Source: Cercozoa sp. M6MM
Lineage: Eukaryota > Protista > Endomyxa: Ascetosporea
Reading direction: 5' to 3' (one strand)
NCBI GenBank assembly: GCA_040357565.1
Contig: JBDODJ010000025.1
DNA: 64,000 bases
Shown: positions 1-64,000 of the stretch, one piece after another
Layout of the letters: the number at the start of each line of letters is the position of its first letter
How positions within the stretch are numbered: position 1 is the first letter of the stretch
Program-made: the position numbers and the translations under genes
Notes under the pieces: model-generated
The model's database searches: none
What the model was told of the DNA's origin: nothing
The model's input: only the letters and a program-made list of their open reading frames with translations

Positions 1-111
<111 letters not shown>

Positions 112-601
112 GACAGAAATGGCAAGGTACCACACCGTCCGTCGCGTTGTCGAGCGTCATGACGATCGGTTCCGTGCCTGGCCCGAATCTGTTGCTGACA
201 ACCTCCCCAGTCGTCAGTCTGAATCAGTGTGGTACCTTTTTGCAACCAGTACCACTCCGATTTCGGATTTTCGGCTCGGGGTGTCTGGTGTGTTTAATAG
301 ATACTCGACTGTACCCCGAGGGGATGTTAACTTTTTACGATAGGTATTTTCCCCCTACAAGTTTAAGACCAAAGAAAAATGCCAGCCAATCCGGCGCGGG
401 ACATACCCCGACGCGAAATTTATCCACTCGCTGCGTTGTCAGTAGCTAGCGCGACGTATTCGAGGTCGATCAGAAATAAATAATAGCGGGTTTAAGATAA
501 ATCTAAAATCTGGATGGCAGGCGAGAGGACTGCAACGGAAAGCAGCGAGGGTTGCGCCGAGCTCGAGTCGTGTCAGAGCAGTTTCGAGCGCTCAGAAGGA
601 C

Positions 602-2112
602 TCAGAAGGTCTCGCCGGTGAAGACCACCTTAAGTCTCTCGAAGGACAAGTAGAAAATCGTCTGCCACGGTGCCAGGCGACTGCAACAACACTCACCGGA
701 GATGATAATCGTCACACACACACACACAGAGGAAGGACAGGGTACGCGTAGATGGGTGCAAAGCCACGCCAGAAAGCCAACACGCCATGCTTTCCTGTGG
801 TGGGGGTAGGGTAAATACAAGGACAGACACAAAGTAGCTAAGGCAAGGGTACGGTAGACGTGCTTGGCACAGTCCCAGGCGCCGTCGTAGCGCGGGTTCG
901 TTAAACACGTGGCCTGCACGCGCGTCTTGACGACATCGAACGGCGTCGTGGCCACGGCGCAGCACAGGCCGCTCAGCGAGGCCGCCGTGAACTGTAGCCA
1001 CACGCCTTCCTGCAGACCGAAGCGATCGATCATGATCTCCTTGGCCTCGTCGTAGGTCGCCACCGACGAGGCGTAACCGGCCGCCGAGCGACAGATCGAT
1101 GCGCGGACGCCCCTCCAAAGAGCGCCGACACCGCCTTCTTGAACAATCGATCGGAACGCTTGCGACACTCCACTATACCTGCGACACAATGCTATTGTCT
1201 TCCCCACCCCCCAACAAACTTCCTACCTGTTTTCGACACGGTGCACATCACTCTGCATTCGCGTCTTGACGACGTCGAACGGCGACGTCACCAACTGTAC
1301 TGTGCCGCCACCTATGACACCTGCAAAGCACATGCACGTACTTTGTACTCATAGAAATTAGTTAAACACCCCCAAAGCTTACCAGCAAGGCACTTCACGC
1401 CGAATGGAACAGCGTCCTTGTATTTTTCGCTTCTGTGTTCAATATTTCGCTGTTCGGGTGCTTTGCAGACGCCCACTCCTGCAAATCACAAACAACACAC
1501 TCACTTAGAGAGTCAAACTCGACAAAGCCTTGAAACTGAAAGCGTCAAAAAAGGCCTGGAAACCTTTGATCAGTCAAACTTACGCTCGAGCGACCGTTCG
1601 AGACCTTTGCACAGTGGTCGATACAGTGTGTAGTTCAAGCCCGCATTGATCGTGGTTCGCATTGCTGCCATCGGTGCGCCACGGTAGAAACTCGCGATGC
1701 CACTCTGTCCGCGCGGATGTACGACTACGGAAAAGTACGAAGAACAAATAAAACTAGAGTACCTGTGAGTAGACCAGTTTCATCGTCTCGAGCAGAGGCT
1801 TTGGACGTGGCCGTTGAAGTTGCTGTGTCGCTCGCAGTGAATCGAACGGGAATGTGCACATTTCGGCCGTCACTGCTCAAGCAAAAACACCAGAACTCCA
1901 GAAAGCTACACCGCGCGCACTTTCTTTCGTACGCATCGTTGTTGTACCTGCAGCCGTCGCCGACACGCCGAACGTGCGGACATCAAAGATCTTCTGCTCT
2001 GAGAAAAAGTGGACATAAGAGGCGCGCAGCACAAAACACACGAGACAAGAGACGGTGGCCAACAAAAAATCAAAGATATCGCAAATCGCCAGAAACCTGC
2101 GCTAGGCGCCAT
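602..2112 (-). CDS. Mitochondrial carrier (SLC25), UCP/dicarboxylate-carrier-like, multi-exon
   Basis: Spliced frame MAPSAEQKIFDVRTFGVSATAAVTAEMCTFPFDSLR. Three carrier signature-like repeats (PFDSLR, PFDVVKTRMQ, PFDVVKTRVQ). Also RYSGVSQAFRSIVQEGGVGALWRG and RLAPWQTIFYLSFERLK. GT-AG introns. Confidence 0.9.
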
Positions 2113-2362
2113 TGCGGCTGCGCGGGCTTGTGCTGATTAACGGGCACTGCACTATAAACACAGCGACGTCGCGCCAAACTCTGCCTGCAATGAGAAAAAC
2201 ACAAAATTCGCTTCGATGCGCTGCCCGTTCACAAAAAATGGCTACGAAAAACTGCTAGTTAAGGGGGCGTGCAACCTCCGTCTTGGATTTCTAGCCTTTC
2301 CCTTAAAGCTCTGTACTGTACAGTAGTGCTGCAGTCATATAGCTACCTCAGTGCTTAGTGGA

Positions 2363-5300
2363 CTAAAGATCAGTGAGCGCAAGGTCGAGTTCGATCTCGC
2401 CATGTGTGACGTTGTCCAGTGCGAAGCTCTGGCGCAGACGACCGCCACTCTGTTGTTCGGATAGTATACTCACGTCACAGAGTTAAAGAATCTGTACATA
2501 AAACAAAGTACCGAAATGACGTCCTGCAGCGCGATGGACGCCTCGCCGATGAGTTCGTCCTTGCCGAAGCGATCCTTATCACGCATCAACAGACGCAGCT
2601 GCGCGAGCGAGGGATCGTTGAGGTGGAACTCGAACTGCTCGTTCCATTCGGGCGACAGTCTGCTCCAGCCAAGAAAAACACAAAAAAGAGCAGTCTTTCC
2701 TTTCGTTTCGTTAGAATGAAAAAAGGCACGTTTTCTTCTTTGTTGTTGTTTTGCGTCGCTCGTTGCCGCAGACCACTGCGTGTGCTCAAACTGAATTTAA
2801 GCTTCGAAAGCAGAAAAAGAGCAGTTGGATACGTGTGAGATAGGGATCGCTGGTGCCATTGCGATCGGCGGCAATGAGGTCGGACGCACGGATCACTGTT
2901 ACAGTCTGTGCACAATGCACAACCCGCATGCTGAACAGTGCGAATACATGGAGAGTTCAAACTGACCAGGAGCGATGTCGCCAGCTTGCTTGTGTGCCGA
3001 CGTTCCAGCAGCGGCGCGAACAGACGCGAAGCACGGCCAGTCGCCGATGGTTGTCGTTGGTGCGTCTGCTCTGTCGTTGGGCTGGCAACTTCAGCTGTTT
3101 CTAAAGTGACACCTTTGCTCGTAACGACAGTATCGTCTTCCACAGGCATTGTCGTTGCTGTTTCGAGTGTCGGCATACTCTCCTGACTCTCTGACTCCGC
3201 TTGGATGCTGCAAGATGTGGCATTTGATTTTAGACACAATTCAAATGAAGGAAAGAAGGTGCACATCGGAGGAACGTAGTCTTGGTCGTCCTCGCGCAAC
3301 AGTGTCAGCCGCATATGCAGCTGACCAGACTTTGCTCCAGTCAGGTCGACCCACGCCTCGCGCTGTGTTCAACACATTGTGCCAATCAAAAGCAAAGTCT
3401 ATCAGAAAATGGCTTCGTACAGGCTCATTTGACAGCAAGGACAGTTGAACAGAACACGAGCCCATCCAATCCTGTGCATATACGGAACACGATGCGTCGC
3501 AAAACTGGCACGAAAAGAAACGTACGTGCACACGACTCAGGTTGAAGTCGTAGACGTCGAAATTGACGTGAGTGTTGGCAACATCGAAAACCGGCAACGA
3601 GAAGGTCTGGGTGACGTTTGCACTCGAGGTAACATTACACAAATTCGCAAGTTGCAAAAGTGTACCTCATTCCACTCAGGTTTCGGCGACTTCTTTCTCA
3701 CGGCACTTTTGTACACGCGTGCGCCGAGTTTGTGTGCACTCGCTCGCGCTGCTTTTACTTGCTACAATGACTTTCTCGAATTCTTAAAGCACAACAAAAA
3801 ACAGGCTGACCTTGGAACTGAAGGAAGATCGTGCGGGACCAACGTAGCACGAAACAAACGGGTCTACCGACTTGCCTGCACGCATATGTTTCCAGTTTTC
3901 ACAAACTAAAGTAGTCGAAGCTAAGAGTACTCATGAGTTTGGACGAGAAGCCGCTGTCTGCCTTGCGCAAATCATCTCCGCCGATCAATTCGACCTGAGC
4001 GTTAAAGCAAAATACGTGTTTAACTTGTATCGCTCATCTGGGTACCTGCAGGACTGCTTCGGGTTTGGCTCGTGCTTCGATCGTGTCACCTTCGCTGATG
4101 GGTACGATAACGCGAGTCTGCTTGCTGAATGATGGATGAGAAGATTCTAGAACGAACAAAGCTTACCGGCCAAACGAGTGCTGCGTGCAAGGCGTCGTTG
4201 ATGACTCCGCGAATGGCCGAAGTGAGTGGGCCAAGCGACATCACGTTCAGTCCTGTTCATTTAATTTCATTTACCACAGTAATCTGACGAAGCAGTTTCG
4301 CACCTTTGAGAACAATAAGATCGAAGTCAACTCGCGGTTGTTCCACCTGTGCAAGTGCAAGTTGAAACAATGAAGGATATGCCGAACGTAAATTTAAACG
4401 TACGAAAGAAATCGACACTTGGCGGAAGCAAGGCCATTTAATGCATCTATACACAGCTTAATTTGATGCAAACGAGCTTGTTCATTGTGAAAAATAACAC
4501 ACGGGTTGAGTAGTTGCACGCGCAGCTTGCCGCTGAACTCAATTTCCCCGAGTTTCGCCGATACTTTACAGATAAACAAAAGATAAGCGTCAAGGTGTAT
4601 GCGCGTGGATGAGGAGGAATACAGGCAACACGGCCCGCAGGCGTCGGTGCAACAGCATCAACGACAACGCGAGAGTTGGCTAAAACAAAGCTGGGTCGCA
4701 GATTGAAAGGCAAAAAGCGATGGAATTTCGAAAGTTACACGCAACAAATCGAACGTCGAATTCTCTGTTTTTGCAGCAAAAAAAATGAATTTTGCTGCTG
4801 CTTGTAATTCGGCAAAAGATGTCAGGTACAGTGTCACGCCTTCGCCGTCGCTCTTGCCAGAGACACCTGAGTCCACATCGAAGAATGTTGTACTGTACTC
4901 AAACAAGCAAAAAACTGTATGAGAAAGAAAACCAGTGATGAGGGGCGGAGTGTCGCCGAGCGAAAACTCGCTCAGCTCGATGGCTTTCAGCACGGAAGGA
5001 CACACAGTTTTGAACACTTTGTTCGTCTGTCCAGTGGAAACACCGTTTTGGAGTCTACAGGGAAACAATCGAAAGCTGCACCGAAGCAATGACGTCGTTG
5101 GCGGCGGCGCGTTTCACGAAAGGCCACAACGCTTCAATCTGTGAGTGTGTTATTCTGTGTTTCTGCCGAGCATAATGAGTTGTGAAAACTGTGTTTCTAC
5201 CGTAGCATTGAGCCATCGCGCCGATTCGCATTGTCGATAGCGCACCTAACGGGGCAGGAAATAGAGAATAGAGTACACAAACCAACTGAATATACCCAAG

Positions 5301-5742
5301 CAGGCAAAGCAGCGGGGTCGCCATGTGGAATCAGCAATCGCTTTAGTGTCTCTATTTCCATACCATTTTCTAAAGAGTGTGTCGATTACAATCAAGCGCA
5401 TCTGTACCTGCGTTCCAGTATTTGTGCCAGTCAGCCGCGATGAGTTGCTGCGCGAGTCGGACGCGGCGACGTTTCTGCGGGTTCAGTCAGTATCAGCAAA
5501 GCTTTAGCGTAAATAAACACAGTAAGCAAAACTACCAGTGTGGTCATTACTGCGAAGGCTGCCAACGGGACGACCAAAAGAACCGAGACTCCCAACCAGC
5601 CACCTGGATTTAAGCGCATTTCATTTGTATTCATACATGCGAAGAGCAAAGAGGTACACGCGTAGACGACAAAGAAGGTGGCGCACCACATCGCGAGGGC
5701 GAGCTGGTCTTGCCGCTCCAGCAGCGCGATGTGTTGAGTCAT
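2363..5742 (-). CDS. Extended synaptotagmin/tricalbin-like protein (TM segments, SMP, C2 domains)
   Basis: N-terminal hydrophobic segments (5431-5742). SMP-like IEALWPFVKRAA, IELSEFSLGDTPPLITG and IEFSGKLRVQL. C2 motifs VNFDVYDFNL..DWMGSC and LSPEWNEQFEFHLNDPSLAQLRLLMRDKDRFGKDELIGEASIAL. Last exon FALDNVTHGEIELDLALTDL*. Confidence 0.8.
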
Positions 5743-6065
5743 CGGGATAGCGTCGCCAGACGAGACCAAAGCGACCAAAGATTGACAAAAAGACAGCAAG
5801 CACTGGGGAGATTCAACACCAGCGGTGACCACGGATCGAGGCACTACAAAGATGCACTACTTTAGCGGTCCTGGATGATCTAAAAGGCCTCGATTTGCAA
5901 CACCGCCCAAACACCCGTTTTTTGTCTTGGGGTCGGCGTTTGGTTGCAAAGAAAGTCGACTGATTGGCAGCGTTTTGCATCCGACAAGAAACTTTACCCA
6001 AAATCCCAGAGTCTTTGCTGCACTTGAATGTACAGGTATAGGTGGTACGCGACGAAAAGCCAATA

Positions 6066-9000
6066 ATGCGCCTCGTGGCTGTCGTCGCGGCTACGGGTTT
6101 GTTATGGCAAGCAGTTGTTGTTGCAGACCAGTTGGTTCCACTGTCGATCGCGAGGTTTTTACTCTTCTGAAGTCTTGAGAAGGATGCTGTCTAAACTTGT
6201 GCTCTTCTGAAATTTGGACAGCCCAACCTGCGTGAAAGCGGGAAAGTGCATCAATGATCACGGCGAATTTGATTCTTCCGTTTGCTGCTCGGGTGTCTGC
6301 GACAAAGACAATGGTACATAATGTCGATGCTATCTGATCTTGAGAGAATAAATCAACTTGTTCGGCTTGAGCTAGGCTGCCTGTCAACAACGGAAGCGAC
6401 GTCCGTGCTTTTTCGTGTCAACGTAAATTTTCTAAAATCAGTTTATAAGTTTATGTTTAATCAACTGATTTTACCTACTGATCCCGGGAAAACCTCTCTC
6501 CGGGAACTGTACTCTTGCAGACCATGGGTGCTCCTTTCATCTGCAAAGACGAAACCTTCTTTGGCGTTCTGGTAAAACAGCTTCATTTTTCAACTTTTTC
6601 AAGCACAAATGACACAGATCGGAAACGGTGCGACAGCGGCGTGTTCTTCGCGCTATTGGATCGGAGGTTGTAGTCCGGAGGGTACAGTTCACTGAAGAAT
6701 ACCCGATGAAGTTTGACTAAAACTCCAAGTCAATTTAAATTACTGGCCGCCTTATTTGTTTTGCTGGCCGCATCTCAGAAAGTGCATGCGTTCCGAGATA
6801 CAAGTGAGGTATGTCAGGTGCTTGTAGTTTCTGTTTTTGTTTGAAGCCTTTGACTCTGCCCTGTCATGTGTCACAGCATCCCTGAGGCAAAAGCGCTCTT
6901 TAACCCGAATCCTGCGGATTTCGACGGGGGACTGTAGGCCAGTTTAAATAGTCTCCGAGCTGTCTACACAACATTAAGTTTACACTACGCTGAATGGGAC
7001 ATGACAGAAGTGCCCCTTGTTTGAGCTCGAGTGACAACTGTGCTTCTTTTGGTTTGGGTTTGAGGTAAAAATTAAATTCGGTTTGCTCCTGTGTAGCACA
7101 GACTTAGTTGACTGGTGTGCAACAGCTGTCGCACGTCCTGTACGACGCATGTTGCGGCAGCGATTCTCGATGACGGAAATCACCACTGTATATTGATCTG
7201 ACTGTAAGTTTAAATCGCGTTTGGGGAACTAAACTTACAGTGGGCGTTGAAGTGCTGGACGGCGACCTTGCGTCGGCGCCCCCAATAGATCCGTTCCCGC
7301 GTGACGTCAATCCAGAAGGTTTGAGTGCAATCGATGGAATCTGCTCTGCAGCTGGTAAGTCAAGTTCCACTGAAACAATTCACTGGATACCAAGAGACGA
7401 AATATATTGTGCCCCGTGTCATCACACCTGCTCATCGGATCAATTTAAAATGTAAGGACTCGCTGTTGGTGAAACGTGCGTTTGTGACACCGATTGCAGC
7501 TCGGGTTACTGCTTTATCACGCTGCGCGGGTCTCTGGCAGCCCTTCCGGTGTTTCCAGAATCCCTGGCGGACGACATCTCCTTTGGTGGCAAGTGCTTGA
7601 TTCCTCCCGCTGGGCTCTTGCGCGAAAATGGCGACTTGACCGACGTGACTGCACTTCCGTGTGCCAAGCACTGCAACTGTCTTGCTGGACACAAGTGTCT
7701 TCCGCATGTTGGTGCGGGAGTCGGTGCTTGCAAGGCACCGAACGGCATCGGTCCATGCACGGACGGCGACGACTGCATCAGTGGCTTCTGCAGCAAGGAC
7801 GGTGCGGGCAATAGCAAGTGCGCAGCTGTCCCAGGCAAGCGTTGTCGGTTCGATGAGCAGTGTCCGTTTGGAATCGCTTGCAGTGTCGCACTTGGTGCAC
7901 TGTTCGCAACTTGCGGAGCTCCTATCATTTTGGGCCCACTGACCTTTAACACATGCGGTGCCACGGGAAGGACCGGCCCCACCTCCTGTCCAGCAGACTA
8001 CCCGTCTGTCGCAGCTGCACCGTTCTTCAACTTGCAGCCCAATGGCGTGCAGCAGTTTACTTTGTCAGGTTCCGGTTGCTACGAGATAACTGCCATCGGG
8101 GCCGCGGTAAAGTTACCACAAGGTCCGCACAGATCATACTGGACGCGTAAGTTTATGTGCAGGGCGGAACTGAAACGGACGACAGCGTCGGACCTGACAG
8201 GCCGGGATACGGAGCCTTGCTATCTGCTCGCTTCCAGTTGTTGGCAGGAAACGTGCTCAACATTGTTGTCGGGCAGAAAGGGTTGAATGACATCTTCGGG
8301 CCGCAGGGTGATTGTGGAGGTAAATTTTATCACGGATAAATCTGTTTCTTGTAAATTTAACTATGAGTCTCGAATTAGGGGGAGGAGGAGCCAGCATGGT
8401 ATGGTTAGGCTCGTCCACCTCGCAGGCGTTCCTTATTGCAGGAGGGGGAGGGGGAGAAGGAGATTCCAATGCGATCCATAGTACTGGATGTGACGCGCTA
8501 ACGTACTCCAGCTCGCTTAACACATAGAAAACAACTGGGACTGCCATTTAAATTATACTATATTTAAATAGAACCCTCGGAACAGACCACTTTTTTGCGG
8601 CATGTGCAGCGACTACGCCTGCAGGAATGGACGGTCAGGATGGAATTAATGCACCAACTGGCGGTATCAATGCATATTTCGCGCGTTTAGTTCAACTTAC
8701 TTCCAATTAACTGTGCATGGTAATGTCCGTAAACAGGTTCTGGGGGCAAGGGCTACATTTCGCTCTTGCTTGATCCAAGAGGAAAGTCTATCGCAGGCCA
8801 TCTCGTTGACGGAGGGTTTGGTATCTGGGCAATGAGGTTTCTTGGGTCAGATGGTTCGCACGTAAGTTGTTAGGTGGCGGTGGTTCGTGTTCCAGTCTTC
8901 AACTGAGTGCTGGAGGTGAGCTCTCCTCTGCTTTGGATCTCATTGAGTTGCACTTAGTTTATTACACATTATCGTGTGTTTTAGGTGGCGCCGGCGGATG

Positions 9001-9244
9001 GTCCGGAGGTGCAGGAGCTCCAGGAGGAAACCCCGCCAGGCATTGGGGTGGAGGTGCTGGCGGATCTAACGCTGTAGGATCGACGTTAAAGGCGGCAGGT
9101 CCGATTGTTCAGAGTCCGTTGGGCCTCGCAGATGGTGAGTTCCAACTTCCAATCGTAGAGACCTGGCCAAAAGCGAATACAGGTTAAATTGTTTTTGGAA
9201 ATGTAGGTCGGGTGACCATCATGTACACCGGTGCAACTTGCTAA
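6066..9244 (+). CDS. Secreted Cys-rich protein with C-terminal Gly-rich (ALK/LTK-like) region
   Basis: Signal-peptide-like MRLVAVVAATGLLWQAVVVA. Cys-rich modules (VCCSGVCDKDNG, CTDGDDCISGFC). YEITAIGAA followed by GGGGAS, AGGGGG and GGAGGWSGG..GGGAGGS motifs. Ends GRVTIMYTGATC*. Confidence 0.7.
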
Positions 9245-9378
9245 CGTAAACAATTGAACTGAACCAAGCTGTTTGTTTTCGACTAAGTTTAAATTTACTC
9301 CGCAAATAAATCTATAAACTGTGCTGAAAACTTATCAAGCGTTCAGTGACTAAGTAAGTGTACTCATCGCCAAAAACG

Positions 9379-9536
9379 AAAGTTAACAACATCCCAGGAG
9401 GGAGGGGGGAGGGTCGGGTACAGTAACTACCTACACATACCAGATACCCAAGGGAAACTGAAGAAGCTAAGGCCCAGAACGCCACGCCAACCCGGGCATG
9501 CCCAGTTATAGTATATGTTTAAAACAAAGTTAACAA
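9379..9536. mobile_element. Putative short insertion (about 136 bp) flanked by 11-bp direct repeats
   Basis: AAAGTTAACAA at 9379-9389 and 9526-9536 brackets a G-rich segment unlike its flanks, between convergent genes. Confidence 0.4.
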
Positions 9537-9576
9537 ACAGGGTATTCGGCGATAAATCGAATGGCCATCGCATGGA

Positions 9577-10575
9577 TTAAGCGGGCGTAGCGCCCTTCAG
9601 CGCGTTAGATTCCGACTCAGACGTCGGCAACGTTGCGTTTTCGCCGGCTCTCGTGCTTTCGGCGTTCTTGATGAGCGATTGCACGACTTCGCTGTCGCAT
9701 TTTTCCTGCACACAGAAAAGGCAGACATGACACATCCACAAAAGGAAAGAGTAGCGATACTAGAGCTTTCTCGATTCGCAGGAGCGACGTGAACAATGCA
9801 CGTGCTGTAGGTGTGCGCTTCCACTCGTCCACCTGTGTTTCGCCAAGTTTCGAAAGAAATTTACAAGCGAGCAGCATGTGTTTTAGTGCCTACCTTCTTG
9901 GCGTCGTGCTTGATGGGAGCGACGTGCTCTGAGATCAGTGCTCGCACGGCTGCCCTCCGGATCAGCAGTGCCATGTGACTACACACAATGTCAGCGATAA
10001 CGAGCTCTAACATCCAACACAAAAAAGAAGGTACGTGTCAAACTCCGAGCTCTCTTGTTGCTCAGTTTCGCCGCGTGTCTCTTTGATTGCTTGCAGAATG
10101 CGTTGTTGCTACAAAGAGAGTGAAATTCGATTGGCCAACGCATGTCTGGCTAGATCTGTACCTGGTCCATCTTGTGCTTTGAAGCCAACAGTTGGTCTTT
10201 CAGTTGTGCGTGTGTCGCCTCCAGTTCCTTCACTTTACTGCGCAAAACGGGCTGTGAAGAGTTTAAGCGACTTAGGTTCGCCAAACGTACTTATCAGCCT
10301 TCGTGAATTGTGCTCTCAGTTCGCTCCACTCGCTAAAGAAAGGCAAAAATAACCGACACAGCAAGCAGTGTCAACCACCTCGAGCTAGGACAAGTACCCT
10401 TTGCTCTTCTCCGCCTTGTCGATTTCTGAGTCCAGCTCTGCTTCTTCTCTGCAAAAAAACACATGTGAACCGCGATCTCAGAAAACCTACTGGGCGATCG
10501 GTACCTCTGGCGGTATTCTTGAAAGCCGGAGAAGGGTGAAATCGCTTCCCATGTGCGTTTCAGCGCCGCTGGCAT
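9577..10575 (-). CDS. Hypothetical protein, multi-exon
   Basis: ATG frame MPAALKRTWEAISPFSGFQEY, exon-like frames bounded by GT/AG (VDEWKRTPTARALFTSLLRIEKAL), stop at 9577. Confidence 0.5.
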
Positions 10576-10983
10576 TTTCAGTGCCAACGATCGCGCACCG
10601 CGTCTCGAGACACGCTGCATCGCACAATCCAGGCAAGTTAATACCAAACCGCGTGTGGATACTATCAAAAGGCCGATATTTAGGGCGATCTGCAAAAGAG
10701 CGCCGTGTCAAGAGCTGGTGAAACGCCGAAAAATAAAAGCGTCCCCGGATCAGAGATAAAACCGTGCCTGGTGCCCCTCATATGCTGTAGGACTCGTGGC
10801 AAAGCTTCAGCAGTGTGTGTGACACGTTGATAGGGCAAAACGCAGCGGAGAGCGGAGTTTTGTATTGGAATTTCGTCACGTGAGTTTTTGGAACGCGCGT
10901 TTTCCCAAGACGACACCGTCGTGGGTTTCTGTCAGTTTCCAGGGTATCAGGCGTGATCCCGGTACCCATGAGTGTGTTTGCAG

Positions 10984-13900
10984 ATGTCACACTCACACGA
11001 AAGCTCGTTCGAGTGGCCGTCGGATGCTCGCGAGTAGAGATTTCTTTTGTTTTCAGTCTGAGGGAGTGCTGCAGTATCCAGGCGTGTGTGTGTGTCACTT
11101 TTAGGTATGAGTTGCTGCGCGAGATTGGTCGTGGCGCCACGAGTCGCGTGTTTTTGGGCCGACTGAGACACCCACCGCCCTCGATGTCGCCTCAGGAGTC
11201 CTATGCGGCAGTTAAGGTAGCCAAGTGATCTGTTTAATTTTGATCGGTCCAGTTGTACGAGAGAGTTGTGTCAGGTGGTGAATCTGGAGGAATTCGACGA
11301 TCGCGAGGCGCAGCGACTCGTGCTGGAAGTTAATCAGGTCAGTCCAGTTGAGTCCGGGTTGTGTCCAGTTTTTTGTCCTGTTGTGTCCAGTCAGTTTGTG
11401 TGTGGGTGTGGGTGTGTGTGTGGGTTGTGGACAAAGTGTGGTTTGTGTGGGCGCAGTTGAGGACACTGCAGCACAGGCACATCGTGTCGCTGCTGGCCTC
11501 GTTCGTGCAGGCCAACACGAGCGCTCTGTGGATCGTGCAGCCGTGGCACCGCGGCGGCTCGCTGCGCCGAATTCTGACGCGCGCGGCGCCGCAGGGCTTC
11601 CGCGACATCAAAGTCATCGGTTTGCCCCCACTCCTTTACCCCCTTACCCCCTTACCCCCTTACCCCCTTACCCCCTACCCCCCCCCCCCACAGGAGCAGT
11701 GCTGAAGGACTTGCTGGAGGCACTGGCGTATCTGCACGACGAGAGACACGTCGTGCACCGCGACGTCAAGGCCGACAACGCGTTTCTCGACGCCTCTGGG
11801 TCAGTTTTTGGTCTGTTTGGACGGCTTGGGTGTTTTACTTAAGGCTGCGTTGTGTAGATGCGTTTTACTGGGCGATTTCGGCGTTGCTGCCACTACGCTT
11901 GAGGGTAGCTTTACCCCCCTCCCCCTCTTACCCCTTTACTCCTTCGGTACAGGTGGACGAAGACACGTGCGCACTACATTGACTGGCACTCCTGTATACT
12001 CTCTTACCCCCTTTACCCCCTTACCCCTGTACCCCCCTATCCCTTTACCCCCTCCCCCCGTAGGCCTGGATGGCACCGGAGGTGTTCGAAGGCAAGCACG
12101 GTCCTCCCGCTGATATCTGGTACGTCTCCCCCCCTTTACCCCTACCCCCTACCCCTACCGATCGATCAGGTCGCTCGGAATCACGGCGCTCGAACTGCGA
12201 TTCGGACTGTACCCCCCTTTATCCCTACCCTTCCCCTTTACCCCCTTTACCCTGTCCCCCTCCCCTTTACCCCCCCCCCAGCCCACCGCGCGCAGCGCTG
12301 AGTGCGCCGGAGCTGATGAAAGCGGCGTTGGATTTGTCGGTGCCGCCACCGTCGGTTGACGATTTTGACGAGTCTGCCGGTACATATGGACCTCTTTGTA
12401 CTGTACAAGTGTGGACTGGACTGGACTGGACTGGACTGACGTGTAGCCACGGAGGAGAAAACGCCCAAGTCGTTTCGCGCCTTTGTGGAACAGTGTCTGC
12501 AGCGCGATCCGACGAAACGCATCTCGGCGCAGCGACTGCTGCAGCACAAGTTCCTGCGCAAGTACTGCGCCGATCGCTCTGCTGTCTGCGACTACCTGCT
12601 GCCGCGTATGCCCCCCCCCCCNNNNNNNNNNNNNNNNNNNNNNNNNNNNNNNNNNNNNNNNNNNNNNNNNNNNNNNNNNNNNNNNNNNNNNNNNNNNNNN
12701 NNNNNNNNNNNNNNNNNNNNNCCCCCCCCCCCCCCCCCGTGCGCAGTGGCCGAAGCAGCAGCGCCCAGTCAGCCGTGTATATTTTCGTTTTTTCCAAGTT
12801 TAGACAAATACAGAAAATCGTGATATGCAGTTCCGGCCGCGGACTCGGACCTCGATCTGCCCGAGTTCATGCAGGTAACTTATTCCGCCCTCCCCCTCCC
12901 CTTCCTTTAGCCCCACTCCCTCCCTGGGCAGGAGACAACGGAGAAGGCCGGTCGCTCTTGGCGGTTCTCGTCGACCGATCACCCTGTCAGTGGTCATGCT
13001 AGTGGTCACTCACACGGCGATCACAAAAAGGCACCAGTCTCGGACGACGAACGCGAGATTGGTACTTCTGATGAGTGTGCCCAACTGAACTAACTGACGG
13101 ATTGATCTAACTGTCGCACGCACAGAGAAGGAAATGCAACGCAGCCTAAATCACAGTGGAGTCGAACGCAGCCTTAAAACTCGTGAGTCCTTATCGAAAC
13201 CGCCTCGATTGCCACACGGTACACCAGTGTGGGACTGTGCTATGTGAGTGAGAATGCGATTTGAGCAGGAACTGAGCCAGATGAGACAACTGGCGAGGAC
13301 AACATCGATCTGCTCACTCGGTCAGTTTCTTTTGTGTCAGTTTTTGCGCCCTGGTTTTGCAAGCGTGTTGACACGTTGTTCTGCACCGCAGGTCACCAAT
13401 GGTCCGGCCGCCAGATGACTCGCTGGTGCGTTGCCTTGCTTCTTTTTTTGCATTTTAGTTCATCCGCGCGGAAAGCAGATCGACCCGGAAGTCTTGGCTG
13501 CGATGAAAACGATGACCCCTCCTGTACACAACAAGTCTTAGTGGCTGGGGTGTGTGTGTATTTGCAACTTTTGGCAGAAACACGCAGGTCGTTCAGTCGT
13601 CGAACGAATCAATTTGGACGGCGAAGCACAGACTGCAGCTTCGTCTCAATCGGTATTGTGTGTGTTTTCTGTCTTTCTTTTCTGCTAACTATGTCTTATG
13701 CTTTCTCGCAGAAGCGAACAGTTACCAGGATAGGACGTTTCGAGGTGCTCGAAGAGCCGCCGGTATTTTTCGTTTTCGGCTTTTTGCGGCACGTCGCTGA
13801 AAAAATAATCTGTTCTTGGACAGAGCAAGGCCACCAAATCGGTGCCCGTTCCGCATGCGCGGTCTGACGTGTTGCTAGGCTCCGGGTAAACCATTTTGGA

Positions 13901-14665
13901 CCGCTTTGGCCACTTTGGGCCGGGTCAGCCGCAATAGTGCGATTTTTGCCAAAACAGCAGCTTGGGCCCGGTTTCGGCGCCGGCCAGTCGCAGTGGCAGC
14001 AGTTTCGCGCTGCCCTCGCTCCGATCACTCGATTTGCAAGTACAGCAGAGCTTTTTGCAAGTTGATTGGTTTGTCTTGGAATGATAAAAAACAAATCGTG
14101 TTGTGCAGGGCCTGTCACATAACACGCGGCAATGGAGTGTCGAGGACGTTGGCAAGTGGCTGTGTGCACTGGGCAAGGCGTTTGCAGCCTACGTGCCGGC
14201 CTTTGAGGACAGGTGTGTTTTGCTGTGATTGTTTTCTGTGACGATGTGTGCTTGCTGCTTGGTGGTGCAGTGGCGTGGACGGCGAGGTGCTCATGGACAT
14301 GGACGACGCGATGCTGCAGGAACTCGATGTGAGCAAGCGCGTTCACCGTGTCAAGATCCTCAAGGTGCTGGACAAGATGCGCGACGTTGCTTTCTTTGCC
14401 GATACCATTGCGGCGTCGCCGTCGCCCGACGTTCGCTCGCTGCGGCAGCAGCAGCAACTGCACTCGCACACGTCGCACTCGCGGCCATCCCACGAGCATT
14501 CTTTTGTGGACGAGCCGCTGACCACGTTGAGTGATGTATGCTCGGTCGCTTCGCAGGTACCTTTGTTCTCAAGTTGAACTGCCAGATCAGAAGCTTCGAA
14601 CTGACAACTTGCTTGCGCAGTCCTCGGCCGACTCTGGCGCGCGGCGACACAACTCCGTCGCCTAG
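10984..14665 (+). CDS. STE20-family (OSR1/SPAK/Fray-like) Ser/Thr kinase with C-terminal SAM domain
   Basis: WPSDAREYELLREIGRGATSRV, AVK, HRDVKADN, DFG, TGTPAWMAPE, DIWSLGIT, CLQRDPTKRISAQRLL. Small exons continue to RIGRFEV and SAM-like WSVEDVGKWL..VDGEVLMDMDDAMLQELDVSKRVHRVKIL. The N gap at 12622-12721 makes the join partly inferred. Confidence 0.8.
11620..12281 (+). repeat. Degenerate (TTACCCC)n C-rich repeats filling successive introns
   Basis: Runs such as TTTACCCCTTACCCCCTTACCCCC in introns at about 11620-11690, 11908-11945, 11994-12060, 12121-12160 and 12209-12280. Confidence 0.85.
12622..12721. other. Assembly gap (100 N) between poly-C tracts
   Basis: N run. Confidence 0.99.
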
Positions 14666-15064
14666 CTAGTTTCGGTCGCTGAGCCACGCCACACGCACGG
14701 CGCGGCGTTAGTCGGCTTTAAATTTTAGTTTCTACCACTATTTTCTCAGCTAGTGATCACTTTATTCCCTCCTTGCGTTTCACTGCATCAAGTGCTCCAT
14801 ATCGTCACGCAACATGAAGCCTTGAGCAAGCTTTTGCAGCTGAACTCACGCTGCTGAGCGCACAGTCAGCTCTCACCTTCGTCGGTGACAAGACGATGAT
14901 GCGTATCGGATTTATAGTAAACTTGTGGGAACGTGAGGATGGTAGGACACACACAAACTCTCTCATTAATGAAGGGGCGCACAGGCGCGAGTTGCGTTGC
15001 CGTGGACGGCAGTGTACTCGGCCGTGCAAAGAAGAGGCGCGAAGAAGCGTCGGTCGAACTCGAC

Positions 15065-15673
15065 TTACTCCTGCTCGCGCTTGGCCTTGGCTGCACATGG
15101 GGATTTACTCGTGCGACACAGAAATAGATAGAACATGGGCGTAATACCAGCCTCGCGACGGGCGCGCTTGGCGGCAGCACGGGCCTTGCGGGCACGGGCC
15201 TGCTCCTGCAGCTTGTCGAGACGGATCTTCTCGGCCTTGCGCTTGAAGACCTCCTCCTGCAGCACGCGCTTGTTCTTGAAGACGTTACCCTTGACCTTGA
15301 GGTAGAGCTCCTGGTGCATGTGCTTGTCGATCTTGTTCTGCTCGCGGTACTTTTTGAGCAGGCGACGCAGGACGCGCATGCGGCGCATGAACAGCACCTT
15401 CGTCGGCATGCGGGCAGTGGCGGCACCCTCGCGGTTGCCGGCGCCCTTACCGCGGCCCTTGGCGAGCTTCTCGGCGCGAGCCTTGGCACGAGCACGCGAG
15501 TGCACGGCAACAGCCTTCTTGATGATGAGACCGTCCTTCATCAGCTTCTTGATCGACTGGCGCGACGACGCCATGGCGATCTCCGAGGCCTCAGTCGGGT
15601 CGAGCCAGATGCGGCGCTCACCGCAGCCGGCGATCTTCGCAGCGAGCTTCTTCTGGACGCGCAGGTTCACCAT
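15065..15673 (-). CDS. RPL19: 60S ribosomal protein L19 (eL19)
   Basis: [62 protein letters not shown]. One in-frame GT-AG intron near the 3' end. High GC3. Confidence 0.98.
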
Positions 15674-16059
15674 CTGCACACGCACACAAACACAGTGTTA
15701 TAGCACAGAAAACACACCCCGCAGATTTCTCAACACAGCCACAGAGTGAGCAAAAGTGCATCAAAAGCACATTCCAACACCAGAAACACTGTACGCACCG
15801 CTCAGACCCGTACAGCCGTGCGCAGCGCGAAAATCCGGCCAAACGCCAAAATTTGTACTCGCGCCGCGCCGACCGCACATCAGAGCATAGATGCATTCGG
15901 GATGATGTCTCGACGTACCTTAAGTTCCACAAGCAAATATGGTTGTAGAAATTTTTAAAAAATTTCAAAAAATCCTGGAGCGCTGCCGATCGCGATCGTT
16001 CTGGGTTGCTCTCTAAGAGCAGCTAAGAGCAGCAACTGTGTGCGTGAGTGGATCCTAGC

Positions 16060-18558
<2,499 letters not shown>

Positions 18559-18715
18559 AGTACGAGTGCTCGCGTCGTGCTCGATCGCTGGAACAGAAAC
18601 TTGGCAGCGCAACCGCTGGACCGCACTCTGACGTGACTGGCATTGACGTCACGTCATCTGAATCGTTCCAAGGCCCACTGACCTTATTCAGTTAAATTAA
18701 AACAAAATCGAATTG

Positions 18716-18734
18716 AACTGACGCGGATTTAACG
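18716..18734 (+). repeat. Left target-site duplication (19 bp)
   Basis: Identical to 24648-24666. Confidence 0.9.
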
Positions 18735-19765
18735 TAACAACTGACAATAGGGGCCAGGTCCAATCCATCACGGAGCCAATGCGAACGAATGCACAAAAAC
18801 TGATAGAAAAAGCAAAGCAGAAGATTACATTCAACAAGAGAATAGCCTGCCCCGTGGTGACCAACATGACGAACAGAGGCACAAGCCGAGTGGCAGGTGG
18901 CTTCTACGTCACTGGCATCCAAATTGGAAACGTAGAACCCACCTATCCACCCATGTATATCAAAGATTGTACCACTACCCCCATACCCCTCCAGACCCGA
19001 AACTTCAAGGTGAAACTCACGGATGAAAGACTTGGACGAGTCCGCAGGACCGAAACACTGACATTCAAGCTCCTGGAGACCGAACAAGACTTGGCGAAAG
19101 CACAAACGCCCCTACTCGCAGGCGAAACACTACCGCTAGACTTCACCTCAAAAGAAGCCACAAGCTTGACGAAACTCGCACAAGAGATCTTCGAACAAGC
19201 AGAAAAAGAACGAACCGAAAAGAAACGCCCCAACATCCTGAGCCTGGCCCCGACCAGTCTGTACGACACTCAAGAACCGAGCGAACACGACCAACACCCA
19301 CAAACACAAGAACATCCCACACCCAACACCGCGCTGCCCACTAGCGCACTCCAAACAGAAATGCAACAAAGCACAATGAACGAAATACTCAACCAGGTAA
19401 CCACAAAAAGGAAACACACTCCCCATGCCACAGATCCAGAAATACACTCCTTAAACGTAGCTCAAGGAGATGAGGAACGAAATCTTCGACCTACACATGA
19501 GAATGGGAGAACTCGAACAAGCCGAACACGCAGGTCGCAAGAGAACGAGGAACGAGGCACAACAAGACATCGAACACCACGAAACAGACCCACCACCACC
19601 GAAACGCAACCTGAGCAATATCTCGATGAGCGACATGCGCCGCTCGCTCCCACTAAGAACCGACATGTCACCGAACCAACCGGAAGAGAACCATTTGGGC
19701 TAAACCCGCCAACTAGGCACAACCTGCAAAACCACTACCAAAAATACACCCCAAGTGATGGTTAG
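18735..19765 (+). CDS. LINE ORF1 (5'-truncated, probable frameshift near 19460)
   Basis: Frame is open from the TSD junction to TAG 19765 (first ATG at 18779). No CCHC knuckle visible. The alternative frame 19461-19703 reads as a coiled coil. Confidence 0.7.
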
Positions 19766-22700
19766 AATAGGAGAAAAACGCAACAGAGCCTTGGCTGATA
19801 TACAAGGAGCAGAGAGCGTAAACAACCGCAATAAAAGAACAAGACACGCAGAAAATATCAGAGAAGAGAGAGACCACCCAAACGACGAGATCGAGATACC
19901 AGGTATGAGAGAGATTGGAATAGAAACCTATGAGAGTGATGACAACAATGACAACGATCGTCACATTGATGAGATAGTTATACCCGACATGAGAGAAATA
20001 GGCCTAGAAGCATACATGATAGAACAAGAAGAAATCCTGGAACCTGAGACAGGACAGAAAAGAATAAAAGAACTGTACGAACGCGCAGACAAACGAGTTA
20101 AGCACAGGTGCACCGCAAGACGCACACTCAACGGGGCAATAATACAGCAGGCCTTCAGGCGGGCAAAGATCGGGGCCCTACAGAACCACGCTGAAAAAAG
20201 TACGAAACTACGCATCCTACACCAAAACGTGAACACCTTCAACAAGGAAAAACAACAAGAACTATTGAGCAGCATATACTGCCTACAACCCGAAGAAAGG
20301 CCGGACATCGTATGCTTAAGTGAAACCAGACACAACAACCCACCGCAAAGACTAAACGAATACGCACTGGTCGCCTCCATCGCGCCAAAACTATCCAAAG
20401 AAGACAACAAGACACTCCGAGAAGGCACACTGATATACAGCAAACACAAAGCACTGCTACACATTGTTGGTGCCTGGAACCCAGCAACATCCTCATACAT
20501 CCACCTAAGAGTGGGACAACATAAGAGAACGAGATTCCATCTATGGTACGCTTACATCCACCCAACCGACAGAAACTGCAAGGAACAAATGCAGCAACTG
20601 ACAACTGACTTCAAGGAATTCCACAGCAGAACACAGGAGCCTGGTCTCATTCTTGGCGACCTCAATGCAAAACACGCCAAGTGGTGTGCACATACCAGAG
20701 ATCAAGCTGGATACTCCCAGGAACACGTAGACAACGGTACTACGAGAACCACATCTGCGCGGGCGAACAAGCAAGGCATTGCCCTACAAGAAGCAATAGC
20801 TGAAAATGACTGGGAGATACTCAACAAATACACTCCAACCCACAGCTACAGAGTCCGAGGAGAGGCAGAGGCCAAGCCCAGAACAACGATAGACCTCGCG
20901 ATAGCTGACAGTGTCATCTCAGCACAATCTACAATATCGGTCTACGATCACCTGCACTTCCTATACAGCGACCACCACGCTGTTATGGTCACAGTAGAAC
21001 GAGCAGTGCGTAAACCAAAACACACCATACGGAGAAAGAACTACAAGAAGATAGACCTCCAAAAATACAAAGAACATGAATCGATTCGACTGCTATCACA
21101 AGAGAGAGATGTGGACAACATCGAGCAAATCAATGACACAGTCGAAGACATCACCAAAGCCATGCAGGAAGCCATAGAAGAGGCAACACCCACCAAAATA
21201 ATCACCCAACACTCTTGCCTAGGCATATCGGTCGACTCGATAAAAATCAAGAGGAACACATATAGCACCATGAAACTCATTAAGGAACTGAAAAACAAAA
21301 ATGAAGATGCGTCTGAACTCGAAGCACTCCTCAAAAACATGAGAAAACAACTCAGACAAAGCCTTCGCATTGATAGACAAGCACTATGGCAGGAGAGAGT
21401 GGCCAGACTAAACGCACACACAACAATTGGGGAGACCACTCGACTACTGAGAAACATCAATGACAGAGAAACAAATGGCGCTACCAGAGCCTCAACAATT
21501 GAGGGTGCCTCAGAAGACAAAGCCATCGCAGAGATCTTTGCAGAACACTTACAAAAGAAAACCACACTAGACTGGTCCCAATTCGCAATGTACAATGAAG
21601 TACTCGGAGAGAACAGATTTGCACAACAACACCAAGAGGTGTTACAACAAGCAGCACAACTGCAACAAGCACCAAAACTATGGACGATGGACGAACTGGA
21701 AGCTGCAATCAACACTCTTCCGCCATTCAAGGCACCTGGCAGAGACAAAATCATGAACCACCACATCATACACCTACCAGATGAGACCAAACAACTGCTA
21801 CTGAAGGTCTACAATGCCTGTCTCACACATGGGTACTTCCCGAAGGCATGGAAACACGCAACTATAGTGATGCTACCCAAGCCTGGCAAGGACTGTACAA
21901 AGGCAGCTTCCTACCGACCCATCTCGCTGCTGCCGTGCCTCGGCAAGCTACTGGACAAACTCATGAACGAGAGAGCATCCCAACAAATGAACACACAGTA
22001 TGTATCCAAGTACCAATCTGGGTGGAAACAACACATGTCAACGCTGGACACACTGGCTTACATACAACAGCAGGCAGAAATGGCAAAGAGAGCAGGTGAG
22101 TACATGACAGTCATTAGTCTAGACATCAAAGGCTTCTTCGACAAGCTCCACAAAGAGGGCGCAATCATTGCCCTGTCTAAACATGTGAATGGCGAAGAAC
22201 TGCTACTCATGGAGTCCTTCCTCTCAGACAGAACTATCTCGGTGAGAAGAAACGACACCGAATCAACAGACAAACAAGTCAACGGCAGTACTCCCCAAGG
22301 GGCCATCTGCAGCCCTCTACTCGCAAAGACCTTCCTCGATGACATGCACATACAACTGCAAAGAACAGGAGAACACATGAAACGACACCCCCGAAACTAT
22401 AAAATTAAAGGAGCAGTAACCACTGCACACAGTGTCGGATACGCCGATGACTCATACGTCATAGTAAGGACAACAAAGAGATCAGACATGCAGGAAGCGT
22501 GTAGGCGCCTCCTGGACACAGCCACCACCTGGGCAAAACGCAACGGCATGGAATTTGCACCCACAAAGACTCAGTTCATCCAACTGGGAAAGAAGACTAT
22601 CAGAGACCTCAAAATCAGAATGAAAACACTGTCCCACGGCAACGAGAGAGAAGACATCGAGGAAGTAGACAAAATGAGAATCTTAGGTCTCCTCATAGAC

Positions 22701-24347
22701 AGAAACCTGTCGTACGAGGCGCACGCAGAGCAACTACACCACAAAATCACTCGGAGGATCAACACACTGAAAAGACTGATATACACGAGGTCTGGACTCA
22801 CACAATACCTAGCGGTACAGATCTACAAAGCATGGATACTGTCATGCGCTCGATACGGCATCGCGCTCTGGTGGCACAAAATAGGCAGCACAAAATGGAG
22901 GAGAAAACTCGAAATAACACAACGCACCGCCCTGAGGATCTGCATGAGACTACCCACGAGCTCTCCCAACGAGGCAGTGTACACCATCACCGACACAGGA
23001 ACAATCGAAGAGATGGCAGAACGAGCAGAAGCGACAGAACTAATCAATCACTACGCTAAAGAGAGCACACTGTGTCTACAAACTGACACCACACCAATTT
23101 CCGCTTGGAGAAGAGCAGCCACAAACCGCAAGATCACCGACGCTGAACTGAGCGAAATACCACAAAGAAGGAGAAAGATGCTCGGAAGGATCATCAAGAC
23201 AGTGAACAGACCCAGAGAACACGAGACATGGTCAATACGGAAAATGGATGCTGAACACCACAAGCACAAGTGGCTCCAACTGATACGTGACCTCTCGAAC
23301 AGAGCAGAGATACAACAAGTGTACGCAACTGACGGCAGCCTTGCCGGAAGCGAAGCAGGCTACGGCTGGACATCAGGAAAACCAGTCAATGGAAGGCTAA
23401 GGTCTGGCAATGGAAAAATCACCAACGCGACTATCTATGATGCAGAAAGAGTTGCCATAATGCAATGCATCAAACACGCTAAAGAAAAAGGAGAAACCCG
23501 TATCGCACTCCTGATTGACAATAAAGGAACGATCTTGCACCTGACAACACCTCAAAAAACAGAGATGGATGAGATTGATGCACAATTGAAAGAACTAACA
23601 AAGGACATGCACATCACGGTACACTGGGTACCATCACACATCGACATTCACCTCAACGAACTAGCAGACAAAGAAGCAAAGAAAGGAAGGAACAACCACA
23701 ACAGGAGAAACTGGATCAAAATAAACAAAGACCACAAGAAACTGAAAAAGCAGACCCGAAACAGCAAAAACAATGAACCGCAACGCCCTCTCAGAAGGGC
23801 CAGAGCCAGAGCTCTACAGAAAACACACGTCAGAAGCCCCTGGAAACATATCAGGAACTCAAACAAACTCCTCAGAATAGCCAAAGAGCGCAAACTCAGC
23901 ATCGCAGACATCCGCACACTCTCAAGATTCCTCTGCAACAGACTTGGAAGCTTCAAGTACTACAACTACGCCCAAATACCACGAAAGTGCAATGAATGCA
24001 ATGCCAGAGGCAGACTCAGGACTCCCAACTGCAAGGGATGCAAACAAAGACTACAAAAACGGGAAGTAAGCGAGTGCCCCGACTGCGCGGGTACCTGGGA
24101 AAATGCAGAAGACACTCTCGACACGTACCACCGATTGCTGGAATGCAAGGTAACGGAAGCTATCAGAAACAACACCAATGCGGCTCAGTGGCGCACAATT
24201 GAAGACATACTGGCCAACCCTGAGAACCTAGCAACACTCAACAGAATGCATCAAGGCACCAAGATCTCCTGGGACGAGGAAGCAACTGTCGAAGGACAAC
24301 TAGCCTCCCAGCAGGCACCGGACCGAGAGGTCCCCGACATAGACTAG
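19758..24347 (+). CDS. LINE ORF2: AP endonuclease, reverse transcriptase, RNase H, zinc finger
   Basis: APE: HQNVN, CLSET, GDLNAKH, TIDL, SDHH. RT: KAPGRD, YRPISLL, LDIKGFFD, PQGAICSP, YADD. RNase H: TDGS, DAE, IDN, WVPSH, NELAD. C-terminal CPDC..HRLLEC. Confidence 0.97.
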   Translation: MVRIGEKRNRALADIQGAESVNNRNKRTRHAENIREERDHPNDEIEIPGMREIGIETYESDDNNDNDRHIDEIVIPDMREIGLEAYMIEQEEILEPETGQKRIKELYERADKRVKHRCTARRTLNGAIIQQAFRRAKIGALQNHAEKSTKLRILHQNVNTFNKEKQQELLSSIYCLQPEERPDIVCLSETRHNNPPQRLNEYALVASIAPKLSKEDNKTLREGTLIYSKHKALLHIVGAWNPATSSYIHLRVGQHKRTRFHLWYAYIHPTDRNCKEQMQQLTTDFKEFHSRTQEPGLILGDLNAKHAKWCAHTRDQAGYSQEHVDNGTTRTTSARANKQGIALQEAIAENDWEILNKYTPTHSYRVRGEAEAKPRTTIDLAIADSVISAQSTISVYDHLHFLYSDHHAVMVTVERAVRKPKHTIRRKNYKKIDLQKYKEHESIRLLSQERDVDNIEQINDTVEDITKAMQEAIEEATPTKIITQHSCLGISVDSIKIKRNTYSTMKLIKELKNKNEDASELEALLKNMRKQLRQSLRIDRQALWQERVARLNAHTTIGETTRLLRNINDRETNGATRASTIEGASEDKAIAEIFAEHLQKKTTLDWSQFAMYNEVLGENRFAQQHQEVLQQAAQLQQAPKLWTMDELEAAINTLPPFKAPGRDKIMNHHIIHLPDETKQLLLKVYNACLTHGYFPKAWKHATIVMLPKPGKDCTKAASYRPISLLPCLGKLLDKLMNERASQQMNTQYVSKYQSGWKQHMSTLDTLAYIQQQAEMAKRAGEYMTVISLDIKGFFDKLHKEGAIIALSKHVNGEELLLMESFLSDRTISVRRNDTESTDKQVNGSTPQGAICSPLLAKTFLDDMHIQLQRTGEHMKRHPRNYKIKGAVTTAHSVGYADDSYVIVRTTKRSDMQEACRRLLDTATTWAKRNGMEFAPTKTQFIQLGKKTIRDLKIRMKTLSHGNEREDIEEVDKMRILGLLIDRNLSYEAHAEQLHHKITRRINTLKRLIYTRSGLTQYLAVQIYKAWILSCARYGIALWWHKIGSTKWRRKLEITQRTALRICMRLPTSSPNEAVYTITDTGTIEEMAERAEATELINHYAKESTLCLQTDTTPISAWRRAATNRKITDAELSEIPQRRRKMLGRIIKTVNRPREHETWSIRKMDAEHHKHKWLQLIRDLSNRAEIQQVYATDGSLAGSEAGYGWTSGKPVNGRLRSGNGKITNATIYDAERVAIMQCIKHAKEKGETRIALLIDNKGTILHLTTPQKTEMDEIDAQLKELTKDMHITVHWVPSHIDIHLNELADKEAKKGRNNHNRRNWIKINKDHKKLKKQTRNSKNNEPQRPLRRARARALQKTHVRSPWKHIRNSNKLLRIAKERKLSIADIRTLSRFLCNRLGSFKYYNYAQIPRKCNECNARGRLRTPNCKGCKQRLQKREVSECPDCAGTWENAEDTLDTYHRLLECKVTEAIRNNTNAAQWRTIEDILANPENLATLNRMHQGTKISWDEEATVEGQLASQQAPDREVPDID

Positions 24348-24647
24348 GCCACCACTCACAGCAGTGGTGGCCCTAAGTCTATGTCCGTTTGTTTGTTTTG
24401 TTTAGGTATCGAGTGGAGAGACGGGAGGACGACGACGGGACGACCCGACGCCGCCTGCGACGCCTCTCTACTTGTAGCCCGCTACCTGCACCAACCATGA
24501 AGTCGACTTCGATGTCTGGGGAACGTCAAAAGGGGAGCTGCATGGTCCTACCCTAAGCGGGCGGTAGACACGGCCATGCTCTTGTGACCCACCCCAGACT
24601 GGTGCAGGGGAACTACGTAGTTGGTTTCCTAGAAGACTCAACTAACT

Positions 24648-24666
24648 AACTGACGCGGATTTAACG
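24648..24666 (+). repeat. Right target-site duplication (19 bp)
   Basis: Identical to 18716-18734. Confidence 0.9.
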
Positions 24667-24699
24667 CAACGCGACGAATGCGGTCAGAAGTAACGAAGT

Positions 24700-25216
24700 C
24701 TACTCACGCACCATCCAGCGCTTGAGTCGCCAACTGAGCGAGCGGTGCGCGTCGCTGCGCTGCATGGAGTACTGCAGGCCACGCACGAACAGCGTCGCCT
24801 GATCTTGCTGGTTGACACCGAGCTTGAACTGCACAGGGACACAGCAATCACAGGATACACCACAGAGCAAGGCAAGGAGAGAGAGAGAGATAGAGCGAAA
24901 GAAAGTCACCTCCGTGGATAGCACGAGCATGCCCATGCGCGTGGTCAGGAACTTGTCGAACGTCTTGGCGAAGGCTTGCGAGAAGAAGTACGAGTCGTAC
25001 GACCGGTAGTGGAAGAACGACATCGGCCAGCGCTTCGACATGCCGCGCGAGTGGTACATCTTGTCGTAGTGGTGCGGCGCCTGAGCCAGCCCGAAGGCTC
25101 GTCGGCCTACCAATCTCAATCACAGCAGCATCACGCAACACACCCTCTAAACCCAAAACCAACCGATGACAAAAAAACGCAGACTCACCTTGCGTGCACC
25201 GGAACACTCTCTGCAT
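24700..25216 (-). CDS. Small basic protein with mitochondrial-presequence-like N-terminus
   Basis: Three exons: MQRVFRCTQ, then VGRRAFGLAQAPHHYDKMYHSRG..LSTE, then FKLGVNQQDQATLFVRGLQY..WMVRE*. High GC3. Confidence 0.65.
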
Positions 25217-25456
25217 GTGTCTGCCGGTGTATATCAAGCACAGCACACCGTGTCGTGTTCCTCGAGCTGCCCAGCCGCGCTGCGCGCGACGATCTGTCGC
25301 AAAATTTGGCTACAACTATGCACACACTGTGTTTTTGCCCTGTTCTGGGCCGTGAAAGCTCGCAAAGCTTATAATTAGTGCCGGATAAGTTTATGATAGC
25401 GTGCCGAATTGTTCTTTGTCTCCGGGAAACGCGCGAAAAGAGCCCAGAAAAATGTG

Positions 25457-28400
25457 ATGCTCAATATTGAGGCAGTGCAGGAGTTTTTGCAGCTAAGAGT
25501 TGCCCTGTTGGGACTGCGACTATCTGCATAGAGGTTGGCGCTGCCTTGCTGCCAGTGATAGCATTGCTGGGAAAGCTGTCAGTTTTATCGCTCTGGCCCC
25601 GGTTCGATCAATCACGACACCCGGGGTTGGTCTTTCAGGTTGGTCGTTCAAGACCTAGCAGGAAGTTGTTTTGGCATGACACGACTTGGGGCTGAGTTGT
25701 TGTGCACCGTAGAGCTCGGAAGGCGCGAGCGCTTCGTACGGCTTTGCTTCTTGACTTGACATTCAGTTGAAGTTGAGGTTCAGTTACTCGTGGGTGTGTA
25801 CCTGCACGCAGAAGTACACCGAAGGTGCGAAGTCTCCGGAAGGACGCTACCGACGCGATGTTCCAACGCTCAAACGACTTCTTCATCAAGGTTTGGGCGA
25901 TTTCTTAAACTGGATTGAACGTAGTCAGTTTCCTTTTTCGTAGCATTGCAGACAGGTGGTTTGCTGGCGTGCGAGACGACGCCACAGTCAGCGGTGGTTG
26001 TTTTTGCCAAGAGAATTGGACTGAACACTTTGAAAGCTCGGTCAACGATTCGTGGGGCTGTTGTTCGTTTCGAGGACTCCAACTTGCCAACTGTACAGAT
26101 TTACACTGGCAAAGTTGGTTTAGACTAACGGGTTTCGTTGGTCACCAGAGGATCAACAAGCTTGTTGGTGAAGTTGAAACTGCTTTGAGCACAAACGTGA
26201 ATGTCGACACGCTGTTCATGCGACTGAATCGAATTTTAAGTTCGTCTTTCGATGGTATTGTAACGGTTCAGTTTGAAGCAACCTACTATGAAACCCGAAT
26301 GAGTTCGTGGATGGGCAGAGATGTCGGACAACAGCGTCGCTGGAAGTACCACACGCAAGTCATCTCTTCTTCAGGTACTTTATAGGCTTAATATAAAACT
26401 GTTTCAACAATTGAATTCAAGTGCAAATAGGGCAAGAACAACGTCCTCGTACTGTCGAATTCGCTCGCTTCCGCCTCAATGTGCGATTTTACGCAACAAG
26501 GTCACCTTGTCCAGGTAATGCGGTGATGAACAATAAATTCAGGCGCTATTGTGGTATTCAAGACTGTTTTGTAGAGGAGATTGGCGGCTTTAGCGCGAGT
26601 GCTGGCTTCTGATGCTTCAGTCGAACCCTTTCGAAACACACAGAATCATAGAGAAAACAACGACGCCGAAAGCACAGTTAAACGCGAAGTCGAGCAGTTT
26701 ATCGAACAGATTGCAGCTTCAACTGCACCGAAGAAAGAAGAAAACATGGCCAAGTTGCGCGCAACTGTAAGTTTAGCTTTTCATCTAAACAAATCAAAAG
26801 ATCAAACTTCATATCAGGCGATTGAACTCGTTCGCACTCGAAAAGCGATGATGCAGCAGCAGGTATAACAAAAAACTCTGCTTCTCCAGGTTCTTCTGAA
26901 ACCCAGTTGCACAGACAGAAGAAGAAACCGACGCTGAGCTTTCACAAGCAAAGTCGCCTTTCTGGAACGACTTGATTCCTCTCTTAGGTACATTTAAGTT
27001 GTTAGTGTTAAGTACAATTAGACTGAACTAACTAAACAGAGCAATCGTCAAACCCGATTGCACAACTGTTGCGGCGCAATCTTCTCGGCCAAAGGTAGTT
27101 TCTTTTGTTGTCGAAACTGAAATGGGTGGGACAGTCTATGGAAATGAAAGTATAGCATGCCGAACGAGTGTTTGCCTGCACCGTTGCACATGACGCAGTA
27201 CAGGTGCTTTTATTTCTACTATCCCGAGTGTTCTTTAGTCTAATACATTTGTCAGTCTAACAAATGGTGACGGTGACACTGTCCAAAGCTCGCGATCTGC
27301 GTCTGTTAACGATGTATCTTGACTTTACTTTGTTTGCCCCCCCCCCGCCCAATACACACCCCTCAGTGTATGTCGACCACGGCCGTAGTGGTGACGCTTT
27401 CGGAAGCAACGTTGGACGAAGCTTTCGCTGCAGAGTGCGGAGTTCGAAAAGGCGACATTGGAGCAGCTTTGAGCAGTGCGTTGCTTTCGCTGCCGAGCCA
27501 GTGTGCCATCAAAACTACCTATGTACTTTAGCCCTTTTCGTCCTTGCCCCTACCCACTACCTCTTATTTTTTCTTTATTTTTGACTCGCCAACAGTGGCG
27601 ATCGCCGCAGACGAGTCGCGAGACGCGACTGTTGTTGGTGGTGCCGCCATCGGTGCGACAGAAGGCGCAGGCGCTGGTGAACAAGGTGGTTCGACCCGAA
27701 CTGCGCTCGTTCGTGCGAGTGGTCGAAACTACGGCTTGTGCTGCCATCCACGAGGTGTGTTTTACCCCTACCTCTTCCCTTACCCTGTCCCTTATTCTGT
27801 ACCCTCTTTATCCCTTTATCCCAGCACCTGACGCGCGTCGGTGTCGAGCGCATCGGCGAGCGCGAGGTGTTTCTGCAGTGCGACGATGCTGACAGCGACG
27901 CCGACGGTGTCAATGACGGTGTCAGTGATCATATTGGTGATCGCATCAATGATCGAATCAGCGATCGTATCGATGATGACGGTCACACGGATCATCTCAT
28001 TGATGTCGTGAGCGAACACAGCATGACGCGCAGCGAATCGCACGAGTAACCTGTCCCTGTTTACCCCCCCTTTATCCCTTCACCCTCATAGAAGCGAAGG
28101 ACATGAACCGCTGCTTCCGCGCGGAAGCGGCGACCTGTACTGCATCAACAGCGATCCTTACTCTGAGGACAGTGAAACCAGACGGAAAATCGACAAAGAA
28201 AACCACGAAAGAAACGACAACAACAACGGTTTGAAAGTCGAAATCCGCGAAAAGACGAAAACCGAAAACTGCTGCTGCTGCGAGTGCGAGGACTTTTTTT
28301 TGCAGTTGGAAACGACGACTGCCGCTTTCGCTGCGCTGTTGCATTCGGCATTTCCTGAGGTTTTTGCCCCCCCCCCCCAGCCTGACTCCTTTAACCTTTG

Positions 28401-28538
28401 ACCCCCCTCCCCCATAGAAAAAGACGGTGCTGTCGGTGCTGCTGCGAGTGCCGCTGATAGCGACGGTTTACGTTCTGGTGGCGGCGCTCTGTCTGGTTGT
28501 TCTGCTGCCTGCCTCGCTGTATCTACTCGTTGCCAAGG

Positions 28539-28613
<75 letters not shown>

Positions 28614-30259
28614 GTGTCAGTAAGGTGGGTTAGAGGAAGGGTAAGGGGAGTAAAATTTAGACACTCGAAGTCGAAGTGCGTCCGACGCGATTCGAAAAAC
28701 GTAGCGACAAAATTCGATCATTCGGCGCTGTACAGCGACTTTGGGTACCTTAGCCCCCCCCCCCCCGCGGGGCGCGTGAGTGGGCGGGGGGGGGCGGAGT
28801 AGCGCGTGCTGGCGGTAACGGTGCGACCGATGCCGCTGACTGTTTTTTTGTTCGTTTGGCCCGTCGTCGTTTGTCTCTTCGTGCTGCCTAGTAAGCCTTG
28901 TTGTACCCCTTACCCTCCCCCATCCTTACTCTCTAAACCCAGACACGAAGGAGAAAAAGACTTCGGCGCTGTGGTGCGTCGGAACTCAACTGTGCGGCAT
29001 CGTTGCGCTGCAGACACTAGGTACATACACAGGGAGGGTTAAGGGGGTAAAGGTTACACACATTTGTGAGAACAGGCGCACTGCGCAGTTTCGTGGCGCA
29101 GGAGAAACGCAAAAAAGAGTCGCGAAACGCTGTCGCAAAAATCGACGTCGAAAAAGAGCCGCAGCTGCGTCGAGTCGACTGGAAACGGCCTACCAACTGG
29201 TGCGGCAGTTATACCCCTTACCCTTACTCCTTACTCCTCGTGTACAGGTTGGCCTCGGTGGCGATAGCACTGCAGGCGATGCAGCTGACGACATTGGTGG
29301 CCAACACGATGGCGGCCTCACCGACCGACTCAGCGCCACCTGCACCGCCCTCGTGGATGCAAGACAATGTCGTGGTAGCCACTCTTCTATCCCCTGCTCT
29401 TATGCCGCTATATTCTACCCTATCCCTCCATCACCTTGACTCTGTCCTGTCCTTTAAACCCATACTAAACCCATACCTCCTCCCCGGACAGTACCTGTTC
29501 CTGGCCGACCTGCACGCGTGGTCGCTGGAGCAGCTGCCGCAGATTTATTTGTGGATCGGAGTGACGGTGTCACTGATGTTGCTGATGGTATGGCTACTCA
29601 AGATGCTGCACGATCTGACGGTGGCATTTCCTGTCGCTGGCAATCGCTTCGACAGCTTCCTTGGCGCCGCTCTCTATGCGCACGGTTTCGCCCAGCACTG
29701 TGCTAAGAAGACTGGTACCTAGGGATAAGGAATAAACTGGGAGGGGGGTAAAACTATAGGATGTGTCCACAGTGCTGCTGGCTATGCTGCTGGCCGATCT
29801 CGCATTTCTCATCGTAGTCGACAAACTGCTTGCGCTGGTAATTTTACCCCCCCCCCCCTGTACTCTAAATTTACCCTTGACCTTATGTATCTCAGTTGGC
29901 ATGCAAGTACGAAGGCGAGTCGGCGCAACTACAGCTGGGCAGTGGCACGCCGCTGGAGTGCTGGCATGGAGAGCATGCGACACTGGCGCTGTGTGCCTGG
30001 TTGGCACTGTCGCTGTATGCACCACTGGTGGCACTGATTGCTCCAGTGTTTTCGGAGAGCGATGACAAGGACATCGCCTACTGCCAGCCCTGGCTCAGTG
30101 CCGTTGCTGCTGCACACACGTAGTCACTACTGCCTGCACTCTTTACCCCCTTTTAACTTATCTCTCTGTTGTCTCTAGGTCGATGTTAATCGGGACGAAT
30201 TTTTTTGTGCGCACACTGGCCGGTATGTATGTATGTGTGTATGTGTGTGTGTATGTATG

Positions 30260-30290
<31 letters not shown>

Positions 30291-30924
30291 GTATGTATGT
30301 ATGTATGTATGTATGTATGTATGTATGTATGTATGTANNNNNNNNNNTATGTATGTATGTATGTATGTATGTATGTATGTATGTATGTATGTATAAATTT
30401 TATGTGTATGCGAACAGGCGAGTCACGTGCGACGCGAGTGCGCGGCACGGCGATTCTCACGGCGACAGTGCTGAGTCTGTTGGCCGCACTGACCGTTTGG
30501 TGGACACGCCGACGACCGCACCTGTCGGGCGACTCGCATGTTGTCGACCTGGAACCTTGCAGGTAACCCCTATACCTCCACTTTTGACCCCCTGATCCGC
30601 CCTTACGCCCGCCTTATATAGAGTGGTCTCGGTGTCGCACCTCCGCGTGGCAGCCTTCGCGAGCGGCATCTACGGCAGCCTGCTGTCGTGGCTGTGGTTC
30701 GAGACGCAGTGGTACCAGGACTCGCAGCGACAGTGGCTGCGCGAACTGCACTACGTCCTGCTGCTGCTCGGCAGGTACACACTACCACTACCATAGTATG
30801 TTTACTTCCTTCCCTATGCTCTGTTCAGCGCCGCCCTCTTCGTGCTGGCCTACTGGCGCAGCTTCCTGGAGCGAGCCTCAGCAGAGGCGCTAGTTCGCGC
30901 CATCTACGCGCGCATGCAGCCTGA
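25457..30924 (+). CDS. Large hypothetical protein (possibly more than one gene) with C-terminal multi-pass membrane region
   Basis: Chain of GT-AG-bounded exons. Many hydrophobic helices from 28427 on (VLSVLLRVPLIATVYVLVAALCLVVLLPASLYLLV, IYLWIGVTVSLMLLMVWLL). Start and gene number uncertain. Confidence 0.5.
28543..28612 (+). repeat. Intronic (CT)n microsatellite
   Basis: CT run. Confidence 0.95.
30224..30394 (+). repeat. Intronic (TATG)n microsatellite containing a 10-N gap
   Basis: GTAT tandem run. Confidence 0.95.
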
Positions 30925-31127
30925 CAAGTGCGAGCTCTAACTGATGGTTACTAACTACTGAATTACTTAGTTCGAACCAACGTTTGCCGGGATTTCCCTA
31001 TATCCAAGAAAAAACGCCCGCCAATCTGGGAACGCGTAAAACTGAACGCGCGGTACTTCGCTCGGGACTGCGACCTAACTATTTATCGCTTCAATTTGGT
31101 TGGGTGTGTCTGAACGAAACGAAAGAA

Positions 31128-34721
<3,594 letters not shown>

Positions 34722-35073
34722 GTCAGATGTTGTCCGCGCGTCCAATCTGGTGCCAAAATTACACAAAACAATTTTGGGATCGCTGCGTTCCGGTTTAGAC
34801 AAAGTATGCACGAGACAGGAAGAAATCCGTTGCGCAGAGTTTGGCAGAGTCACCAAGGGTTCCAGACTGATTGCTCTTTTGGGCTCTCGGGAGCCGACAG
34901 GGAAAGAGTGCCCGGAAAATGCAAGACACGCAGCTCGACACGACGAGAACTGCAAGCTGTGGTGACTCGAGACTGTTTTTGGCGCACCTGACTGGTTGGT
35001 GGGACGCGAGGCCAGTGGTGCAAAAGTGAACCCAGGCAATTTCGACGCAGGTCTTTCCTTCTCGACGAAAAAC

Positions 35074-37585
35074 ATGGCGAAGGACGAAGCGAAGAAGAAC
35101 GACGAAACCATCGGCGAAAAGCCGGTCGATGCAGAGGTAATCGTGCAGCACAAGCACTGTTGTATACCATAATGGTGCGCCCGCAGGCCGAAAAGGCAAA
35201 GACGCTCGAAGCCGAGGCTCTGGCACAACCTCAGACGCCTGCTGATGGTAGGACCACGCGGCTATCTTTTGGTTGTTTTCTCTTTCACGCTTTTTCATTT
35301 CTCAGCCATCAGTCATGCTCTTGCGATTGTGCACCGTGGTGCGCAAACCCGCGATGTGCGTATCGTGCGTCACGGTCTTCAAGTCGCTTTGACGAAGGTG
35401 TGCTTCGAGCAGCCTGTGCTTCTAATGTTTTTGATGAAATGTTGCTCGAAATACAGACGCGACGCAAGCTGACCAGCGATCTTCTGGAGGAGCTGGTATA
35501 CTTTTCATTTCAGTTGTAAGACTCTTGAGTATGTTCCATGCTGTGCTTGGCAGGTGCGACACCACGTGAAAAGTAGCGAGCCGCTGCTGACGACGCTGCT
35601 GCAAGTGCTCGCCGAAGCACACGAAGTTGAAAGTGAGCAACAAACCTCGCAAGAGGACACTTCGAAGGACACGGCTATGAAGGACGATGATGCCGATGAG
35701 GAAAAGGCCGACGAGACAACCGAACAGAACGCGTACACTTTCCAAGTTACCGGCGCCGATCCGATTCGCACTGACACGTCGCTCGCGCTGCTGTCGGTGT
35801 TGATTTTGGTGCGAATTGCCGATTTGCGCATGTGGGTACCTTTCTTTTTTCTATTTTAACTCAATGACCCTTTTGCTGGATGGTCGCTGTGATTTAGAAA
35901 ACACTAAAACTGACGGCAGACACTATTTTGGATGACATGTGGAACCGAAACAATCGCATGCTGGTATGTCTTTGACAAGGATTTTGAGTGACTCTACTTT
36001 TTTGCGTTGGTTGATCTAATAGGACGTGATGACTGCACGCATGTGGCACTACGTCGGCCTCGCTTCCGAGCACGAAGCTCACGTATGTGCTTGTTGTCTG
36101 TGTTGTCTTTCAGAGGTATCATGGTTTACTTTGAGACAGGACTGGAGCAAGATGCGCGAGCGCATGTTGACCGCGTACCGAAGTGCATCGCACCGACATG
36201 ATGAGCCAGGACAAGCCGTGTTGACGAACTTGGTGCTCCGATTGCTCGTGAACCAACGTCTGTACGACCAGGTACCTCTTTGCACTTTGGTCACTGAAGG
36301 TAGTGGAACTTGTATGGTTTGCAGGCGCATCAGTTCCGCCAGCGTGCGACTTTCCCGCTTCAGAGTGCCGAGCCTGCGCAGCTAGCGCGCTACCACTACT
36401 ACTGTGGGCGCATCGATTCACTCCGACTCGCCTACGGCGACGCCGAACGTGGCTTCCAGGTACTACCCTCTTTACTCCTCATTCTTTACTTGGCACCGGT
36501 GCCATCTCTGTATGCAGATGGCACTGCGCCGTGGACCGCAGCACGTGGGTCACTGCGGCGCCTTCCGTCGTGCCGTGTCCAAGCACTTGGTACACCTGCT
36601 GTATGTGTCTGCCATGGCAGGTTACTGTGCGATAGGTGACGGCCCAAATGCTGGCGGGCGACATTCCGAGTCGTGACATGTTTGAAGTGCCCGAGATGAA
36701 GAAGGCGCTGCGACCGTACCTCGCACTGGCGCAGGCTGTGCGTGCTGGCAACCTCGAGGACTTTGCGCAATGTTGCACGACGCACGAAGAAACGTGAGGC
36801 CACTCCATCCAACCGTTCAACCGGATTGAAATGAAAGTGTAATGAAATCCCTGTGTGCAGGTACCGCCGCGATCAGACGTGGTCGCTCGTGCAGCGTCTG
36901 CGACACAATGTCATCAAAACAGGTCTGCGCAACATGTCGCTCTCGTACAGTCACATCTCGCTCGACGACGTTGCGCGCAAGCTTTCGCTTGAGACTGTAT
37001 TCTTTTTTACTGTACTCTGATCCGAGTAGTTTGGGTTTACGCCGTGTGATTAGGGCAACAACACGGTCGAGTACGTCGTTGCCAAGGCTGTGCACGACGG
37101 TGTCATCGAAGCTTTCATTCAACACTCGCCCGAGGTGCGTGCTCTTTCACACAGCTTTAAAATATGAAAGTGTTTGACTGGTGTATGCAGGGGCCCATCA
37201 TGATCTCGCGTGCTTCGGCGGACGTCTACGCGACTGATGAACCGTTGCACGCCTTCAACAAGCGCACGCGCACTTGCATGTACCATCATTGACTCCCTAA
37301 CTTTGTCCCGTGTTACCCTCTGGTGGTTAGGATGATCCACAACGAAGCTGTCAAGGCACTGCGCTTCCCGCGTCACTCGGAGGAGACCGAGGACGACAAG
37401 ACGGTCCTTTCCCTTTCCCTGGTTTTTTGCATTCACTTTGTGTTCTGGCACTGGCGTATCTGGTTCAACAGGCCATCCAGCTCGATGAGCAAATGACGGC
37501 GCTGGCCAACGATCCCGACTCGCTCAGCGACGACGAGCACGATGCCACCAATCCCTTCGACAGCGATAGCGACACCGGCATGTAA
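35074..37585 (+). CDS. PSMD3: 26S proteasome regulatory subunit Rpn3
   Basis: AYRSASHRHDEPGQAVLTNLVLR, QLARYHYYCGRI, LRHNVIKTGLRNMSLSYSHISLDDVARKL, VVAKAVHDGVIEA, DVYATDEP..AFNKR, HNEAVKALRFP. Confidence 0.93.
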
Positions 37586-37850
37586 TCAAGCGAAGCGACT
37601 CGCCCACGCCAGCGCGGCTAATCTCCGCTCCGCTCGTTGGCGCGCAGTCTGATTTAGTCATTTAGTTTCGTTTCTCCATTCGATCGTGTTGCGTGGTTCA
37701 GTCCCTGGCGAGCTACGCCCGGCTAACTAACTCAGTATTTTTTAAACAGTTCGCACAGAAAATACAAAAAACCATGAACTTCCACAAACGAGATCGATCT
37801 GCTCACTTAAGCAGACGATAGAAACTCTCGTGGGCGAGAGCCCTCCACAC

Positions 37851-40800
37851 ATGGTTGAGCAGAATGTCCGCGTTTACAGTGCGTCGAGCTTCTCAGCTGC
37901 TCCAGTTTTGTTTTTTTGCAGTTCTTTTGTGTGACTTGCAGTTCGGGAGCGGCCGCTTTCGGAGCAAGAAAAGCGCGAAAAGAGCGAACAAGTGACACAG
38001 ATCTCGGAATCCAAGAGGCAAATTCGCTTGCAAAACAAGGAGTTCGCGTTCGATCGCGTCTTTTCCGGAGAGGCCACACAGGAGCAAGTGTATGAAGAAA
38101 CACTGTACGAGCCTGTCGAGCGTGTACTGGAAGGCTACAATGCCACCATGTTTGCCTACGGGCAGACAGGTTCAGGAAAGACACACACAATGGTTGGATA
38201 CTTTGACTTCGACGACCCGTCGACTGAAGGTTTTTCAACTGCTTCTCTGCAGGTAGAGTAGTGTCCACAGAAACTGCCTGACGACTGAGTTGTGTAGATG
38301 AGTATGGACTCACTCCGAGAGCATTCCGTCAAATATTCGATCGAATGTAAACTAGGTTTTGTTGTCAGTTGCGCCGCTTTGATATCGATGCACCCGTGAT
38401 CCTGCGCAGTGCAACTGACTCAAAGCAGCGTCAGTGGTTGGTGGCAGCTTCGTATCTGGAGATCTACAACGACGAGATTCGAGACTTGCTGCAAGGACAG
38501 CAAAAAGAGTCACGCGCTGATGCAGCGAAAAAGAAGGCTAAAATCATAATACGCGAGTCGAAAGAGAAAGGCGTTTACGTCGAAGGACTCACACAGCGCA
38601 CGTGTCACTCCACTGCCGAAATGATGAAACTGATCCGAATGGGTTCCACTCGAAGAACAGTTGGTACAGTTGCAATGTTGTGTAAACAAACTTCGAAGAT
38701 ATTTGATGGCTTCAACAGCTTCAACTAAGATGAATGAGGCGTCGAGTCGCTCTCACGCTATCTTCATGGTGCGGGTCGAAAGTTCCGAAATTGTCGAGAT
38801 GGAAGACGGCTCTCAGCGACCTCGTGTGCGAAGTGGCAAGCTGGTACAGTATGCTCCGTCATTAGACCTTCTTATTACTGGTCAACTGAACTGACTGTAT
38901 GTTGTAGAACCTCGTTGATCTCGCCGGCAGCGAGCGGCAGTCGCGAACTGGAGCGAAAGGCAAGCGACTGAAAGAAGCAGCGCGAATTAACCTGTCACTG
39001 TCGGCTCTCGGTCTGTGCATCAGCACTCTTGCCGAAAAGAAGAGCCACAAGCGACATGTGCCGTTTCGACTGTCGAAACTGACGCGTATTCTGCAGGATT
39101 CACTTGGTGCGATGAACATCTTTCAGTACGTGCAATCTTCAAAGTGCAGCAACGAAAGTGTTTTTCAGGTGGCAACACAATGACAACAATGATCGGTTGC
39201 ATTTCGCCTGCTTCCGCGAATGCAGAAGAGAGCATCTCAACACTGCGCTACTGCCAAGTGTCCAAGAACATCAAATGTCAGCCCACCGTGAATCTGGATC
39301 CGAAAGACGCAATGATTTTGAAGCTCCAGTCGCAACTCGACTGCATGAAGCAGTTGCTTCTGCGTGCCAACAGTGGAGAATCAGTCAGCAACGAGCTTCA
39401 AAAACTTGGATTCTTGAATGCAAGCGCAGGCGAAGACAATCTCGTTGCAAGTGAGGATCTCGATAGCACAGGTACAGATACACACCTTAGCGAAGAGGTC
39501 GAACTTGAGATTCAACGCCGCACGGAGATTCTCAAGCAACAATACAGCGACGAAATAAAAGCGATGCATGTCGAAATGGAAGCTTTGAAAGCGCAAGTTC
39601 AAAAGCAGACTGAAAGCGAAGCTGAAGGGAAAAAAGCAGTCACATCGTCCGAAGATGAGCGAGTGAAGCAAAAACTGAGTGAGCTGGAACGTCAGCACGA
39701 AAAGGCAATGGCCACGCTGCTTGAAGAACTCACTTTGGCAAAACAAGTCTCAACGCAGCACTCGAAAGCAGAAGAAGAAGAAAATACATTGTCAGCAAGT
39801 GCGCAAAGCGAGGAGTCAAAGCAGCTTCTATCTCGCACAATCAACACTCTCGCAAGCAGCTTTCTCGTTGGCGAACATGTCGAACCTGAAAGCTCGAAAG
39901 AAGCTCGCGATCGTCTGTTCCACTCACAGCAGTTGGAATTAAAGAGAAGAGAAAACGAAGAAGAGCAAATGCAACTGCAAGCTAAAACTGAGGCTAAAAT
40001 TGAAGTCGATCGAGAAACTGAGTACAGCGACAGTTTTGTCGAAGACGACGAAGAAGCCAACTACGAACTGGACGCGAAACTACGCGACGAGTTGCTGGAC
40101 GAACTGCAGTCGATGAAGCGTGAGATGGAGTTCTACAAGCAAGTCTCGCTGCACAGTCTGGGCGTGCAAGGAGACGAAACTGTGCTCGAGAGGATACGTC
40201 GAAACGCGCGATATGACGACGATGCCTGCGTGTGGTATCTGCCGCCTGACTACCTCGCCGACTACCGACTGCATCAGTTGATCATCAAGAGTCATTCGAA
40301 TACTCACAGCTTGCTTGGTGTTGGCAGCTTGGCTGCCTTATCGTCACGTCGATCCGCACAGCCACGCCAGCATGTTGCCCCACTGTCCTCTGCAATCACG
40401 AGTCGTCGCAACTCTTCCGAAGCCGAAATTGAACTCGCAATTGTGGAACCGAAACCAAAGCGACGCAGCTCGAGACTGGAGCCACTCGCAGTCGATAAAA
40501 GCCGAAGACAGTCTGTCGAAGAAGCTATTAGATTGAATGAAACCGACTCAGAAAAAACAAATGCACTAGAAGAGATGTCGCAGTTTGAACAGGCGTTGGC
40601 GAAAGCGCCGTCACTCGTTTCTGGCCAAGTGTTCCACGCGACTCGGACCACTTTCGACGAGCAACAACAACAACAAGCAGAATCGAAAGAAGAAACAGAC
40701 CCACGCTGGCAGCAGTTCGAAGCGACACTCGCTAGAGCCAGTGCGCTGCCTGCGCGGGCGACGTTCAAGCCGCTCTCCACTCAGACTCCTGGCAGTACTA

Positions 40801-40898
40801 GTGCACTCAAGTGCAAAGACGAAAATCGGCAGCAGCGCAATCAGGAACAATTCGCCCCTCTCGGTGTCGATCTGTCGGCCTTGCCAGAGCTTCGATGA
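37851..40898 (+). CDS. Kinesin motor, kinesin-2 (KIF3/KIF17)-like
   Basis: [80 protein letters not shown], neck NLDPKDA, coiled-coil stalk. Confidence 0.92.
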
Positions 40899-41254
40899 CA
40901 TCCCAGAGACTTTTGTCTATTCACTGAACTTTTTACTTTTTGCTTCACTGACGTCACGTAGTTTTAATGACTGACAGTCGAGTGAGTTGACTGGAATTGA
41001 AGTAAACTGACTGATGATGACTGAACTGTTGGCGGGGGGACAGAATTCTGCTTCCGAGTACTGCGTAGCATGCAGTTACCGTACCGCCCTCGAAGATAAC
41101 AGAGATTTCGAATTGCACTTCGTTTTTCTGATGCTGCTCGTCTTTCTCAAGATCGAGAAGGTCGTCTTCAATACCTTAGTTACTGGTTTCCATACCGTAA
41201 CATCTTAGCAGACTGAAATGACTAACAAACCGAACTATCGACTCGGACTCACCG

Positions 41255-42150
41255 TCACTTGGTGGCGCCGACAGCGCACCAGCGTTTGAGGAGTTCGTAG
41301 CACGTGAGCATCACGGGCACCTGGATGCTCATCTGTGTGACGCGTGCCGACAGACCGCCTGTCAAGCACAACAGACACACATGAAGGGTATAGCCAGATA
41401 GGCAATGTGATAGGTAGAGAAAGAAGGCACGCGTGAAGCCTCGCCAGCCCTCGTTGGCGACAAGTTCGCGCACAGTGTCGCGAACAGAGACGTGGGCACG
41501 GTCGTCCACCTGGAGTCGCGCACGCACGACATCGACAGGGTTGGTAGCGATGGCACCAGTGACACCGGCCAGAGAGGCAGCAGACACGAGCACACCGACG
41601 TCGTTTTCGTGCTCGTCAGCAGCGCTGTCGCTGAGGTCGCTGCTGTTCCTGTTGCTATGATCATGAGGCTCGTCGATCACGCTGTGGATCAGCGATCGGT
41701 AGAGCGAGAAAGTGCCCCACACCTGCACACATTACAGACAGAGACAGTAATTATATCTACACATAAATTATATACATATATATATTACTTATATATATAT
41801 ATGTCTGTATTAAAGTCTAAAAAGATGGGTACAGTGGCACTGGTGGGCGCGTAGGTGCACAAAGACACAGCATAGCCTCTCCACAAGCCTCGCCAGCCGC
41901 ACTGCTGCACCACGTCGCGTGCTATCCTCAGCGACGACCTCTCTGGTCCACTACACTCCAAGTATATACAACATCCAAACACTCAAAGGTGACTTCAAGG
42001 CATAAGACACCTGTATCTATGCGCAGCACTCGGCGTGTTGTGTCCGGTTTCGATCATGCGTCGTTGCGACACAACGTCCAGTGGCACAATGAAGCACTGC
42101 GACACTGCACTGGCACTGGCGCCGGCCTATCCACACACATACATACATAT

Positions 42151-42185
<35 letters not shown>

Positions 42186-42827
42186 GATACAATACATACA
42201 AGAAACACCGATACACCAAGGAAAAAGCACCATGACAGCACCAGCAGACGATGTGAGAGCAGGCGCATCGTAAAGGTTGCTCAACGTTCGAGTGTATACC
42301 TGTCGTGTCATCTCGAGTGTTGTCACGTACTAAGCACACACACACACACACACACACACAGGCACAGTTAAAACAGGCCACAGTCAGTGTTTTTAGTCAA
42401 GATACAATCGGAGTGATGGCTGAAGAGCTGAGGTTCACAAATAAGCCCTTGTACAGGCCGCGAAAACCCTCATTCCGCAGCACAGTTCGAAAGCAGTGCC
42501 ACTGTGTCAACAAAGCACATCAGGGGCTACTAGAGAAATGCGCAAATTGCAAGATCATCTTACAGCATTCCGGTATTCGCCAGCATCACTAGTTTGGAGT
42601 CTTGTGCGCACCAGACTCTGCATCCAAACGTTTGAACTGACTGAAATATTTTTCTCATTTTAAAACGATACCAGCGGATAGAGAATCGTGCGCAAACCGA
42701 CAGTCGAAGCTGCAAGGAGATACTCAAGGTTAAAGGACACGAGATAGCACGCTCAGGTACCTGGCAATACGGTATAGAACTTTCGTTTGTCGAGCTGACT
42801 GTACTGCACGTCGCGGTACTCGGGCAT
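41255..42827 (-). CDS. Mitochondrial carrier, SLC25A44-like
   Basis: MPEYRDVQYSQLDKRKFY, GFRGLYKG, VPLDVVSQRRM, GWRGLWRGYAVSLCTYAPTSA, TNPVDVVRARLQV. Confidence 0.88.
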
Positions 42828-43166
42828 TTTCCTGCAAAACAAATAAAAATCGAGTCCGCGCGGGAATGCAATGCGCTGATCAGAATGTGAAAACGCGGAC
42901 GCTCTTTGAAAAGAAAACTAGCGCTACCAGACGCACGGAAACAAACTGTGTCACCCTCAACGCGTGCGGTTGCTCCAGCTGCGGGCCAGATCTTTCAAAA
43001 AAAGCCATGGCTACAGGACTGCAAAATTAAACCTGCGCACTGGGTACTGGGCAGGGAACACTGCTTAACAGCAAGTACGTGTGTGTACACACCTCATTCT
43101 GTGTATTGGTTGCAGTAGCGCGCTGTTTGACGGGATTGGATTCCGTGACTTCGTCTTGGTCGGGTG

Positions 43167-44158
43167 ATGTACTTCGACCTGTGCGTTGCCGATGACGGCA
43201 ACCTGGCGACCCGTCGCGCCTTTGCTGAGATGGCAATCCGATGTACTATTTTTGCTGTCGCGTTTCTCGTGTCTGACCCAGTGAATTAAATATGTGTTTG
43301 AGCAGTGGGCTACGACGGCCTGGCATTTGAGACAGTTCTGACGGGCCGTTTGCAGAAGAATCACCGCAGCAACTTTGAAGCAGTGCAAGTGGAGGTGCCG
43401 AAAGAAAGTGATTTGGAGCTTCAGAGCGGTTTTCTTCGACTGAGCGATCGAAAGCGACGTTTGCGTCAGTTTTCGCGACTCACAGTGGTGCTTCGCGATG
43501 CAGCACAGGCGAGCTCGCTCTCGCAGGCCAAGCAAGCGATCGAAAGCTACGATCTCGTGGCCATGCAGCCAACTGATGAACGTACTTTTGTCCAGGCATG
43601 TCAGAACATCGATTGCGACGTGATCTCACTCGATATGGGCGCGAAACGTCTCTTCAAGCTGAAGTTTCGTGCCATCTCGGCTGCCTTGCAGCGTGGTGTG
43701 TACTTTGAAGTGAAACTCGCGCCTGCTCTCGACGAGCAAAACCGCGTTAACTTTGTTGCCAACGTTTCGACACTGCTGCGACTCACGAGAGGCAAGCAAC
43801 TCGTGTTCTCCTCGGGCGCGGATGCGCCGATCGCGATGCGGAGTCCTCATTCGGTAGTTCTTTTTCGCTTTGAGTGTTTTGCTGATCAAAGCTTCTGTGT
43901 GCTCAGTTGATGGCTCTGGCATCGCTGTTTGGCGCCAAGCGCAACCTCGCGCAAACTTGCGTGTCGGACACGTCGCACTCGCTGCTGGTGCGTGCCGCCT
44001 CCAGGAGGACGACCAAGCAGCTCTTTGATGCACGTCCTGCCTCGCACCAGACCGACGAGTGGAAGCGAGTGCCCTCCGCTGCCAAGCCGGAACACGAGCG
44101 GCCTGCCGCCGACGTGGAAGACGAGCCGCCTCAGAAGAAGCAGCGCACGTCCAAGTAG
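43167..44158 (+). CDS. RPP30: RNase P/MRP subunit p30
   Basis: MYFDLCV..AIRLGYDGLA, RQFSRLTVVL, YDLVAMQPTDERTFVQAC, DVISLD, RGVYFEV, LVFSSGA..MRSP. Confidence 0.93.
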
Positions 44159-44181
44159 CGTGGTTAGTGAGTTAGTTTGGT

Positions 44182-44338
44182 CTAAGAAACCAACGGTGTG
44201 CACTAACCTTGAAGAAGGTAATCTGGGAACTTCACAAGCGATGGCCTACCCTAAGCAAGCGGTAGATTACCGTAAGGCCATTCGCTTGTGACCCACACCA
44301 GGCATGGTTCCTTAGTAGATTGAACTGACTAACTGACG
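44182..44338 (+). mobile_element. Short element homologous to the LINE 3' end (SINE-like or severely truncated related LINE)
   Basis: Shares ordered blocks with 24487-24655 (TGCAC.AACC.TGAAG, TCTGGG, CCTACCCTAAGC..GCGGTAGA, GGCCAT, CTTGTGACCCAC.CCAG, AACT-type tail). Confidence 0.8.
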
Positions 44339-44626
44339 TTATAAACTGCCGAGGTACTCGACAAGAACCTCGCCCGACAGTGTGCTAGCATCACATGCAT
44401 GGAGTGGCAAAGGGAAAGTCGATGATGGGAGCGTCATGGATGTGACCGACAAATATCATAAATACAGTTTTCAAAGCAAGGGGGGCAAGGCGGCAAGGCC
44501 CCTGGGGCTACAGTTGTCGAGACTATCGTATCAAGATGACCAAAGGAGGGAGGTGACTTCAGTTGTCGCGAATGTCGGTCCACGCAGTGCGCACCTGTCA
44601 CATATGTACATGTGATGTGTATTTAA

Positions 44627-45988
44627 TCAAAGGAGGGGGGGGCTGGCTACCTCCTCGGAGGAGCGACTGCGGTCGTCGGACAGGTCCTGCCAAGTCTCGA
44701 GCGACGGCGCCGAGTCAAAGTCGAGCTTGTGGAAGCGCACGCCGCCAAGCACACGCTCAGGTAGCTCGTCCTCCTCCTGGCCCTCGATGATGAAGACGAG
44801 GTCCATCGTCACGTAGGTCACGTAGCTGCGCACCATGTTGAGAATGCCCGTGGCGATCGTGCTGCTCGGCAGGTTGACCTCCCACTCCATGTCTGTCCAG
44901 TCATCCGTCCCAATTAATCACCAGTCATTTTAAAATATAGATCGGTGTGTGTGTGTGTGTGTGTGTGTGTGGTTACAGTTGAGTTCGTTGTCGACAAAGT
45001 ACTTCATGTCGACCTTGGTGCCCAGGATGGCCGGCCGACAGTTGTAGCCAATCGTCATCTTGACCGCCCACGGCGCATCCACCTGCACACGAAATCGAAA
45101 GTCGCATACAGCAAGGATGCAGAGAACAACACAAAGCGCAAAGCAAACAACAAACCAGCAGAGGCAGAATCTTGAGTCGCTTGTTTCGGTACTCGGCGTC
45201 ACCCTCCATGAAACGCTGCCAACATCGGTCAAAGGCCTCGTCATTGTCAGTGGACACGCATTCGCCTGCCAAGCAGCGAACCAAACATCAACCGGTTCAA
45301 TCGAAATAAAAACTAGTCAATCTGGAGAAACGCTGCGTACCGTTTTGCTCGGGCTTCACGGCAGCAAAGTAGCACACGAACGAGCCGTACGGCATCAAGA
45401 AGTTCACAACGAGGAAGAAGTGGTTCTTGCCCTCCTCGCGAGCACGTCGGACGAGCAAATGCTCCTTGCGCGAGATCGGCGACTAAAAAGTCAAATGCAC
45501 CAACAACACGCACCGGAAACCATCTCTTGATTGGTATACGGGAAACGCACACTGTAGGGTCCATCCGCGCGGAAGAGATCAACACCCACGCAGTGCAGGA
45601 TGGGTTCCTGCAGGAAAAGAGTGACATAAGGAATACAGGGAAGCCCACAGATCAGTTGAGTTACCTTTGACGGGTACTTGACCCTATCAGAAAGGTAGTC
45701 GGCGCCACGGACCTTAAATCTATCACCAGCTGCGACAAGGAGGATCAGGGTACCCAGATTAATGGTCGGGAGAGAAGGAAAACTTACGCGGCACAGAGTA
45801 TGCGTTGCTCTCGGTGTACTCCACGTCCACCTGAACAGACCAGAACGGGTACAATGTACAGCTGAAAGTGCATCAATTCAGAGAACACAACTGGACAATC
45901 GACAAAGGTCAAACTTTCATAAGTCGAAAAAGACAAAACATCGCACCTCGGGCAGCACGCCGTGGTACGCCGAGCCTGACTCCGACAT
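44627..45988 (-). CDS. DUF1336 / EDR2 C-terminal-like protein
   Basis: FKVRGADYLSDRVKYPS, FMEGDAEYRNKRLKIL, APWAVKM..PAILG, MDLVFIIEGQEEDELPERVLGGVRF. Confidence 0.85.
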
Positions 45989-46212
45989 TGTTCACCTAAA
46001 CGCCGGAATAATGGCCAGCACCGTGTTAGGCAGGGTCTCGCGAACACTCGCGCTCTGCGCGATCGGCTCATCATTTTCTGAGTCGAAAATGCTCTGACTG
46101 CCTGACGGGTTGTCTAGATCTGAAACGACAGTAAGGTTGTGCTGCCACAATATTAGTTGGGTGGAGGACCTTTACGCTGGTGCGACGGACGAAAAGAGCG
46201 GGGAAAAGCTGC

Positions 46213-48059
46213 ATGTCGAAAAAGCGTAACATGCCAGTCTCCGATGAGAACGAACGGCCGCCCCAACGCGCACGTACTGCCGATGCACAGGATGCCTCGG
46301 GTGTGTCTCGTTCTTTGTTTACACTGTCGCCTTCTGCACTGCTTCTCGAGTGCAGTGCCGAAACCATTGTTGCGGTGGCTGGACGACTGCGATGAAAGCA
46401 GCTTTGCCATTGGCATCGACGAGCAGCGTTTTGGGGAAACCGAAACAGGCACAGAGGAAGTGAAACTTGCGCTCTGTGACATGGACTGGACTCTTGTAAA
46501 ACCTGGTACCCTTACTTTCATGGCTGGGAGTTGCTTTATGCTCTGTGGCTCAGCGAGTGGCCGAAAATTCGCGATCAATGCCTCGGACTGGCAGTTTCTG
46601 GTGCCTGAAGTTCCTCAAGTACTCGGCAAGCTGCACAACGACGGGTTTCGTGTCGTTCTCATCACCAATCAAGCTGGGTACAACGTTGATATTATCATTT
46701 GTGCTGAGTCAGTTAAGATAAATTTCAAGTTGGTTCGCTTTTTGATTGATAGCGTGTCGAAGGGCAAGCGAACAGTGAGCGACGTGAAAAAGCAGATCGA
46801 CAGCGTGGCACGTGCCGTTCGCAAAACCTGTGCTTCCTTCACACTGGACGCCCTTGTCTCCTTTCGCAAGAACCGATGGCGGGTACGACTGCCCTTATAT
46901 AAGTTGTCTCCCTTTCTTCACATTCATATTGAGAATAGAAACCGCATCCTCACCTGGTGTTGCGGTACCTGAATCGAATCGGTGCGAAGCGCGTTCACCG
47001 CGACAGTTTTGTTTGCGGCGATGCCGCCGGCCGAGTCGCCTTGAATCGTACCATTGGGTTATTACCTTTGCACAAGTGAAAGTAAAAGTGAAAATGAAGC
47101 GAAACATGTTGTTTGCATCGCAGGCAAAGTGAAACGCGACTTTGGAGTCGGTGATCGCTGTCTGGCGCACAATCTCGGTCTGCGTTTCGTCGTGCCAGAG
47201 CAGCTTTTTTGCAAAGAAGTTGACACGCGTGAGTTCGACTGGCGCTGCTTCAACAGTGCCGAGTTCTTGGAGTCTTGCGGTCGGAGTGTTCCTCAACTGC
47301 ACGCGAACAACTGGCTTCGGCTCTACGCAAACGAAAGTGCGTGCGAAAATGAAAGTGAAAGCGAAAGTGAAAGTGAAAACGAAAGCGAAAGCGAAAGTGA
47401 AACCGACAGCGAAAAAAGAGAAATGGTGCTCATCGTGGCTGCACCTGCTTCTGGAAAGTCTTCGTTCGTGCGTCGTCGTTTTCCTGAGCACGTGCGTGCC
47501 AACAATGACGATCAAGGCACTTCCGAGTGCAAGAGAATCGTCAAGCAAGCACTCAGCGATGGTGCCAACATCGTTATTGACAACACAAATGGACGGTACT
47601 TTTGATTCAAGTAGAATGAATGTTGCTGTTTGAGAAACTGACTTGTGCAGAGCCAATGCTCGCAAGTACTGGATCCAGCTCGCGAAAAAGCACGGCTACA
47701 CGGTGCGATGCGTGTGGATCACGACTTCTAAGCCACTGTCAATGCATCTCACTTTGCTTCGAGAGTCCAGTACATTGTTGCTTCACTGTAGTCCAACCCC
47801 ATACTGTGTGTTTGCCTGTGCAGTGGGCTTGCGCAATAGATTGCCTCCCGTTGCGTTGCACTCGTACCACAAGTACTTTGACGAGCCGTCTTTGGGTACA
47901 GTGGTTCTCCTTTCATCTTGGTGTCCACTCACACGCCAGGATACGTATACTTGTGCAGAGGAAGGCTTCCACAGCTTGCAGAAACTTAATTTTGCGCCAC
48001 ATTTCTCTGACGCTGACGCTGTACAGAAACACTTATTCGCTTGCCGCTTCGTCGAGTAA
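46213..48059 (+). CDS. PNKP: Polynucleotide kinase 3'-phosphatase
   Basis: DMDWTL, SGRKFAINASDWQF, VLITNQAG, WRKP, GDAAGR, DFGVGDR..NLGLRFVVPEQLF, AAPASGKSSF, VIDNTN. Confidence 0.92.
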
Positions 48060-48722
48060 GGGAGAGTGCACCTTGTGTTATTACAGTACTGTAGTTTGCT
48101 GCTGGTAAAAACGACCACAACACAGTCCCCTGCTGGCTCGCGAGTGCCGAAATGGACGGAGTTTGAGCCCATGCACCTGGCACCGTTGCCCTCGTAACGA
48201 CATCCCCTCAGCGTGTTCACAGAGGTCCTGCAACTCGCATTTCATAGGTAATAGCAGTATGTGTGCCTGAAATTCTTGGGGCCTGGTGGCAGAGAAAATT
48301 GGATCTCCCCCTGCCGGCTGCAGTGTGCACAGTGTGCCCCAGGGTGTTGTGAACTAATTACACACACTTTTGCCTAGTCTAGGCGCAGCTGAGTTAATGG
48401 CTACCCTTTTGTGTTCTGATCGCTTGATTTTCGGTGGTTTTGCTGGATGGGTTGTTGCGGCGGTGAATTCTCCCGTCTGGCTGATCTGTTGACGGGTGAT
48501 AACTTGGTATGTTAGCAGCTCCGTTGAAGGGTGGGTGCGAGGACGTCGAAACGAAGCGGGGCAAAAAAAGGCGAAAGCGACGTGTTTGTGTTTGGTTCCT
48601 TTTTGGTGTGTTTGGCTGTGCCTTCGAGAGACGGTGACACAGGTAGTCTTGTCTGTGTTGCTTTACTGAGAAAGTAGGGGGAAGTAAAGGTTGCTGCAAG
48701 GTGCAAGGTACTGTTGTGTAGG

Positions 48723-50190
48723 ATGGGTGGCGTCATCTGCAAGGGCGGCATCGACGACAGCGACGAAGCGCGGCGCAACCGCGACATTGAGCGGCAGCTC
48801 GCCAACGATCAGACCAAGTCGCTGCTGGACTTTAAGGTGCTCGTGCTGGGTGCCGGCGAGTCCGGCAAGTCCACGGTATGGCCCTTGCTGTATTCTCTCT
48901 CCCCTCGGGTCTGTATGTATGCTGGTATGTGTGCACAGGTGGTGAAACAGCTGCGAAACATTCACAAGGGCAAGGCCGCCTTCACCGAGGACGAGATCCT
49001 CGGCTTCACGTCGGTGCTGCAGACCAACACGATCCAGAGCATGAAGCTCCTCGTCAAGGCCGTCGAGTTCTTTGACGTAAGTCGCTTTTCACGCACTAAT
49101 TTTCCAGCAAGACTATCGGCTCACGGGTGGATTTGACGTGAAAAACAGCTCGAATTCGACGACGCCGCCGTCGCAGACTCAGCGGCCGCCATCGACGAGA
49201 AGGACGACAACGCTACGCTGTCACTAGATGACGCTGTGCACGTCGAACGACTGTGGAAAAGCAAGGCCATTCAGGTAGCCCATGCCTCTATATACATGAG
49301 GTATCTTAAGGTACACTGATGTGCACAGACGGTGTACGAGCGGCGCAATGAGATCTACTTCCCGGACGCAGGTCCGTACTACTTTGACAACGTGTACCGT
49401 TTCGTGGAGGACGGTTTCCGACCAACGGAGGAGGACGTGGTGATGGCGCGCATTCGCACCACGGGCATGTTTATGACCGAGTTCGACTTGACGGACCCGC
49501 CAGGTTTTACCTCCCCTTGCTCTCTACCTTTACCCCCCCCGGCCCCCCCCCCCCCCCCCCGTGCAGTGCACTGGCGAGTAGTCGATGTCGGTGGTCAGCG
49601 CAGCGAGCGCAAGAAGTGGATCAAGTTCTTTGACGACGTGCAGGCCATTCTGTTCGTGGTCAACCTGTCGGGTTACAACAAGGTATCCGCCTCCCCCTTC
49701 CCTTCTATCCTTGTATCTATCCTGTCTATGTGCTTCCTGTAGGTACTGTTCGAGGACCAGTCCAAGAACCGGATGCAGGAGGCGATGGAGCTCTTTGACA
49801 AGATCGCCAACACGGACGTGTTCGCTGACACGCCCGTGTTCCTGTGGCTCAACAAGAAAGACCTCTTTGAGGAGTCGCTGCAGGCGACGCCGATCACGTC
49901 GTGCTTCCCCGACTACACTGGCAGCGACAATGTGCACGAGTGCCTCGACCACATCGGACAGGCCTTCAAGAACCTCATGCCCAGTAGCACTTGCTCCTTG
50001 CCCTCCTGTCTGCTTTGATATGCTTGTTTGACCCCCCTGATTAGACGGCAAGGAGCTCGCCGACGTGCAGCCGATTTCTGCGCGCGTGAAGCGCGACGTC
50101 AGGACTGTGTTCGAGGACATGCAGGCCAAGCTCATCCAGATCAACAGCAAGAGCATCCAGCGCGCCGTGCGTCAGCTTGATGATAAGTGA
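48723..50190 (+). CDS. Heterotrimeric G-protein alpha subunit
   Basis: MG..C N-terminus, LGAGESGKST, ARIRTTG, DVGGQRSERKKW, LNKKDLF. Confidence 0.96.
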
Positions 50191-50894
50191 TACCATAAGC
50201 ACACATGCACACGACTGACTGTGCCGACTCACTGACTGACTGATACAATAACACACTACAACTTGAACAAAGCTCGGGTAGTTCCCTTCTGGAGGTATAC
50301 TTTGAGTGCACTCTCCAGCCTCTCGTCTCTGACGCCCAAACTCCTCAACACTGAGGGAATTTTAAACGCGTCAGAGCGAGGGGAAATTGTCATGTGCCAG
50401 ATAGACTGATCAAGATTCTACGAGACTGTGCGCCACTTTAGACTCCATGAACACGTATTTGGGCTCAACGTTAGTTTTCAAGATACAGCAAGAATTAGAG
50501 TTTAGTGCGAACTTGTTGGGGAGCATGTTGGGGAGCACGATCATGACCCTAGAATTGAACCAAAGACTCATTTCTCTGTATCACCTGCGCTCACAAGGTT
50601 TTACATGTCGATGTCTACATATACATACATAAATACAGTATATATAGTTGCGATATCACACCTTTTTGTTGCCATGCTTCAGATTTAAGTTCTTTTACTT
50701 CACTTAGCGTATTGTTTCTGAAGGGCGTAATCACAAACTGAACAAAAGGTTGGCAGAACGGGACGTTCGGAGGCGAGTTTCTTGAGCTGTTTGACTGGAA
50801 GGGGTGGAACTTAAATTTTTATAGTTGAACCCGAAAGTGCTTAAATTTAAACGAGACCTAGACTCTCTGCTTAAAATAGGAGCTAGCTCACGGC

Positions 50895-52341
50895 TTATAC
50901 ACAGACACCGCTTGCATCGCAGGTGCCAACGCACTGAACATCGTCGACACAGTCTTCGCCAGCAGGGAGTTCGCAGACACCACTATTGCAACTAGCCGGT
51001 GGCGTGCATGGATTGGAAGCGTCGCATGTCACTGTCGACCCAGCCTGTCAAAGCGAGCACAAGTTGTCAATGTGTAGACCTCACTGTATTTTGACGTACC
51101 GGAATGGTGCACGTGCCACCTCCTACGGATGGATCGCACACACTGCCAGGTGGGCAGTCGCAGTCGAGTGCGCAGCCAGTATCGCCTGGGGGAATCTGTC
51201 ACGACAAGAAAATTAGATGTGCAACCCACGTGTAGGCGCACATGACAGAGGAAAGAGAACTCACGAGACACTTTCCAAGGAAGGACATGTCATCAAGCGG
51301 ACCCGCGAGACCGTCCAAACTGTTCGCCTGCAGTAGCATGCACACGGCATTGGCATCGGTACAGTCGGCCTCGCACAGGCAAGGCTCGTTCAGGGCGACG
51401 CTGCCGGCAGTTTGCGTGCACACATCGGAGTCGCCCAGGTCACGAGCAGCAGCAGTGGCAACTTCAAACCCGTATGTAGGACAGCCGTTCGATGCCACGG
51501 GATCTGCCACAGAGGCCATGCACGTGGTGGTGCACACTGTGTTCGACACAGCAGGCAGAGTAACACACAAGCATGTGTGTTAAACGCAATACAAAAGCTA
51601 CCCAGGTTGGTGTCAATGCAGTCAGCAGTGGTCGCACACTCGCCGCCAAGACCATTGTTGAGCGTCGGGGTCGGTGAGTCAAAGAGCGTCTTCTCCAGCG
51701 CGACACTGATTTGCAGCTGTGGCACGCAGGCGCTGTTGTCCGGGTCGCAGTGGCCCACCCAAAAACGCGAGGAGCACAGCGGTGTGTCGCCATTGCCGAT
51801 CTGTCTCACAGATTAAATTCAACTGGGACACTCCCATCCAGTCACACCAACTGAACTTACCAGACAAGGCTTGCCCTCAGGACAGAGACAGTCGGGACTG
51901 ATCTTGCCGGAGTGGAAGAACGACGGGTCGCCGCAACGCACGCCAAAGAACGAGTCCTGTAGAGTGCCAACACATTAATTTGGAGTTTGGATGTTGACAG
52001 AAAGCAACGAACAGCGACAGTACCGTCTTGCAGATGAAGGGAGCACCCGCTAGTGTAGTGCGCATCAGGATCGACGAAGCCTCGGTGGTGGAGACACAGC
52101 CATTGTCCTTGTCGCACACACCCGAGCAACACACGGCTGGGTCGACCTGACCCTTGTCATTGACGCATTTTCCTGTTTTGTATTTATCCTATTTTTTTAG
52201 CTTCCCCGGGTTTCAAACAAAATACGGTAGATTTTTACCTTGACGAATACAAGTCGGCCGCATCACCGTCAGAGGCACGAGACCATCAGCGACCACACCC
52301 GAGGCAAACGTTGCCAGCAAGGTACCAAACAGCAGCTTCAT
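50895..52341 (-). CDS. Secreted Cys-rich protein, paralogue of the 6066-9244 gene
   Basis: Signal peptide MKLLFGTLLATFASGVVA, VCCSGVCDKDNG, QIGNGDTPLCSSRFWVGHCDP, ends CVGTCDASGVCV*. Confidence 0.75.
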
Positions 52342-52659
52342 CACGCTTTTTCGTCTCTCTTGCTTCACCTGTCCCCAAACCAAAAACACTTTCGAGATCG
52401 ATCAAAGGTTCAATCAATGAGCAAATATGTGCAAACACATGTCTTAGTTACCTAATACGGCTAAACTATGCACTAGTGCACGCAAAAAACACAAGCTGCG
52501 AAGAGGCACACGGAGATGCACCGAGCGGAGCGACAAATACCAATAAATAGCAAATATACCAAAAATAAAGTGGCACATTGGCTGTTCCGCTCGTTAAATG
52601 CAGAATATGGGAAATTTGGGATGTTTCGTCATTCTTTTCTGTCGTAAAATACAAGCGAA

Positions 52660-54758
52660 TGGTCTATCTGGTCAGCTGTGTTGCGAGGAAAGCGATTTTC
52701 ATTCCCAACAGCGCCCCCAAAAGAGCAAAATCCTGCGTCGCGCGCGGCGGATCTACGGTGCGCAAGAGTGGTAGCGTTCTGTCACATCGGTGCTGATGAC
52801 TACAGAAAGCCGCGAAGAGACTGCCGTGATACGCATCTTTGATCGCTCTGTCGAGGACATTGCTTCACAGTTACCACTGCTGCTCGTGCAGGTGCACTGC
52901 TCTACTCTGCTCTTTAAAGGATGTGAATGCTTAGCTACTTGTAGTGCTCCCACGGTGCTCGCGCGCGTTTTTCAAACTACCTACGCCCACACCACTTGTA
53001 CAGGATTACTTGCTGGATGGATGGCGAAATCACTGCCCGCGCAGAGAGGTACGCGAGGCACGACGCTATGACGGTGCACGACAGTTGTTTTTTGGTCCAA
53101 TCGAGGGCAAAAGCTCACCGTAGAGAACTTCATTATCTCATTCGTATGTAATTATGTTTTATTTCTATTGCTCGAACTGACTACAGGGACTTTGAGCACG
53201 TGCAGCGCGAGTTACGCGAGGACACGCGCGTGTTCTGCGCCCTACAGCAAAGCTCTGTCTTGACGCACGTTTTTGAATCTCTGGACGCACTGGGTCGCGA
53301 ATTTCGGCAGCACTTTCCCGTATTGCACCTCTATATATATATATATATATATATATTTATTTATTTATGTAATGTACTCCTCTCTACTGAGATGCTGTGT
53401 TCAGAAGGACCAGTTGCTGCGAATTCAGGCGAGTGACGACGTAAAGCGAAAGCTGATTCGCGACCTGCCCGATGAGATTCGACTGTCGCCTAGGTGTGTC
53501 TATATGTATGTTATCAAGGGAACTTGCAGTATTATTAGCACTCTGCAGGGCATCCGAGTTCGACGCTGCCTTGTGCGTGGTGCGTATCGGTGGCAAGACG
53601 CAGAACAAGGAGCGTGTACTTGTTGGTACAGCCTCGGTCTGTTTGTACCAACCAAGTATGGCAGTACGGTTGGGTGTTCCCTCGATCCAGGCATTGTGCC
53701 ACGTGAGTTGAATTTTGCAACTGCGCCGAAACTGGTGGCTTGGCGTTCGCAACCTCGCACCTGCTGTATCCTTCTGTCTTTCTATCCGTGTGACTATTTA
53801 CCTATCTATCTGTCTGTCTATCTATCTGTCTGTCTATCTATATATATATATATATATATCTACTATCTATCTATCTATCATCTAAATGTCTATCTATCTC
53901 CTACCTGTCTATCCTACCTCTCAACCTCCCCTTTATCCTTTCATGTTGGTCCTAAGGGGCCTACAACAAGCTGGCTGAAGCCATGACACTGCTGAAGATT
54001 CGGTGAGTTAATTGGAGAACCCACCTGCTCATTATTTCTGTGTTTTGTCACATTTGTTTAGTGACTTGACTGGGAAACTCGCCATTGACTGCGGCGCTGC
54101 ACCGTACCCCTGATAAACAACCTTGTTCACACCATTAGTACTCTGCTTGACTGCAGAGGCGGCTGGACCGAGTATCTAAGCGATGCGCACTGCCAGAAAG
54201 TGATCGCAATCGATCCAGCCGACATGACACCGTCTGTTGTCCGGAGACACAATGTCTCATATCTCCAGATGCGCGTAGAGCAAGCCATTGGTACTTGAGC
54301 CTTTTAAACAAGGTTGTTTTGATTTATTCGTCTTTGCTGGCGGGCAGAAACGGGTCAGCTGGCAGGCGTGCAGGCTGATCTGCTCGTGTGCGATGCCAAC
54401 GTTTCGCCAGCACTCCTGACCGAGATTCTCACACCCTTAATCACTGCTGCACATCTGGTTAAGGGCGCGATCTTGTGCATCACGGTCAAGCTACCGCAGC
54501 CTGGTATTTTTACTGTACTGTTTTGTGTGTCTCACCGGACATGCTTGCTTGTGTTGCAGGTCAGCACGTTGCCGACAGGGAGTGCCAACAGGTGTGTCAG
54601 CACTTCGCTGCCCAGGGTGTTCATGACATGCAAGTGCATCACCTGTTCGCCAATCGGCAAGGTACTGCTTTCTTGGTTCAGCTGGTAGAGTCCATGTCGT
54701 GTGTCTCATTTGCTGCTCGCGCAATGCAGAGCGCACGATTCTCGGCATTTTCGACTGA
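52660..54758 (+). CDS. RlmM/FtsJ-like RNA 2'-O-methyltransferase
   Basis: RAYNKLAEA, AIDCGAAPGGWTEYLS, VIAIDPADM, DLLVCDAN, ITVKLP, HHLFANRQERTI (K-D-K-E tetrad). Start approximate. Confidence 0.8.
53802..53880 (+). repeat. Intronic (TCTA)/(TA) compound microsatellite
   Basis: CTAT, CTGT and TA runs. Confidence 0.85.
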
Positions 54759-54894
54759 TTCTAAACGGAACAAGTCAAAAAGAAATCGAATGTTAGTTAC
54801 TCGCGACTTTAATTTCTACTACAGTGCACACGTGTGCTTGCCGATTGTGTAGATTTTCAGGGGGTTCTAAGATCCAACAACTTTTGTTGCGTTG

Positions 54895-55730
54895 ATGTCG
54901 TCTTTTTGGAGCAACTTGATCGAAGAGATCGCTGCTGTCATTGAGGTGAGTTGGTTTAGTTTGAGGGGGCGATAGCCCGTGGCCGCACACAAAGTTCTTA
55001 GGGCGAGCCAGATGCGATCGCGAATCTGAGTAACGTAGCTGCACTTTTGTTCCATGCACTCAAGGAGAGGTACCAGTACGTACACGCACGGGGGGGGGGG
55101 GGGCGCGCATTAATGAAACAACGCATGCGAGAATAGAAGTGAGAAAGGTGTCAACTGGGCCGGTTTCTATCGTGTCGTTGGAGTACCTAAAGCCTGAGTC
55201 AACATTGTTTGTCTGTTCCGTTACCATGTTTGCACTGTAGGAGGAGCTGGTGCTGTCGCCCTTCCAAGGCAAGGTCGCCTGCATTCGCCTGCGCAAAGAA
55301 AAAGGCGTCTGTGGCGCTGCTTGGTACAATATAGTTTTTGAAGTGTATCACATTGACTTAGCACATTGGTACAGGGCCAATCAGAAGACCTACCGAGTAG
55401 ACGACGTGCACGCTTTCCCGGTGCCTTTTTGTCTGTCAAAAGCATGCAAAGTATCGCACTGTTTCGCAGGGACACATTGCATGCGACTCGGCCAGTCGCA
55501 GCGAGCTGGTGACTCCTGTCATCGTTGGAGATAGCGTCGTCGCAGTCATCGACATCGATGCTCCAGGTGTGTTTATCTATTTGGATCCGGACTGTACTGA
55601 TGTTCGATCGTGGGGACGGTGTTGTTTGTCAGTGGAGGCCGCTTTCAGCGTCGAAGACGAACGAGGCGTGGAAGCACTGGCTGCTCTTCTCGCCGAGCAC
55701 ATTCAGTGGACGCAACTCCCGTCACAGTGA
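54895..55730 (+). CDS. Free methionine-R-sulfoxide reductase (fRMsr/MsrC, GAF domain)
   Basis: ANLSNVAALL, VNWAGFY, LSPFQGKVAC, KGVCGAA, VDDVHAFPGHIACDSASRSELV.P, VIDID. Confidence 0.93.
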
Positions 55731-56026
55731 CTCGTGTCATGACCGTACTGTTGTTTAGAAGCACTGGCAAGCTCCAGGACATCTTTCGTATGACCCGTCA
55801 TAAGGATTACCCGTACCGCATCGCGATAGTACGCATCGACGCAGCCGCGTGAATCAAAAATAAACCGTCGGTCGTGTGCACGTGCGGCGCGCTAAATCCG
55901 AGCCAGGTTTGTCGATCAGATATTTCCAACGCTCAAACGCCCTCAAAGTTTCCACTAAGGCACTCAGTTGGCGTTGTCTACAATTGTATCGGATTATTCG
56001 CAGTGGAAGACCGAGAAAGCGCCGAC

Positions 56027-59000
56027 ATGTTGGCACTGGTGGGTTACATTTTGCCCTCGCCTGAGAGTTTCCTGTTGTTACGGTAAAGTGTACAGGGCTC
56101 GTTGTTGGTGCTTCTTTTGTCGAGTGTCTTGGCATCGCAGACGGAATCCTTCGACAACTGTTTTGCACGGCGTTTGGTGAAGCCAGAAGACTTCGATTTG
56201 GACTCAAAGCTACTTATCAAGTGGTATGAAGGTAGACCTTTTCTACTAGGATATGGTACGGTCGTGTTGTTTTTAGGGGAGAGTTTCTCCTGAGCACCTT
56301 GCCTGATGTGACCCAAGGGATGACTGTCGTGGTTCTGTCCGGAGTTCCTGTGTCCTGTGCGAACACCTACATCAGAAAGTATGTCTACAACATGTATGGT
56401 GGCGACTACATTCGCGTGTATCGCAATGGTACAGTTAAAGCTAGGGTCAAACAACTCGGAAGCGAGCCGCGTGCTATATGTAGTGATCTACGTGCACCTT
56501 TTGCGCCGCGTTGGAGCGCGAAGTTCGGCGCTCGAAAAAGGAAATCAGATAGCAGCAGGATGGGATGCTCTTGAAAATACCGTCGAAATTGATCGAGCCA
56601 TGCAAGGTATGTCACTGTTGAGTTTTTCTCGCACGGCATACGTCGTCTATATCGCTTAGATGGCATGGCATATCAATAGAGTACGATGCCGAGATGACTG
56701 GACGGCTTGCTGACTTTTTGGAAGCAGTGTACTTTGATGGCCCTGATCCTGAAGGCGTGCCCGACTTCTCCGAGCATGGTTCGCTACGACAAAGACTTTT
56801 CCACTACACAAAGGCAGTCTACGAAACAATTGGCAGCGATACTTTTGACTCTGAGTATGTTCCCTCTTTCTTTCGTCTCAATTCGGAACTGAAGAACTTC
56901 AGTTGGAAGATCCCCGTTCGGACCCCAATGTTCTGATTAGGCACATGTACAAATCTTTTCGGCCAGGAACGGATTCGTACTTTGCAACACGCTCGCTAGC
57001 TTTGTTTGTGGGAGCTCTGCCGTTGTACGTCGAGTCTCTTGCGGGTATGACGGCCGACGAGATGTTTGAAGACATTGCTACCTTGTCGAAGTCGGCCACT
57101 GGCACCGCCAAACAACTTGAAGTTCCTCAAGAGGTACAGTAAAAGCACACATAGCCGGCTGTAGTGTTGCCTGGCTTGAGTCTTATGAAATGAAAGCAGC
57201 GAAGGCGCCATTCTGTCTCTGCAGCATCTTTCGCTTCACTCGCTACCTGCGCTGAGTATCACGCCGATCTGTGGAACTCCGTTCAGCACGTGCACAAAAG
57301 CTACAGCGCTGGCCACGAACATTTGGAGCAGCAACCGAACGCTGTTGTACACCGAATGATTGCCACAGCGTCACGATACCTCTTGCTGCCTGACAACACG
57401 TGCATGGAGCTTCGCAGTGCAGCGAACAAGACGGCACTGTACGTTCCGGGCTGGACCGAAACGTGCCAAATGTTGTCTTCTTGGTGGGGTGCTGCAGACA
57501 GTGAGACTTACAAAGAGCTGAGCAAGACGTTTTTTGACAATTTGGCTACAGCATGGCAAAATCACAAAACGACAGTGGAACTGACAAATTGCATGGGTGC
57601 TGTGTCGGACAAGTCAAAACAAGTTTTCAGACTGGAGAACATAGTGCGCATCGCAAGTTGCTCCACAGTGATGGAGCAGATGCGAACGTTCGGGGTGGCT
57701 GCCAAGAGTGTCGAGGGTCTCAGTGATCTGCGTCTGTATCGCACGCCTGTGGATGTCGAAATTCTTCGCGACCTCTCGAAAATTGGTCGGGAGACCGTAC
57801 CTCGTTTCTACAAGGCAAAAAACGCTCCATTGTTCGAACTTTCCATGCTCGCTGTTGCTCAGAGGTATTGTACCTTACTTTCAGTTCACTTCTGTCAACC
57901 TCTATGAGAAATATTGTCGTACCTTGATGTGAATGTGCTTGGTGCAGGCAATCAGCGCGCTGCGAAGACAAGATTTGGTTCCGAGATAAGTGGGAGCTCA
58001 GTCAAGCTGCACAACTCGTGCTTGCCAACATCAAGCGCACGTTGCTGCAGTGCTTCTTGTCTGAGATGGAAAGCAGTCTTATCTTTCACCAGCAGCATGG
58101 TGTTGGTTGCAGTGCTTTCGCAACTAACGATCGCGTCTTTTTCAGTTGCTTTCAAAATGGTAACTGCGTTTTCAGCTTTAAAGTTACATCAACAAACGAT
58201 AGTTCGAACAGCTGTAGAGGTGAAACATCGCCTTGTGAACGTGTTTTTCGTTAATGAAACTGCGAAAGAGGAGACCGAGACATTCGTGCAGTTACTTCAG
58301 TGCGCCAATGAGAACTGCACGGAGCTCGAAACTGCCGACGTGTCTGTGTCTTATGCCATCGGCATGATGAGTGGCGTTCAAGGTGCCGAATCGATTCGAC
58401 GTCGCCGGTTGTTTCGACTGGCAGAAACTGCGGTGCTGCCATTTAACAAGACAGAGTCCGTGCTGCAGTTAATCCCGGACAATCAAGAACAGCTACTCTC
58501 TGCTGCGTGTGCACGTAGCAGCGAACCCGTAGCACCAGCAGCATCGGTGGCATCAAGTCTTCCAGAGGTCGACTGTGCGACCGTTGCAGCTGTTCGTCTG
58601 CTGCAAGAAGTCAATGCCGGAAAAGGGCCCGCGCAGGTGCAATCGGACACTGCTCTCCACCAACAAGGAAGCGCGACCGAATTCGACCTTGCACATAAAG
58701 TCGCTGCGCGATGTACGCTTTCTTTCACGTGCTCCTTTTATCTCAATCAAGCACGTGCCTTCTGATGTAGTGAGAGCATCGGAAGCGTCGGACCAGTTCA
58801 CCGCTGCACACAAAATGCTCGAGCCTGTGCGCAAAGCGTAAGTTGTGAACCGAGTACTAAATTTACTACGGGGGAAGATTCAGGTCACATGCTTCTCAGA
58901 TTCAATGTCGACGTAAATCTTATCGCGGACGAAGTGAGGAGCATTCGTTTTGGGAGTGGCGGAACGGCCTCGCTTTCGTAAGAACTCGAGATTTTAAGTA

Positions 59001-60480
59001 TGCGAATGACAGAGGTCGATTTATGTTTGCCTGTTTTGACAGAGGGGAACAATTTGCTTTCACTGACCACTTTGTCGTCAAAACAGTACTACGCTCACTG
59101 CCACTATGTTGTGATACTACACTCATCGCCCCTGTCTTTGGTGAAAAGATGAACAACACTCGCGACCACGTGTTGTTTGACTCGAGGTGTGTGAACAGTT
59201 TGAAAGCATACATCGAACACTTGGTCCAAGACACTGGTACTGATGGTGAGTATCGGCCTCGACCAACTGCTTTGGCTCCTGTTTTAGGTACATCCTTTGC
59301 TACACTTACATAAACGGAGAAAGTCCCACTTGATGACTTGGTCTTGATGCTTCCGCTAGCCGTGATGGAGGTGACAGTCAAAGGCGATTTAAAACTCACC
59401 TTTGTCGTACAGTTGAAAGCAACTGCGATTCATCCGGTACAATGTTTGTCTAACTTTCAATTGCGAGTTCGCGAGAGAGTAAAAATTGATCCCAGCGCAG
59501 AAGGACTCGTGTTTGCAAGGAGAAATTTTTGACGTCAAAGGCATTGTCGAGCAGCAGCTCTCTCCTCCACTTGTATGCTCAGAAGTTTAGAGTCGGTTTT
59601 AATATTTATCCCTATACTCCCTCGTTTTAAAGGAAAGGCAGCACCGGTCTCCTCTGAAAGTCAATCAGCGGGAAACCGAATGGACAACAAAGCTCCAGTC
59701 TACCGCACTTGACATTTCCGACCTTCGATTGGTCCATATGCTCGCGCTTTCTCCTCCCGCGGACAGTGCGTCGATTGCGCTTCCGCCGCCTAACCCATCG
59801 CCCACCACGAGCGAGGATCTAGACCTTGCCGGAATTATGCAGCGAGATTTGTATCTACACTTCAGGACCTCACTATAAATATATCTTTTTCTTTTGTTTG
59901 CGAAGTGACTTCCTCGACAAAAAACTAGGAATGGTAAAACAGCTGCTATCTGATCAAGAACAACTGTACATTTATTGGATATATTGATCTGAGACAGACC
60001 GACTACTCGATGCTGCTGGTCCTCGCTACGAGCACTTTGAGCGACGAAACTGACACACGCAAGTTGGTAGAGCACAAGCTGTGCCGGCTCGTTATCATTG
60101 ACTACCTATGGGTGACTGGATGGGTACTGGAGTTTTTATCTTTGCTCCTTGGTCACATATACGCCACTTCATGAACTTTGACCAGGGAGAAGCAATCGCG
60201 CAGTTCACTGGCGTGTCGTCAATCATTACGCGGATTCCAAAGTCTCACGACCAGTACGCGACACGTCTTAGCGCGTTCTTTAAATCCCACGTGCTGCAAC
60301 ACATCCAGTCTTCTGCTTCCGAGTCGAGCAACTGCACGAAGTAAAATAGATTTCGGTAAGATACGCGTCAATTTTACACGTCAAAATCTTCCACACATTT
60401 TTGTAGGTTTTCGCGTTGCTTCCGCGGGTACAGTAGTTTATGCTGTAACGCTGGGCCATGCGACGGCGTACATAGTTTAG
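56027..60480 (+). CDS. Large hypothetical protein (possibly several genes), signal-peptide-like start
   Basis: Successive long + frames (56102-56574, 56694-57142, 57290-57907, 57914-58765, 59023-59532, 60108-60480) separated by GT-AG segments. LLVLLLSSVLA near the start. No recognised motif. Confidence 0.45.
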
Positions 60481-60832
60481 CGCGATGCAAAAAAATGTCA
60501 GTGAGCTAGGTTGAGTCACCATGGTGATAGTTACAAATTGTAAGATAAGAATTATCTTCACTCCATCATTAAACCTGTCCTCAAGCTTCGATCAGGCAAA
60601 ATTGGGCGCCGTCGTGTACACAACATTTCATGGGTCAGCAGTAGATGCTGTAGCACATATAGCTGCTCTACTGGACTCACGCTCGCGCACACAGCTACCG
60701 GTACGGCATTAGCGCAGCCAAGAGAGGTGTGTGCGCGAGCGTGAAGGTGGGCCGGGGCTCGGTTGGAACAGACCGACGAATAAATCAAAATCGACAGTGG
60801 GACGGGACCATGAACGGTTGGCGCGGAGGAGA

Positions 60833-62932
60833 TTAAACAGCGCCGTAGCGAGGCTCCTCGCGATGGCCGAGCAGAAGCGGCTTGTCGACGCGCCGATCAT
60901 CCAGCACATCGACGTCGATCTCGACCAGGTTGGACGACGAGTCTGTTCGTGGCCTGTAAGAAGCGCGTTCGTCGAACGGTACGTCGCAGTGACGAGGCAG
61001 ACGGCGTTGCAGCAGAAAGGCTGTCAGGGCTATCAGCACACCCAGGAGACTGAACTGCCACCTGTTGGTGAGCGGGAAGAAGGCCCACCACTTGTCCTGC
61101 ATCAGTACAAACAGTTACACAGAAATATAAACCGGTTTAAACAAGAATGGTACATCGCGTAGCCAGCGTTTCTCTCGACTCAGAGTCCACTGGTAGATGG
61201 CAGCACCCACCAAAGGGCCCACACAGCGCGCGAAGGATGTTGCAGCCTGTGCGATGCCATTGGCTGTGCCTTTTTGTGCGTCAGGAACAGTGTTGTTGAT
61301 GAGCATCATGACACTCGTGAAACAGCCACCGCCCGAAGCGAACAGCAGCAGGAAGGAGAGCGCGCACACCACGGCAGCAGTCGTTGTATTCTCCGGTCGG
61401 TACAAACGGCCGCTGGAAGCTTCGAATGCCACCGGAACAATCAGCAGTGACAGGGCGAGCTACAAAAGTTCCAAAAGCAAATTTCCTGTTCAGTGCATCG
61501 CCTCGAGATCAAAGGTTACCGGAATAAGCGCGCGTGAGAAGGTGCGCACACAGCCGATACGCGCAATCACACGCGGAATCACAAACGTCAGCGACAGGAA
61601 GAGACCCAGACCACCACAGCCGAGAACAAGACCGATTCGTTGCTCGTCCCAGGCCAATCCACTGTCAACATCAGGGAGTTAGGCAATCAGGAACCTTCAA
61701 ACAAGAAGGCGAAGTACCTGTGCCGCCCAGGAGAGTCAGCACGCGGCAGTTGCGCAAACAGAGGAAAGCAGGTCTGCACGACGATGAACAGGAGTGCGCA
61801 CAGGGCATACTGTATCACCGAGATGCGCAGTTCCTGATTGCTGCCCAGATCGGTGACAACAACGTGCTTTTCTTCCGCTTCCGTTGTTTCTTGTTCCTCT
61901 TGGAACGAGGGGTCGTTCAGCATTAGGAACGACGGCGTCTCGGGTAGCAGGAACAACGCCGTTAGAAAAGCCAAGACTGGGGTGAGGTACAAAGATACAG
62001 AGGTTGTGGGGGTGGGGGAGGGGATGTGACATACACGCAATAGCAGCCGCAACGAGATTCGGAATGGCGAAAGGAAAGCGCTCCAAAAAGGTCTCGGGCG
62101 ACCGACCGTCGTACAGGTCGTGATCGGCCACCAACACGCCACCTAGCAACTGGAACGGGAGGGGTAAAGGGTACCAAGGGTAAAGCAACACACGAGTACA
62201 CACGAGTACCGGACCAGCCACGAGACCGACCGAGAATGACATGGACACGCCCGCAAAGGCGCGTGCTTGTTGACGGGCAGGCACAACCTCGGCCAGGTAG
62301 GTCTTGACAACACCGAGATTGCCGTTCAGCAGGCCTGCCACGGCACGTGCCACGAAACACCACTGCATGCACGCATTCTCAGTCAGTCTTGGCCAGTCCT
62401 CACAAAGTAGTGTACCGTAAGGGAAGGTGCCAAAGCAAAGCCAACAGCAGCGAGCGTGGTGCCCAGCAGTCCCATTCTGCGCTTTCAATTAGTCTAACAA
62501 TACAGAGTCGAAAGAACTGAGGTACAGCAGGATGGGCCGGCGTCCTTTCACGTCTGCGAATCGACCCCAAGTGTACCTGCAAAGAAGCGGGTCAAGAGGG
62601 TTGAAAGGGCATTGTAGTCACAACGTACGAGGAAGGAAACTGAGCAGCCGAGAAGATGGCAATCAAAAGGCCGACGTAGAGACCAATCTTTGGCTCTGTC
62701 GAGTCCTTGTCGAGGCCCAAATGAAACTTGACCAGGAAGGCCGCGTACGGTATGAGCTAAGTGTACAACGCGCTTTCCCCACCTCTTGCCAAAGCAGCTT
62801 CCCCATTCTCCCCATACAGTAAGCACAAAGCACCTGAGTGACAGTAAACGCCTCGCCGAATTGAATCGTGCAGAGCAAGACGGTCACTGCGATGAGTTTC
62901 GCACCCGCGAAGGTTTTACTTGGCGATCGCAT
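60833..62932 (-). CDS. MFS transporter (ZIFL/TCR-like)
   Basis: IGLYVGLL, WGRFADVKGRRPILL (MFS motif A), ARAVAGLLNGNLGVVKTYLAEV, GTANGIAQAATSFARCVGP. Confidence 0.9.
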
Positions 62933-63052
62933 CACAAACGCGCCGTATCAGGCATTTGCGCTGATTTAACCTGTTCTTAGTGCGGTACTGGCTCTTGAGA
63001 CGTCGACAGCGATCGCAAAGATTTTGCTTTAGCATTTGGTATCTTTGGACCA

Positions 63053-64000
63053 GTGCCGGACAGGATTGTGCCGCAGTGCGTGCACACGGCCCTCCGTCCC
63101 TGCACACAAAATGCAGATTTCCAGGTGGACTCACCAGGCTCGATCGCGCTAGACATTGTTTCAAGTGTAGTGCAGAGACGCAAAAGGCCGGCGGTTGTGG
63201 TTGTGGGGTGCCAACAAAGGGTCTCCAACAAAGGGTCTTCAAAGGGTCTTCTTGGTTGTCGCGATGTCTGCGCTGGCAAGCGCTCTGGTGGCGCAGGAGC
63301 AGTCGCGGGCAGTGCAGCAATCGCGAGGCTCCGTGCCGCGTCTGTCACTGCGACGCAGCCGCAGCCAGGTGGACTCAGTGAGTCACGAAGCACCACCATC
63401 GTTCACATCCTCGGCGCGTGTCTCAGCGACGAGTACGCGACCGTCTGCTTCAGCTGCGTCTTCTTCTGCCAACGTGCGTATGCCGCCAAAGTCGCAGCAC
63501 AAGCAGCTGCTCAAAAAGGTGAAGGCGCACTCGCACCGGCCGTCGTCAAAGCTTGCGATTTCGCTCGCCAAATCCGACTGGCAGAGCGACGATACTTCCA
63601 TGGTCTCTTGTTGTTTTTGTTGTTGTTTTTGCTTTTAACTGCGAAGGACTTGTGAAAGCAGGAGCCTGGGCCGCCGGTGGAAGCTGCTGACGACGACGAC
63701 GATGAGCACCAGTTCGTGGCGCACTCGCTGCCAACCACCAAGTCGCCGCCCTTTGCGACAATGGTACAGCTCTTTTGTTGCCCTTGTGTTTCCTTTGTGG
63801 CAGGTGTAGCTTTCATTCACTGTGCGTGTGTCTGTGCTGATGCAGGCGCGATCGCCCGTGCATACCTCGCGAAAGGCGCTGCCAATGGAGGTTGAAATGT
63901 GAGTTTCTCTTTGTCCCTGTGGACGAGGTGCGAGTTTACTAACTGACTGTTGTCGCAGAGCGCACGACGATTTTATGCTGCAGCTGCCGCGACGTCGCGT
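63053..64000 (+). CDS. Hypothetical gene, start and extent uncertain
   Basis: Open frames 63053-63655 and 63660-63895 with GT-AG-bounded gaps. Branch-like ACTAAC..CAG at 63938-63958. Confidence 0.35.

Follow-up and report, generated by a model that had tools for sequence, protein, structure and literature searches.

Retrotransposition of LINEs of the stringent type requires that the ORF2 protein bind a cognate 3′ stem-loop, as described for eel UnaL2 and for zebrafish ZfL2-1 and ZfL2-2 of the L2 clade (PMC4176376). UnaSINE1 is a SINE with a LINE-derived tail (PMC4176376, PMC3747384), and in R2 it is a structured 3′ UTR RNA that is bound by the R2 protein (PMC11194090).

We have analysed the 3′ end of a LINE lying in a stretch of 64,000 nt (hereafter the window) from a genome of 23.6 Mb in 2235 contigs, together with a related sequence some 20 kb downstream, which a first-pass annotation of the window had taken to be the SINE partner of the LINE. 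The features concerned are as follows.

18739-24651, + strand: full-length LINE, identified by its domains and the flanking target-site duplication
18779-19765, + strand: LINE ORF1
19755-24347, + strand: LINE ORF2 (1530 aa), with endonuclease, reverse transcriptase and RNase H domains
24348-24484, + strand: 5′ portion of the 3′ UTR, in which the lineages differ more than they do in the module
24485-24609, + strand: structured 3′ module, defined by minimum free energy, pair counts on 84-100 copies and covariance model R1
24486-24489, + strand: hot spot at which retrocopies begin, with its peak at G24488, 3 bp inside helix H1
24610-24651, + strand: conserved 3′ tail ending in (AACT)n, common to old and young copies
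44163-44194, − strand: inverted LINE-tail fragment, read from the sequence by comparison with the tail
44199-44338, + strand: solitary old retrocopy (module plus tail), identified by alignment, its single-copy status, a match to R1 and a 5′ boundary at the hot spot

The stringent-type LINEs offer the nearest functional parallel. As in UnaL2 and the ZfL2 elements, a conserved hairpin stands just 5′ of a short tandem-repeat tail at the extreme 3′ end, poly(A) is absent, this arrangement is kept in all retrocopies and compensatory change preserves the stems. Those elements, however, have a single short stem-loop, and the module described here is much larger, with five helices and a side hairpin in about 125 nt; its LINE has an RNase H domain, no protein found is more than 23-26% identical to it, and the module-bearing copies sampled did not include a partner SINE. 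R2 too has a multi-helix structured 3′ UTR, the template-selection signal for target-primed reverse transcription, but R2 is site-specific and has a restriction-like endonuclease, and there is no sequence or Rfam match between the two. HDV-like self-cleaving ribozymes occur in R2, L1Tc, Baggins and RTE elements, where they lie in the 5′ UTR, adopt a double-pseudoknot fold and set the 5′ end of the RNA at their own edge. The hot spot for 5′ ends reported below resembles such an end defined at the edge of a structure; the module, in contrast, lies in the 3′ UTR, has no double pseudoknot and has no Rfam match.

Results and Discussion

Anatomy and insertion of the LINE

The reverse transcriptase (RVT_1, 8e-26) and endonuclease (Exo_endo_phos, 2e-9) domains of ORF2 were matched in Pfam, while the RNase_H match was sub-threshold (2e-4, 21.9 bits against a cut-off of 25.8). 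The closest solved reverse transcriptase is that of human L1 ORF2p (E 1e-17), and the relatives returned by protein database search, none of them named, were at most 23-26% identical. A target-site duplication of 23 nt with one mismatch (18716-18738 and 24648-24670) can be read on either side of the element, and this duplication, along with the APE, reverse transcriptase and RNase H domains, identifies it as a LINE. Genes in this genome appear, from the scarcity of long ORFs, to be split by introns.

The 3′ end of the LINE has no poly(A) but a short tandem repeat, (AACT)n, and the same terminus is found in all copies; it closes a tail of 42 nt that directly follows the hairpin of about 125 nt. 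The insertion target begins with AACTGAC and overlaps the (AACT)n terminus, an overlap that would fit priming by microhomology. A literature search for (AACT)n-tailed LINEs returned nothing specific.

Predicted fold of the 3′ module

The 125-nt module (24485-24609) is predicted to fold with a minimum free energy of −58.3 kcal/mol (z = −4.3) into a single long irregular hairpin in which H1, a side hairpin, H2, H2b, H3 and H4 are nested. In the LINE of the window, the predicted H1 (9 bp) is CCTGCACCA/TGGTGCAGG (in RNA letters CCUGCACCA/UGGUGCAGG), H2 (8 bp) is (G)TCTGGGG/CCCCAGA(C) (GUCUGGGG/CCCCAGAC), H3 (8 bp) is GCATGGTC/GGCCATGC (GCAUGGUC/GGCCAUGC) and H4 (5 bp) is CTACC/GGTAG (CUACC/GGUAG) with a loop of 10 nt. 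The pairings that the first-pass annotation had picked out, H3, H4 with its 10-nt loop, and H2, all occur in the predicted folds of both the LINE end and 44199-44338. Predicted folds of a young copy, two old copies and the solitary copy gave z-scores of −4.0 to −4.3, and in decayed old copies the folds of the inner helices vary (z −0.7 to −2.2). The consensus given by RNAalifold for a first alignment of eight sequences was different and poorly supported, and the single-sequence fold projected onto larger alignments was preferred to it.

Rfam returned no family, self-cleaving ribozymes (HDV-like, hatchet, hammerhead, twister and others) included, either for the whole window at gathering thresholds or for the two stretches at E up to 10, in agreement with the earlier statement that the module matched no recognised motif; ARAGORN found no tRNA in the LINE 3′ UTR.

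One detail of H3 (feature 24540-24547) separates the LINE of the window from most young copies. At 24541 it has C (GCAUGG, forming a C-G pair), whereas they, L126-L131 for example, have U (GUAUGG, a U-G pair), and this one-sided change makes H3 stronger in the newest copies.

Copy number and two lineages of the LINE 3′ end

The genome (23.6 Mb) contains well over 150 copies of the LINE 3′ end, which fall into a young lineage and one or more older ones. A first look with the 186-nt LINE end gave 393 candidates genome-wide, and the 40 of these that were scored were 94-100% identical to it. An 18-mer of the young type has 112 exact copies in the genome, a pattern of the old type from which the young type is excluded picks out 28 diverged copies, and a 20-mer from the tail has 132 exact copies; the reversed control gave none in each case. 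The absence of reversed matches to the young-type and old-type patterns shows that the similarity is not due to chance. Covariance model R1 has at least 150 matches in the genome. The further copies that a genome search was to disclose were thus found. In other species, a scan of metagenomes with the core pattern yielded 11 contigs, none of which matches R1, and these are therefore chance matches.

Copies are 5′-truncated at many positions, yet all have one common tail. In old and young copies alike the tail is identical in kind, divergence starts after ...AACTAACTA, and the flanks are unrelated. Most old copies also possess H1, in the form CCTGTACCA/TGGTACAGG (also written CCUGUACCA/UGGUACAGG). 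This helix had been annotated as an addition peculiar to the LINE; its presence in the older copies means that it is ancestral.

Conservation and covariation of the module

Pairs were counted on three alignments, of 19 copies, of 84 copies aligned by MAFFT and hence blind to structure, and of 100 distinct copies fitted to the covariance model. On the first pass with 19 copies, 77% of cells were paired, against 36-45% when partners were slid, and this percentage was reached by 10 of 500 shuffles. In the 84-copy alignment the figure was 79.0%, against 36-42% for slid partners, and the covariation score and the number of double-change cells were reached by none of 500 shuffles. Measures robust to the relatedness of the copies were not significant on this alignment (double-change pairs were reached by 47 and pair types by 13 of 500 shuffles). 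With the 100 copies fitted to the model, 84.6% of cells were paired, against 41-49% for slid partners; four of five measures were reached by none of 500 shuffles and the fifth by two. The signal in the 84-copy alignment resides in two pairs, one in H1 (38 copies with C-G, 17 with U-A and 11 with U-G) and one in H4 (43 copies with U-A, 23 with C-G and five with U-G).

As most copies are dead and decaying neutrally, what they contribute to such alignments is mainly noise. For each paired column we also compared the majority state in one main lineage with that in the other. Between the lineages there are two double compensatory substitutions, in one H1 and one H4 pair, one change that preserves a wobble pair, and a coordinated indel of a single C-G pair in H2 (GUC-UGGGG/CCCCA-GAC versus GUCCUGGGG/CCCCAGGAC). 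The side hairpin has been remodelled, and three positions are paired in the young lineage only. In simulations, two or more compensated doubles arose by chance with P of about 0.01-0.03, and an equal number of random substitutions broke 6-7 pairs, whereas the fixed changes break none in the young lineage. Some copies, L135, L160 and L174 among them, have mixed diagnostic states, and this suggests that change was stepwise, with G-U pairs as intermediates; later decay could, however, account for some of the U-G states.

Six old copies that extend into the upstream 3′ UTR were compared with the young LINE. Identity is 71-78% at 24421-24484 but 79-88% in the module, and 81-88% in the tail, which five of the six retain; the conservation of module and tail between lineages thus exceeds that of the neighbouring 3′ UTR by about 10 points.

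These data bear on whether the fold has any function in retrotransposition. The likeness among copies might reflect common descent, with helices that are incidental or that serve RNA stability, 3′-end formation or control of translation. Sequence conservation does explain most of the pairing, since shuffled partners in the 84-copy alignment were still 77.6% paired against the observed 79.0%, and there are only about three compensatory events. We nevertheless regard this explanation as unlikely, because two compensated pairs and a paired indel are among the changes fixed between lineages, none of which breaks a pair of the young lineage, because module and tail are better conserved than the neighbouring UTR, and because a folding z-score of about −4 is found in four independent copies. 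As judged from the aligned copies, structural selection is real, though resting on few independent events, and the covariation is narrow.

The annotated claim that the LINE ends in a conserved multi-helix structure with compensatory changes is therefore borne out by the pair counts, the two compensated pairs and the one-base-pair indel. Two of its particulars stand in part: the variation in H2, TCTGGGG/CCCCAGA, is present, but the difference between lineages, against CCTGGGG/CCCCAGG, is an indel of one base pair; and the covariation that was to be tested is seen in those same events but does not reach significance by the relatedness-robust measures on the structure-blind alignment.

A candidate 3′ recognition element

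The explanation that we favour, with a probability of roughly 0.65, is that module (24485-24609) and tail (24610-24651) together constitute the cis-acting 3′ element of a stringent-type LINE, acting in recognition and initiation; as a function for the module itself, a recognition signal for the reverse transcriptase is the most plausible. According to this model, the LINE RNA would fold into the long irregular hairpin and be recognised there by the ORF2 protein of the LINE, and the terminal (AACT)n would anneal to a nicked AACT-like target, at which target-primed reverse transcription would start. Selection acting on active master copies would have kept the helices while their sequences changed. 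The sequence at 44199-44338 would be a by-product of this process, namely an old retrocopy from an earlier lineage of the same LINE family, truncated where 5′ ends preferentially fall, at the base of the hairpin, and later shortened by 21 nt.

If this is correct, a large structured 3′ recognition element is present in a divergent LINE (23-26% protein identity) of a small eukaryotic genome, and stepwise compensatory evolution (C-G, U-G, U-A) is visible across the fossil copies of the LINE itself. No new class of element is revealed.

A hot spot for retrocopy 5′ ends

A new observation of this study is that the 5′ ends of retrocopies accumulate at the base of the hairpin. Of 60 copies sampled solely on the basis of an 18-mer within the module, 52 have a length of about 180 nt at most, and 13 start at 24486-24489 (P = 5e-8; 5e-6 after correction). 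When full-module copies are considered, 19-21 of 84, about a quarter, start at G24488; they belong to both lineages, and the solitary copy starts there as well. The start reads GCACCAA in the young and GTACCAA in the old lineage. Loci of this kind include L068, L081, L082, L102, L104, L122 and L129-L141; their upstream flanks are mutually unrelated, and in L068, L102, L122, L104 and L092 a target-site duplication directly adjoins the start. Within the young lineage, the short hot-spot copies sampled have no diagnostic substitutions compared with long LINE copies, indicating that long and short copies derive from the same LINE RNAs and that the latter are no lineage of their own.

How the hot spot arises may be considered at the level of either cDNA or RNA. 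The minus-strand DNA of a hot-spot copy is predicted to fold with its 3′ end closing the hairpin, which would be consistent with snap-back of the cDNA or ejection of the template; alternatively, the 5′ end may be that of an RNA generated by cleavage or by an internal start. The hairpin could then define a discrete RNA or cDNA unit, either because the transcript is cut or started 5′ of G24488, giving a module-only RNA of about 165 nt for the LINE to copy, or because the minus-strand cDNA snaps shut and ejects the template. We think it distinctly unlikely that the hairpin defines such a unit, but were it so, the LINE would regularly yield SINE-sized offspring from its own 3′ UTR with no separate SINE gene.

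A narrower proposal is that a processing site just 5′ of G24488, self-cleaving or cut by a host RNase, frees an RNA of about 165 nt, comprising module and tail, that is then reverse-transcribed. The pile-up of 5′ ends at one position in both lineages is what such a site would produce, and ribozymes that cut at their own 5′ edge do occur in other LINEs, HDV-like ones at 5′ ends. This proposal we consider very improbable: even at E up to 10 there is no Rfam ribozyme family, the topology is that of a simple nested hairpin and not an HDV-like double pseudoknot, the starts are spread over 24486-24489, and severing the 3′ UTR from the coding RNA would damage the LINE. Catalysis by the module thus finds no support, the hot spot being the sole hint of it and having other explanations. 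Whatever its cause, the hot spot provides a lead on how RNA or cDNA structure may shape 5′ truncation, and on SINE-sized copies arising directly from a LINE.

The sequence at 44199-44338 is a retrocopy of the LINE 3′ end

The alignment reported by the first-pass annotation, of the last ~170 nt of the LINE with 44199-44338, is confirmed: 24470-24655 and 44199-44338 are homologous, with a mean column identity of 77% and long identical blocks. The solitary copy matches R1 with 76.7 bits at 44182-44330, starts at the hot spot (G44200) and is predicted to fold into an extended helix of 14 bp plus CTGG/CCAG (z = −4.0). It has suffered a deletion of 21 nt that removed the 3′ arm of H1, and the annotated lack of this helix is accounted for by that loss.

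The stretch 44150-44345 is single-copy in the genome; what else it matches are parts of old LINE ends, with 72-86% identity. The old retrocopies with which it groups number at least 28, are mostly 5′-truncated and have the same tail. UnaSINE1 is likewise an element that includes LINE 3′ sequence, and 44199-44338 is short and ends in such sequence, but UnaSINE1 has a pol III promoter head, many copies and a lineage of its own, whereas 44199-44338 has none of these. Among about 180 sampled copies, all from module-bearing sites, there is no common non-LINE head. The annotated LINE/SINE partnership, in which 44199-44338 and the short copies would be a non-autonomous lineage with a borrowed 3′ module that uses the reverse transcriptase of the LINE, is barely tenable, and for 44199-44338 itself largely refuted, because, even though many short copies of about 165 nt do have a discrete 5′ end at G24488, 44199-44338 is neither multi-copy nor equipped with a tRNA, 5S or 7SL head (Rfam on 44100-44400 at E up to 10; ARAGORN on the LINE 3′ UTR), many old 5′-truncated LINE ends are like it, sequences upstream of short copies are unrelated with target-site duplications abutting the start, and the short copies follow both LINE lineages without diagnostic substitutions that would mark a partner lineage among the sampled copies. 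On these sequence comparisons, we interpret 44199-44338 as a fossil retrocopy of the LINE 3′ end and not a SINE.

The surroundings of the solitary copy deserve brief description. The gene for RNase P subunit p30 (43305-43910, + strand; Pfam PF01876, E 4e-39) lies just upstream, and the copy is probably situated in the 3′ region of this gene. The inverted tail fragment at 44163-44194 abuts its 5′ end, giving a ‘two-tailed’ fold-back arrangement in which, in the predicted fold of 44170-44345, the inverted and direct tails pair (z = −5.5). A short ACCGUA-type insertion follows H4 in the solitary copy (44265-44275), where it is predicted to form an alternative small hairpin, and in at least two other old copies (L063, L184); it may be the mark of an old sub-lineage or a recurrent duplication.

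Nested and adjacent LINE ends

Among about 180 loci, LINE ends are often nested or adjacent (L019, L029, L078, L085, L111, L136, L142 and others), with 11 tandem, five head-to-head and three tail-to-tail arrangements within 60 nt. An enrichment of head-to-head (‘two-tailed’) junctions through snap-back was considered and rejected on these counts, such junctions not being enriched. The frequency of nested and adjacent ends suggests that new copies were inserted within or next to earlier ones or their AACT-rich tails.
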